Source of the DNA: Leucoraja ocellata
Taxonomy: Eukaryota
Direction of reading: 5' to 3'
Length of the DNA stretch: 64,000 nt
Assembly: GCA_036785375.1 (NCBI GenBank)
Contig: JAWMAR010000085.1
Location: 4,030,001 to 4,094,000, forward strand
How positions within the stretch are numbered: position 1 is the stretch's first letter; every line of letters begins with the position of its first letter. Below the pieces are notes generated by a model. The model worked only from the letters and a program-made list of their open reading frames with translations, was not told the DNA's origin and did not search any database. Of the stretch, positions 1-64,000 are shown one piece after another. The position numbers and the translations under genes are program-made.

Positions 1-310
1 AAAGCCACCGAGCAGCAGCAGCAGCAGGTGAGAGGGGAGGGAGCCCCACAGTAACCGAGCATGACCTATCGTTGGCCGTGGCCTGAAGTAAGCACTGTCC
101 CCAGGGGCTATAACCTGAGTGTTAACAGACCATGCGGTGGGTGAGGAAGGACTCGTTTGTGCACCTTGTGAGTCGGGGTGGGGTTGGAAGTCGGAGCTCT
201 TAACGGCCGGGGAGATGGTGCGAGCTGGGGGTGGCATCAGCAGGTCCGTCTGCTACATCTGAAATCCATTGTAAAGGGGTCCGTTAAAACGAGGTTGACT
301 ATACATTTGA

Positions 311-478
311 GTCTGAAGAAGGGATCTGACCCAAAACCTCACCTATCCAGTCTGAATAATGATACCGACCCAAATCACCACCTATCCATGTTCTCCGGAG
401 ATGCATCCTGACTGTTGAGTACTCTAGCATTTGCATGTATTTTTTTAATAAACCAGCATCTGTAGTTCCCAGTATCTA
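311..478 (+). repeat. Degenerate Penelope-derived repeat with two decayed hammerhead-like cores in tandem
   Basis: gtctgaagaagggatctgacccaaaacctcacctatcc, then a second decayed unit, then ...aaccagcatctgtagttccc; same family as 22609-22846. Confidence 0.7.
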
Positions 479-938
479 CTTTTGGGCTGTGGTCATTGTG
501 TCCTATTTAAGGGAAGAAAGCTTTGCTGATCATTCTTTTCATTTCTAAGTCCATTGGTATTAACAAACTGGTGCCCTAACTGAGATCACAATTAAGCACC
601 AAACTAGAATCAAATATAGAATTATTGTAATCTGGATGACTCAGTAAGAGAACAGTGGGCATAACATCTCATTGAACCATCAATGGAATTCGGCAGTATA
701 ATTATTGTGCAGTATTTGATGAATAATTGTACTACCAAGAGAGTTTAAGCTCCGTTTAGTATCATGTATATAAATTACAATATACATGGTTTTTGTATCT
801 TACTGTGAACTTTACCTGCAACTGAGGATGACAGAGATATTTACAAGATGATCTCTTCCATGATTGTGACTGTCAGCCATATAAGCCAAATATAAAAATA
901 TCTATAAATTATGGAATAATAATAAATTATGAATATAC

Positions 939-1276
939 CTTGTCTTCTGAACTCTCGATATCAGTGGAGTCATCTGCTGTCAAAGATGACCTTCTTCTAT
1001 CTTGACGTGTTAGGTGTTTTGTTTTAAATTGCCGTTTTCCTGAAGGCTTTTCCCGGTCAGTGTTTGAATACTTTGGTGAAACTGGTGAATAAAGTTGGTC
1101 ATCTTCCTTTCCAAAACACAAGATACTCAGTTTACGACTTTCCTTGCTTCTTTGCCTTTTAATTGATGATCGTGGCACTGGTGTACTGGTTGAGTTTGGC
1201 TGTAATTGCCAACTACTACTTGTTGTCCCAGATAGAGTTGTCTTCTTCCTCGGTGACACTGGAGGTGTTGAGAAAC
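939..1276 (-). CDS. BCOR: BCOR exon 9
   Basis: tttttag|GT TTC TCA... = GFSTPPVSPRKK...EKPSGKRQFKTKHL...SSEDK|gtatat, matching human EKPSGKRLCKTKHL; 338 nt, phase 1 to 0. Confidence 0.93.
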
Positions 1277-1604
1277 CTAAAAAGTGGACATCATTTTCAA
1301 TAATCAATTAATGACATGTTAGACCAAGCACCGAGTTCCATAACCTCAGTGTAGTACCATCATAGATCATTTAAACACTGCACAATTAATATGGTGTTCT
1401 GTACAAGTGTGAAAAAGCTCAGTGGTCAACTTTGGAAATAAGTTCCAGAACTCCTTAATGCAATGGGCTGGGCAATGTTTACATGTTTAGTACCACAGCA
1501 GGAATGACTAGTCGGCATAAATAGTCACTCATTTCAACGCGTACCTTACAGCCACTATAATTTCCTATATTAACCAGAGTGCACACAGGAATGATGAGTG
1601 TACG

Positions 1605-2651
1605 CAGGAACAAAGAGTAGGGATTAATGGGTCCCTTTCAAAATGGCAGGCAGTGACTCGTGGGGTAACGCAAGGCTCGGTGCTGGGACCGCAGCAATTT
1701 ACATTATACATTAATGATTTAGATGAAAAGATTAAAAGTAACATTAGCAAATTTGCACATGACACAAAGCTGGATGGCAGTGTGAAGTGTGAGGAGGATG
1801 CTGTGAGGATGCAGGGTGACTTGGACAGGTCGGGGGAGTGGGCAGATGCAGTTTAATGTGGATAAATGTGAGGTTATCCACTTTGGTGGCAAAAACAGGA
1901 AGACAGATTATTACCTGAATGGTGTCAAGTTGGGGAAAAGGGAAGTACAATGAGATCTGGGGGTCCTTGTTCATCAGTCACTGAAAGTAAGCATGCAGGT
2001 GCAGCAAGCAGTAAAGAAAGCTAATGGCATGTTGGTCTTCATAACAAGAGAAGTTGAGTATAGGAACAAAGAGGTCCTTCTGCAGTTGTAAAGGGCCCTA
2101 GTGAGACCACAACTGGAGTATTGTATGCAGTTTTGGTCTCCAAATTTGAGGAAGGACGTTCTTGCTATTGAGGGAGTGCAGCGTCGGTTCGCATGGTTAA
2201 TTCCGGGGATGGCGGGACTGTCATATGTTGATAGAATCGAGCGACTGAGCTTGCATACTCTGGAATTTAGGATGAGAGGGCATCTTATTGAAACATATAA
2301 GATTATTAAGGGATTGGATACACTAGGGGCAGGAAACATGTTCCCGATGTTGGGGGAATCCAGAACCGGGGCCACAGTTTAAGAATTAGGGGTAGGCCAT
2401 TTAGAACAGAGATGAGGAAAACCTTTTCTCCCTGAGAGCTGTGAATCTGTTGTATTCTCTGCCTTAGAAAGCAGTGGAGGCCAATTCTCTGGATGCTTTC
2501 AAAATATAGTTAGATAGAGCTCTTAAAGTCTGGGGATATGGCGAGAAGGCAGGAACGGGGTACTGATTTTGGATGATCAGCCATGATCATATTGAATGGC
2601 GGTGCTGGCTTGAACGGCCGAATGACCTACTCCTGCATTTATTGTCTATTG
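1605..2651 (+). mobile_element. 5'-truncated CR1-clade LINE (RT C-terminus plus 3' tail), decayed
   Basis: Broken frames give GVTQGSVLGP..YINDL..SKFAHDTKL and RPQLEYCMQFWSP..LEFRMRGHLIETYKI, typical of CR1 ORF2. The tail has a ggccgaatgacc hairpin. Confidence 0.92.
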
Positions 2652-2718
2652 ATTGAGTTATCTGGGACAAAAAGTGCAGGTTAAATGGCAGCTTTTTCGA
2701 GCATGTATTTGTACAGTT

Positions 2719-2792
2719 GTATATGTGTATACGTGTGTGTGTGTGTATATATAAATATATATATATATATAAATATAATATATACACACACA
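2719..2792. repeat. Compound (TG)n/(TA)n/(CA)n microsatellite
   Basis: gtgtgtgtgtgtgtatatataaatatatatatatatataaatataatatatacacacaca. Confidence 0.9.
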
Positions 2793-4284
2793 AACATAAA
2801 GGTTCTGATAATGATTTCATTTGTAACATCACATCATTGAAGCACAGGAAGATACTGTTAATAAAAATCATAATGACACTGTCAGATGTGCATCATGTCA
2901 TACATCAATATGTACATGACGTGGCTGTTAGGTGTAGTCTGAGGAATCCTGTTTGAAGTAATGTTTGTGCATTCTTCTGTTCCATCTCCCCGATTCCAAT
3001 CACATCACAAATTACCCCACCCCCTCCACATACACCAATTCCTTGTTTCCTCTCCCCATCAATTGTTGATCCTCTCTGCCCTCTAACGTGTGTTCCTGCT
3101 CCCCCTCTCCCTTACGATCTCCTGCTCCCCTTCAATTGCTCCCTGTTCACACGTTTGACTCCTCCTTCAATCTTTTCTCCTTGTCCCGCTTCAATGTCCA
3201 GGCGAACCTCAATCTAACTAAAAGAAAAAACAGCTGCCACAGACAACAAACTCCAGCTGGGTACACCCAGCCCCATGACATCAGATGCTCATCAGTCGGT
3301 GAGTGGGGGAGGTAGTGGGAGGAAGGTAAGCAAGGATGTTGCTTGTCTCCCAGTCAAGTACACGAGCACAAAAGACCACATTTTCCATGCCAGAAACCAC
3401 TGCCAACTTGGTGGATGTGTTCGACTGTCAGGGTTGCACTTCATGAGTCAGAAATCACTTCCAGGAATTTGCTCTCTCAGGATTAGACTCGCCCATCACC
3501 AAGCAGTGAACCAGTAAAGTGCACAGTTGTGGTAGAAGGTTGTATTACAGAAACTGTTGCACAAGAAAGGGTAATTTTTCACCAGAGGATTGTCACAAGT
3601 TGCAGGGTGAGTTATGTCCCTTGTCAGGAAGCAACACATAATTACAAGCAACATGCAGTAGAGTTAGTTTCAATGCCATAATTTTAAAGATTTCACTACA
3701 CTACAATAAAACATAACAGGAGCAGCAGTAGGACATCAGGCCCTTAAAGCTTGCCTCACCTTCTAACAGGGCTGCCAACTCTCACGCATTTCGCCAAATT
3801 CTCACGCTGATCACAAATTTCTCATGCTCTGTCGTGAGAAATTCTGTGATCAACAAGAATTTCAAAACTCATATCAACTGCATGGGCCGCGGGTGTTGGA
3901 GAGCCGGGGCTGAGGGAGGGATGGAAGCAAAAGGGTGGGGACAGGTGCGGACGGGGAGCCGTGGCTGGCGAGTGTTTGCCGGGCTGGCGAGTCGCTCGCT
4001 GCAGCTCCGGCCATGGAGGAGCCCCAGTGCAAGAGTCCCAGGCCATCGGAAGTGTTGCGCCACTGCCATGAGAATCTCTGTGCCAAATTCACCCTGGTGA
4101 CCGGCATGGATCAGGCTGCGGCTCGGTATACCCCCATTGGACAACCAGTGGCTGTTGGAAGTAGGTACCAAGCACTGGGTAGAAACGGTGGAAGATAGTG
4201 GCCTTCAAATGGGGGTGGTTGGAGAAAGCATCCTGCTTGCCTGCTAGATTTTCACTTACTGTAACTGCAGGAAAAAAATTTCCT

Positions 4285-4595
4285 GATGTTGGGGGAGTTC
4301 AGAACCACGGGTCACAGTTTAAGAATAAAGGGTACGCCAGTTAGGACTGAGAAGAGGACAAACTTTCTTCGCCCAGGGAGTTGTGAATCTGTGGAATTCT
4401 CTGCCACTGAAGGCAGTGGAGGCTAATTCACGGGATGTTTTCAAGAGAGAGTTACATTTAGCTCTTGGGGTTAGCAAAATCAAGGGATATGGGGAAAAAA
4501 AACAGGAAAGAGGTACTGATTTTAGATGAACAGCCATGATAATATTCAATGACAGTGCTGGCTCGAAGGGCTGAATCGCCTATTCGTGCACCTAT
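4285..4595 (+). mobile_element. CR1 LINE 3' fragment
   Basis: Close copy of 2345-2640 (gatgttggggga.t.cagaacc...gtgaatctgtggaattctctgcc). Confidence 0.85.
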
Positions 4596-4624
4596 CCACC
4601 TTGAGTATATGGCAATAAAACTCG

Positions 4625-4870
4625 ACCACTTGATTTTGAAGCAGTCATGCACGGTGGAGGTATAAACAGGCCCTTCGGCGCAACTTGCCCACATCCGCCA
4701 ACATGTCCCAGCTACACTACCTGTTTTTGGCCCATATCCCTCCAAACCTGTCCTATCCATGTATCAATCTAACTGTTTCTTAAATGTTGGGATAGTCCCT
4801 GCCTCAACCACCTCCTCTGGCAGCTTGTTCCATACACCCACCACCCATTGTGTAGAAAAAGTTACCCGTT
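4625..4870 (-). mobile_element. CR1 LINE 3' fragment of another subfamily, inverted
   Basis: ttggcccatatccctccaaacctgtcctatccatgta...cctgcctcaaccacctcctctggcagcttgttcc is the reverse complement of a CR1 ORF2 end and tail. Confidence 0.75.
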
Positions 4871-6329
4871 AAAAAGTTATCTCTTAAAAATACTTCAAAC
4901 AAAAAAATATTGAAATCATACTTCTACAGTGCACTAAAACATGATTTTAATACATCAAATTTCAAAAAGTCCCTACCCTGGGAGGAGAGGCAGCCCCCTC
5001 CCACACCCTCCCCCCATTCGGTCGCTCCACTCCCTCACCGGGTACCCCCAAGGCCAGTGATCAGTGCTCGCTCAGCCCCCCCACTTTCAAAAACACTCCG
5101 TGGCCCCTGGTTCAGACAGAGAGCACTGGTAGATGTGAGCGGGGAACTGAGACCAGTTGTCCATGATGTTTGGATCCCAATGCTCAGCGCTTCGTGTTTC
5201 GGAGTTGGCTAATTTATTGATTTGTAATTAGTTGACAAAACCTTAATTTATTAATCCGGAATATCCAAGGCGATGGGATAAGTGTAATTTTAAAATTACA
5301 TGCAAGGTGTCAGGCTGTCTGTCACAACATACAGCCCCGAAAACCCATTATTTCCTTCAGTTATATATTGGGAAGGTAGCACTATTGTCATTTGGCGACT
5401 ATTATGTGTGTTTACCTCACTGACTATTTCTAAACCACCCCCCCCCCCCCCCTTAAATTCCTTTGACAGGTTGAATAGAAATGTCCCCAATCTTGTTGTT
5501 TTATTAATTGAACACATAGATGAACATCCTCAGGGAGTGTAATCGGAAACCGATTCAGATGCGATGTTTAAGAGCTTGTTCAAAGAAGGGGCATATATTA
5601 AAGGAGTGACAGAGATACTTGCAGGGGAATGTGTGAGAAGGTTATTATTTGTCTTTAGTTTTAGCTTGAACCAGGACATCTGAAGATTCAAAGTTTAATA
5701 TAGTAATTGCGCTGATACCGACTCCAACCAACCACGTAATGAATATTATCCATTCCGGAGGTTTTATTTTTCTGAGACCATTTAAACCTCACTTGGATTT
5801 CAATCACTTAAATGTAAAAGTAATTGGGAATGGGGAGCATTGGAACAAAAAATTGCCCTCGGTACATATTAACTGTAATATAATAATGTATGCATGTTGG
5901 CAGGTGCAATCAAAACAAAGATCTTTTTATCATTGTTGTGTTATGAATATCACAGAAAATATGATGTACTCTCAAGATCACATTTAATAGAATAATATTG
6001 CTTAAATATACAGTTATTGGACTTTGCATTTCTGAAAAGTCCCAGCTGAGAGGAAGACAGCAAATTACTGAAAATATTGGAGGTGAAATGACCTTGTTAG
6101 GAAAATGAAGGAAATGGTAACAGAATACAAACAGCTGAGTGAGTATAATTTCATGGATTAGAAATTGTGTTCAACCAATTGATGAGTTATTTGACAAAGA
6201 AACTAGCATGTTAGATAACAAGGAAGCCAATAGATGTAACAAATTTTGTTATACAAAATTTGGTTTGTGAAGTGCCCCATAAAAGATTACCGCATTAGAT
6301 AAGCACCTGTGGACTTGAATTTAATAGGT

Positions 6330-6630
6330 TAAGTCCAGGGGGTCAGATATGGGGTTTTAAGTGTGGGCCAGATATATTGTCAGTGCAGAGGGACTAGGAG
6401 CAAGGTCAAGTGTGCATCCAGAGTCAAGGTCCGGAATAGTACTGGGTGTGCAGTCAAAGCTGGGACAATGGGAGTGTTCAGCACTGGGAACCTAAGCAGT
6501 TAAGTAGCTATGATCAGGGTAGAATAGGGGGCCAGGTGTAAGGCTGGACTCGGGGTCAGGATTGAGAGAAGGTATGCAACTGGAGTCAGGGTCAGGAATA
6601 GTACCAGGCGTGCAGTGAGACCTAGGTTGG
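6330..6630. repeat. Degenerate minisatellite (unit about 30-36 bp)
   Basis: gagtcaaggtccggaatagtactgggtgtgcagt (6421-6454) versus gagtcagggtcaggaatagtaccaggcgtgcagt (6582-6615), plus further ggtcagg units. Confidence 0.6.
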
Positions 6631-7267
6631 TCAACATGGGCCAAGTGTTTGAATATAATCTGATTTCCATACATGAATATACTAAGATCATTCATGTGCT
6701 GCACCTGTTGATCAGAGCCTGGCTCTACTGTGGAATGTAATTAGGAATGTAATTTAGCCTAACCTTATTCATAGCTAATCTAATTTAAAGCATAAATATT
6801 GTATTCAAGTGCAAGTTAAAAGACTCGCTACAGTATGCATCAGATTGCACAAGTTCAAATTGAAAAATACAAAAGCTCCGTAACAATGGGAGGGAGGACA
6901 CCCCCCTCCCACTCTCAAAACCCCCTCGGCAGCTATGCTCCCTCGGGCTTGGTCTCTCGCAATTTCTCACCCAACTCTCACTCGATGTTGGCAGTCCTGC
7001 CTTCTAATAAAGTGGGACAGGTTTGAAAGGAAGCAAAGGTTATGTTTTCTGTTGTAATATCATTAACATCCGACATCCTAAAGTAACATTAGAGTGAAAG
7101 GATCCATTCTTCCAAACTATATTATGCCACTAGCTGTTTAGCTTTAAAGGGTTTGTTGACATGTTCTCAGGTACAGTTCCAAGACTTCTTCATGGACAAC
7201 TGCTGGTGTGTATAGTGTCTGCATGACATCCATTTTCAACATATAACCACCAATAGATACCCGAATA

Positions 7268-7450
7268 AAACACAGTGCTGGAGGAACTCAACAGGTCGGG
7301 CAGCATCCGGGGAGGGAATGGACAGGCAACATTTTGGGTTGGGTCCCTTTTTCGTCTCTTCCCTCCATAAATACTGCCTGACCCACTGAGTTCCTTCAGC
7401 TCTTTTTCTTTTGCTGAAGATTTCCAGCATCTGCAGTTTCTTGTGTCTCA
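7268..7450. repeat. Penelope-derived inverted-repeat element, degenerate
   Basis: acacagtgctggaggaactcaacaggtcgggcagcatc...ctgcctgacccactgagttccttcagc...ccagcatctgcagtttcttg. Confidence 0.75.
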
Positions 7451-7939
7451 ATGACTACCAGAATACTTTGGTTTTAATTAATTCACTATTGTTTAACCTA
7501 TCTTCAGTAAAATTATTTACAATGATTTAAAAAAAAAAATCATTTGAAACTACTTAACTGTTTAAAATCATGAAGTCTGATTGTCACTCATACCCTGCTC
7601 TGCCCCATGAAAGAACCATGGAGAAGAAAGGTTGAGTGCAGTGAATGCTGTAGATACTGCAGTAGACTGATGGAGGCAGAGTGTGGTGGCAACTTGGATC
7701 AGGCTTGATCCAGTCCACAGCAAATCATATCATTAAAGCAAGTACTAACGTTGGGAGGCCACATCACAGAAGTACACTACTATCTGTTGATGCAGGGAAC
7801 ATTATATTTGCAATTCGTTGTGCAGCATAGAGCCATTCCAGAGCCATCTGTAACACAAAACAGAATGGCAGTCTATGCATCTCCTACTGTCAAAGTTTGG
7901 CTCATTTCACGGTCACAGATCAGAAGAGGTGGGGAGACA

Positions 7940-8360
7940 ATATAATGGAGAGGCATTAGGTGCAGTTTGGGTCTGTATTCCTTGGGATTTAGAAGAACAA
8001 GGGATGACCTTATTGAAACATAAGTCCCTAAGAGGGCGTGACAAGGTACATGTGAAGACATTTGCACTCACGGGAGAGTCACAAGAACTTTGCTACCAAA
8101 AAAGGTATCATCCATTTAAAACAGCTGAAGGAATTTCTTCTCTTGAAGGAAGAAAATCTCTAGAATTCTCTGTCCCCATAGAGGCCAGATCATTACATAT
8201 ATTTAAAGTGGAAATAGATAAGTATTTGAAAGGTCTAACATTTAAGGGCTATGGGGAAAAGACAAGAGTTAAGACCAGCACAGATCAGGAATAATGATAC
8301 TGAATGCAGAGTAGGCTTGAGAAGTCTTCTGGCCAACTCCATGTATTCTTGTGGTTCGTT
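7940..8360 (+). mobile_element. Old CR1 3' fragment
   Basis: ORF 7875..8294 ends ...ARSLHIFKVEIDKYLKGLTFKGYG, the CR1 ORF2 C-terminal signature. Confidence 0.7.
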
Positions 8361-8949
8361 TGTTCTTGTGTGCTGCAGCCAAAAATGATTTTGTTCTCTT
8401 CTAGAACAACATGCCCTTAGCCTTGTCACTCATGCCAATACTTTGCTGCATGGCAACTGCTAATATGATACAAGATCTGCAGACAGTTCACCCACTCCCC
8501 TGTTCATGGAGCTAAAGGTCGTCTTCAATCTCAAGCATCTCACAAACAGCTGTCTAGCCTTTTCCATACATTACTGATCAGAACAAGGTAAATAATTAGT
8601 ATTAAAATATTAAATGGTCACTTTGGATAAGGATGCCAAACAAAAAGAGGTAGTGGAGTTCAAAATCGCAGCTCAGAAATGATGCAGAAAACTGGATAAA
8701 ATGTACACACGAGTGGAGTACCAGGTGAAATTTGGAACAGTAAAACACAAAGTAAAAATGGATCGGTGACTTTGATACTCCAATAATATCGCCAAAGTTA
8801 TTAGAAAATGTTGACTGAAACATGGCAGCCAATTTAGCATCATTCAAAAGTGCAACCAATTCAGAACAAAATAGCCAAAAGAATGGAATGTCTGACATGG
8901 CCATGATCAAACTGCAGAGCTCTTAACAAACAAATCTGGAACCGTTTTC

Positions 8950-9250
8950 ATTATTCCCTCACTTGCAAGGCATCATCTATTCCTAATCTGGATTTAAATT
9001 GAGGAGTTAAAAATCAACCACAATGACAGGTCTGAGCAGATGGCCAGATCAGGGAGGAATGGCAGCCTTCCTTTCTTGAACATCTGGAAAACAGATGTTT
9101 TTAGGACAACAATTTCATGTTTACTGCTGCCGAGACTAGCTACATTGTAACTGTTTAATTACCTGAATTTAAATTCCACGACTGCTATAATAACATTCAA
9201 TTTTGTGTCTCCAGATCAATGTTGTAGAACTCTAGCTACTTGTCCAGAAA
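8950..9250 (-). mobile_element. Old SINE-like repeat, inverted relative of 22881-23140
   Basis: Reverse-complement resemblance (agttaaaaatcaaccacaatg...ggccagatcagggagg...gaatttaaattcc); highly decayed. Confidence 0.4.
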
Positions 9251-10304
9251 CATATCTATTAGCTACGATGCCCTGCATCACGTTTGCCAAGGCACAAGAA
9301 GAGCCTGAAGGAGGACACTGAGGATCTTGGCCGTTTAAGACTAGGAATCTAACAAATTATTTCATAGATGTTTGTATGATGATAAAAAATAAGTTGTTCT
9401 TTAAGCTGGTATAAAATAAGGTTTAGGGAACAAACTGTGAAATGCTTCTTAATACAAATGCCTGGGACAGACTTTTGGACCAGATTAATGGAGGCAAAAA
9501 TCTTCAAGGCATTTGAGAAGTATTTGGATACAGCAAATAGTGGTATTTTAGGTTTTTCTGGGTGGATGACACTCTGCCTTTATTCATGCTGTGTGTTTAA
9601 TCTGTAAAATCGTGAAACATTTAGCAATCCAGAATGTCATATCATGCATTGATTGCAATATACTGGTTGACAAATGCAGAACAGGCAGGTTATGTTTATT
9701 TTGATAAACTGAGTTATGTCCCTTTGTCAGAATAATTCAGATGAACAATAGTAGGCAGCATGCACCAACCCACAGGTTTATGGGAGGGATGGGAAGAAGC
9801 AGAACAATTTGAGGATTCCAGGAAACACAACTGTAATTTGTCTCTATAAGGGTAAGCATGTGTGTGCAACACAAGATATGGTATTCTGTGGAATGGAAGG
9901 TCACAGCTGAGCTGAATATTTATTGAGGTGCAACCTCAGGCACATTTCACTGCACCTTATGGTGCATGTGACAAATACATTTGAACTTGAACTTGAGGGC
10001 TGGCAAAGGCAAATGGGAAGCAGAGCCTTGGTCTTGTGCAATGGAGTATGTGGCAATTCAAAATATTGTCAAGTGCTTTAGCTGGGATACACTGAGTATT
10101 TCAGGACAGCTTGATCTTTCAAGAACTCACCATGTGACGTGCATAACGATGGATCATAATCTCATCATGAATGAGCTTCGTTACTGTACACAACTTTCAA
10201 AAAGGGACTGTGAGCCAATAGAGCAGCTGATATACCTCATTCAAAACATCTAATGTAAACATTTGCTGAGAGCAAGAAACAAGAGGATGCTGAACTCCTT
10301 CAAA

Positions 10305-10578
10305 GGCACAGTGGCACAACAATAGAGTTGCTACCTCACAGCACTAATTTGATCCTGACTTTGGGTGCTGCCTGTATGGGGAGTTTGTACGTTCTCCCTG
10401 TGATCACTTATGTTTTCACCTGTTGCTCCGGTTTCCTCCCACACGCCAAAGACATACAGGCTTGTAGGTTAATTGGCTTCGATAAGTTGTAAAATTTTCC
10501 TTAGTAGGGTGATTGCTGATCGGTGTGGACTCAAAGAGCCAAAAGGCCCAATTCCACGCTGTATCTCTAAAGTCTAAA
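10305..10578 (+). mobile_element. tRNA-derived V-SINE (HE1-like)
   Basis: Head ggcacagtggcacaacaatagagttgct; V-domain gagtttgtacgttctccctgtga...gctccggtttcctcccacac; tail ctctaaagtctaaa. Confidence 0.85.
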
Positions 10579-12655
10579 GAAAGCCATTGCGATTGGCCAG
10601 TAACTTTGGTGATACCTAAATGAGCCACAATTTTGAGAGAGAACATTTAGGATGACAGAGAGTCATCAAATATTTGAGCACAGTACAGGCCATTTGGCCG
10701 AACTGTTTGGGCTGCTGCTTATTCTAATTCCACTCTCCCTCTTCTCTTTGCATACCTTTCAAAATTATTCCTTTATACGAACCTTAATTTTGAAATACAT
10801 TACGGAGCCTTTTCCAACAGCAGATTGCACTAGAGAATTTCCCCAGTTAATAAAAATGATTTTTTTTTGCCATCTATCCTTTTGTTTGTTCTGTAAATGT
10901 CCACAGTTAATGTTCTCCACTTAACACCTCACTGTCCTGGAAATCACGCAGCATTTTTTATTTTAATATTTCATTTCCAAAGCCTTTTAATGAATCATGC
11001 CTTAATCCTCTAAATTTTATTGCAAAAAATCCCCTTTCCAACTGCTTAAATTTCCAGTAAACTGTGACTTGGATAATGATGTTTCTTTGCTCTGCTGAAA
11101 TCTTAATACTGGTTTCTGTACTCAATTATACTACTTACTTTTTACTTTCCCATGTACTCTAGTTATCAGATACATTGACATAAAAACCATAAAAAGCTAT
11201 TATTTTAAGCAGGAAACACAAAACAAGTCATTTAGAAAACCGTGATAAATGTTGGATAGAAAGTATGTCCTTGTGGTCAAAATAGAGAAAATAGATTTTT
11301 CTTTAATAGAAAATCCTTTAGAATAATGGCAATTCATATATTATAATCCCTTTGTATTCAATTGAACTCATTTTCAGACCAAATTACTCAACCCTATTGC
11401 TTTCTCTGCCACATTTTCCAGAAATTATGGTGCAGAAACTTTATACAAAACATACTAAATTTTCACAGCAGTAGACCTAGGAAAATAATAAAATTGTAGT
11501 TTCTATCTACAGCTTTGGTTGACTTTTTCTAAAGAAAAACTAAATGAACGTTGACTTGCGTTAACAAATTTTGATCATTCATAAAACAAACCCCTCAGAA
11601 GGCCAGTTCTGATGTTTCAACTTAATCTCATGTGTGTTATGATACACATTGGACTTAGTTATTCCATTCTATACTCTAGCCACATTGAATTCCTCTTTTT
11701 ACCCTCTCTTGTATGTTAATTTTCTGTGATCATGCTCTAAAATTTACAAATCCCTTCTTCTGGACGTCATGGTTAGTTCTGTTCTCTTCTATTTCCCCAG
11801 TTCATTCCAGTACATCTGTATCGTCAACATCACAATCCACACTACATCTTCTGAATATCTTCTATTCCCTCCAATTCTTCCATTTCCTGCTTTTCCTTTT
11901 GCATGTAAACTTCCCATGAAAACACAGGAGAGACAACAACTGCCCATTTACCTTCTTCCTTCCCACCAAACTGATACCAAATGTTCCTTCAATTGAGAGA
12001 TGATCAATCTGAATTTTTGACTGTCTCTCCATTGGTCCCACTCTACTTCATGTGTACTAAAAGCATTTTATTTTTACTTCAAATTTCTAATACCTTTCAT
12101 GTGTCATGCATGTTAAGCTTGGCAATATTAGGCTAAATGTTAGTATCATCTGACATGGTATAATTTGATAACAGCCCCTGTCGATTTACCCTGAAGTAAA
12201 TCTTAACAGACTAGGTAATCTATGCTTAAAACTGCAGGGTTTAAAGTGGTTTGTGAAACAAAAGTGGGAGCCAATCAATAAATAGATAACTGCAAGGAAG
12301 TATCTAATAACTTTTTGCTCAGGAATAATAATATAATCAGTATAAAAATCAAATGAGAGTGGGGTCAAGTCCTATAAATTTTCTTTGATTGCGACTTCTC
12401 CTAAATAGCTACAATGCGCTGCAATGCTGAGATCTACATTCTGCACGCTGCACCTTCCCCTTTGCTCTAGCAATTGTACTTGAGTTTGACTATGATATAT
12501 CTGATCTGATTGAACAGTATGCAAAACAAAATGTTTCACTGTACGAAGTATAGGGAGAATCTAACAAGAGCCCTATTTTCCTTGATGAGTACATTCAGTG
12601 TTTCATAATTAAACAATTAAACAAATATACAGACTATTCCAGATTTCAAATGTAC

Positions 12656-13018
12656 CTTTCTCAAAGTCACTTCTATTGAAGGTCTCTTCAGATCCATTTC
12701 TGTTGGACTTGGTCACTGATGCTTTCTTTATGGTTTTTTCATCTGTCCGGTCCTTGACTTTTGTTTCTTTTGCAATAATCTCTGACTCCTTGCCTCCAGC
12801 TAAATCCTTCCTGCTGTGTCGATCTGTCTTGGAAGGCGAGGATTTGTCGGGGGACACTTGCTGCTCCCAGAGTGCCCGCAGATGATGCAAATGCCTTTGC
12901 TTGCGTGGATGGAGTCCTGTCAGTTCAATGCACACCTTTAGGTTTGTTACTTCGCTTGTGTGCGAATCTTCTGAATTATCCGTGGAGTCATCATTCATCT
13001 CTTTTTCAGTCCATTCAT
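12656..13018 (-). CDS. BCOR: BCOR exon 8 (long form with the AF9-binding segment)
   Basis: aagtag|AT GAA TGG ACT GAA AAA GAG ATG = DEWTEKEM...TNLKVCIELTGLHPRKQRHLHHLRALWEQQV...SEETFNRSDFEK G|gtacat; 363 nt, phase 1-1. Confidence 0.95.
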
Positions 13019-13206
13019 CTACTTTGAAAACAGCTTAGGTTAATGATAGATGCCCTACACCTAACATTACAAATAAAATCATGTTGCTCTAATGTTCTGA
13101 GAAACACCTAAATATTATGCTTTTGAATATTTCAATAGAGATGTGTTTTTTTCCTGTAAATCACAACAGACTCCTTACAACTCACAAAGAATATGTCTCC
13201 TTAGAT

Positions 13207-13390
13207 GGACATAAAATACTGGAGTAACTCAGCAGGCCAGGTAGCATATCAGGATAAAATAGATGGGCAATGTTTCAGGTTGGGATCCTTCTTCAGACTG
13301 ATTGTAAGGGAAAGCAAGAAAGGACCAGGACCAATTAGGGGCGACAACAAAAGACAGGGTGGTTCCAATATTGGCCAGGGAGATGTGATC
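13207..13390 (-). repeat. Penelope-derived repeat fragment
   Basis: actggagtaactcagcaggccaggtagcat...tgtttcaggttgggatccttcttcagactg (decayed core on the minus strand). Confidence 0.75.
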
Positions 13391-14239
13391 TCAAGAGGAA
13401 TACATCGTTGAATGTATCTCCTAAGTGGACTCTTCGTATCTCCTACATATGTGTCCAACTCATTCCATCAAATGAAGCTCAACAATTTATGGACAGAAGT
13501 ATCCTTCTATCCTACAAAGACATCCAATTTTCTGCAAGTGACATTTTATTTGCCAATATTTTTTTTTAAAGCCAAATAAAATATTAATAAAGTGTTTGAT
13601 TCTTGTGGATTTAGTTTCTGTAGGGCACAGCTCCTGAATTTAAACATCGATCGAATTTAAACACTCATATTCTATGCTGTCACACCATTAATATATCCAC
13701 AGAAATTTCATATATTATATCGCATATTTCATTGTGACATAAAAGGCAGCCAATTTGACCCATCGAGTATGCTTCTTCCCATTGCTCAAATAAATTTCCT
13801 TGCAATTCATTCTCTCCAAATTTATATCAAGAGTGCTCCTCCCCCTAGATTTCACCGCCAGTGGTAATTAATGGTGGCTATTCAAACTACCAACCCACAT
13901 CACTTTTGGATACAAGAGAAAACCAGTGGAAACCATGCAAGGGAGAATGAGCTAAGTCCACATTGACCACATTGTGGCCAGTATCAAACCTGGGCTGCTG
14001 TGCCTAGAAGGAAGGTAATCTGCTAGCCCACAAATTAAGTGGCAGCCTGATTATTCTTATTATAAACAAAAAAATGTCCATCTAAAATGATTTATTATTT
14101 GGGCACAAGTGATTTAGACTGCCCTTAAATATATAAATTGCTTTTCTATTGATAATTAATTAAAATTTGATAGAATAGAAGTTGATTAGATTAATCAGTT
14201 TCTGTTTAATGCATTATATAATTGTATATTCAATGCGGA

Positions 14240-14335
14240 GGAAGGAACTGCAGATGCTTGTTTAAACGGTAGATAGACACTAAAAGCTGGAGTAACTCAG
14301 CAGGACAGGCAGCATCTCTGGACAGAAGGAATGGG
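14240..14335 (-). repeat. Penelope-derived repeat half copy
   Basis: gaaggaactgcagatgcttgtttaaac...gctggagtaactcagcaggacaggcagcatctctgg, same as the left arm of 22609-22735. Confidence 0.8.
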
Positions 14336-14464
14336 TAAAATTACAGGTTTAAAATCGATGGAATTTTTCACATGGAAAAGCTGTTTAACCTATTTTACCC
14401 AACTGAGTCTTAACTTTATTATAACAACACAAGCAGTCAAAAAGTTCAAAACATGTCACCTTAC

Positions 14465-14821
14465 CCAAAATGGAATTTTGTCTTTTTCTTTTCATCCTGA
14501 AAATTTCTGGCATCATTGATCGATTGATGCAAGTCTCATTGTACCCCTTCATCTCTGATTGTACTTCATGAGTGTATATTTCGTCCTGGTTGCTTCCTAA
14601 AATGTCCTTACAATATTGATTATCCTGATCAAAGGTTGACTCAGAATTATAACTTGCATCCTCAGGATGAGATGTCTGTTGAGGTTTTTCAAAGTCCTGA
14701 TTAGAAGAAGATACTTTCTGTGTGGTGGAACTATCTGCCTTGCTTTGATCAGTCCAATATTCGCCATTTTCATAATTTTCAACCAACCGATCTAGGTGCT
14801 TTGCATTGCCATCTAGATCAT
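14465..14821 (-). CDS. BCOR: BCOR exon 7 (divergent acidic region)
   Basis: tttttctgcag|AT GAT CTA... open for 357 nt to ...MKRKRQNSIL G|gtaag. Phase 1-1 links exons 6 and 8. Ends in a basic KRKR cluster, as mammalian exon 7 does. Sequence similarity is otherwise low. Confidence 0.8.
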
Positions 14822-15013
14822 CTGCAGAAAAAGTTGCTAATTAGTTCCCATGTGTACTTCAATGTGATAACAAGCAGAATTTAGTGTATTTTCTTCCAAA
14901 TAACTCTTTTGGAAATAAAACTTTTTTTTCAATTGAGAGAAAAAGTTAATTAATGACAATTGTTCAAGCCTTGCCCAAACTACTGAAATAGTTAGAACAG
15001 TAGTGACAAATTG

Positions 15014-15301
15014 TTTAGTTTCCTTTAGAGAAACAGCGTGGGAACAGGCCCTTCAGTCCAGAGTCCGCGCCTACCAGCGATCCCCGTACACCAGCACCAT
15101 CCTACACACTAGGGACAATTTAATTTTTTTACCAAAGCCAATTCACCTTATACATCTTTGGGAGGAAAACAGAGCATCTGGAGAAAACCAACAGTGATCA
15201 CGGGGAGAACGGACAAACACCTGTGCAGACAGCACCCGTAGATAGAATCAAACCCGGTTCCCTGGCGCTGTAAGGCAGCAACTACACCAATGTGCCACCC
15301 G
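15014..15301 (-). mobile_element. V-SINE, inverted
   Basis: Reverse complement of the SINE at 33817 (cacggggagaacggacaaac...aatcaaacccggttccctggcgctgtaaggcagcaact...gtgccacc). Confidence 0.85.
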
Positions 15302-16124
15302 CCCACCAGTTGGATACTGGAAATCATGCTAAATGATTTTAGGGTGACAGATGTGTTCTGGGAGCTTGTTCAAAAGAGAGAAAGCAAAAACCAACAAGTA
15401 CACTCAACTTGTACTCATGTCATGTTGGGAAATTCCCTGGATGAGGTCAAAACTGAAGGAACCCTTGTGAGTTTAAACAACGACACAAGGTTAAAAATGC
15501 AAGGAGACCAAGCCATGAGGGAATTTGAACCTGAAAGTGTGGTATTAAAATTAGTTTGCATTTGAGGACCAGGAGCTAAATATAATTTTTTTTAAATATA
15601 ATTTTGCATGCACTTGCCCAAAGAAAATTAAAAATTAGAAGTGCAAATTCAGCATAATACATTAGCTGTTACAGAGACAGGATAAGAATAATGATATAAA
15701 CATAACTCAGATGAAGTGTGTGTGTATATATATATATAAATAACTTTGAGCCTTTTGTGTGGAAGAAAGTATGAAGTTAATTCATATCGACAGCTTTGAA
15801 AATATGATTCCACGTGGAAAATCTCTTTCTCCACATAACAAAAATGTAACTTGTTCTTTCTATAGACCCAAATAATTGATTTGTACAGAACTACAAAATT
15901 GAAAATGATCAGCTCTCATCCATTGAGGAAACATGATAGTTGATAATTAAAATGTTAAATCTTTACTTAGAATGGAAAAATATCACAGATGAACAATGTA
16001 AGAATATGGGAAAGGAAAAAGGAACACAATAAATACATGAAAAAAGAAAGGCCTACATATACTTATGTTTTTCATCTTATAACGATGTCCCCAAAATACT
16101 TTACAGATGAAGTATTTTTTGAAA

Positions 16125-16640
16125 GTAGAAGCAAGGACTTAGGTTTACAAAACATAGACACAAAGTGCTGGAGTATCTCAGCGGGTCTGAAGATGGCTAC
16201 CAACCTGAAACATCACCTATCCATCTCCTGGGATACTATCTGACCCGCTGAGTTACTCCAGCACTCTGTGTTGTTACTTTTTGAAAGTCATTGTTGTTAC
16301 ACTTAGAAATGTGGGAACGAATGTATGCACATCTAGGTCCCATTAACAGTCAAAATATGATGGGTACACAAGAGTAAAAAAAAGAGCAGCTGGAGAAATT
16401 CAGCAGGTCAGCATCCGTGGAAGGAAATCGACAGTTGACATTTCGGGTCATTACCGTTTATGCAGACTGAAAGAGTAGAGTAGAGTTTGAGAACTGAAGA
16501 ACTGTTAAAATACGAGACATGAATTTACAAATGATGGAATCTTGTGTAGAACACAAAATGCTGGAGTAACTCAGCAGATCAGGCAGCATCTCTGGAGGAC
16601 ATGGATAATTGACATTTCCGTTCGGTATCCTTCTTCATAC
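16125..16640. repeat. Cluster of three Penelope-derived repeat fragments
   Basis: 16155-16270 (gggtctgaagatggctaccaacctgaaacatcacctatcc), 16388-16470 and 16550-16640 all carry the gctggag(t/a)aactcagc motif. Confidence 0.7.
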
Positions 16641-18770
16641 TAAATAGAATGTCTTGTAAATGCTAAGATGGGAATTTGAAAATGGTTACATCAAGGAATG
16701 ATGAGGGACACAAAAATTGAATGAAGGAAAAAAAAGAGTTTGAGAAGTTTTCAAAATGGATTAGTGGGAAAAAGGGATGTATGAAAAACTTGCAAATGAA
16801 ACAGAATCAGCTCATCCACAAATTGGGGAGAATGAGAGTACCAGTCACCCTACCACAGTTGGCTGTTGTGCACAGGTTTAAGGATCTCATTACAGAACAA
16901 AGATTGGAACACTAGAGAAGGAACATTTAGTACAGGTCATCCATGGCTAACAAACGGATTCCATTTTTACAGATGTCCACAAGTCAATTTTGTCCAATAG
17001 GCAGAAAATACATAAAAAATCACTCAATATGGTAACCATAACACCACAGTGTTGTAATGAATAGCATCAAAAGCACATGAGAATGATAAGAAAGAACAAT
17101 GACTAAAGTAGAGAGAAGAAACTAGTGGTGCTGTTTGCAGGAACAAACGTGTATATATATATACACATCAGGCATTATTTCCCAGTACTTGTACAGATGC
17201 TTCTTAGAAAAAAGTAGTTGCCTCCACCATCTTCCCAGACAGTTCATTGCAGAGGATGGATGTAATCTGGAACATACTGCCTTAGAAGATGGAGGAGTAC
17301 TTTCATTTAACTAAATTTAATTTAACTCTCAGTTAGGAACTATCAATGGAGATTTGACTTGCTAAGACAAGAAGGCATTGGACAAAGTGCTGGGTAACTG
17401 GGATTTGTACAAATAAGTATTTGACATGGTGGCCCAGAGGGCCAGGTTCTATGCTCTTTGACTCTATTAGTTGGTAAACAGGTAAAAGCAGCATAAATTT
17501 GGAAATAGTAGAGATCAAAAAGATCATACAACTATTAACACAATGCTATTACATTGATAGCGTCCACAGAACTAAGCTCATTACATTTAAAGCCGAGTTA
17601 GATAAATATTTGAAAAACATTGCTTAAAAATCATTCAGAGAAGAAGCATGCAGATGCGATGAGAGTAGATAGTTGGCATTGACAGATTAAAAGGTATTAG
17701 AGGCTAGATTTTTGACATTTCTACCAATAGTTAACAAGAAGAAGAGACAGATTTTTAGTAAGGATTCTGTCAAATCAAATAAATGAAGATTTGCAAAATC
17801 TCTAGTTTATTAGGTCCTTTTTATTTGTGCACCCATTTTCCTAAGCAATAATGGTTGGTTATAACTCATTTATGCATGTACCTAGTTTCAAATTCATTTC
17901 CATTTAAAATCAAAAATAACAATTCCATAAAAACCAAATCAATTACCAATAAATCAGTAAAAACTTCCATCTTCTAAGAACCTTTCTATTTGATCTGAAC
18001 CATTTTGGCGATAACATTTTTGAATTAATATTACTAAGAATGTATTATAAGTAGTCTGTCACCATTTCACAAGCCTTGAACCAAATTGTTGTACTCGAGT
18101 GTTAGTCAGCACTTGGACAATTATTCTAACAGATGAAATGTTATTTCGGTACATACCTCTGATAAGTTGAAGCTGTTTTTCTTTTGACTGTACCAAGAAC
18201 AATGCTTCAGAAATGAATAGTTACTGAACTGCACCAAGATGCTGACCACATACACCGTAAGTTTGAACATTATGGACATTTTAAAAATAGTTCCTTTGGC
18301 CACAACTGATCACCCTGAGCACTGAATTACAAGCACAACATTTTTGCTAAATTAATAATACTTTCTGAATTTTTTAAAATGTGTGGGGACCCATTTATAT
18401 TCCTTGAACTTTCCTCAATAGTGGAAAATGAATACATACCAGACTTGTTGTGCGCTCGCACTTGCAGAAGAAGTGGAATAAAGTCTTGGAATCCATTCTT
18501 TTGTTTCTTTTGGAAGGCTAATTTAAAGGCAAAAAAAAGCATTGCCTTATCCAAACAGTTGATTTTTCAGATAAAATAAGCTCAATACTATAAGCTGTTT
18601 TGGATGATGATCTTTTCCATAATACCATAGTTGAAGAAATATATAGAGAAATTACAGATTATATTGAATGCTTGATGCCTTCATGCTTACTATTTTAGCA
18701 GACACATGAACCCATTTTAAGTAAATGAGTTAATAATTGCAATAAAATAATAAGTAGGCAAATGGCATAT

Positions 18771-18860
18771 AGAAACATAGCAAATAGGTGCAGGAGTAGG
18801 CCATTCGGCCCTTCGAGCCTGCACCACCATTCAATATGATCATGGCTGATCATCCAACTC
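18771..18860 (-). mobile_element. Short CR1 3'-tail insertion
   Basis: agaaacatagcaaataggtgcaggagtaggccattcggcccttcgagcc...gatcatccaact, nearly identical to 47744-47832. Possible short TSD catat. Confidence 0.85.
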
Positions 18861-19589
18861 ATATGAAGATATGAAAGTCATTTGTCAATATCATTGACAT
18901 CAATTTAAAACGTAATAATTCTTATTCTATTTATATACTCTAACCTAACATTCACACTTAGACATTTTAGTGGTTATCATTGTGTAATGTTTGTTGCCGA
19001 GTCTTTTAACTTTAAATTTTCAAGTCACTAGATCACTTTGTTATACTTTTCAGCTGTATAAACTGGGATGTTCTGTAATTTGTTGGCCACTATGCATCAA
19101 TTAAGCTGCATTATAAATCGTTTTATTTGTCCCTAAGCTACGTGTTGCTGGAAAATAAAAGGTATCTGCATTTTAACTGAGTTCAGGTAGAGACTCATCT
19201 CCGATCAAATAGTCTGAACTGGCTTGTATGTGAACAGGCACCTAGGTAGGGACTCCCACCATCATGCATCAATGGCACTGAATAAAAAATATTTTTTACA
19301 ATATAAATATGACTTCTTGCTAGTGTTACTGTTAATAATATGCAAGATGAATATCGGTAGTGTTTAGCCTTCTAACCAACAGAGGACAATTATTTGTATA
19401 ACAGTGCATTTGTGTGGTTGCTGAAATCATTTGATCACAGCTAACAAGAATCATATGACTCATAGCACATCCTGTAATTTATCACCATGTGGTATACCAT
19501 GGTAATACTCCATAGCATTGTTGTCATGGTAATAGTTTCAATTCACCACAGCAACCAGGCAATTTCATTACTAGTCTTTCACTGTCAGG

Positions 19590-19965
19590 TAGATACAAAG
19601 TGCTGGAGTAACACAGCGGGTCAGGCAGCTTCTCTGAAGAAAAAGGATGGGTGATGTTTCCGGGCGGGACCCTTCTTCTGATTGAAAGGAGAGGGGAGGG
19701 AACTGGAGGTAAGAAAAGGAAGGGCTGGCAACAGATGACCAAGGAAGGGTGTAGCTCATAATTGCCCATTGTTGGCTTGGGAAGAGGTAATAACGAAGGG
19801 ATGCAAGGATGCGAACCGTGGAATTGGTAGGATGACTAAGGTGGGGGAGGAGGGAGGGGGAAAGGGTGGAATGCAGGAGTGCTGGGGATGCTGCCAGACC
19901 CACTGAGTTACTCCAGCACTTTGTGCCTATCTTCGGTATAAACCAGCCTCTACAGTTCCTTTCTA
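19590..19965 (-). mobile_element. Penelope-like element 3' end with an inverted terminal copy
   Basis: Left arm tgctggagtaacacagcgggtcaggcagc, a purine-rich 3'UTR shared with 28600-28930, and an inverted arm gatgctgccagacccactgagttactccagca. Confidence 0.8.
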
Positions 19966-21265
19966 TGCATTTGCACTGCCAAGTTCAAATGGCAGACAAG
20001 TAGGAAGACTAAGAGGGCATTCAAGAATTAACCAAAAGTTCCATAGCATTAACCACTTTGAGAGAGAAAACTTACTTGCTGAATTGATCAGTGACACTTG
20101 TACCTTTCACTTCTTAGAATCACTTTCTGAATAAGGTATTGAAAACCAGGTGATACTATAAGATACAGAAATACTAACTGCAATAGCCAAAAACACACAA
20201 ATATATCGGGATGAAATAATTGTTCGTTTAGAAAATGGGTCCTGGGTTATTATACTACACTATTCAGTCTGTTGTCTCTGATATCATATGAATTTCACAT
20301 GTTGGGATTAGGTTTCTTCTTGCATGTGCAACAAACTTTTGAATAATTCAAGCATAACTATCTAAACCACAGAACATGTGTGAAATTTTAAACTTGTTAT
20401 GTTTCTGTCAAATCTACATATTTTTTCTGCAATCTTTCAGTTTTGATCAAGGTTCAGATCCCGACACAAACTTTGTGAGATCCTGAAATTGCGAGATTCC
20501 ATCAGTAAAACTGGCTCAGGTCATCTTCAAATTTACCAGAGGCAATGGCTCAACATGTATTTACATGTTAGAAGGAATTAATTTACTAAGAAACTGCAGT
20601 ATTTCTTTAAAAATTAAAACTAGGCTGGCTGGTTGCAATGGTGTCCACTGTTCAAAGAATATATTTCTGAAAGTTAATAAATCCTCTTTTATTTTATAAT
20701 AGTTTTCTTTTTCTAATTTATGACAATAATGGCATAACCAAAATCAAGGTTATGTAAAATGAACAATAATTCAAAAATATATACTGCTCAACACATTTCT
20801 TCAAAAATATTTCAGACTATCAAGGTAATGTAGATAAAATTAAATTCCTATCATATCAATGGTAACTGCAAAACACTTCCCTTAGTTCATCTGGGTAAAG
20901 ATTTGAGTTTCTAACTTCTGGATCAAAACAGAGTGTTATTGTTCAAAAATATTTACTAGATCCTGAAATACTATTCACTGCAGTATATTCGTGCACTATC
21001 CCATGTAGAGTCCAGAGATGCAGCTAATCCCAAATTCCCAGCTCCTGTCTGGGATTTACTTTTCTTTGAACGGCTAAATGTTGGTGTCTCTGAGTGGAAC
21101 TGCCAGTCACAGCGGACATGATATGGTGCACCGATTTGAAAGTCATCATGGAGGAAAATATATTTTAACTGGAACTAACGTAAATATATACCATTGCTTG
21201 CAATTAATAGATCACTAACCCTTCCACATGCAATAATTTATCAATACACCTGCAATGTAATTCAC

Positions 21266-21446
21266 CTTCATCAAAATTCTCTATTGATGTAAACTCATCT
21301 TCCGAATCTTCCTTTGACTTTTCTTTCTTCCCAGTGAAGTTCTTCCATTCAGTGTCATCTATTTTGTTGTCCTCTAAACCATCCTCAGATACCATACTAT
21401 CATCCCGCTGTTTCATCTCAAGCTCAGAAAAGCGCATCATAGCACG
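21266..21446 (-). CDS. BCOR: BCOR exon 6
   Basis: ctag|CGT GCT ATG ATG = RAMMRFSELEMKQRDD...ENFDE. Donor AAG|gtgaat at 21266 gives phase 1, as the next exon requires. Confidence 0.92.
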
Positions 21447-21869
21447 CTAGAATTATAAATGAAAGTATTATTAAATGAAAAACATAATCTCTTATTGTCA
21501 GCAGTAACAAATTTGCCTTATTTTCACACCTGTACTGAATGCTCATTGAAAGAGAATTTCTAAAATCAGCAAAAGCTAACACTGAACAGTGTTCTTAAGT
21601 TGTATCAATGCACTATTTAATAAAATGAATAACCATAGTATCCCCTATGAAAAAAGAGGATTGTTGCATGTTTTTTAAAAAATCAGTATATTTCTATTGT
21701 ATATAATCTTTGAAACATGCTTGAGAGTTTCAACACAACCAAAGTAGTCTGTAGACTAGTGCTGGGGTCCACATCTATTGACTCACTGCCCAAACTTGTG
21801 TTAACTAAAATCATTTAACAATTCTTTTCATGTAAGTTAAACAATCTGAGAAAAATCTTAAGAACTGAC

Positions 21870-21926
21870 CTCACAGTAAGCAGCAGGCTGATTTAAAATA
21901 CTGTCCTCTTGTGATAATCCTTCCAT
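21870..21926 (-). CDS. BCOR: BCOR exon 5 (57 nt cassette exon)
   Basis: aatag|ATG GAA GGA TTA TCA CAA GAG GAC AGT ATT...TAC TGT GAG|gtcagt = MEGLSQEDSILNQPAAYCE (human MEGLQEDSILCLPAAYCE); phase 0-0. Not in the ORF track. Confidence 0.93.
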
Positions 21927-22608
21927 CTATTCAATTAAAATGATCACTCAGTGGGGAACTTTATCATTCATTTTTACAGACACAAACCATTATTTCACAA
22001 CAAGAATGAAAATCATCAAGAGGCTTTTCACCTATCAAAAATGTGTGTAAAGGTGGAATGTTTACTGAAAACCTTACATACAATAAATATATACAGTACA
22101 AATGTGTGAAAAAAGCAAAGAGGGAGGATGGGGAAGGGGTGAGGAATTCACCTAATTAATGGACCCATATGTTACATGGCTAGTGTAGGGAGAAAACGTA
22201 TTTTTAAGAGGTCATTAAACAGATCTCTAGTTTATACTGCTACACACTTTCTGGTTTAAGATTATCGTACAAGAACAATAATAGCAGGCAGTGCGAAGCA
22301 TGTTTTAACATGCTACAGAAATACAAAATAAGTGTGGCCATGCAGATTTCCAAAATTCATTCAAATAAGCAGCACAACCATGAATACAAGGACAAAGCCA
22401 TTACATGAAAGTGAACAAGTCTTCATGTTATTTCCTAACCACACTATATTTGGTGATTTTTTATACATACATATTATTTTATCCCTTGTTTTGAAAATAT
22501 GCATTATGTTGAGATGATACGAATGAGATGACTTTGTTAAGAAAACAGAAAATGAATGTGATCTCAATGGTATAACATAAAAACTGGCATCAATTAGACA
22601 AATTTGTT

Positions 22609-22846
22609 TATGAAGGAACTGCAGATGCTGGTTTAAACCAAAGATAGACACAAAATGCTGGAGTAACTCAGCCGAACAGGCAGCATCTCTGGATAGAAGG
22701 AATGGGTGACGATTCGGGTCGAGACCCTTCTTCAGTCCCTTCTTCAGTCTGAAGAAGGGTCTCGATCCGAAACGTCACCCATTCCTTCTATCCAGAGATG
22801 CTGCCTGTCCCACTGAGTTACTCCAGCATTTTGTGTCTATCTTCGG
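22609..22846. mobile_element. Palindromic non-autonomous Penelope-derived element with two back-to-back hammerhead-like cores
   Basis: Inverted arms of about 95 bp (22641-22735 and 22749-22842); 12-bp TSD gacaaatttgtt at 22597-22608 and 22847-22858. Confidence 0.88.
22749..22776 (+). ncRNA. Minimal type I hammerhead ribozyme motif (predicted)
   Basis: CUGAAGA-A-GGGU[CUCG]AUCC-GAA-ACGU-C: conserved core boxes, stem II, a palindromic ACGU minimal stem III and a GUC cleavage triplet. Activity is untested. Confidence 0.65.
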
Positions 22847-22880
22847 GACAAATTTGTTGATTGATGCCAAAACATATATG

Positions 22881-23140
22881 GGCACAGTAATTTAGTGGTC
22901 ATGGTATTGCACCAACAACCAGAAGGTCTTGAGTTCAAATTCCACCATGGCAATTTGAAGAAATAAATCAATTACATTTTGAAATTTGTGGACAATATGG
23001 TCTTGACTCCAATCAAAATCCTCCAAGGTTTGCCTGGTCTGGCCTGCAAGTAACTTCAGCCCCTTGCTATGTGACTGGCCATTCAGCTCCCCAGGATAAT
23101 GAGAGGGTCACTAAATATTGTCTTGCGGGTGTTGCCAATT
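22881..23140 (+). mobile_element. Old tRNA-headed SINE
   Basis: ggcacagtaatttagtgg...gagttcaaattccaccatggca (B-box-like), then gcctggtctggcctgcaagtaacttcagcc; decayed. Confidence 0.5.
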
Positions 23141-23369
23141 TACTTTCATGCTCATGAAATTGTTATGATAGATTAGTCCACTGAATAATTCCTTCATTTC
23201 ATGGCCTAGCAATAGGGTGTATGGAGCAGCCTTCAGAAAGTTTCAGAAACCTATTTTAAGTAGTGTTCATGTCTCTCAAGCAAGAATATTAAACGTTAAA
23301 AATGCTTTATAAAATCAAATATTTATTTAAAATAAAGAAGCACCACTGACAAACAAGTTAACAACTCAC

Positions 23370-26192
23370 CTGTAGTGCTCGTTGTTCTCGACTAAGTTGG
23401 CTAGAGTCTGCATATAGTTCAGTTGTGACACACTTAAATTTATCTCCCACATACCCAGCTGAGTTTGCTATTCGCTTAGTTAAATTAGATTTCTTCGGCT
23501 TCATAAATCTAGCAGCTGTTACCTCCAGATCTTCAGTTCTGTCTTTGGTATCACTGTGATTCAATTGAGCGAAAAACTGCCCAGTTTCAGCACCAAATTC
23601 CTTCTCTGTATTTGTTTTGCCAGAAGAGGTGGCAACATGGTCAAACATTGGACTGTTCTCCGAGACATCAGCAATTAATTGAACTGTTGTGCTTTCTTTG
23701 CTTTGGCTGTCTGAAGTATTTTCTTTGTTTAAGTTTTGATTTGGTAAACAATGGCCCTTTGATAAGTTACAGGTCTCTACTCCCTTATGGGCATCTCTGT
23801 CTTTTTGGATACCATCTTGTATAGAAATGGTTTCCACAGAGTCAACTGTTTTGTCACTGTTTTCCTTTCCAGAATTTTGTTTGTTATTGCCTTCTGATGG
23901 GATGCACTTTTTAGATATTTTTGCTTCAATTTTACCTCGTTGATCATTGTGTTCTAAGATCAGGTGTTTGTCCTTATTATCTTTGGCAAAGGTTTTGCCA
24001 TGATTCTTTGCACTGTGACATAATAGTTCGTTTATTCCTGAAACAAGTAGCTGGTCTGCATTTATTTTTTGAGAAATCTCTGGTGGTCTCTCTCTGGTAA
24101 CAGGCTCTTCGCTGCATCTAAGACGATCATGTGATCTGGATCGCCGTTGTGTTCCTTCACTCCGTTTTTCTTCATGAATGCTGTGTGACGTGATAATAGG
24201 GTTGATCAAATTCTGGGTGTTGTGAAATAGGGTATATTCACTTCTGCACGTTGGCAAGCTGCTATAAGAAAGTCTGTGCTTTGGTGTCAAGTTTCCTGCA
24301 TATAGGTTGCCACTGGGCAATAAGGCAGGATGGGGGAACACGAGTCCTTTGTCGGGTAAGGGAAGGTGGCTAATTGGGATTCCGTCTGGCGTTGAGTAAG
24401 TGAAATACCGATTTGGATACGGTAAAGGTGGGGATAGAAATGTCTCATTTGGAGTTAGAAATATTGAACCTGATGGATGACCACTCTCAGTTGCATGCGA
24501 CACAAAATCTTGACAGCTTCCTTTGGTCCCTTTAGTGGGCTGCTTACTTGGTATTGGAGAGGACTGTCCTGTTTGGTGAATGACAGATGTCTTATTCGAA
24601 GAGTTATTCCTCTGTGCCTTTTCAGACTGAACCCACTCAGTGTTAACATTTGGTGAAGGTGAGGCGGATGCAGGTCGGCCCAATCCAGAGACCGAACATG
24701 GAATATGAGTAACAGAACTATTGGAACTTCCAATCCTTGGACACGAGGAGCTTCTCTGGTGTGGAATTATGCGCTCTAGAGTTTTATTGCTCACCAATAT
24801 ACTACCAGTTGGATGGTCTGCCGGAGAACCGGTACTAGGAATGGCCCAGGTTGAGTGCAATTTATTGATAATAGCAGGCCTTTCAACAAGAAGATCATTA
24901 TGTATTGAAGTTGAAAAGCTTTCAGAATGCGTATCCTTGCTTGCCAATGAAGAGTTGTTTCTCCATTTGCCAGGTGCCACTTTATCAATGCTCTCAGTCT
25001 TTGACACCTGATCACTCGTGATCTCACCACCGCCTACTTTAGAAGACAGATCTAGAGGCTTTTCATTACAGTCTTTGGTGGACGGCTGCTTTTCTTGCTG
25101 CACTGGAGTCTTAGTCATTTTTTGTTCAGGCTGAGTGTTTTGTGGATGTGCTGCTGTTTGTTGGAAGTTTTCACTAGATTCTGGCTTTGAGGTTTTGCCA
25201 TTTACTGATCGAACGGGAGAAGTAAATTCACTACTTAGACTTAAATAACCATGAGGAAGTGCCATTGCAGGAGAAGGCCCAGATATCCTAGCAAGATGCT
25301 TCTGAAATTCAGAACTCTCTCCAATCTGCTGTGAGGTTAGGTGAAGCCGGGAAGATGGTCTTGGAGATTGCAACAGTGAAGCTGGGTCAGCAGAATTTGA
25401 CTTTTCATTAGCTGGAACCCTTGTTTTCTTGTTAGTTGAAATTTGATGAGTCAAAATATGTGGATCAACTGGCAGTCTCGGGTTACCTGTCATTATCCCA
25501 GAAAGGCATTTTTCAGAACAGTGAACCATAGAGGGCATTATGGGTGATGTTGCAGTTGGCGTAATCCTTAGTGGAGAAGGAAGAGATGATGGGATGGGAG
25601 GCAAGCCATAGTGTGATGGTGGTATGTATAAGAAGCGGTCACTGTGACTACAGACGGGCGAATAGGTTATGTGCTGCGGTAAGCCATAAGAGTTCTGCGA
25701 AGGTATCAAACATGTTTTATACATGCTCCTTGGGTAATTGCTTGATGAGTCCACAAATGAATACATGCCTGTTGCTGGGCTCTCTATGTATGGATTAACC
25801 CACGGAAGTCGCAAGTAACTTGGACCAGTTCCATTCACCGGAGTTTGTTTGCCAGCTGAAGATCCTTCTAAACCCATTGGTTCACCTCTGGCACCAGCAG
25901 CATTTTGTAGACCAGGAGGTGATTTGTACAGCGTACTAAAGCTTTCATGAGCCTTTGTGCAACCACTGCCGTTTTCCAGTGTTTCTGGTGGATGTACTTT
26001 GTAATTCAAATCAGGCATTCTATCGGTCATAAATCCCAGACTGGTCATGGCCACTGCAGCCTCTTGTTCCTTTTCATTTCTTAGCCCATGTGCAGTAGGG
26101 TATATAATACCATTATGGTTTCTGAGCTCCTCTTGCATGATCCCACTGGCAGCTCGAACTCGATCAATCTGTCTCACTGAGGCCGCATCCAC
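23370..26192 (-). CDS. BCOR: BCOR large exon 4 (2823 nt, 941 codons)
   Basis: ORF 23358..26192 contains YLRLPWVNPY, YSPVC..RFLY, KPLDLSSK, QRSSSCPR, GRPASASP and KRIANSAGYVGDKFKCVTTELYADSSQLSREQRALQ, all BCOR hallmarks. Acceptor tctag|GTG; donor CAG|gtgagt. Confidence 0.98.
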
Positions 26193-28400
26193 CTAGACAA
26201 AATTTCATAAAGATTAATTGTACATATATTATTTGAGAAACACAAACATCTTCTGAGTTTTTTTGTTTTTTTTCTGTTTTTCTCATCTGTTATTTTAATA
26301 AAATGATAAAATCCATTGTCAATAAGTATATGAAGGAAAAATAATCCAACTGCTGTAACCTAACAAAACATTACTGGATAAAGCAACCAGACAGTAGAAT
26401 GGAAAGTATTTATATTCTATGTCTTGGCTCTTACCAGAACATTTCTGTTTATAGAGATAAAATGAAGTAACTGTTCTAATGATCACCAACTAATTTACTG
26501 TGCCCCAATTTAGTACCTATTTAACTGCACTGCTTCCTTGCCACTGATTATCTTGCTCCCACAAATTGTTCACCAACTCCCATTCATTCTATCTCCTTCT
26601 AGTACGTCAGCCATCATTGAGTGAGGTGTAAAATCAAATGTACCGGTTACATAATCAGCTAATTTTTTGGCATTTTCAGCTCAATCATTTCAAGCATCAC
26701 CGTGCTTTATCATCACAGTGCAGATTATTTGCTAATGCCCAAACAACAGTAACAATTTCCAATTACATTGTGCTTTTAACACAGGAAAGCTACCCAAAGC
26801 TGATCACAGCACATTCTCAAACAAAAAGTTGAAGCCGAGTTATACAAGAATTTGTTAGGGAAAATGATCGAAAGATATGGGTCTAAAAGAAGAGAGAGAG
26901 CAGTTTAGGAATGGATCTTGGCAACTTCAGGAATAATTGCCAATGGTGGATATTTTGGAAATTGAAATAATACCAATATAGGGAGGATCGAGACCACAGA
27001 TTTCATTCCAAAAGCAAGACCCATCACAAGGTGTTTAAGTAATTCAAGAGAGCACAGTTCCCTCATTCTCTCTATGCTTATGACCATTTCCATAGGCAAG
27101 GAATTAACAGATTGACTCTGACTATCTCCAAAGATGTAGCAATTTATTCTGCTATTGGTTTCCTTACTCTCTCTTCACCTCAGTTCTGTTCTGTACTGCC
27201 CCACTCCTTCAACACCTGAACTGTTACCATTGTGAGTTTTTGCCAAGATCCTGGAATTAAAAAGTGAGCAAACAGCAGCAAAAATCCCACCTAGTCCCTG
27301 ACCCATGTTAGTTGTTAGTTCAGGTTTGCATTCTGATAAGTATTCAAGGGTAGGTTGGATTGGCCCAGTGGCTGCTTTATCCAGTTCAGGATGATTTATT
27401 TAGTATTGCTGAATGGGTGCACTGTTTGGGATCAATGGCAATGCATGTACAGAATAGTGTCTTTTTATCCCTTTTCTCCAAATGGCTCTAGGCAGGATTG
27501 GGTAAAAAAAAAAAAATGCATGTAGTCGGGCTTGGGTCAGATGGCCACGGTCAGGATTTAATTTTACCCCTTACAGCTAAACTGTAATGCTCTGTTGAGT
27601 TTATGATAGCAGGAAGCCATTGATGGCTGTTGTATTGTACATAATCTTGGACCAAATCTTGCTCATTCAACTGATTAACAATCCCAATCCCATTGACAGG
27701 TTGCCTTCATTGAAAACCATCCATAGCCACTAAATAACCCTGCCACATACGTCAATAACTTGCATTCATGTTTGAGGGGCCTCTATACACAACAGTGCAC
27801 TGACACACCCCATCCTAACTCAACAGTAACATAAGCCTCCTGTATTGACAATTTAGCCAGCCTACTATCCCACAATCCTTCAATTCTATGTCCAAGCTTC
27901 AAATCCCACCAGATAGCAAATCCCCAAAGCCTTGGCATTGCTCAAGCCCATCACCTTGTCATTTCAATCTTATACATTATGATTCATAAACCACCACATT
28001 TTAATGCAAGTGGTGTCCTCATCATTCCTTCTCCACACCAATCAAATCTGGCAAACTTGCTTCCAGGCCTGACACAGTTCAATCCCTTCCCCTCCCTAAC
28101 CTCCAATCCCTTCCCATCTTGCAAATACATGTACCTAATATCTTAAGCCCCAAAACTGCAATTGGGCTTCAGGCATAAATGAAAATTGTAGCAGGGTTGG
28201 AGAGGGGACAGAGGAGTCATGCTGCCCACCGATCTCATGAATCAAAAAATATATCATTTTTTTAAAATATATATTACTAAATAGTTCAGCCAATCTTTTT
28301 ATTTTTATTCCTGTTGCTTCTACATTGAAATGGTACCACCTGGGATTTAATGTTGCATTCAAGTCTAATTTTCTCAATCAGTTTAGCTTTATGATTGATG

Positions 28401-28528
28401 AAGAAGGGTTTCGGCCCGAAACGTTGCCTATTTCCTTCGCTCCATAGATGCTGCTGCACCCGCTGAGTTTCTCCAGCTTTTCTGTGTACCTTCGATTCTC
28501 CAGCATCTGCAGTTCCTTCTTAAACACA
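28401..28528 (+). mobile_element. Short Penelope-derived insertion with an 18-bp TSD
   Basis: aagaagggtttcggcccgaaacgttgcc...ccagcatctgcagttccttcttaaacaca flanked by ttagctttatgattgatg at 28383-28400 and 28529-28546. Confidence 0.88.
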
Positions 28529-28597
28529 TTAGCTTTATGATTGATGTAGCTGCTAATATTTGAACAGCCTTTTGCAAAACTTGAATAAGTAGTATAC

Positions 28598-29067
28598 CGA
28601 AGATAGGCACAAATCGTTGGAGTAACTCAGCGGAGCAGGCAGCATCTCTGGAGAAAAATAGGTGACGTTCTGGGTTATAACGCATCTTCAGACCAATAGT
28701 AGAGTTTGGGGTGGGGGCGGGGGGGGGGGGGGGGGGGGGGAGGGTGGGGAGGAATAAACAGGAGGCGAGAAAAGGCCAGCACGAATCAGGACCTCAGGAA
28801 GGGTTGTCCCCATAATGGCCCGTTGTTGGCTGGGGAAGATGAGATAATAAGGTATAAAGATGTGAACAGTGGAATTGGTAGGGCGACTAGGATGGGGGGG
28901 GGGGGGGGGGGGGGGGGGAGAGAAGAATGTAAAAGTTACTTGAAATTAGAAAAATCAATATTCATACTGCTGGGCTGTAAGCTGCCCAAGCAAAATATAA
29001 GGTACTGTTCCTCTAATTTGTATGTGGCCTCACTCTGACAGTGGAGGAGGCCCAGGACAGAAAGATC
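28598..29067 (-). mobile_element. 5'-truncated Penelope-like element (GIY-YIG C-terminus, 3'UTR, terminal repeat)
   Basis: 29067-28936 translates DLSVLGLLHCQSEATYKLEEQYLIFCLGSLQPSSMNIDFSNFK*, resembling the PLE endonuclease C-terminus. It is followed by C-rich UTR and the terminal repeat with a decayed ctgaaga core. Confidence 0.82.
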
Positions 29068-29301
29068 TGTAAAGTGAAAGTGGTAGCTGGAGGAGTTTAA
29101 ATTAATCCTTAGTGCTCAGGAAAAACAATATACAATTTCATCTTGTGACTTTGTTCCAAAAAGTATAAACTTTGAAACTACTGTTCAATAGAGATCAAAT
29201 TCCTCTTATTTTAAAAGAATCATAAACCCATTGTAATAAATTAGATAATTCGTCCATTAAAATATCAGAAAAAATATGGACAAACTAAGGGAATAGCTTA
29301 C

Positions 29302-29395
29302 CACACTCAAGTTGTGGGTCATATGATTCTCTTCTCTCATCCCAAAACGCTTCATGTTCTTTTGTATTTCACCATCACTTACAGATACCTTCCTA
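29302..29395 (-). CDS. BCOR: BCOR exon 3
   Basis: ttttacag|tag g aag gta tct... = (G)RKVSVSDGEIQKNMKRFGMREENHMTHNLSV, similar to human RKILVNDGD...LREENPLNHNV. Donor GTG|gtaagc; phase 2 to 0. Tandem acceptor allows a start at 29395 or 29392. Confidence 0.9.
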
Positions 29396-31864
29396 CTGTA
29401 AAAGGAATTCATATTCAATCATTTCTATTTAGATTCTTTATATTGCATTTAATAGTTATTTTTTAAATAAAAGTCCCAATTATTATCACTTCCCCCAAGT
29501 TAATCTTAACCTGCACACACAACACCATTATATTAAACATATAACAAGTGGCTTTGTGGATCATGATCACACTTGTATTATTCCAGTAGGTGTTTCTCCC
29601 ATGGGATACAAGTAAATAGTTTCACTCTTCCTACAGTAGTTATGGCAAGGTTTTTGTTCGTTATTTCAAAAATTTCAATATACACTGAACAAACATGTAA
29701 ACTTCTGTCAGATAAAATCCAGCTCAGACACTGTCCCTGTAAACTCGAGTCAAGTAAACTTCTCTTTTCAGCTTTACTAAGGAAATTGCCAAAGGGTTTC
29801 TCCAAATTGGCCAATGGAACCAGTAAAGATCGGCAGACGTCGTTTTTAAGTATTTCTCTGGGCTTTCGGCATCTGATTTATGCACTATATCAGTTTTTCT
29901 GTAGGAAATAAATTGTAGGCAAGTAATAGCAACATCATCAAATGATAACATTTGAACAAAAAAAAAGATGTAAAGTGAGGTCAGAAAGAGAAACAAATGC
30001 TTAGAGAGAGGATCACATATGAATCACGCAATTTTTGTTATCTGCAATAAATCAACTTGTAGGATTCCTTAAACAGGTACACAACTGATTTTCCGTTTGA
30101 TAGTCTGGCCACCTCTTAAAATTACAATACAGAAAATATTTTGCAGCTGCAGTATATGCGAGTACCCGGTCTTCCCTGTGTCTTTGGAAAGTCTGCGGAA
30201 TCCTTTTTCTCATGTGTTTAAAAAACAAAATCTGATTTAGAGTGTGTATGAGCCTGAGGGCTGCGAGTTGCCCGATGTGAGATCTAGTGAATGGGCCCGG
30301 TTAGGGGACAGACAGGGAGCACCGCAAAGCAGTTCCTGCACAGCAGCCCAGCTCGATTTGATGTGTGCTTTTACTTTACGTTGTGTGCCGGTGACTGCTC
30401 ACGTCTTCGCCCTTCTTGTTCTCTGGATAAACCAACATGTCGAGTGAAGACAACTCATATTATTATTATTATTTTGCATTATTATTATGTGACCACTGTT
30501 GTTCCGGCAAAACGGACAATCTGGCAAGGCTCTGAAACCACAGATGTCAGAAAATCGGTGGCAGATCTGTATAATCAACCTCCAGTAACATTACACGATA
30601 AGTTACGCAGAGCAAAAACTGATGTTTCAATCCCCCCTGGCTAATTAGACACAAACTAATAAAACAATGATCGCCAACTTGTCTTGCTCCGATAATAACG
30701 ACTTAAAGCATATGTAGTTAGAGAGTTTGAAGATGGCCTCAAGACAAACCATTCACATGCTGGAATAGAAAACAACACAGAGTGAGCCCTATTATTCCTG
30801 GTTAGGCTACAGTAACCATCAGAGTACACCACAGTGGGCTGTTAGAATAATTGCAGCATTCATGTTGAAGCAATCTAATTTATTCACATAAATGAAAAGA
30901 GAAAGCTCTTCATAGAAAGTAAACGCACACGCACACGATTGCATTCCTAAGCTCTACGAAACAATATTCTCATCTGCGTTGAACCCTGCTAACTGGGGCT
31001 GCCAGAGCTGTACTACCCACAACAGCCCAGTACCTGTCACCTGTCAAAAAATATAGTTTGCCCTAATGGCTCAGAATTCAGTTCAATTTTCCACCTTGTA
31101 CCAGATAAAATGAAATGCTGTTTTATTCCTTGGCATTTATTTTGTTTTTGATTCTATGTAAATATGGACCATCCTAAAGTGCAAGTGAAAGACAATTTGA
31201 GATCGTTTTTTGACATAGGAGTCTGGTTTACTTAAGTCCTGAAATTCTGTGTTGAAATACTACTGAGAACTAAACACACGATGGTTAACCTTAAAATCAT
31301 CACACATACATGGGCGAAGTGTGAATCTCTTATTGAATGAGAAAAAAAATCAAATTTAGTTCTAGAGTGTTACCTGTTTTGAGCAACATTTCCCAGCATC
31401 AGTAGATAATCAATTTAATGGCATGTGCTTTGTAGCAGTAATAATGCAAAACGATCATTGTTTGCTATCATTACATAACAAGACCGACAACAACTCCAGT
31501 ATTTCCACAAATGCTTGTTTTAACCCAGAAAATCCATCAGTACTCTCAATGTGCCCTGCCTCTTGTGGAAGGCTGTCAGATTGCAGACTCCATGGTGCAA
31601 CAGCTTACCCGTTGTCACTGGTTAAAGCTAGAAACAAATCAAGGAAACAGCACTATTCAGAAGCCCCTTATTGAGCATTTCATAGGGACTTCTGTGAGTG
31701 GCGGGACAAACCCTTAGAATCTGCCTTAGAATCAGAGTCCTAACTCATGGAGATATGGAGGAAATTTCACCTGACACTTTTTTCACCTTGCACTTTATAC
31801 TGTGCTCTTTTACCTCTTCCCACCATTCAGTGGCCTAATCATTACATATGAAACAACTCACTTA

Positions 31865-32145
31865 CATTACTTCCAATTTGCATCACTGCTTTCAATGCTC
31901 ATAATGTGGTCTCCTCAGTGCTTGAGAAACCAAAAGAAGTTTAGCCATTCACTTTGCAGAACACTTTGCTCAGTCTGCAAGGGGTCCTGAGCTTTGAGTT
32001 GCATATCACTTTAATTCTCCACCCTCCTCCCCCTTTGACTTCTCTACCTTTGGCCTCCTACACTGCTGCAACATCGGCTTGTAATAACACCTTATCTATC
32101 ATATGGAGAGGTTGCAGACATCGGGTCTTAAGATTGCATTTAATT
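31865..32145 (+). mobile_element. Old Penelope-like GIY-YIG endonuclease remnant
   Basis: Translates with stops as TSNLHHCFQCS*CGLLSA*ETKRSLAIHFAEH...VAYHFNS..GLLHC, matching the PLE pattern SN(L/V)IYCI.C..C...YIGET.R.L..RF.EH. Confidence 0.7.
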
Positions 32146-33394
32146 TTTTTCTTGCCACAGTAGTGGCTGTACTTTTCTGTTCTAATGTGCTTTTTTACTG
32201 ACGGTTTTAAAAGTGTGACCGTGGACAACTACAGTCCAGCTGTTTTCACTGATATTTCTCTGTTCTCCTTGTCCTTGTCCCATTCTAAAATTTAAAATGC
32301 ATTTGTTTTGTATTTGTCAGTTTATGTATTTATGTATTCTGTCCCTTCACGGATACTTTTAGGATACTGTTACAAAACATCTAGTCTTAAACTCTGTTTT
32401 TCGTGCTACTCATAATGTCACCATAGCCTGCATGTTTACTAAATACCCATTCATTAGTTACTTCATTTAATTCTTACTAATTAAGGCTACTTATTTCTTT
32501 CTCATTCTCTAAATCCCTTATAAATTGACAGTATTTGTTGAATGTTCTGACCACCATGTAGCCATATGTCAGTAAATGGCTGTAACATTCCAAGGTGAAT
32601 TCACATGAAATGTCTTCCTTACTCCATATTGTACTTAATAAAGTTAATTTTATAAATGTGACTGGTAGTTTCTTTGCATACATATTTAAAAATTGAATAG
32701 AATTTAAAATTGCTTTTGGGAAGTGTATTTGACATTTTTGTTTCCACCTTAATTACTCGTCCATTTTACAAATGTTATTTAGTTCTCTGTACAATTTATT
32801 GGAAAAATTGTGTTTTTTCATTCACGGCTTGTTGAGTGAAAAATCTTTACTGTAATCAGCTGCTCAACTACAACAATTTTAAAAAGTAGATGATGCCAGG
32901 GATTCTCTCAAAATGACATTGACAGCAAATACCATGACAGAAAATTATGTTAATATTATGAAGATCGCAAGGTCTTTTTGGAGAAGTCTTTCATGGTAAA
33001 CGGTAAGTACTATTGCTTTCCCACCAACCACAAATTCCACCAGGCCACTTCATGAAGGTTCAGTTCTTGTAAATCAATCTGAAATTGGTTGTCACCTCCC
33101 GTACATTTATTATTTCTTGTGATAACTGAAACAATTCAATAAATTGATTGATTCTGCTTGGAAAAGGAAACATTTAGCCAAGACATCCAAGCATTAAAAC
33201 AGATTACCACTGCCATATAATTCAAGTGAACCAAATCCAATCTGTGCATGTTTAAGAGCTGGCAAAATTATTAAGTATCTCTGTGCTCATAATGAAAGTC
33301 GCAATCCAATCCGTTGTGTTTTTCAATAGATTGGATCCAAATGGATCAAAAATTTGTTTTATTTACTACCATGCAAAAATATAAATTATCTTAC

Positions 33395-33480
33395 CCTTCC
33401 TCATTAATCCCACACATGCGAACTCTATCAGTACTCATCCAGCTGTGAAGGTTGCTGTACAAAGGGGTTGCTGACAGCAT
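33395..33480 (-). CDS. BCOR: BCOR first coding exon (mammalian exon 2); exon spans 33522-33395 including 42 nt of 5'UTR
   Basis: Minus strand reads ATG CTG TCA GCA ACC CCT TTG TAC... = [28 protein letters not shown](G), matching the BCOR N-terminus [21 protein letters not shown]. Acceptor ttttattttacag| before 33522; donor GG|gtaag; 86 coding nt. Not in the ORF track. Confidence 0.95.
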
Positions 33481-33816
33481 GACGTCTTTTTGATTGAAGC
33501 TTCCCTTCTCCACAACTTTGTTCTGTAAAATAAAAACAAATCTTTATCAATATGTAAATATACATCCTTATTACCAGAAACAATGGACATGCAACATTTA
33601 AAACATCTTATTTCTGACACATCTTTTGTAAGTTTGTCGGTGCCAGAAACATGGCGACTCTTTGTGTACTGCCTAGGTGAACTCTGCTGTATGATTTGAC
33701 CAGATTGTATGCCAAGACAAAGAATGTCACTCTTCCCAGGTACATGTGACAATAAAGTATCATTGACATCTGCATTTCTTTTTACAATTATTGCTCTCAT
33801 CAAGGACATTTTGTAT

Positions 33817-34145
33817 GGCGGCACAGTGACGCAGTGGTAAAGTTATTGCCTTACAGCACCAGAGACGCGGTTCGATCCTGACTACAGCTGCTGTCTGTAT
33901 GGAGTTTGTGCATTCTCCCTGTGACTGCATGGGTTTTCTCTGGGTGCTCCGGTTTCCTCCACACTCCAAAAGCATACAGGTTTGTAGGGTAACTGGCTTC
34001 GGTAAAAATTTGTAAATTGTCCCTAATGTAGGATGGTATTTGTGTATGGGGTGATTGCAGGTCGGTGAGGACTCAGTGGGCCGAAGGTTTCAGTACACTG
34101 AATGTGCAAACCAAATGTTTCTGCACGGTATCTCCAAAGTCTAAA
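33817..34145 (+). mobile_element. V-SINE
   Basis: A-box ggcggcacagtgacgcagtggtaa, B-box ggttcgatcc, V-domain, tail ctccaaagtctaaa. Confidence 0.9.
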
Positions 34146-34505
34146 ATATGTTCTTCCTGCTCATAATTTGGTATTAAAAAGTAATAATATCTCCACCATT
34201 AATAATATACAACAAATGGCAAAATTTTAACATGTGATCAAAGCTGATTCTATGAATTAGTTAACATTTCTACTAATCATTTCAGGTGCAAAAACATTAA
34301 AAACAATTAAACTTGTGTTCTGTGCTCTCTGTGTAGCCTCTTGACCAAAATTCTACTTCACGATTATGCTCATTTCAAACATTTAACAATGCAAAAGAAC
34401 AAGTACTTTGAGGAAAGAGAATACCGTACAGAATATTACGGTTACAGTGTTTATTTTGTATAAAGCATTCAGTTTGCCGAAAACCTGGCTGCAAATCTTC
34501 GCTTA

Positions 34506-34808
34506 GGATGGCACGATGGTGCTGCGGTAGAGTTGTTACATTACAGCACCAGAGACCCGGGTACAATCCTGACTACAAGTGTTGTCTGTACGGAGTTTGT
34601 ACGTTCTCCCCTTGACTGCGTGGATTTTCTCCCAGTGCTCCAGTTTCCTCCCACATTCGAAAGATGTACAGGTTTGAAGGTTTATTGGCTTCGGTAAATT
34701 GTCCCTAGTGCGTAGGATAAGTGCTAGTGTACATGGGTTGCTGGTTGTTGTGGACTCAGTGGACCGAAGGACCTGGTTTCATGATTTATTTCTAAACTAA
34801 ACTAAACC
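34506..34808 (+). mobile_element. V-SINE
   Basis: Same family as 33817; tail ctaaactaaactaaac. Confidence 0.9.
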
Positions 34809-35056
34809 AAATGATTCAAGCAATTCACACGTTGCAGGACTGGTATTGCCCTCAAAAGTTTGACAGATTTTTATTTATTTATTTATTTTTTTAATATAAG
34901 GTTTATACTAATAATCTACATTTACATACAACTACCCAACTCTGCAGCAATACAGTAAAACAATTACAAATGGAACCCCGGCTGATTTTGCACTTTTTAA
35001 TTGAGATATTCTGAGTCAACTGATTTACACCTGACAAACAACTGCTAACACAGTCA

Positions 35057-35279
35057 AGGGCCTGTCCCACTTGGCGATTTTTCCGGCGACTGTCTGCATC
35101 ATTGACACCGAAAAGGTCGCGGCGTGATGACGTATTGACGCACGGAGTCTCCTCAAGTATTGCAACTTTTTTTTTGTTGCCGCTGGATTTTGAGATGTTC
35201 AAAATCTTTTGGTGACCCTGATACGTCAGTCAATGACGCCGGGAGTCGCCGAAAAAACTCGCCAAGTGGGACAGGCCCT
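35057..35279. mobile_element. MITE, probably PIF/Harbinger type
   Basis: Perfect TIR agggcctgtcccacttggcga / tcgccaagtgggacaggccct, extending imperfectly inward. Flanks are tca and tta (TWA-like 3-bp TSD with one mismatch). Confidence 0.82.
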
Positions 35280-35736
35280 TTACTTTGCAATCTGATGCGG
35301 CGCCTTTTTATGCCACAGGGAATGCTCAACAGACACAAGAGTTTCACAAGAGTTTTTGCATTATTTTCTCCTGATGTGACCAATTACACCTTTTACAATT
35401 GTAATCTCAGAAAAGGGATTTGTTAAATTATTGCATTCAACATTAAAAATATTTTTATCTTAGTGATTTCAGCAACTCTTTATAAACATTTTAATGAAAT
35501 TAAATAACATGCTGTGATGATATAGGAACAAGGAACTGCTAATGTTTCATTTTCCCTAATGCATTGGCTGTAGCATTGTTCATCATAACTAGTAATCAGG
35601 GGTAAAATATCTCCAAAAGAGAGATTAAACTCTTAACTTAATTGTGCACACCTCAAGGCTCAACAAATTTAAGTAATTAAAAATGATTAAGTAATTATAT
35701 ACACGAGACGGCAGATGCTAGAATTCAGAGCAAAAA

Positions 35737-35985
35737 TCTCCCCCTCTTAACCCCATTCTCCTGCCTTCTCCCCGTAACCTCTGACACCCGTACTAATCAA
35801 GAATCCATCTATCTCTGCCTTAAATATATCCACTGACTTTGCCTGCACAGCCTTCTGTGGCAAAGAATTCCGCACATTCACCACTCTCTGACTAAATAAA
35901 TTTCTCCTCATCTCCTTCCTAAAAGAATGTCCTTGAATTCTGAGGCTATGACCTCTAGTCAGACTCTCCCACTAGTGGGAACACC
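35737..35985 (-). mobile_element. CR1 3' fragment, inverted
   Basis: ccttctgtggcaaagaattcc...ctatgacctctagtcagactctcccactagtgggaaca, homologous to 47840-48070. Confidence 0.82.
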
Positions 35986-37110
35986 CAGATAATTACTGGG
36001 ACCTGCAGTTAATCACCACAGAAACTACTTTCACCTTGTTTGCAGACTGCAAAATGAAAGCAGATAGTCATATACACCGTCTGCAATAATCTCAAAATGC
36101 TCCAGCAATGCAGCTATGTCCTCATTATGACTTCAACCAACTGTTACAGAAACATGCCTGATAATAATCTGCTTAAATTTAGCATTAACTCAGACTCAGA
36201 TGTAGGTGGACTTGGATGCTAATTGGGGCCCTGCCATATGGGCCCATAATGCTCGCAGTGTGACCTTTAGTTTACTGCTTAGCTAAAAATCTTACTTAAG
36301 AGAAGGAAAACATATGTTTCTTATTAAAATCCTGCAATCTATGGTGTAAGTCGGTCAGTAATTAAAGAAAATGTCCTTGGTTGTGATATTACTGTAAGGC
36401 AAGACACACCATTCCTGCTCACCAATAAATAATAGGTGCATATATGAGGCTTTGGCGGTAACCATAATCTGTTACTGCGTTCCAGTGCAAGAATTGATGC
36501 CTTCAGTATCAAAGATTGTCATTTGAATTATGCATTTTAAAAAGCAAATGCAGGTCCCAACACTTGGCACTGTTGCTTATTTTGTTCAGTAAAGATGTGC
36601 ATGACTATCTTCCTGAGCATCTAAACAAGTTGCTACTACCTTGAACTGACATCTTGCTGGTATTATGAACTCTCCTATTAGTAGAAGTGCCATGTTCTCT
36701 TGTGGCCAAGGTCTCAGACAGTTCATAATTCCATAGACTCTCTTCAGCTCCTTTGAAAGAAAAGGTTAGCGTCATTAAAAGTTGGAACCTGGAACTCAAA
36801 TCACGATTGTTTAGTACAGTCTAGTACTTGACACAAACGGAGGTTGATTCTACAGTACTGGAGGCCCATTGTAGAATTATTTCAAGAAATCCACTAGGAA
36901 TTGACAGGAGATCTTTGAACTTGAAAGTGAAAGGAGTTAATGACCAAACCTACTTCAATGATATTTCACAACTATGACTGTTATTAAATGCCTTCACACT
37001 GTTGGGCTAACCAACATTACCATGTGTATCACAATAATCTTATCAACACATCAACACGACTTGGTCCACAAAAATTAAAATCAAGACGTTGATGGAAACT
37101 AACAGAAGGA

Positions 37111-37423
37111 TTTAGTTTAGTTTATTTTCTTTTAGAGAAGCAGCATAGAAACAGGCCTTCAGCCTACCGAGTCCATGCAGACAATCAGCCATTCATACTA
37201 GTTCTATGTTATCACACTTTCACAAACACTCCCTATCCGTTTGGAGCAATTTTTTAACGAGGTGAATTAACCTACAAACCCACATGTCTGTGGGCTGTGG
37301 GAGGAAACCTGAAAACCTGGGGGAAATCCACGCAGACAGCACCCAAGGTGAGGATGGAACCGAGCGGGGTCTCTGGTGCTGTGAGGCAGCAGCAGGTGGA
37401 CCAGCTACACCACTGTGCCGCCA
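37111..37423 (-). mobile_element. V-SINE, inverted, with internal deletion
   Basis: tttagtttag tail...gtgggaggaaacc...cggggtctctggtgctgtgaggcagc...ccactgtgccgcc. Confidence 0.82.
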
Positions 37424-38399
37424 AATGCTAAAACAGAATTCTCAAAGTGGACACATCCACCTCAGAATTTATTTTTGAACAAAGACAAAGTGGGTGGGTT
37501 GCTCAAGATCAGGGGGGCATTTAGACCAATGTTCAAGTAAAGCATTTAGACTTAAACTCTTCCCAAAACAGAAGATTAAACTGTGTGCTGCTGATCACAC
37601 AAGTAGCAAATAACTACATTTAAATCAAGGTGGTTAAATCCAACAAGCAAAACAAATTCATATCAACTGGAACAGAACATCTGCAAACTGCCAAAGATTA
37701 CAGCCTACAACAGAAATCTGTATTTCCTTTCAAAATAATATCCTGTCTTAAAAATTTGCATTGAAGCCATATTGCATAAAAAGTGCTGTATATTTTGAAA
37801 AATGCACAGGCTATATAAAACTTTAAAAAAATACTAAATGTGAATTATATGCTATGTATTGTGGTGCTGAGGTGGATTCTATAGAAAGAATTGGCCTATT
37901 TATTTACAAATCTAAGTTCACGTTGAACAGCTTTGTTCCTTTCACTGAACACAAACTCTTGTGTACACACGCCTTCTCAACTACGAACTACTGGGGGGAA
38001 CAGAGGGGAGGACTACATTTAACAATGGACCCATTTTATTAATCTAAATAGTTACAGGATTATCATTTAGCAGCACCTAATGCATTCGCATTCAGGTCAC
38101 TGCTAAACTGGTCAGGGGTGAAAAAGAGAGGCTCTTTGTAACCTTGTTTTAACAAATCTCACTTTAACATTGAAATGAGGCTCTAAACAAAAAGTAGTTG
38201 ATTAATTTAACAGACTAAACTTTTACTTGCTTGTAAAGATATTCCTCCTCATCTCAAGCTTTACCAGAACCCGAGCAACCTAATCGACAAGATGTCCCTG
38301 GAGTAAAACAAAAACCCCGAAAATGAGTGAGATCAGAGAGTGTAGCTGTGCTCCTCCTGGCACCATATAGCAAGCTATGCTCCTGCTCTTGAGCCACAA

Positions 38400-39560
38400 A
38401 TAGGCCACACATGCCCTCAAGCATGTTTCACTGTTCAGAAAGATCATAGCTGACCCTGTACCTCATGATCATTTTTCCACCCAGAACCAATCCTTTGACA
38501 CGGGTCTTGGAAAAAAAAATCCCTGGTCAATTTAGAAGTGACTTGAACTCCAAAGTAATTAGATGCAAGCCCTTGTGCTATTAAAATATATTCCTCTACT
38601 TGTTTAAAAGTCATAAAATGTGCGCATTGATAAGTCTGTATCACATATCCCTAGTGTATAAAAATACATCAGTCTTGATTGTACTCACTGGATGAGTATT
38701 CACCGCCCTCTGGGATACAGAATTCCAGAGATCGACAATCCTCTTAATAATGACATTGCTCCTCATCACAATCCGAAATCGATGACCCAGTATCCTGAAA
38801 TTATACTGCCTAATCCTACAGTCTCTAACCAGTGAAAGTCATTTTTCTAAGCTCAATGTCAATTATTTTAGAACCTTACCTGTGTCAACAAAACCACGTC
38901 TAATTCTTCCTAACACTAGTGGATTTAGGTCAATCTTACTCATCATCTCCTGGAATGATTTATTTTCCCAGGAATCAACCTACTTAATCTCTGCTGTATC
39001 ACTTACAATGCAAGTATATATGCAATCTAAGGCTAGTGGGTACCAAAGGGATCAGAACTTCATCCTTAATTATTTGAGATCTACATCAATAACTATCCCT
39101 AATGTCATAATTTCCAAGTTTGCTTGGTGAGATTGTGAGTAGAAACGAGGATGTAAAAAAGTTAAGGGAGATAAAGGCAACTTGAATGAATGGGCAAGAA
39201 CAGAGCAAATGCTGTGCAATACGGAAATATGTAAAGATATCCCCTTTGGTGCACTGGGCAGGAAAACAGAACAATTTTAAAGAATGAAAAATTGGGTAAT
39301 GTTGATTTTCAAAGATACTGAAGTGTCTTTCTACAAGAATCACAGAGCCAGCATGCAGGTGCTGTCAATTAGATAAGCAAATGTTAAATTAGCTTTAATT
39401 GCAATAGTATTCAAATATATGAGTTATGGACATTTTGCTGCAATTACACAGAGTTGAAATGAGACTACACCTGCAGTAATGTTACAATTTTGGTCTCCTT
39501 ATTCAATAAATAAGATACTTACCAAAGAGGGATGATTCGTTGGACTGGTAACAGGGATTA
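38400..39560. mobile_element. Two old CR1 fragments in opposite orientations
   Basis: Minus-strand tail features (ctctgggatacagaattccagagat) near 38710 and plus-strand RT remnants (atttccaagtttgcttggtga; gagactacacctgcagtaatgttacaattttggtctcctta) at 39100-39500. Confidence 0.55.
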
Positions 39561-40496
39561 AATCTAATGGACTGCCTCATTGGTACATGTGTGCCTGTTG
39601 TTTTATTTTTGATGAAGGCAGTGATTTAATTTACTTTATCAATATATAATTTCTGTCAGAATATTTGGGCAGTTTACACGTCACACCAAGATCTAAAACT
39701 GCAATAAAATGGAACGGAAGGTATTGAAACAACAGCATTAATCAAATCCCATTGTGAGTTTTCGGCTATATACAAAAAGGTTTACATTTAAAGAAAGTCA
39801 GAGATCAGAGCAAAGTTGCACTCTGTAAAATTTTAATCTCCTAGTTGTTGGTCAACATTAATAAAGTATAGTTAAACACACCTGTAACGGGAACTCTGTG
39901 TACAAATGGGACTTAACAACTGATTTTAAATAGTTTTACTTCAAGCACATATTATTAATTCTACATAGATTTATATACGAAAGTTATCCTGTTTCAGTAT
40001 TGGACGGTTAGCAATATACTGTCGACTGCTATTTGCAAGTGAAACAGCAGGCAGCAGCACCTTCTATCAAAATTGTGGAAATTGCAGCACAAGTCACAAC
40101 AATGAAAAACAAAACAATATTTAAGACATTGTCGACAAAGGGATTAGAGTAATATTGGATCGTTGGAACCAATCCAAAATATGGTCTTTAACAAGAGATG
40201 GTCTTTAACAAGACAAGAGATTATTCTTGACCAGCCTATAAGTAAGTCAAGATATAGCTCGTCTGTGTAACAACAGTAACTTCATCATCCTATGCTAAAT
40301 CATTCCAAAGAGTAGTAACCCCCATAGCTCTCTACCCAATTATCTTGTTGTACTGGGGCAGTTCAGGTTGCAAATGACCCGAGTTATTGAAATACAACTT
40401 TATGCAAATTCTCCTCTACATTTTTAAACCATTTTTCAAGCTATTAATAATATGAAATATTAATGTCAGTGATAACAATAATAACAAGCTGATGAA

Positions 40497-40612
40497 TAGT
40501 CCTGACCCAAAACGTCACCTATCCATTCCCCCACAGATGCTGCCTGACCCACTGACTTACTCCAGCATTTTGCATTTTATGCAAGATTCCAGCAACTGCA
40601 ATTTCCTGTTTC
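40497..40612 (+). repeat. Penelope-derived repeat half copy
   Basis: cctgacccaaaacgtcacctatccattcccccacagatgctgcctgacccactgacttactccagcattttg. Confidence 0.8.
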
Positions 40613-40613
40613 T

Positions 40614-40640
40614 CAATAATAATAATAATAATAATAATAT
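40614..40640. repeat. (AAT)n microsatellite
   Basis: caataataataataataataataatat. Confidence 0.9.
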
Positions 40641-40689
40641 ATTTTATGGTACCCATTATTAACTGGATACAACATATATCTATTAGATG

Positions 40690-41425
40690 GTGAACAAGGT
40701 TATTACAAACTGCAGCAGGATCTTGCTTGATCAAGGGGATAAGCTAAGGAATGGAAAATGGAGTTCAATTCAGATAAATGCGAGGAGTTGTATTTTGGGT
40801 CATCAAACCAGGGTACGACTTTCACAGTGTGCGGTAGGGCCCTGGGAGTGCGATGGAACAGAGGCACAAAGGAATATAAGGTACAAACATCTCTGAACTT
40901 GATGTCACGTGGACAGGATGGTGAAGATGGCTTTAGCACTAGTCTTCACCAGTAAGCGCATTGGGTATAAAAGGCAGCACATTATGTTGCAGTTGTACTG
41001 TTGATGATGCTGCACTTGGAAATTGTGTTCATCCTGTTATAGGAAATATGCCATTAAGGGAAACTGCAGAAAAGTTTGATGTAGAGAGGGTGAGCAGGCT
41101 TGGATTTGATTTCTTAGAGCATAGGGGGCTGAGGGCTGATTTTATAGACATATAAAATCACGAGGACAATAGATAGGGTGAATGCACAAAGTCTTTTACC
41201 TAGGGTAAGGGAATCAAGAACCATATGTTTAAAGTGAGAGAGGAAAGAAGGAACATAAAGGACAACTTTTTCACTCAGAAGGTGGCGGGTACATGGAATA
41301 AGCTACCAGAGGTTGTTGATGGAGGTACTACAACAACATTTAAAATACATTTGGACAGGTACATGAAAAGGAAAGGTTTCGAGGGCTATGGGCCATGTAG
41401 ATGTCCAGACTGGTTGGAATGGTTC
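40690..41425 (+). mobile_element. Decayed CR1 3' fragment
   Basis: Frames give MEFNSDKCEELYFGSSN and DNFFTQKVAGTWNKLPEVVDGGTTTTFKIHLDRYM..GFEGYG. Confidence 0.85.
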
Positions 41426-41663
41426 CCTGTTGGATAACTCTAGAACTATTATTTTAATTATGGATAATGAAATGAAAAAATGATCGTATATGTAGAGCGA
41501 TATGATATGGATACCACTAGAAAATGGGCATTTCTGACGTAGATAAATTGGCTGACAGACAGCTCCCAGGAACAGAACCATGAAGGCAGAGAATTAATTT
41601 ACTTTATCAATATATAATTTCTGTCAGAATATTTGGGCAGTTTACACGTCACACAGATCTAAA

Positions 41664-42420
41664 GTGCTCAATGCTCTTAAGACAGTAGAATTGATTGTAG
41701 ACTTTAGGAAAGCTCCCCCTCGCCTCACCCTTCTCACCATCAACAACACCACAGTCACCTCTGTGGAGTCTTTTAAGTTCCTGGGAACCAATATCTCCAA
41801 GGACCTTAAATGAGGGGCCACCTTCGACTCCACAGTCAAAAAGGCACAACAGAGAATATACTTCCTGCGGCAGCTGAGGAAGCACAATCTGCCACAGGCA
41901 ATGATGGTCCAATTTTATACGGCTGTCAGAGTCTGTCCTCACCTTCTCCATCATGGTCTGGTTTGGCTCAGCCACCAAGCACGACATCCGGAAGCTGCAG
42001 CAAATCATCTGATCAGCTGAGAAGGTTATTGGCTGCAACCTTCCCTCCATTGACGAACTGTACACTGCAAGGGCCAGGAAGCGAGCGAGTAAGATCATCT
42101 CTGACCCCTCTTACCCTGGCCACAAAACTCTTTGAATCACCTCCCTCTGGAAGGCGACTTAGGACTGTCAAAGCTGCCACAGCCGGACATAAAAACAGCT
42201 TTTTTTCCCCACGAGTAGTAGCTCTACTCAATAACCAAACACCAGAGCAAAAGGCGGCTACAGATATTTTATTTAATTCACATGTTTATTCAATAATGTT
42301 TTATTATTAATGTTTAATGTTTTATGTGTCATTTCTAACTGTCACTTGCGGGCGGAGCACCAAGGCAAATTCCTTGTATGTGAATACTTGGCCAACTTAT
42401 TCATTCATTCATTCATTCAT
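41664..42420 (+). mobile_element. 5'-truncated Rex1/Babar-type non-LTR retrotransposon
   Basis: Reads LNALKTVELIVDFRK...VESFKFLGTNISKDL...KKAQQRIYFLRQLRK...KIISDPSYPGHKLFE.PPSGRR.R...KNSFF and ends in a (TTCA)n tail. TSD aacagaacc at 41571-41579 and 42421-42429. Confidence 0.88.
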
Positions 42421-42517
42421 AACAGAACCCATCGACTGACTGTTGCTTTTTAAGTATTCATAAAAAAGCTATCTACATTTCATATACCAACGGTATGGGA
42501 GGAGCTTCATTACATAC

Positions 42518-42906
42518 GGCTGTCCCACTGCAGCGACCTAATCCGCAAGTTAAGAAGAGTGGCTTTGACCTTCAAGCTCGAGAGCACTCGCCTGGAAAAC
42601 CTCGAGCTGGATCGACCATTCGCGTTGAAACCACGAGCTGGATTGACCGACCGCGTGCGTGCGTACACACACACACACACACACAAAGGTGGGGGCCAGG
42701 GAAAGCAGGGGAGCGCTGTCTGAAATTCATACCTGCGATGAAGAGGAAGGTAAACGGCTGCCACAGTGTACGGTAAGTCCTTTAGAGAGTGCGGGGGGGG
42801 GGGGGGGGGGAGGAGAGAGAAGGAGAGAGAGTGGGAGAGGAAGGGGGAGGGGAAGGGGGGGAAGAAAGGGGGGGGGGGGGGAAGGAGTGGAGACACTTTT
42901 AAGAAG
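42518..42906. repeat. Interspersed repeat fragment, possibly one end of a Harbinger-type MITE, with CA and G tracts
   Basis: Starts ggctgtcccact, the same terminal motif as the MITE at 35057; locally CpG-rich. No matching right end seen. Confidence 0.45.
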
Positions 42907-44019
42907 TGCCTGACCTGCTGAGTTTCTCCAGCATTTTGTCTCTCTCTTTACTATAAACCAGCATCTGCAGTGCCTTTTAATTACATTTGGTATTGTCAAA
43001 CCTGTACTCAGAATTGAAGAACTCACTGCAAAAGTTCTGATAAGTCGCCGCCACAGGACTTTATGGTCAAGTTAAGACTCAAACATTTTTAACAACTCTG
43101 AACATGAAGAGCACTAGATGACGTTGGACACGTCGCGACTCTTGTACAGTGCCTCAGTGCAATCTACTATTCTTACACTCTTATACTTAAGTAAGATTGT
43201 GCCAATGTATAGTGAGATTTTTACTGAACTGTGTGCATAGGACTTCAAAATCCTGTTAACCATGATTCAAAATGTAAGTGACCCAAACACTTCTTCAAAT
43301 CAGACTCCTGGAAAATGAACTCCATCTTTCATAATACAAAGTAGAAATTCCTGACTCTAACTTAGCATTCAATGAGTGCAATATAGATTGTGCCCTGATG
43401 TACAATGGGCAACATCAATCCAGGCACCCATTTACATGGTTAATTAAAATATGAGTACGAAAAATCTGGAGTGAAGAATTAGATTTGTTAAACTTAATGA
43501 TGAGCGACCGTACATTAAACAAAAAGGATGTTTGTCAGTAAAGTAAGAGATAAATACCAAGTTATTAATTTCCGAGGATTTACAAACATACTTGTTACAA
43601 ACTTCAGTGCAAGTGCTTCAAGTCATGCCCATGCCATTTACACAAGAGGCAGTGATGTAGTGCAGCACTGGAAACATTACTACTGTCACCTCTATGGCCA
43701 CAAGCAGGCTGAATAATCCCAATATTACGGAAGATCTCAGCAGTTTTGAGAAAATCTGCACAAGGCAGCATATCTTCCTCTTTTGGTTCAGATGAACCAA
43801 TTTCCAATGTTAAAGGGAAGGATTCCAGAATGTTACAGCATATCAATCTGAATCTGTATCTAAGTTGTCTAAAAGGATCACGATACCGATGGTGTACATG
43901 GATTTTATCGGCTCATATGGCAAACTGATCAGCCCCAATTGATCCAAGAGAAAGTGATAATTAAAGCCACAAACAGTACAAGAAAAAAAACAGTTAGTTA
44001 GATCCTGACTCCAAAGAAA

Positions 44020-44830
44020 GGATAATGATCAATGAGAGTTTTAGTGATAGGAAAACTATACCAGGTGAAGTTTTCTGTGCTACATTTCAGTGATCTGGCC
44101 TTAAATTTAGGAGTCATAATTAAAAAAAGTCTTCTGATGATGCACAAAATGGTCAGAGTAGTGAATAATGCCAGAACGTGGTGGTGTCATTTATTCCATT
44201 TGGTGAGGGCAAATAACGCAAGGAAATATACTACATGGTAGGATTTTGAGTGCTGAAGAGAAAGAGGGGATGTTGGCGTGTACATCCACAGGCTTTTGAA
44301 AGTAACATGGCAAATGGAAAAGATGATTAAGATGACAGAGGATACATGCCTTTATAAGCCAAAGCACAGAACACAAGGGATGGGAGATCATTGCCAGAAC
44401 TGATAAAACACTAGATACAGTTCTGATTACTACATACAGTTCTAGATAGAAAAGATGCAATATGTAGAGAAGAGGTGTAGAAGAATGTTATTTGGGTCAG
44501 TGAAATTTTGTCATGAAGAAAGATTAGATAGATTTATTTTACAGGAGGAAAAGCTGAGGGAAGACTAAATAAAGCATGGTCTATAAAATCACATGAGGGC
44601 CAGAGAGGGTGACTAGTAAAGCCCTATTTTCTTTAGCAGGGAAATCAATAACTAGGGGCTTAGATACTGAGAAATTAAAAGAGTTGAGCAAAAATGAGAG
44701 TATCAGGGGTCTAGAACTCAATGCTTAAAACAGGGGCAGTGTCAGAGATCCTCTTCTTTAATTAACTGGTTGGACACTTGATATTGCACAACCTATAAAG
44801 TTACAGATCAAGAGCTATGAAGCGGGATTT
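44020..44830 (+). mobile_element. Very old CR1 fragment
   Basis: Residual motifs gtggtggtgtcatttattccatttggtgagggcaaat, gatgttggcgtgtacatccacagg and aagctgaggggaagactaa. Confidence 0.5.
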
Positions 44831-47159
44831 GTCGGAGTAGATTTAATTTTTTAATTAGAAACGGGGGGGGCTGCATGGCCTCCTGTGCAGCAAATTGTTT
44901 CGGTTCTATGACGCAAAATCTTTGTGATTTCAGTTTCATCTCCTAATTGTTTACCTTGCCCATCCCTTTGCAAAACTCTTTCCATCCCAGAGTTCCAATT
45001 GTTAGTTGTACAGTTGATCTTCTGTTCTAATTTCTTGGGACCAAGCATTATTTGGATTCTGGGCAACTTTGGGTTACACATAAGCAGTGTGTTTGAGTAC
45101 CTGTAGTTTTTAAATGTTATTTGCATATTATTACATACAAATTATGAAGATTTCCACATATATTTAGACAAGATCTTCTGCTGTAAGCTTATAGATCTAC
45201 TTTGATAATTATTATATATTCTTTGACATTATCAATTCAAACTTCAGATGACAAAAAGCAATGGAACTTGCACTAATGTAGAACAACAAAATAATCTGCT
45301 GGAGGAACTCAGTGCGTCAGGCAGCATCAGTGGAGTGAAATGGACAGTCATTGTTTTTGGTAAGGATACTTCATATGCACTGAAGGAGGGGAGAGAGCCA
45401 ATATAAAGAGGTAACGAGGAGGGATGGGAAAGAGATGGCAAGTGTTAGATGGATCCAGGTGAGGAAGATTGATTGGTGGATGGAGTCAGGTGGAGGAGGA
45501 AAGGGTGGAGATCGCAGCAGAGGCTGGGAGGTGATACGTGGAGACAACAAAAGCCTGCAAGTCATGCATGGACTCTTGAGTTTAAGTTTAGTTTCAAAAC
45601 TAATACTTGATAACTTGATAAGAAAGTAAGGTAAAGCATGGAACCCAATATGGGAGGTAGGGTGGGCTGTCATTTTATATAAATTGAATAGTGGAGGCAG
45701 TTCCTGTAGTGGCCTTTAAGAGGGTTCTGGATATGCAGGGAATGGAAGGATATGGGGGATGATGCACAGGTAGATGAGATGGATTTATCTTGGCATCATG
45801 TTCAACACGGACATTGTGGGCCCAATCGTCTGTACAAGTGCTGTACTGTGTTCTATCTATAATCTTCCCGCTAATCAAATCTCCCCATTTGAGATGTGGA
45901 AGAAAACCCGCACAGCCGCAGGGAGAATGTGCAAACTCCACACATACAAAACTGAATGTCAGCATTGATTATCCAAGGCTATGAGAGAGTGGCTCTATAG
46001 CTGTGCCACCCCATATACCAAGAGGAGAGGTACTTATGATTTTAGGAAAGTTTGGAAATTTTACTCTCCTTCTTGGAACAGAAAATGTCAAGAAATTGCC
46101 TAACTAGAAGTTACAAACTGATGAAAATAGATTAGGGATTCAACAAATATGAATAAACACATTATAATGTTATGGATATAGGTTAAGTTGTCAAACTAAG
46201 TACAACCTTTCCCCTTTTTCCTTATTCTCCCTCTAAGTTTCTTTGGGAATGAATCAAATTCCCCATGATTTTGCTTTTAATCATTTCTTGGTTTTACCAA
46301 CATTTTTTTCTTTCTCCAAATTTTTTGTTTGGTATTCTTTCATCTATTGTAATGAGTCGAGTCAGACACACATCAAGATACAACACGTGTTTATTAAAGT
46401 CCACTTACAGCATCGGTCTGCAGGACATTACAGTAACTAGCAGCTACTCAGACTGACTTACGTAAGCAAGCTCTTGGTAATATGAATTGCATATTAGGCG
46501 GAGCAACTACTAACAAGCACTACAATTGGTTAGTAGGAAATAACCAATCTACATCTACCACTAAGAGTGTGGCAATTCCTTCTTCAGATCAATCCATTTG
46601 GGTTCTGTCCACTTATTTTATTAGTGATGCCCTGTCTAACTGCTGCAATAGTTATTGTTAAAAATAACAAAACAAACCTACATTTCTTCATTCTCTATTA
46701 TGCTCCACAGAAGTAAATGCAATTTAAATAAAATGTAGATTACTTGTTAGAAGTCAGCATTTTTGTTACCAGTTTCTCAGTTCTGATTACAACCTCCATT
46801 CTCTTGGCTTGTTCGTGGTGTGTACAGTGCTTCACATGAAATTAACATGGTCTTGATTCTCATTGCAACAGTTTCATTAGTGATGTTTCATTGCTTCCTA
46901 TAATCATATCTGTCCTCTTATTTATTAAATTTGCACTCTTTTGTACCCCGACCTGTACTCTTGTCTCAAACTTACTCTTCAGAGCTTTAAGCTACTATTA
47001 TTTCTGCCCCTCGCATTATGTTCAATTAGTTTGTATAAACCCGTTTTTCTTTTCATTCCCGGTTCAGGGAATAAAATGAAAAATTATGCAGTGCACAACT
47101 GTTCAGCCAGCTCTACAATTTAGTATTGATAAAGGATGCATACTTGAACCACCATATCA

Positions 47160-47285
47160 AGGAACTGCAGATGCTGCGTTACCACAAAGAGAGACACAAA
47201 ATACTGCAGTAACTCAGCAGGTCAGGCAGCATCTTTGGAGAAATGGAATTGGTGACGTTTCAGGTCGAGACCCTTCTTCAGACTG
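47160..47285 (-). repeat. Penelope-derived repeat with a near-intact hammerhead-like core on the BCOR-sense strand (47281-47254)
   Basis: Minus strand reads ctgaagaagggtctcgacctgaaacgtcacc. Confidence 0.8.
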
Positions 47286-47741
47286 TCTATCTGTCCATCA
47301 TATATAGTATTTTGTCACTACAGATGCGGACTGAGCTGCTATCAATTCAACAGCTTCTGTTCTTGGTTTACATTTTCAACAAATAGGCAGGCTCAATTTT
47401 GAACCAAAATTCTTACTTTAACAACATTGTTGAACTGCATGGAATAAATTGCATACTGTAAATCAAGTTCCAAAATTTAAGATGCAAGCAACCTTCAAAA
47501 AGGTAGGATAACTACAGTATCGTATCCACAGTAATGTTATCATTTTTTGCATTCAAATTGGAAATTTTTTACTGCACTTTCATGAGAAACTAAATCATAA
47601 AATGGGAGTAGATTTTCTAAAATTTAATTTTAGTCCATTGCTGGGGTAACCATTTATTGGCAATGTACAAAATCACTAGTGTTGCTTCTTGTTCCTGATC
47701 CCTGGAATAGCAGCAGGAGGCAGGCCACAATGAAGGAAGGG

Positions 47742-48105
47742 ATAGAAACATAGAAAATAGGTGCAGGAGTAGGCCATTCGGCCCTTCGAGCCCGCACCGC
47801 CATTCAATATGATCATGGCTGATCATCCAACTCGGTATCCTGTACCTGCCTTCTCTCCATACCCCCTGATCCCTTTAGCCACAAGGGCCACATCTAACTC
47901 CCTCTTAAATATAGCCAATGAACTGGCCTCAATTACCTTCTGTGGCAGAGAATTCCAGAGATTCACCACTCTCTGTGTGAAAAATGTTTTCCTCATCTCG
48001 GTCCTAAAAGATTTCCCCCTTATCCTTAAACTGTGATCTCTTGTTCTGGACTTCCCCAACATCGGGAACAATCTTCCTGCATCTAGCCTGTCCAACCCCT
48101 TAAGA
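47742..48105 (-). mobile_element. Young CR1 3' fragment, inverted
   Basis: ORF 47823..48095 DRLDAGRLFPMLGKSRTRDHSLRIRGKSFRTEMRKTFFTQRVVNLWNSLPQKVIEA...GIRGYG plus a full tail. Confidence 0.92.
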
Positions 48106-49029
48106 ATGTCTTATAATTCTGCAGGACCAGTATTCCTGATCTTACAAAATTATTGTGAGAAATACTGCTTACGAAAACTTTCCTGTTGTTCAGAGCAACA
48201 GTCTGTTGGAACAAGAAATGGTGCTGAAGAGGAGGAAGGTGGCAATGAAATTTGGGAGAGAAATAAATGTAACTGAAAGAATAATAGTGTGAGGATGGAT
48301 ACAAAGGTGCCACCCTTAACTGAAGGCAGATGAGGGCGGGAAGAGGAAATGTTAGTGTTAAACGTGGCAGAGAAATTAAAAGCCTTCTGTGATCTGGGGA
48401 TGAGTTACAGATGGAAATCAGCATATCTGTAAACTCTGGGAAGTAAGCTGAATAATTCCTCCAAGTCACAGAGCCAATCATGCAAGGAATTTAAAAATTA
48501 TTATCATTAGCTTGAAAAACAGCAGAATACAAAATCATAATTCAAATATATTTCATGAATGAATATGACAAATGTCTTACTAGTATTTTGAATACTAGTG
48601 CCCCATATCTTTTCCCATAAGTCACAATTTATTTTCAGGAATATTTCGGAGTTTGTTTTTGTGGGGTTCTCCTACCATTTTTGGTTGTTTGTCTGTTCCA
48701 AATTGACTCAGCTTCCAATCCCCACTGTTGGTTCCTTCTATAATGCAGACGAGAATCTCTGATCATAATCAATCAGTAATTCCCATCTACAGATGTGTGT
48801 CAAATCCATTACTGAAGTAGCATCAGAGAGCCAAGACCATCAAGAATGTTGTGGGAAGCCCTTATGTGTGTGTAGTTAGAAGTACTTAGAGGTTGATGCT
48901 GCCTTCTGTCTTTGTGTACAGTTATCAAAGAAGGGAGTTGGGAAGAAATAGAATAGAATGGCACATAATCTTTTGGGGGATTTCTCAGGTTGGTCTAATG
49001 CCAAGAGCCAAATGCCAAATTTTTCATAG

Positions 49030-49335
49030 AAACATGAGGAACTGCAGATGCTGGAATCTTGAGCAAAACACAAAGTGCTGAATAAACTCAGCGGGTCATG
49101 CAGCGTTTCACTGTACCTTGGTACACGTGACAATAAAATAAACTAAACCTGTGGAGGGGATGAACAAGTGGATCCCCTCTGCCAATCAACCCCACCTAAT
49201 CCATCTATCATTTGCCAGGATTTGTCCTGTACCACTATTTTCCAGCTCCCCCTACTACAATCAGTCTTACATGTAGCCTGTCCATTCCCTTCATAGATGC
49301 TGCCTGACCCGCTGAGATCCTCCAGCACTTTGTTC
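49030..49335. repeat. Penelope-derived inverted element interrupted by a short LINE 3' tail
   Basis: ggaactgcagatgctggaatc...gcagcg|tttcactgtaccttggtacacgtgacaataaa...|ctgtggagggg...gatgctgcctgacccgctgagatcctccagcac. Confidence 0.7.
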
Positions 49336-49599
49336 TTTTTAAAAACTATTTGTAATCTACAGTCAAACTACAAATGATTTAAATCGCTGCAAAACATGGA
49401 CATTTACCTTTAAACCTGCCTAAAATGTGAAGTGAGTGGGAGGAGCGGTTTCGGATTAACAGTTTGTCTCCACCAAGGTGAAACACAACAGTTCTGAGAG
49501 CAACTAAGCCTTTAAGAATAGAATAAGAAGTCTCAAAATCAAAGAATCAAAGAAACTCCGTAAAAAAAGACTGAAAACGGGCAACGTTGAAATGCTAGG

Positions 49600-51300
49600 T
49601 GCGTTTAGATAATGAATCAAAAACACTTCTAATTAACTCGTCGCGAAATTCTAACGTTGCAGATTTGATTGCGGGTGCCAGTCAGTGGAATATGCTAAGT
49701 TTTAAATGTACTCCACCCAGGCCTTCAAATGCCCTTATGATCAATATCGCTACAGACAGAAACACGGGAGAGTAGAAATTCATCTCAGGCAGTGAGATCA
49801 AATCGATCGCCCACGAATCTGCAGGGCCCGCTTTTTAGTTCCACGGGTGCATATTCTTACTTTATACGTTATGGGTGGGTCGCCTATTAATTATTCATTT
49901 AACGTCACATGGGACTATCATTTTATAGGACATGATGTATGTCCTAAAAATAATATGCATTTCCGCAAGCTAGGTGGTCAGATTGAATCAAAACCACGGT
50001 CACGTAGCGTTCTATCGTGCAACAAATGAAAGATTCAAACGCACCCAATTTGCCGTAAGATTGAATCCTTGGTAGAATTAAATGTGGTGGCTTTTGTTCC
50101 CTGTCGCGCGATTTCCCATTTCTCTGACGGAGAGTTGATTCCTCAGCACAATCGTGTTAAGAAGTCGTAAAAGTAGATTTTGCGCCTTCCCAGTGTTTGT
50201 CGACGCGTTTTTCGTGCTTGGCAGTACTAGGCAGCCCAAACGCACATGACGATGGTTATCACATTCATCTCCGCAGGGTACAAGCTAGTTAGGATTAACT
50301 GAGATCGCGCTGTTCCCCCGGGGCATTTGGCATTGCCGACTCGAGTCTACTGATAAAGCGTTGCCTTCGCCCGCAGCGCAATACCTCCAGAGACCAGAGG
50401 AGGTAAAATGACACACCGAAAGCGACAGAGAAAAGAAACAGACATCGAGATAAGGGATATAAAGAACGCGGAGACAGAATCGAGACAGAACAGCGGTGGG
50501 TAGTCGAAAGCGAATTAAAACAGCGAGGCAAAACGGGAGTGAGGGGTGAACGCGGGGGCGGAGAAGAAAAGACAAAGGCGAGAGAGGAGAAAAAGGGGAA
50601 GGAAATCAAAAGGAAGGAAAGGGGAGCAAAGACGAGGCGAAGAGGTCCACGAGAGGAATAATAGGGGCTCCGAGAGACAACAACGGCCGCCCGGGGGAAG
50701 TCGAAACAGCGAGTGCCCCGAACAAAAAATCTGCGGCGAAATGAACCAGAACAAAAAAACAATTCACCCGCGCCAGTGCTCTGTTAAGCATCTGTCTTGC
50801 GGGGTGGGAGGGGTGGAAGCGTGTAAGCCGGGAAAGGCGGGGGTAATTATCACATTACTTGCACAAAATCTATAACTAAGAAAGCCGTCTCATTGATTTG
50901 TTTCCCAATAAATCTTCCGTAAACAAACGGAGCCCCTGTCATACACCCTGCTTATCGGGACGATGGTGACTGCACTTTTTTTTAAACAAAGCACTTCGGA
51001 AATTCACACCATGCGAAATAACTTATCCCTAAACACCAGATAAGACCACCAAAATCGACATCGGTTAAGCTTCTATTAATAGTCGCTATAAAATTCACTG
51101 TTTTATTGAAACGTGATTCCCCACGCAAAAAAGAGTTGCCGTGTTTATTGGTTCTAAACTGCTACAAATCAATATTTAAGATGTCGAAGCAGCGCCGTGC
51201 CCCATTTGAAACCTGTAGCATCATTCTGAAATGACCCACGTTATTACAGTAACCTACTAACAACAGTACTTAGTACTCAGCGGCACTGACGATCACGTGT
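49600..51300. promoter_or_regulatory. CpG-rich segment, candidate alternative BCOR promoter
   Basis: Dense CpG against a CpG-poor background, repeat-free, GC box ggggcggag near 50555, and a strongly purine-skewed stretch at 50400-50760. Confidence 0.55.
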
Positions 51301-51907
51301 TGACATTTTGAATGATGAAATTGACAGGAGTTTTTAAAAGCATACTTTACATAGGTTGGAAATAAACTTATATTTAACTTCAGGCTGAACTTTAAGTGAA
51401 CTGTTGAAGATGCTATGCCGGTTGCCTCACAAAACTGCGGCGCCAGTAATCATTTTATTTCAACAGTAACTGGCTATAACAGTTTAAACAACAACGACGT
51501 TAGGGTTTTCAGTGAGGACGGCAGCTACATTTGGTCTGACGAGACACATTCAGTTGATATTCATAGAAATGATTCTTTAACGATACATTACCTAGCCATG
51601 TCTAACGGGTCAAAGCTGTGGGTGTTCAGTGTCTCATTGTTAGTGGTTCTCTACCAGTGTACACAATTGTAAACAGTTCCCCCTTTTCATGCGAGTACAG
51701 ATAACACTCGACTCCCCCCTCTGGTGGCAAGTTCTAATGTTGAGACCGAGTAAAATAGGCCACACAGCCATAGGCCACATAATCAGCTGGCGATGCAGTT
51801 GCGATAGTCACGATACCTTATTAATTAGGTAAAATAATACCGTGAATTTCATTACGAACCAAGTTGGTGATCAGATAGCCATAGACACCCCGTCACGTAA
51901 ACTAATT

Positions 51908-52350
51908 GGCCTGAAGAAAGGTCGAAATCCGAAACGCCGACTCTCTCCCGAAATGCTGCCCGACCCGCTGAGTTTCTCCAACACTTAGTATTTTGCTCAA
52001 GACTCCAGCGTCTGTAGTTCCCTGTGACCAGAGGCATTGAGAGATGCAGCATAGGAACAAGCCCTTTGGCCCACGGAGTCCACGACGACCATCACTAAAC
52101 TAATCCCACTTTATTCTCTCCGTATTGTCATCAGCTTCTACAGCTCATCTGCGCACAAGGGGTAATTTACAGCGGCACAAAAAAAAAATCACCAACCCGC
52201 AAATCTTTGGGATGTGTGGGGAAAGCAGCGCTCGCGAAGGAAACTCACAGGGAGAATGTGCAAACCCCACACAGACAGCATCCAAGGTCGGGATCAAACT
52301 CGGGCTCTGACCCTGTGAGCCAGCGGCTTTACAAACTGCGCCCATGGGTG
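51908..52350. mobile_element. Penelope-derived half copy (51908-52025, plus) next to an inverted V-SINE (52035-52350)
   Basis: ctgaagaaaggtcgaaatccgaaacgcc...gctgcccgacccgctgagtttctcc, then cacagggagaatgtgcaaaccccacacagacagca...ggatcaaactcggg. Confidence 0.75.
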
Positions 52351-53375
52351 GCGAGGTTGACGCCAGCATTTCTGAGTCCGCAATGATTAAAGGCCAAAGG
52401 AATATCGCATCGTCGCCAAGAACATGACCATCCCCATTAAAAAAAAAATTAAATCGCCTGAAATCTCAAATATTTGACACAGACATGCATTTCACCTGAT
52501 AGGATCAGCTGTCCAAACAGGTATTAATCGCCCCCGAATCACTATTTAGACTTTTCGGCTAAAATAGTACATTGTTTGTCAATGTTATTAAGTTGAAGAT
52601 AGAAGATAATGAATCACTCAACGGGAAGTAGTGATAATGGGGACCCTTCATACTTATGGAAGATCATCTGTATTCCTGTTCCCCAGAGATTTTAATTTTA
52701 TGCACAGTGCACTGAGTAGCGTCTGGGTTTAATAACTCCCAAATGCAGTAGGAGGGTAGAAAGTGGATAAAAAACACGATGTTAAGAATTTGCAATGTTT
52801 TCCTATTAGCTTTTTAAGCCAAGTTTTGTGTTTCTGTTAGTTTCTCATACATGTCGATTATTCACACAACTACATCCTTGCTTATATACGTTTAAAATAA
52901 CCCGCAATGGGCGTACAACACAGCCCCCCCCCCTCCCTGTTAAATAATGTGATCTCGTGACACTACTTGTAAATGGTACCAGCTGGTAAGTCAGTTTTGT
53001 AAATAAACGAGCGATCTCTCCGTGTCTGTGATATAAGCATATGTACGGATGGATGTAGTTGTATATTGACACAAAATGAGGAATGTTTTTAAGGTGTAGA
53101 ATAATAATGTAACGTGAACGCATTGCCGTGTCGTGTTTTATTATTAATCTGCCTCTTGACCTTTTTGGGAGGTCAACGGCCGGCTGCTCGGACTATGTAA
53201 TGCTTGTTCTGCAACCACGATGTCAATGCTGAGAATAGAGGTGCATTTACACTGACGTTAACATTCTCGGGCCTGCTTTTCTGGAACCTGAACTACAGGT
53301 ACTAACAGGTTCTTGACGGCAAGTCCTGTTTACACTGGCGGCTTCCCGCATGACTGAAAGTTTAACTGTCTTGTT

Positions 53376-53376
<1 letters not shown>

Positions 53377-53409
<33 letters not shown>
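53377..53409. repeat. (AG)n microsatellite
   Basis: About 16 uninterrupted AG units. Confidence 0.95.
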
Positions 53410-53411
<2 letters not shown>

Positions 53412-53541
53412 GAACATCCTTGGATACAGAATTGTGTCATGGCTGCTACAAATATAAATACAGGGAGAGCTGGAAGAACACAAATTCCATCTCAGTTCTA
53501 AACGTTTGAATTAAGGTTGAATAGGATTACAACTTGAAGAC

Positions 53542-53838
53542 GGGCGGCACAGTGGTAGAGATGCTGCCTCACAGCGCCACAGACCCAGGTTCGATGCTGA
53601 CTATGGGTGCTGCCTGTATGGAGTTTGTGCGTTCTCCCCGTGATTGCGTGGGGGTTCTCTGTGTGCTCCGTTTCCTCCCACATTCCAAAGACATGCAGAT
53701 CTGCAGGTGAACTGGCTTCTGTAAATTGTCTCTAGTGTGTGAGAAATAACCAGTGTACGGGGATTGTTGGTCGGTGCGGACACAGTGACCCAAAGGGCCT
53801 GTTTCTGTGCTGTATCTCTAAATTAAACTAACCTAAAC
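53542..53838 (+). mobile_element. V-SINE
   Basis: gggcggcacagtggtagagatgctgcctcacagcgcc, ggttcgatg, V-domain, ctaaa tail. Confidence 0.9.
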
Positions 53839-54499
53839 CTCGCATACATGTGCACACGTGCATTGTGAGTGTATATTCCTCCGTACGGTGATAAACTAGA
53901 CCTATGTGCGGTTCAATTCAAACCCGCAATGCAAAGACACCCAGACTCAAATTAGGAGGCTACTTTTAGCAGTTTTGAGATTCTGTTACGAAAGTCACCA
54001 TTAATTCAGAAAATGCGCGCGACGACCTCTGCGACTATCTTTCATATGTGGATACGATTGGCATTTCACCCGGGTAAACTCCAGGTTATAATGGTTGCAT
54101 GTTTAATTTTGCTACTCGATGGAGCGCTTGGACGAATTACATTTAAGGGCAGCTGCATCGCCATTGTCTAAACGTTTAAATTAATTACAGGCAAGATAAA
54201 GGTGTCAGAAAGGCACAAGAATTAGATCTTAACAACTGATTTGACACCACACTGAATTTACACACCAGGAAGGCTCGCTCAGTTTTGCATCAGTAGTAAT
54301 GGTAATGCACAAACCTTTTCAGAAATGGAAAAGTTACTAAGCAAATGCACACATTGCACAACTGTTATGTTGTTATAACTATTATATAGCTTCAGCCCTA
54401 TCTGTTAATTTGTGACATTTTTAAAGTCGACAGCAGTGTCAAAGGACGGCTTTAATCTCCGAATACCATGAATTTAATCTTCCTTATATAAGGTAGATA

Positions 54500-54722
54500 C
54501 GAGGAACTACAGATGCTGGTGTACAAAACAAGACATAACGTGCTGGTGTAACTGAGAGCTCAGACAGCATCTCTGGAGAACATGGATAGGCACGTTTGCC
54601 TGCAACCCCCCCCCCCCCCCACAATCAGTCTGCAGAAGAGTCCCGGCCTGAAACATCACCCTATTTTTTTTTCTCCAGAGATGCTGCCTGACCCGATGGA
54701 TTACTCCAGCACTTTGTGCCCT
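54500..54722. repeat. Penelope-derived inverted-repeat element
   Basis: gaggaactacagatgctgg...cagcatctctggagaa / ttctccagagatgctgcctgacccgatggattactccagcac, with a decayed core ctgcagaagagtcccggcctgaaacatc. Confidence 0.8.
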
Positions 54723-57049
54723 TATTTCTTCCTTCTATTATGTTATTTATTGTTGCATACGAGGCAAACACTCTTGTTATATTTGTCCGGTTCTTGTGCA
54801 GTGACAAATAAACCTAAACAAAATAGGTAAAGTACTCAAAAAAATAAAATATCACAATTTAAAGAGCCCACATTACTAGTCGTGGAATCCAAACAAAAAG
54901 TATTTCCTGAAATAAGCGACATTACAAAATAAAACACAGAAAATGGATTTTCAAAGTGTGAGGAAACCAAACACAGCCAAGAGATGAACCAGGTACACTG
55001 CAAACTTACCAGACTAACTGGCACAGCACTAATTGGCACAAAGCAAGGCTTCAATCCATTGTCAAAGATAGCATTTATGTAAAAGATCTTTTCTGCTGCA
55101 CACTAACATTTTTGTAAACTCTGAGCTTGTACTTCATCTCTCCTTACAGTAGCACAAGGGTGGAAAGGTGCATGAATCGTTATGAACATTGGAACAGCTT
55201 TAATGCAATTAAAGGAGGAAGGCTGTTTATGAATGTTTAGGCTTTGTCGATAGTGTAATCATAATACATTCGTGTTCAGTGGAAAAAAAAGGTGAAAGAA
55301 ACAGAAGGATGATAATTATCAGGGATTAAGGATTGAGATGGGCTGTATTTTAACACTTTCTACAGTGTTTTGCAACATTAAGCATTTTTGAGGTATTGTT
55401 ACAAGTTTTACTTCCGTGCTTCTGGCACTAAATTGTTTCAAGGTTGAGCACTGTGTGTGCAGTGAATATTGCTGAGATTCAAATGCATAACGTATTTTAA
55501 GAGAAATGTTGACATATTAAGTTGGAAAGAAAACAATATAAAACAATTATGGGTTTCTTACTAACTGTGGATTACTTAAACAAATAGTAAGCAGTATTAA
55601 AGGTACAATATTTGTGGCAAGGAGTATACCTGTGTACCTTACAAAACAACTTAGCCACTAAGTCTGTATGATTTTAGTGATATGGGCATGAATAAATATT
55701 TTCTCTCCCAATTCTACCATTCATGTGACTCCACACAACAGAATAGATTATAATTGCCAATAGTCCTCTTGTATATTACTCCCAATATATAGGAAATTGA
55801 TTATTAAATGTAAAGCAGGTTGACATAAAAGATTATCAGTAAATGGAATGTTATGATAATGTACAATATTTGACCATAATTGCTAAACTTAACCAAAATG
55901 GGCAATAGATTATTGGAATGTGGGATATGATATAATTAAGACAGCACAAAATTCTGTTCGTTAAACGATTTAGGACACGATTGGGAATGGCTATTTATGA
56001 AGCAGCACCATGTTAAATAAGAGCGGCACGGTCTTATTCAGTTTTCTTTCACAGCTGCTTATTGAATAAGGCTGAGGTACATTTTTGTTAAACCATTAAT
56101 TTCACTCATCCATATTCTCTGCATCCCAGCAACATGAACATCTACATTTATTCAGTTGTGAAATTGCCAGTTTGGCTCCAATTATATTTTAATATTAACC
56201 TTAACAGTTTCCTTTCATCCAGTTTGTATCTTAAAATATCTATATCCATATTTTATGGTTTTCCATGATGGCATGTTTGTGAACTAGCTACATTAAATAT
56301 ATGAAGTAAGGATATCGAACAATGCAATATCCATCATTGGGAAATTATCCCCCAAGTTAACTTATCTGACCAACCGGCTGAAAGTGATCAAGCACTTAGT
56401 CAAAAGTTATGGGGCTTAAATAGTATTATTTGCGGGACCACAGTGCACTGTGGACAGCTTGATTGTAATCATGTAGTCTTTTCTTTGACTGGATAGCACA
56501 CAAACAAAAGCTTTTCACTCTACCTTGGTACATGTGACAATATATATATAGACTAAAGCTAAACATTCTTATTTCACTTCCTAGCTCGTATTTTTAGTAT
56601 AAGCATATTCCATGAGAAAATATTCAAAAATCATTTATCCTAGATAATATTTCTATAAAGGCTGTACTTTCACTCCAAATAAAAATGGGTCAGTCTCCTA
56701 TTTGTTGTACATTTCAATATAAATCAAAAAGCAGAAGGCGCTTATAACTTGATGGTTTTTTTAAAAATCCATAGGATATTCACACTGTTCCATCCTATCT
56801 ACGGAAAGGTGAAGTTACAGATATATATTTTACCTGAGTGAACAAGAACAAATCACCGATTTAAAAATGTAATAATGTGGACAGTGTCCGGGAAAAAAAC
56901 GTAGAGCATGTCATTCATTACTGTTAATTAGTTTATTTTTCTCAAAAGTCCGTTCACGTTAAACACAAATGAGAATCAACACACCGTAAATTAAATTAAG
57001 TCACAGCACTATGTTCTTAACTCCCTCTTGGGACCAAATTGCACGTCAT

Positions 57050-59250
57050 ATTACAGGAGCGGTGGGGAAAAAAAGCATCTCTGCAAAGCGTCGCGCATAG
57101 GTTTAAAAAAATCACTGCTCGCATTCAAAAGCACACTCAGAACCAGCAAAACAATGCGGCGTCTCTAGCCATGTGCGGGCTGGCAATGCAGAGTGGTCAC
57201 TGGATTGTTCCCCATATCGCACCCCGCACCCGTGACAAACACGTTATTTACATGGTGGGTAAACTGCTCGAATTTATTACAGGTCGACTTATCTCGCCGA
57301 CGTATCCTGACAATTATTACACATGACAACGCATTCAGGGCTCTGACAGCTGAAAGCGATACATAACTTCAGGGAAGAGAGGAGTGTACCCGGACCCATC
57401 ACGTGCAGCCGGCTGAGAAATGACCTTGAGGGCTGGTCCGTAAACACATGTAACCTTTGTTCTCATCTACTGGCGGGATCAAGTTGCCCGGGTTGGAAAT
57501 AAAAAAAGAGGTGGAGGGGACGCCCAGAGAAATTTCACTTTCAGAGACCGACCGATAAAACTTCGATGAGAATCTCTGACGAACTTGTTTGCAGCCAAAC
57601 GGTTAGAGGGGATCGGTGGCACGAAAGAGAAGGCTTTTTGGTTTCGCCTCGACTGTGGCTTCCACCCAAGTTTCATCCGATCGTCTCCTTATACATTTAC
57701 AAAACGTTGATTCTTGGCAGTTTAAAATGGCGGCAACCCGCAGTTAACTCCACTCTTATATAAGTCCATATTTACAATTTGAAAAAAAGGGAGAGGAGGG
57801 GAGGGGAGGGGAGGGGGGATATTTCCGTTGGCCACTAGGCGAGGAAGAAAGTTGCAGATGTGTAAAATTGCACCGGAAGGCCCTGGCAGGGCGGAAGGTA
57901 CAAATCAAAGGGTTTTTAACAAAAACATTGACTGCATTTGACACACTATCTTTGTTTGGCACTTTAATACTTGGGACTAGAACCCAAGCGCCCGGACAGA
58001 CAGAGCCGCTGCTGAAGGCGACGTTGCCTGGCAATGAACCGACTCATGCGATCAATAAACCAGGTGGACAGGAGGAGGGAAGTTTGGGGGGGGGGGGATA
58101 CTGATTGGTTTACAACTATTGCTGCTGAACATTTCGTGACCGACCGCTCTCACTCTGCCCCGAGACTGGATTAACTTTAACGCCGAGACCTTCTCCATTC
58201 CGCACAGACTGCGCGCCATTTTAGAAACTACTCCTGCTCGCCAGACACAAGGAAAGCACTGCTCCGTGGGGACTGAGTTCATTTTCCGGCTGCGCTGCCC
58301 TCCCTTGCGCCACAACGGTGCAATCCCGATCCTTCTCACTCTGGCTGAATGTGTTGCATGCCCCCCCTCCTCCCTCTCCCTCCTTTAAAACGGGATAATC
58401 AGATTCACAATGAAAAGCTGGTTGGCTCAAAAGCGGAGCTGCCAGTCAAGACCGCCTGAAAACAAAGATAAATTCGAAGGGACGTTAGGAGATATTGATC
58501 GCGGATGGTTGATTTTTGCATAATTGTGGAAGGCAGGCAACGAGCCGTATTCCCCTTTGACGAAGCAACAGCTTAGTCGGCAAGATCGATTAGCGGAAAT
58601 CCCTGGGGGAACCCGAGAGTAGTCTGCGGGACTCCTGCAGCAGTATCGAGCAATCTTTCTCAGAAAAAGCAGACTATTGGCTTGGACTTTTTTTCAAATG
58701 CCCCTTAATTTTTTCCAGCTAATACGGAGGAAAATATAAACGTTGCGAGAACCGATAAATCCCTGAATGTTAAAGGGAGAATACGGGATGTGATACGATG
58801 ATGGTCAATTGGAACATCAATCAACTGGATTTCGGATTTTGTTGCGACTAACTTTAGAGAAATGAGATGCGTTGGCGTCAACAGAACCGTGTTACAGCGA
58901 GAGCTGTAAACCGGGCTTGGTTTTATTTATTTCCCAGCCCAGTAAACTTCAAAGTGAGCACGATCTGATCTGCAATTCCTACGATGGCCTCCTCCTAGCT
59001 TTAGCAAAATCGGCCGTCCGGTTAAACTGCAGAATCGCTCCTCCTTTTCCTGACGGTTGGCGGAATCGGCAGCTTCCTTGCAAAACTGGGAGAAATGATC
59101 GCTGTGCAGGGCAGAAACTGCACGCGGTTAAAATGAGCGTAATCGACAGACTTCGACAAGGGTTTGCAGAAATGCAGCTTCATGGGGGGGGGGGGGGGGG
59201 GTTACCAGCAACTTCAGTAAGCAAAACATTGGTCAGCGGAAATCCAAATG
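57050..59250. promoter_or_regulatory. CpG island, candidate BCOR promoter
   Basis: High CpG, repeat-free. YY1 motifs AAAATGGCGGC (57724-57734) and CGCCATTTT (58214-58222); NF-Y box ctgattggtt (58101-58110); Sp/KLF-like G tracts near 57790-57820 and 58360-58385. Confidence 0.65.
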
Positions 59251-61527
59251 GGATTGAAAGGAACATCTCCAAGTTAGACTGAGACTGAAGTTAGACTGAC
59301 CTGATGGAATACAACGGATTCTTAAGAAAATTCCCCACGTGACACAAAATCCAGCCCCACCCGGTTCACAAACTGCCTAAAATCCATCAAACGGCAGCAA
59401 AACGTCCAGATCACCCAGTGTACAAGAAATCGTCCCTTCCTCGCAGAACTGTCCGGTTGAAGAGGACAAATTCCCTCCTGCCATCTAGATAATAATATCG
59501 GTCGTTTTCAGCCAAATGCTGGAACAGTTAAAATGCGCATAACGAGATTATCCCACACTTCAATTCTTCAGTATTAACTCCCCTCCCCCACTCTCCTTAT
59601 CGAGAGACAAAACCGGTTCCTTGTTCTGACCAAAAAATAGAAATGCTGATAATACTCAGCAGCTCGGGCACCATCTGTGGAGAGAGGTGCAGTTATCATT
59701 TCAGGTCAATGACCAGATGAAAGGTCGTGGATTTGAAACGTTAACTGTGTCACTTTCTACTGATGTTGTCTACGCTGCCGGGTATTTTCATTTTATTAAC
59801 AATTCCAACAAACACAATAATTTTCTTTATTCGGACCGGCCTCTTTCAACTAAGAGGTTGTCCATAAACAGCCCCCTCCTCTTTTGAGATATGCCAGCTG
59901 TTTAAGTTTGTTTTCTAGTTACTTTAACATCATGACTGGGGTATTGATATGATCAATGCACCGCCCCGAACAATACTTCACTTTTTATCTGTTGTACTGC
60001 TCCCTTCAACCGACGAGCTGGATGGATTCCGGTATTTTTTTTATTAGAACTGCAAGTAAGAATTTCATTGAACCGTTTCGGGACACATGACAAAAAACAC
60101 TCTTGACAACTCAGGGGAATCATGGATCACGGAGTCCTCATGCAGGATAACATAACGGCGCCGACTAATGCCTGCGTGTTCCATGTCCATTGTAGATTGC
60201 TATATATTTTTTTGTAACTGAGAATTGAGTTATGCTGTGCGAATTCAATAAATTTTAAAAAGCCACGTTCTGTTTCATCACTCAAGATCTTAACTGACTC
60301 TGGAGGGACGCGACCTCTTGGGAGAGAAGCAATCCCGCTACTTGACACTAGGACCATAGTAACATCGCGGTATAAATCCCATTTAAATGTGGTCAAATGT
60401 GTGTTAACGCTCCTGGACATTTCTGAAAGTTTCAAGTATTAGGGAGCGAAATGCTGCCCCGGCCAACTTATAACATTTAGTTCTGGGCAAGCTGCATAAA
60501 CTTGGTTCTAACTAACTGGAGCCAATAAATCCAGTTATAAACACGACACAGCGCAGAAACAGACCACTCCGTTCAAAGGGTGCATGTCAATGTAAACTAA
60601 CCGACCCCAACTCCATTTCGCCCTGTCAAAATATAATCCTATACTCCCTACTATCATTCTGTGTACTGGTCACCCCTTAACTGTGTTAATACTATTCTCC
60701 ATAAACACCTCAGCTCGTACCGAGTTCCACGTTATCGCCATTCTTCTGAATGATTGGGCTGTCTGTCTTACAATCATATGCATTTTCAGACTTTTCCTCC
60801 TATTGAGAACTGACACCCCCCTCCCACTGTTTACATAAATTATGCTTTGCTGTACCAAATTATACTTTGCTGTAGCTTTTCATATACATATATATAGACA
60901 CACACATATATGATCAAGACACTGTCAAAACTGTACATAGAATTAAATTGAAAAAGTTTAGCAGGTTACCTACCGATTCAGAATGCTCACCCTCTGTGTT
61001 TTGACACTTTAGACTAGCATTTACCTTCTTAGGAATATACTGGGAATAAAATGTCAATCGAGGGGTATCACGTGGAGAGGAGATGAGTTTAACGCAACAT
61101 CATGTTCCGTACTGACATTGGAGGCAGGACGCCCTGTTCCCGTGCTATACTATTCTATGTTCCTCATGGTCAGACGGACAAAATGGAGGTGGTTTGGTCG
61201 GCAAATCATATTTCTAGTTTATCTCCTTACATAATGGGTGACAAGGAAGCGTATTAATTAGGTAGCTTTTTGATCTAACCCTTCGATTGATAAATCCGGA
61301 GAATTAATACATGCCTTCTTGAAGTTATCAATATTGGTTTTATTCCTTGTTCTTTGTTTTGCCTTAGAGCCAACACTTCCTTTTAATGTTGGTTTTCCAA
61401 AATAACAAGACACCGCATTCGCACTTTTGAAATTAAAAATGACACAATTTCAAGATTGCTGTAGCGAGATAAAACCAGCAAGAAGTACAGATCGACGAAG
61501 AGGAGACATTTTTTTGAGGGGGAAAAA

Positions 61528-61688
61528 TCCACAAAGCGCTGGGGTAACTCGGCCGGGTCAGGCAGCGTATCTGGAGGACACGTATAGGCCACGTATCCGC
61601 GTTCTCTAGAGATGCTGCTTGACCCGGCCGAGTTACTCGAACACTGTTTTTTCCTTGTGAACCAGCATCTACTGTACCTTGTGTCTCG
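61528..61688. repeat. Penelope-derived inverted-repeat element with the centre deleted
   Basis: gtaactcggccgggtcaggcagcgtatctggagga / tctctagagatgctgcttgacccggccgagttac. Confidence 0.8.
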
Positions 61689-62549
61689 ACAATTTTGGAG
61701 AGGCAGATATTCTGAAAGGGTTAATTCCATAGACCATAGACAAATGTAATCTTATATATTAAAACGCTGCATTTTCAGAACTCCGTCCATGGTTTTTTTT
61801 TTAAAGAAATCATCACACTGGCAACGGAGTTGTTACCTCTTTTAAAAAAAAAAGAAGAGGTGGGAGTTCGCATCGAGGCTGTCTCCTGGAACAGATGTCA
61901 GATTATTTCCATTCGTCTCTCTGGATCACCGCTGTAAAAACCAGACTACATATTCTCCCAGATGAAGGAAGACCACGAATCCGCCCAACAACAACGTCAT
62001 TGTTCTTATTGCTTTAGAATCCACAGCGGCAGCTGCTTTCTCTAATCATGAAATCAACCTCTATATATAGAAAATTATCATTTGCGAAAAACACAACAAG
62101 CTGATTTCAAACACAGACCCGAGACTGAGTGAACAGGGCCTTTATTTCCTAGCAGTGTTTTTTTTTTCACCCAGCCGCAACTGAACAATTAATCACACTA
62201 AATTACAGGGAATCTCTGTTACTGTACAGGGTGGGTTATTGGTTTGTGGCATTGCCCTCCGTACATTAGTAAACCTATACTTTTCAAAACGGGCCAAGTA
62301 TCTTTTCCTTCCACAGTACGATGTGTAACCCTATGCAGCAGAAGCAAAACAAAAAGAAAATGCGACGATGTTTCTGGTTCTCTTTCACTTATATCGCACG
62401 TGTTTCCAGTCACAGTGTAGACCATATCCGCATCATTGAGAGACTATCTCCTGGGGATGGATCTCAAACCAACTGGATACTAGACAGGGTATATCATTCA
62501 ATTGTTAGAAACTCATTCTGGGTTGCCATGGGGCTGAACATGACAAAAC

Positions 62550-64000
62550 TTGCTTTACATGTCTGACCGCAACGCTTTGCGGGGAAATTATACCCGTTTC
62601 AATTATACGTGTATTTTAAATGTTAAAAAAGATACAATGCGAGATGTTTAAAAGCTGATCTTAAATCTTCTCTGCGCGGCCGCAAAGCACAAAACATTCA
62701 AACCTAGGGCGGGCGTGATGATGGTATATGTAAGAATGTGCCCGAACTGGCTTCAAAAATCCATTGCATCCAATGCTTTAGGATTACGTAACCAAGGGCC
62801 TCACTTCTTTATCCAAGAATATTCCAATTATTTCAAATTAGTGTAACAAATCTGCTCGCGGACGACCCATAAACCACGCACCCGTTTTACCCGTCTTCTG
62901 GTGCCCGTGACACCTGTGCAATTAAAATAGAAAATGTTCATTCGCCACACGTGATTCACACGTCCTCCTTTGGAAACTCGTTTTAATCTTCCACTTTTCA
63001 TCACACATCTGTTTAAAATGTGTCGTTAGGCAACAAGAAAATCCACAGTTGTCACAGTGGTCTGTTTTACGTTTCAGCTATTTTTTTCAGGAAAGGATTC
63101 CAATTGGTGTTCAAACAGCAGATAAATAATTTATTCCATGCACGTTTTGAGTGCTTTTTGTAAATAATTTGAATTGCATTTTAGCAATAAAAAGGAGCTG
63201 TGCGGTTATCAAGTTTTATATAGACTCAATTTTCTAATGTGTTTAAATGCAATGCATTGCCAAACTAGTAACCATCGCGCGCATGGGCATTCTGGGCGGT
63301 GCATTCAAATAGTTGCAACTTAAAAACAGATATTTATATTTGCGATTGGTAATGCGATTGTCTCGAGCATCTCAGAAATTAACGATACCATTAGCGAAGT
63401 TCGACGTCTGGACTTAATTCCATCCATCCCATAAAGTTAAGCCACTACTCACTCACTCACACACACACACACAGGTGCATACGTCCAGTATATATGCCAA
63501 CGGTTAACAGGGTACGTTTTAAAAAACGATAACGGTATAATGCGGTTCCTAAAATGTGCTATCTCAGTCAATCACCGCTAGAACACAACTCGATATTCAC
63601 AGCAGAGGCACAGGCTGCCAGAATCCTCCAAAGAGCTCAGCGATCCGTGCCTTCTCGTCCCTTTTTTCATAAAGGTTTTTTTTTAAACGGCTCGCGATCT
63701 CAGGTTTCAGGGCTGGTCTCCCAGGGGAGGCAGGAGCGGAGTGCGCTTCAATCAAACCCTGACTTCTCCTCTGGGAGCCGAGCCTGAAATCTGATCTCGC
63801 CCACTTACTGCCTGCCTCATTCCACGCGTTTTCTTTGGGCGTAATAACCTTTTAGTTTATTGTAAACACAGTCGGGAGCGACGCTCGATCTTTTAACAGG
63901 ATGCGTGGATGGCGAAATTGGCGTCTAGAGCATTTACTGCGCTTTCTGGCCGCTATGAAGTGGTAACATCCAAGGCCAACGCAAGTAAGCATATAACCAT
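62550..64000. promoter_or_regulatory. CpG-enriched segment running off the window end
   Basis: Raised CpG (gcgcggccgc, cgcgcgcatg, ggctcgcgatc), no interspersed repeats, short (CACT)/(CA) tract at 63446-63473. Confidence 0.4.

Follow-up and report, generated by a model that had tools for sequence, protein, structure and literature searches.

A palindromic insert in an intron of a BCOR-family gene of Leucoraja ocellata as the probable product of head-to-head insertion of truncated Penelope-like element ends

The 238-bp palindromic insert found in a 64,000-nucleotide stretch of Leucoraja ocellata DNA (the window; contig JAWMAR010000085.1, positions 4,030,001 to 4,094,000) is very probably composed of two 5'-truncated pLTR ends of a Penelope-like retrotransposon (PLE) lying head to head, a dead-end product made once at this site and not moving as a unit. 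This reading rests on the identity of the arms with the PLE 3' end, the one-sided tail, the unique centre, the variable target-site duplications (TSDs), kilobase-scale insertions of the same layout and neutral decay. The features are as follows.

22597-22608, plus strand: left putative TSD, 12 bp, exact repeat of 22847-22858
22609-22637, minus strand: PLE 3' tail, 29 nt, on the left arm only, beyond the 98-nt arm
22638-22735, minus strand: left arm, inverted pLTR copy, 5'-truncated so that it starts at hammerhead C3, matching endonuclease-linked pLTRs
22708-22735, minus strand: minimal hammerhead core, A15.1 to U at 22712, predicted inactive (fails the intact-motif descriptor)
22736-22748, no strand: junction, consisting of T and a local 11-nt re-copy of 22725-22735 (CCCTTCTTCAG), read from the sequence
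22744-22846, plus strand: right arm, 5'-truncated pLTR copy (unit 3811-3905), ending at the tail-less 3' site
22747-22778, plus strand: intact minimal type I hammerhead motif (passes the descriptor)
22847-22858, plus strand: right putative TSD, 12 bp, exact repeat of the left one
28399-28528, plus strand (also given as 28383-28546): young-subfamily single-arm stub, tailed, flanked by an 18-bp TSD and sharing 96.9% identity with unit 3817-3946
28593-29067, minus strand: longer 5'-truncated PLE copy with endonuclease end, pyrimidine-rich 3' UTR and tail-less pLTR

The 12-bp repeat GACAAATTTGTT is exact at both ends of the insert and, judged from the repeat itself, is probably a TSD. Counted from hammerhead C3 the arms are 98 nt each with 6 mismatches (94% alike). 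An earlier, sequence-only reading had given the same insert length and TSD and arms of about 95 bp, all of which held. The left arm alone possesses the additional 29 nt of tail. RNA of the insert was predicted to fold into a single long hairpin (-191.4 kcal/mol, z = -24.6), with no equally stable structure among 200 shuffles. BLAST revealed 20 merged loci of the repeat in the window, the insert counted in, and the earlier figure of about 15 relatives was therefore slightly low.

Sequence comparison shows that both arms derive from the pLTR at the 3' end of an EN+ PLE whose linker is Cys-rich. The left arm including its tail aligned to 3816-3938, and the right arm to 3811-3905, of a young intact unit of 3,946 bp in which hammerhead C3 is position 3816. 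Identity to this young unit was 77-81% and to older endonuclease-linked copies 90-93%, the left arm giving 92.6% with the pLTR of one such copy (L122) and 90.3% with that of another (L112). The PLE origin proposed by the sequence-only reading is thus borne out, while the same attachment to endonuclease-coding DNA, together with kilobase-long insertions of like layout, speaks against its separate short family. The endonuclease-coding relatives were reached through the fragment at 28593-29067, with 166,660 first-look candidates for that domain. This fragment (28598-29067 in the earlier description) had been called a GIY-YIG-coding piece of a PLE; it does carry a PLE endonuclease end with the repeat, but its C-terminal endonuclease end is broken by stops and the GIY-YIG motif itself is absent.

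In longer copies the repeat is directly preceded by sequence coding for a reverse transcriptase (RT), a CxxxxCxxC linker and GIY-YIG. The 1,233-aa open frame of the young unit matched RVT_1 (E=1.6e-6) and GIY-YIG (E=0.013), both below the Pfam cut-off, and a 484-aa copy gave E=1.5e-5 and E=5e-4, respectively. Homologues numbered 1,268, the most identical named protein relatives being from sharks and rays (63-76%). A Cys-rich linker motif between RT and EN is described as common to Neptune and Nematis (PMC8557442), and by its CxxxxCxxC linker the source element would be a Neptune/Nematis-type EN+ PLE. With the linker and the reported host range taken together, Neptune is more likely than Nematis because the Neptune clade has been reported from fishes (PMC4209133). 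Long elements end at about 3909 or 3946, the tail of young long copies is 37 nt, and the first Met is situated some 40 nt beyond the tail. At 29 of the 30 loci with an intact ORF start (24 sites) an upstream partial copy was present, in the tandem or partial-tandem arrangement that forms pLTRs.

One locus (L156-L157; G000 C8:5606139-5616717) is a three-unit tandem of the intact element, its 3,946-bp copies being 100% identical and bounded by a 16-bp TSD, which argues for recent activity. Ahead of the RT, its ORF contains a long insert, some 330 aa of Pro-rich sequence. For a related organism, single-cell RNA reads (runs X22 and X23) map over L157:1100-1670, which comprises the 3' UTR and the end of the endonuclease; most lie on one strand, with a depth in the UTR of about 1,300 against 100 on the other. 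These reads may reflect sense transcripts of longer copies.

The abundance of the arms was estimated from 120 stretches of 10 kb, taken at round coordinates of large contigs and so not strictly random. A profile search revealed 559 arms and 99 head-to-head pairs, with none in reversed decoys, extrapolating to 1.4-1.8 million arms (about 1.6) and 0.22-0.34 million short palindromes (about 0.28), in keeping with the very high abundance supposed earlier. Exact core words number 21,383 of the old type and 36,465 of the young type genome-wide; both arm types were found attached to endonuclease DNA, and no sequence class limited to short copies was seen among them. The 3' ends of the arms fall in two peaks, with and without tail. 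Among the 99 short pairs, 72 join a tailed to a tail-less arm, 3 are tail/tail, 8 tail-less/tail-less and 16 unclassified (p = 2e-12). TSDs of 11-20 bp (mode 14; control 0) were recovered in 37 of 83 pairs tested, which agrees with the long, variable TSDs described before, and TSDs of 9-19 bp in 35 of 148 single arms (control 1). The low recovery may be due to decay in older copies.

The same layout extends to much longer insertions. Four of 19 long loci are head to head; arms at three loci (L162, L163 and L171) end at 3909-3912 and 3945-3946 with TSDs of 13-15 bp, and in kilobase-long pairs the two arms begin at 666 and 1594, 1031 and 1759, or 2779 and 221. The insert is the short end of a continuum with these kilobase-long inverted insertions.

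The centres of the pairs differ. The 35-nt junction word of the insert has a single match in 3.44 Gb, namely itself, as against 21,383 for the core word. Its re-copy overlaps the templated TCAGT preceding the right core. The 37 scorable pairs with both cleavage-site motifs showed 28 spacer lengths, and many of their junctions contain local re-copies; the most frequent one (4 of 37), an overlap at TCAG-W-CTGA, was seen with arms of the young and of the old type. Exact matches to the simple junction CCCTTCTTCAG-W-CTGAAGAAGGG number 1,683, which shared microhomology explains, and some propagation could be hidden among them. A separate short non-coding family moving as a palindrome, as proposed by the sequence-only reading, is at odds with the unique centre and the 28 spacer lengths. 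MITEs have a TSD of fixed length, whereas here the arms are retroelement ends, the ends are asymmetric, the TSDs vary from 11 to 20 bp and the centres are not shared; the earlier view that this is no DNA-transposon MITE is upheld on the last two counts. Likeness to MITEs (as defined in PMC8969392) lies in the short length, lack of coding capacity, inverted arms and high copy number. Because its arms are the PLE 3' end, its tail is one-sided, centres differ and its own centre is unique, the insert is neither a MITE nor a self-spreading family; it represents, in its shortest form, the insertion type described as "inverted 5'-truncated copy plus tail".

This layout has been published for EN+ PLEs (PMC8557442; Adineta Pen2a, PMC3846280; D. 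virilis Penelope, PMC2377424), the inverted copy with tail being described in the first two. The likeness covers the head-to-head inverted pLTRs with a tail of 30-40 bp on one side (29 nt here, 37 nt in young long copies), the TSD, the partial tandems and the RT and GIY-YIG ORF of the source element. The present insertions differ in having arms of only about 100-130 nt, no ORF and an estimated 0.22-0.34 million copies, and in a sharp 5' stop at the hammerhead edge, of which passages of these three papers hold no mention.

Hammerhead motifs lie on both strands as had been described, at 22749-22776 (+) without mismatch and at 22735-22708 (-) with GAAA changed to GAAT; none occurred in 100 shuffles (chance expectation 0.00). 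The plus-strand arm passes the minimal type I descriptor, with the palindromic ACGU helix III that had been recognised; it consists of a 2-bp stem I, CUGAAGA, an extra A, a 4-bp stem II and GAAACGUC, and the predicted cut is after 22776. The minus-strand arm fails at A15.1, and this core, which is the sense one in the host pre-mRNA, carries A15.1 to U. Rfam, which had been suggested as a check, reported no hammerhead in the window (4,227 families, E<=1). The min-HHRs of metazoan PLE pLTRs (PMC4209133) share the CUGANGA/GAAA core, the extra nucleotide after A9, G10.1-C11.1, the palindromic 15.2/16.2 and the lack of helix III; the putative hammerhead described here, recognised by its motif, differs in having a stem I of only 2 bp and a stem II of 4 bp. 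Min-HHRs are mostly dispersed single motifs from truncated PLEs, and opposite-strand hammerhead pairs 100-700 bp apart had already been noted in Schistosoma (PMC4209133). The passages and the two supplement files of that paper covered here do not mention cartilaginous fishes; a further supplement may list such motifs.

In 252 copies the non-CpG core positions were 0.92 conserved compared with a downstream median of 0.91 (p = 0.17), an outcome that the sequence-only reading had itself named as counting against it. CpG decay was seen at G12 and the ACGU palindrome, and stem pair variants affected one side only, U-A becoming U-G at 10.4-11.4 in 42 copies and at 2.1-1.1 in 59. Among 356 arms reaching the core, 31 intact motifs were left in 1.2 Mb, and of the 99 pairs one had two intact motifs and four at least one. 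Formation of the plus-strand hammerhead within the insert was calculated to cost 52.5 kcal/mol, and predicted folding gave no hammerhead monomer fold (stem II pair probability 0.0), the core being masked in the hairpin. The stubs decay neutrally, which says nothing on the ribozyme of the source element. Since the core decays like its flanks, few motifs are intact and the hairpin masks the core, the hammerhead is a passenger in the stubs; it is conserved in source elements only. For the anole element it is reported that cleavage depends on protein and that insertion proceeds without cleavage (PMC11167929). A result of Lunse et al. 2017 on hammerhead dimers is given in the review PMC6765202.

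The 5' ends of the arms cluster at the front edge of the hammerhead. The stop hazard per 10 nt was 0.38 at this edge, compared with 0.035-0.064 inside the pLTR and 0.054 far upstream; in the pyrimidine tract adjoining the edge, where the profile is imprecise, it was 0.21. Of 304 high-scoring arms, 91 start at -6..+1 and three near the cut site (+26..+31). Within 5 nt the template match is lost in 62 of 74 solo cores, compared with 17 of 60 long cores, and 54% of the 36,465 exact young-type cores lose it within 6 nt upstream while 46% keep ATCAGT, part of which loss may be subfamily variation. Ten distinct young insertions were fetched: six start at the edge with a TSD and four run on. Loose ends at -3 and -2 stand out in sequence runs of two related organisms. 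Tailed and tail-less arms have their median 5' ends at nearly the same place (-2 and -4.5 nt).

The 29 loci with an upstream copy behave otherwise: in two the upstream copy starts within the pLTR, and in the other 27 it continues past the edge, with no stop there in any of these long-tandem passes, albeit in copies selected for long, processive synthesis. Because of these 0 stops in 27 passes, the front-edge stop points to a separate short RNA template rather than to a stall, with the reservation that long copies are selected for processivity. An RNA start as the cause of the front edge is a tentative proposal, to which we give somewhat less than even weight. The edge reads TCAGTC, a sequence that resembles an initiator and, with the pyrimidine tract preceding it, also a 3' splice site. 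The D. virilis Penelope element has an intron whose end lies at helix I (PMC4209133). A cap-derived G at the edge was not in excess in 18 sampled solos (5, p = 0.52), and G before AGT was at chance level in the first 100 of 3,556 genome-wide matches listed (26, p = 0.54). No splice joint at the edge was present among the 15 joints listed per RNA read set (96 and 36 further), and RNA runs of the related organism had no read-start peak at the edge; dominated by dispersed copies, they are uninformative on the start site.

Several other accounts of the edge were tried and rejected. An apparent G excess (11 of 23) came from a set that included palindrome junctions and was not upheld in later samples. 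An intron running from the ORF stop as far as the CAG ahead of the hammerhead was not supported: 96 copies lacked a conserved GT donor, and no genomic copy was cleanly spliced. For 5' transduction from solo donors, a distant upstream TSD was found in 7 of 73 cases, compared with 8 of 73 in the downstream control. Length-limited synthesis was discarded since tailed and tail-less arms stop at about one place and not 37 nt apart, and a general RT stall at the edge was set aside on the 27 passes, selected as they are for long synthesis.

As to mechanism, the GIY-YIG endonuclease would nick both strands about 12-14 bp apart, and each 3'-OH would prime RT, one at the start site at the tail end and the other at a tail-less site 30-37 nt inside. 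Both cDNAs would halt at the hammerhead front edge, by run-off at a template RNA end near -3, and the two cDNA ends would be joined by microhomology at the TCAG-W-CTGA palindrome with small local re-copies. The protein of an anole PLE, Poseidon PAc, nicks and extends both strands in vitro, with RT starting at two internal sites bounding the tail and the hammerhead dispensable for insertion (PMC11167929); these two start sites predict the two classes of 3' end seen here. The PAc ORF starts inside the hammerhead, in contrast to the first Met past the tail and the Cys-rich linker of Neptune/Nematis type in the present element.

Two-strand priming is moderately favoured over fold-back. Single priming followed by fold-back or template switch, in which the inverted arm comes from one cDNA or RNA, is somewhat unlikely. 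Self-priming on an antisense template has been proposed and palindromic junctions read in this way (PMC3846280), and the recurrent junction at TCAG-W-CTGA and the local re-copies at many junctions suit it; against this, the very unlike arm 5' ends of the kilobase-long pairs would need a large loop or deletion, and the pairing of tail with no tail fits two independent start sites. Genomic scars cannot tell twin priming from single priming then fold-back. A palindrome that is itself a mobile MITE-like or retrozyme-like unit, its paired hammerheads processing its RNA, is highly improbable. The MITE-like look, the TSD and the roughly 0.28 million short palindromes extrapolated gave it some appeal, but it must contend with the unique centre, asymmetric ends and variable TSD, with a hairpin masking the core, with the scarcity of pairs retaining intact motifs and with 5' ends lying off the cut site. 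Moreover, opposite-strand cores cannot pair as a cis dimer in one RNA. Animal non-LTR retrozymes, reported in the sole chondrichthyan sampled, are likewise non-coding and PLE-pLTR-related with a type I hammerhead (bioRxiv 10.64898/2026.07.22.740005), but are head-to-tail tandems with a hammerhead per unit; the insert is head to head, shows no sign of unit propagation, and belongs to a population in which, of 304 high-scoring arms, only 3 begin close to the cut site.

Also unlikely is a PLE derivative that is non-autonomous and SINE-like: solo pLTRs of 100-130 nt would be transcribed from the front edge and mobilised in trans, palindromes arising from two such RNAs. The 5' ends fixed at the edge in tailed and tail-less arms alike, the early loss of match in 54% of young cores and the absence of edge stops in the tandem passes agree with it. 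Both arm types are attached to endonuclease DNA, however, with no short-only class, and neither core selection in dispersed copies nor a cap-G signature was detected; transcripts from the 5' pLTR of full-length tandems would yield the same short products, with no separate family required.

A further reading, which we put forward with reserve and as possible rather than probable, takes the million-plus stubs to be for PLEs what strong-stop DNA is for retroviruses: RNA would start at the front edge of the hammerhead (TCA+1GTC), priming by the protein at its two start sites in the 5' pLTR, on both nicked strands, would be followed by run-off at the RNA 5' end, and long tandems would come from another template, read-through or ribozyme-circularised RNA. 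If the strong-stop reading is true, the stubs map two RNA templates and two-strand priming in a class whose cycle is unsolved.

As an element the insert is an ordinary dead-end PLE insertion of published layout, and its value is as a record of PLE insertion. How PLEs form tandem and inverted structures is stated to be open (PMC8557442, PMC11167929). Testable predictions follow from a genome in which young intact masters accompany about 1.6 million arms: that two priming sites are used, one per strand, and that 5' ends stop at a fixed place, the hammerhead edge, which long copies read past. No paper devoted to such stubs in cartilaginous fish was found in a search that left most subscription papers outside. 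In the annotation of shark and ray genomes such stubs can be mistaken for MITEs, SINEs or miRNA-like hairpins.

The insert is intronic: it lies in a BCOR-family gene encoded by the minus strand, about 500 bp from the large exon of that gene. BCOR-domain exons were detected on this strand at 930-1307 and 12612-13034 (77 of 147 frames scanned), and the best Atlas match of a 944-aa minus-strand frame at 23361-26192 is BCL-6 corepressor (0.94). Long hairpins in such introns could be substrates of A-to-I editing. Elsewhere in the window, the young stub at 28399-28528 adjoins the older, longer PLE copy on the opposite strand. Other decayed head-to-head or rearranged pairs lie at 54502-54718, 7270-7442 and 16142-16271, the first of which has kept a piece of the C-rich tract at its centre. 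An RT fragment is located at 1521-1853 (+; Pfam RVT_1, E = 7e-5), and an AT/GT microsatellite at 2727-2801 gives spurious Rfam matches to mir-297 and mir-466 below the gathering score.
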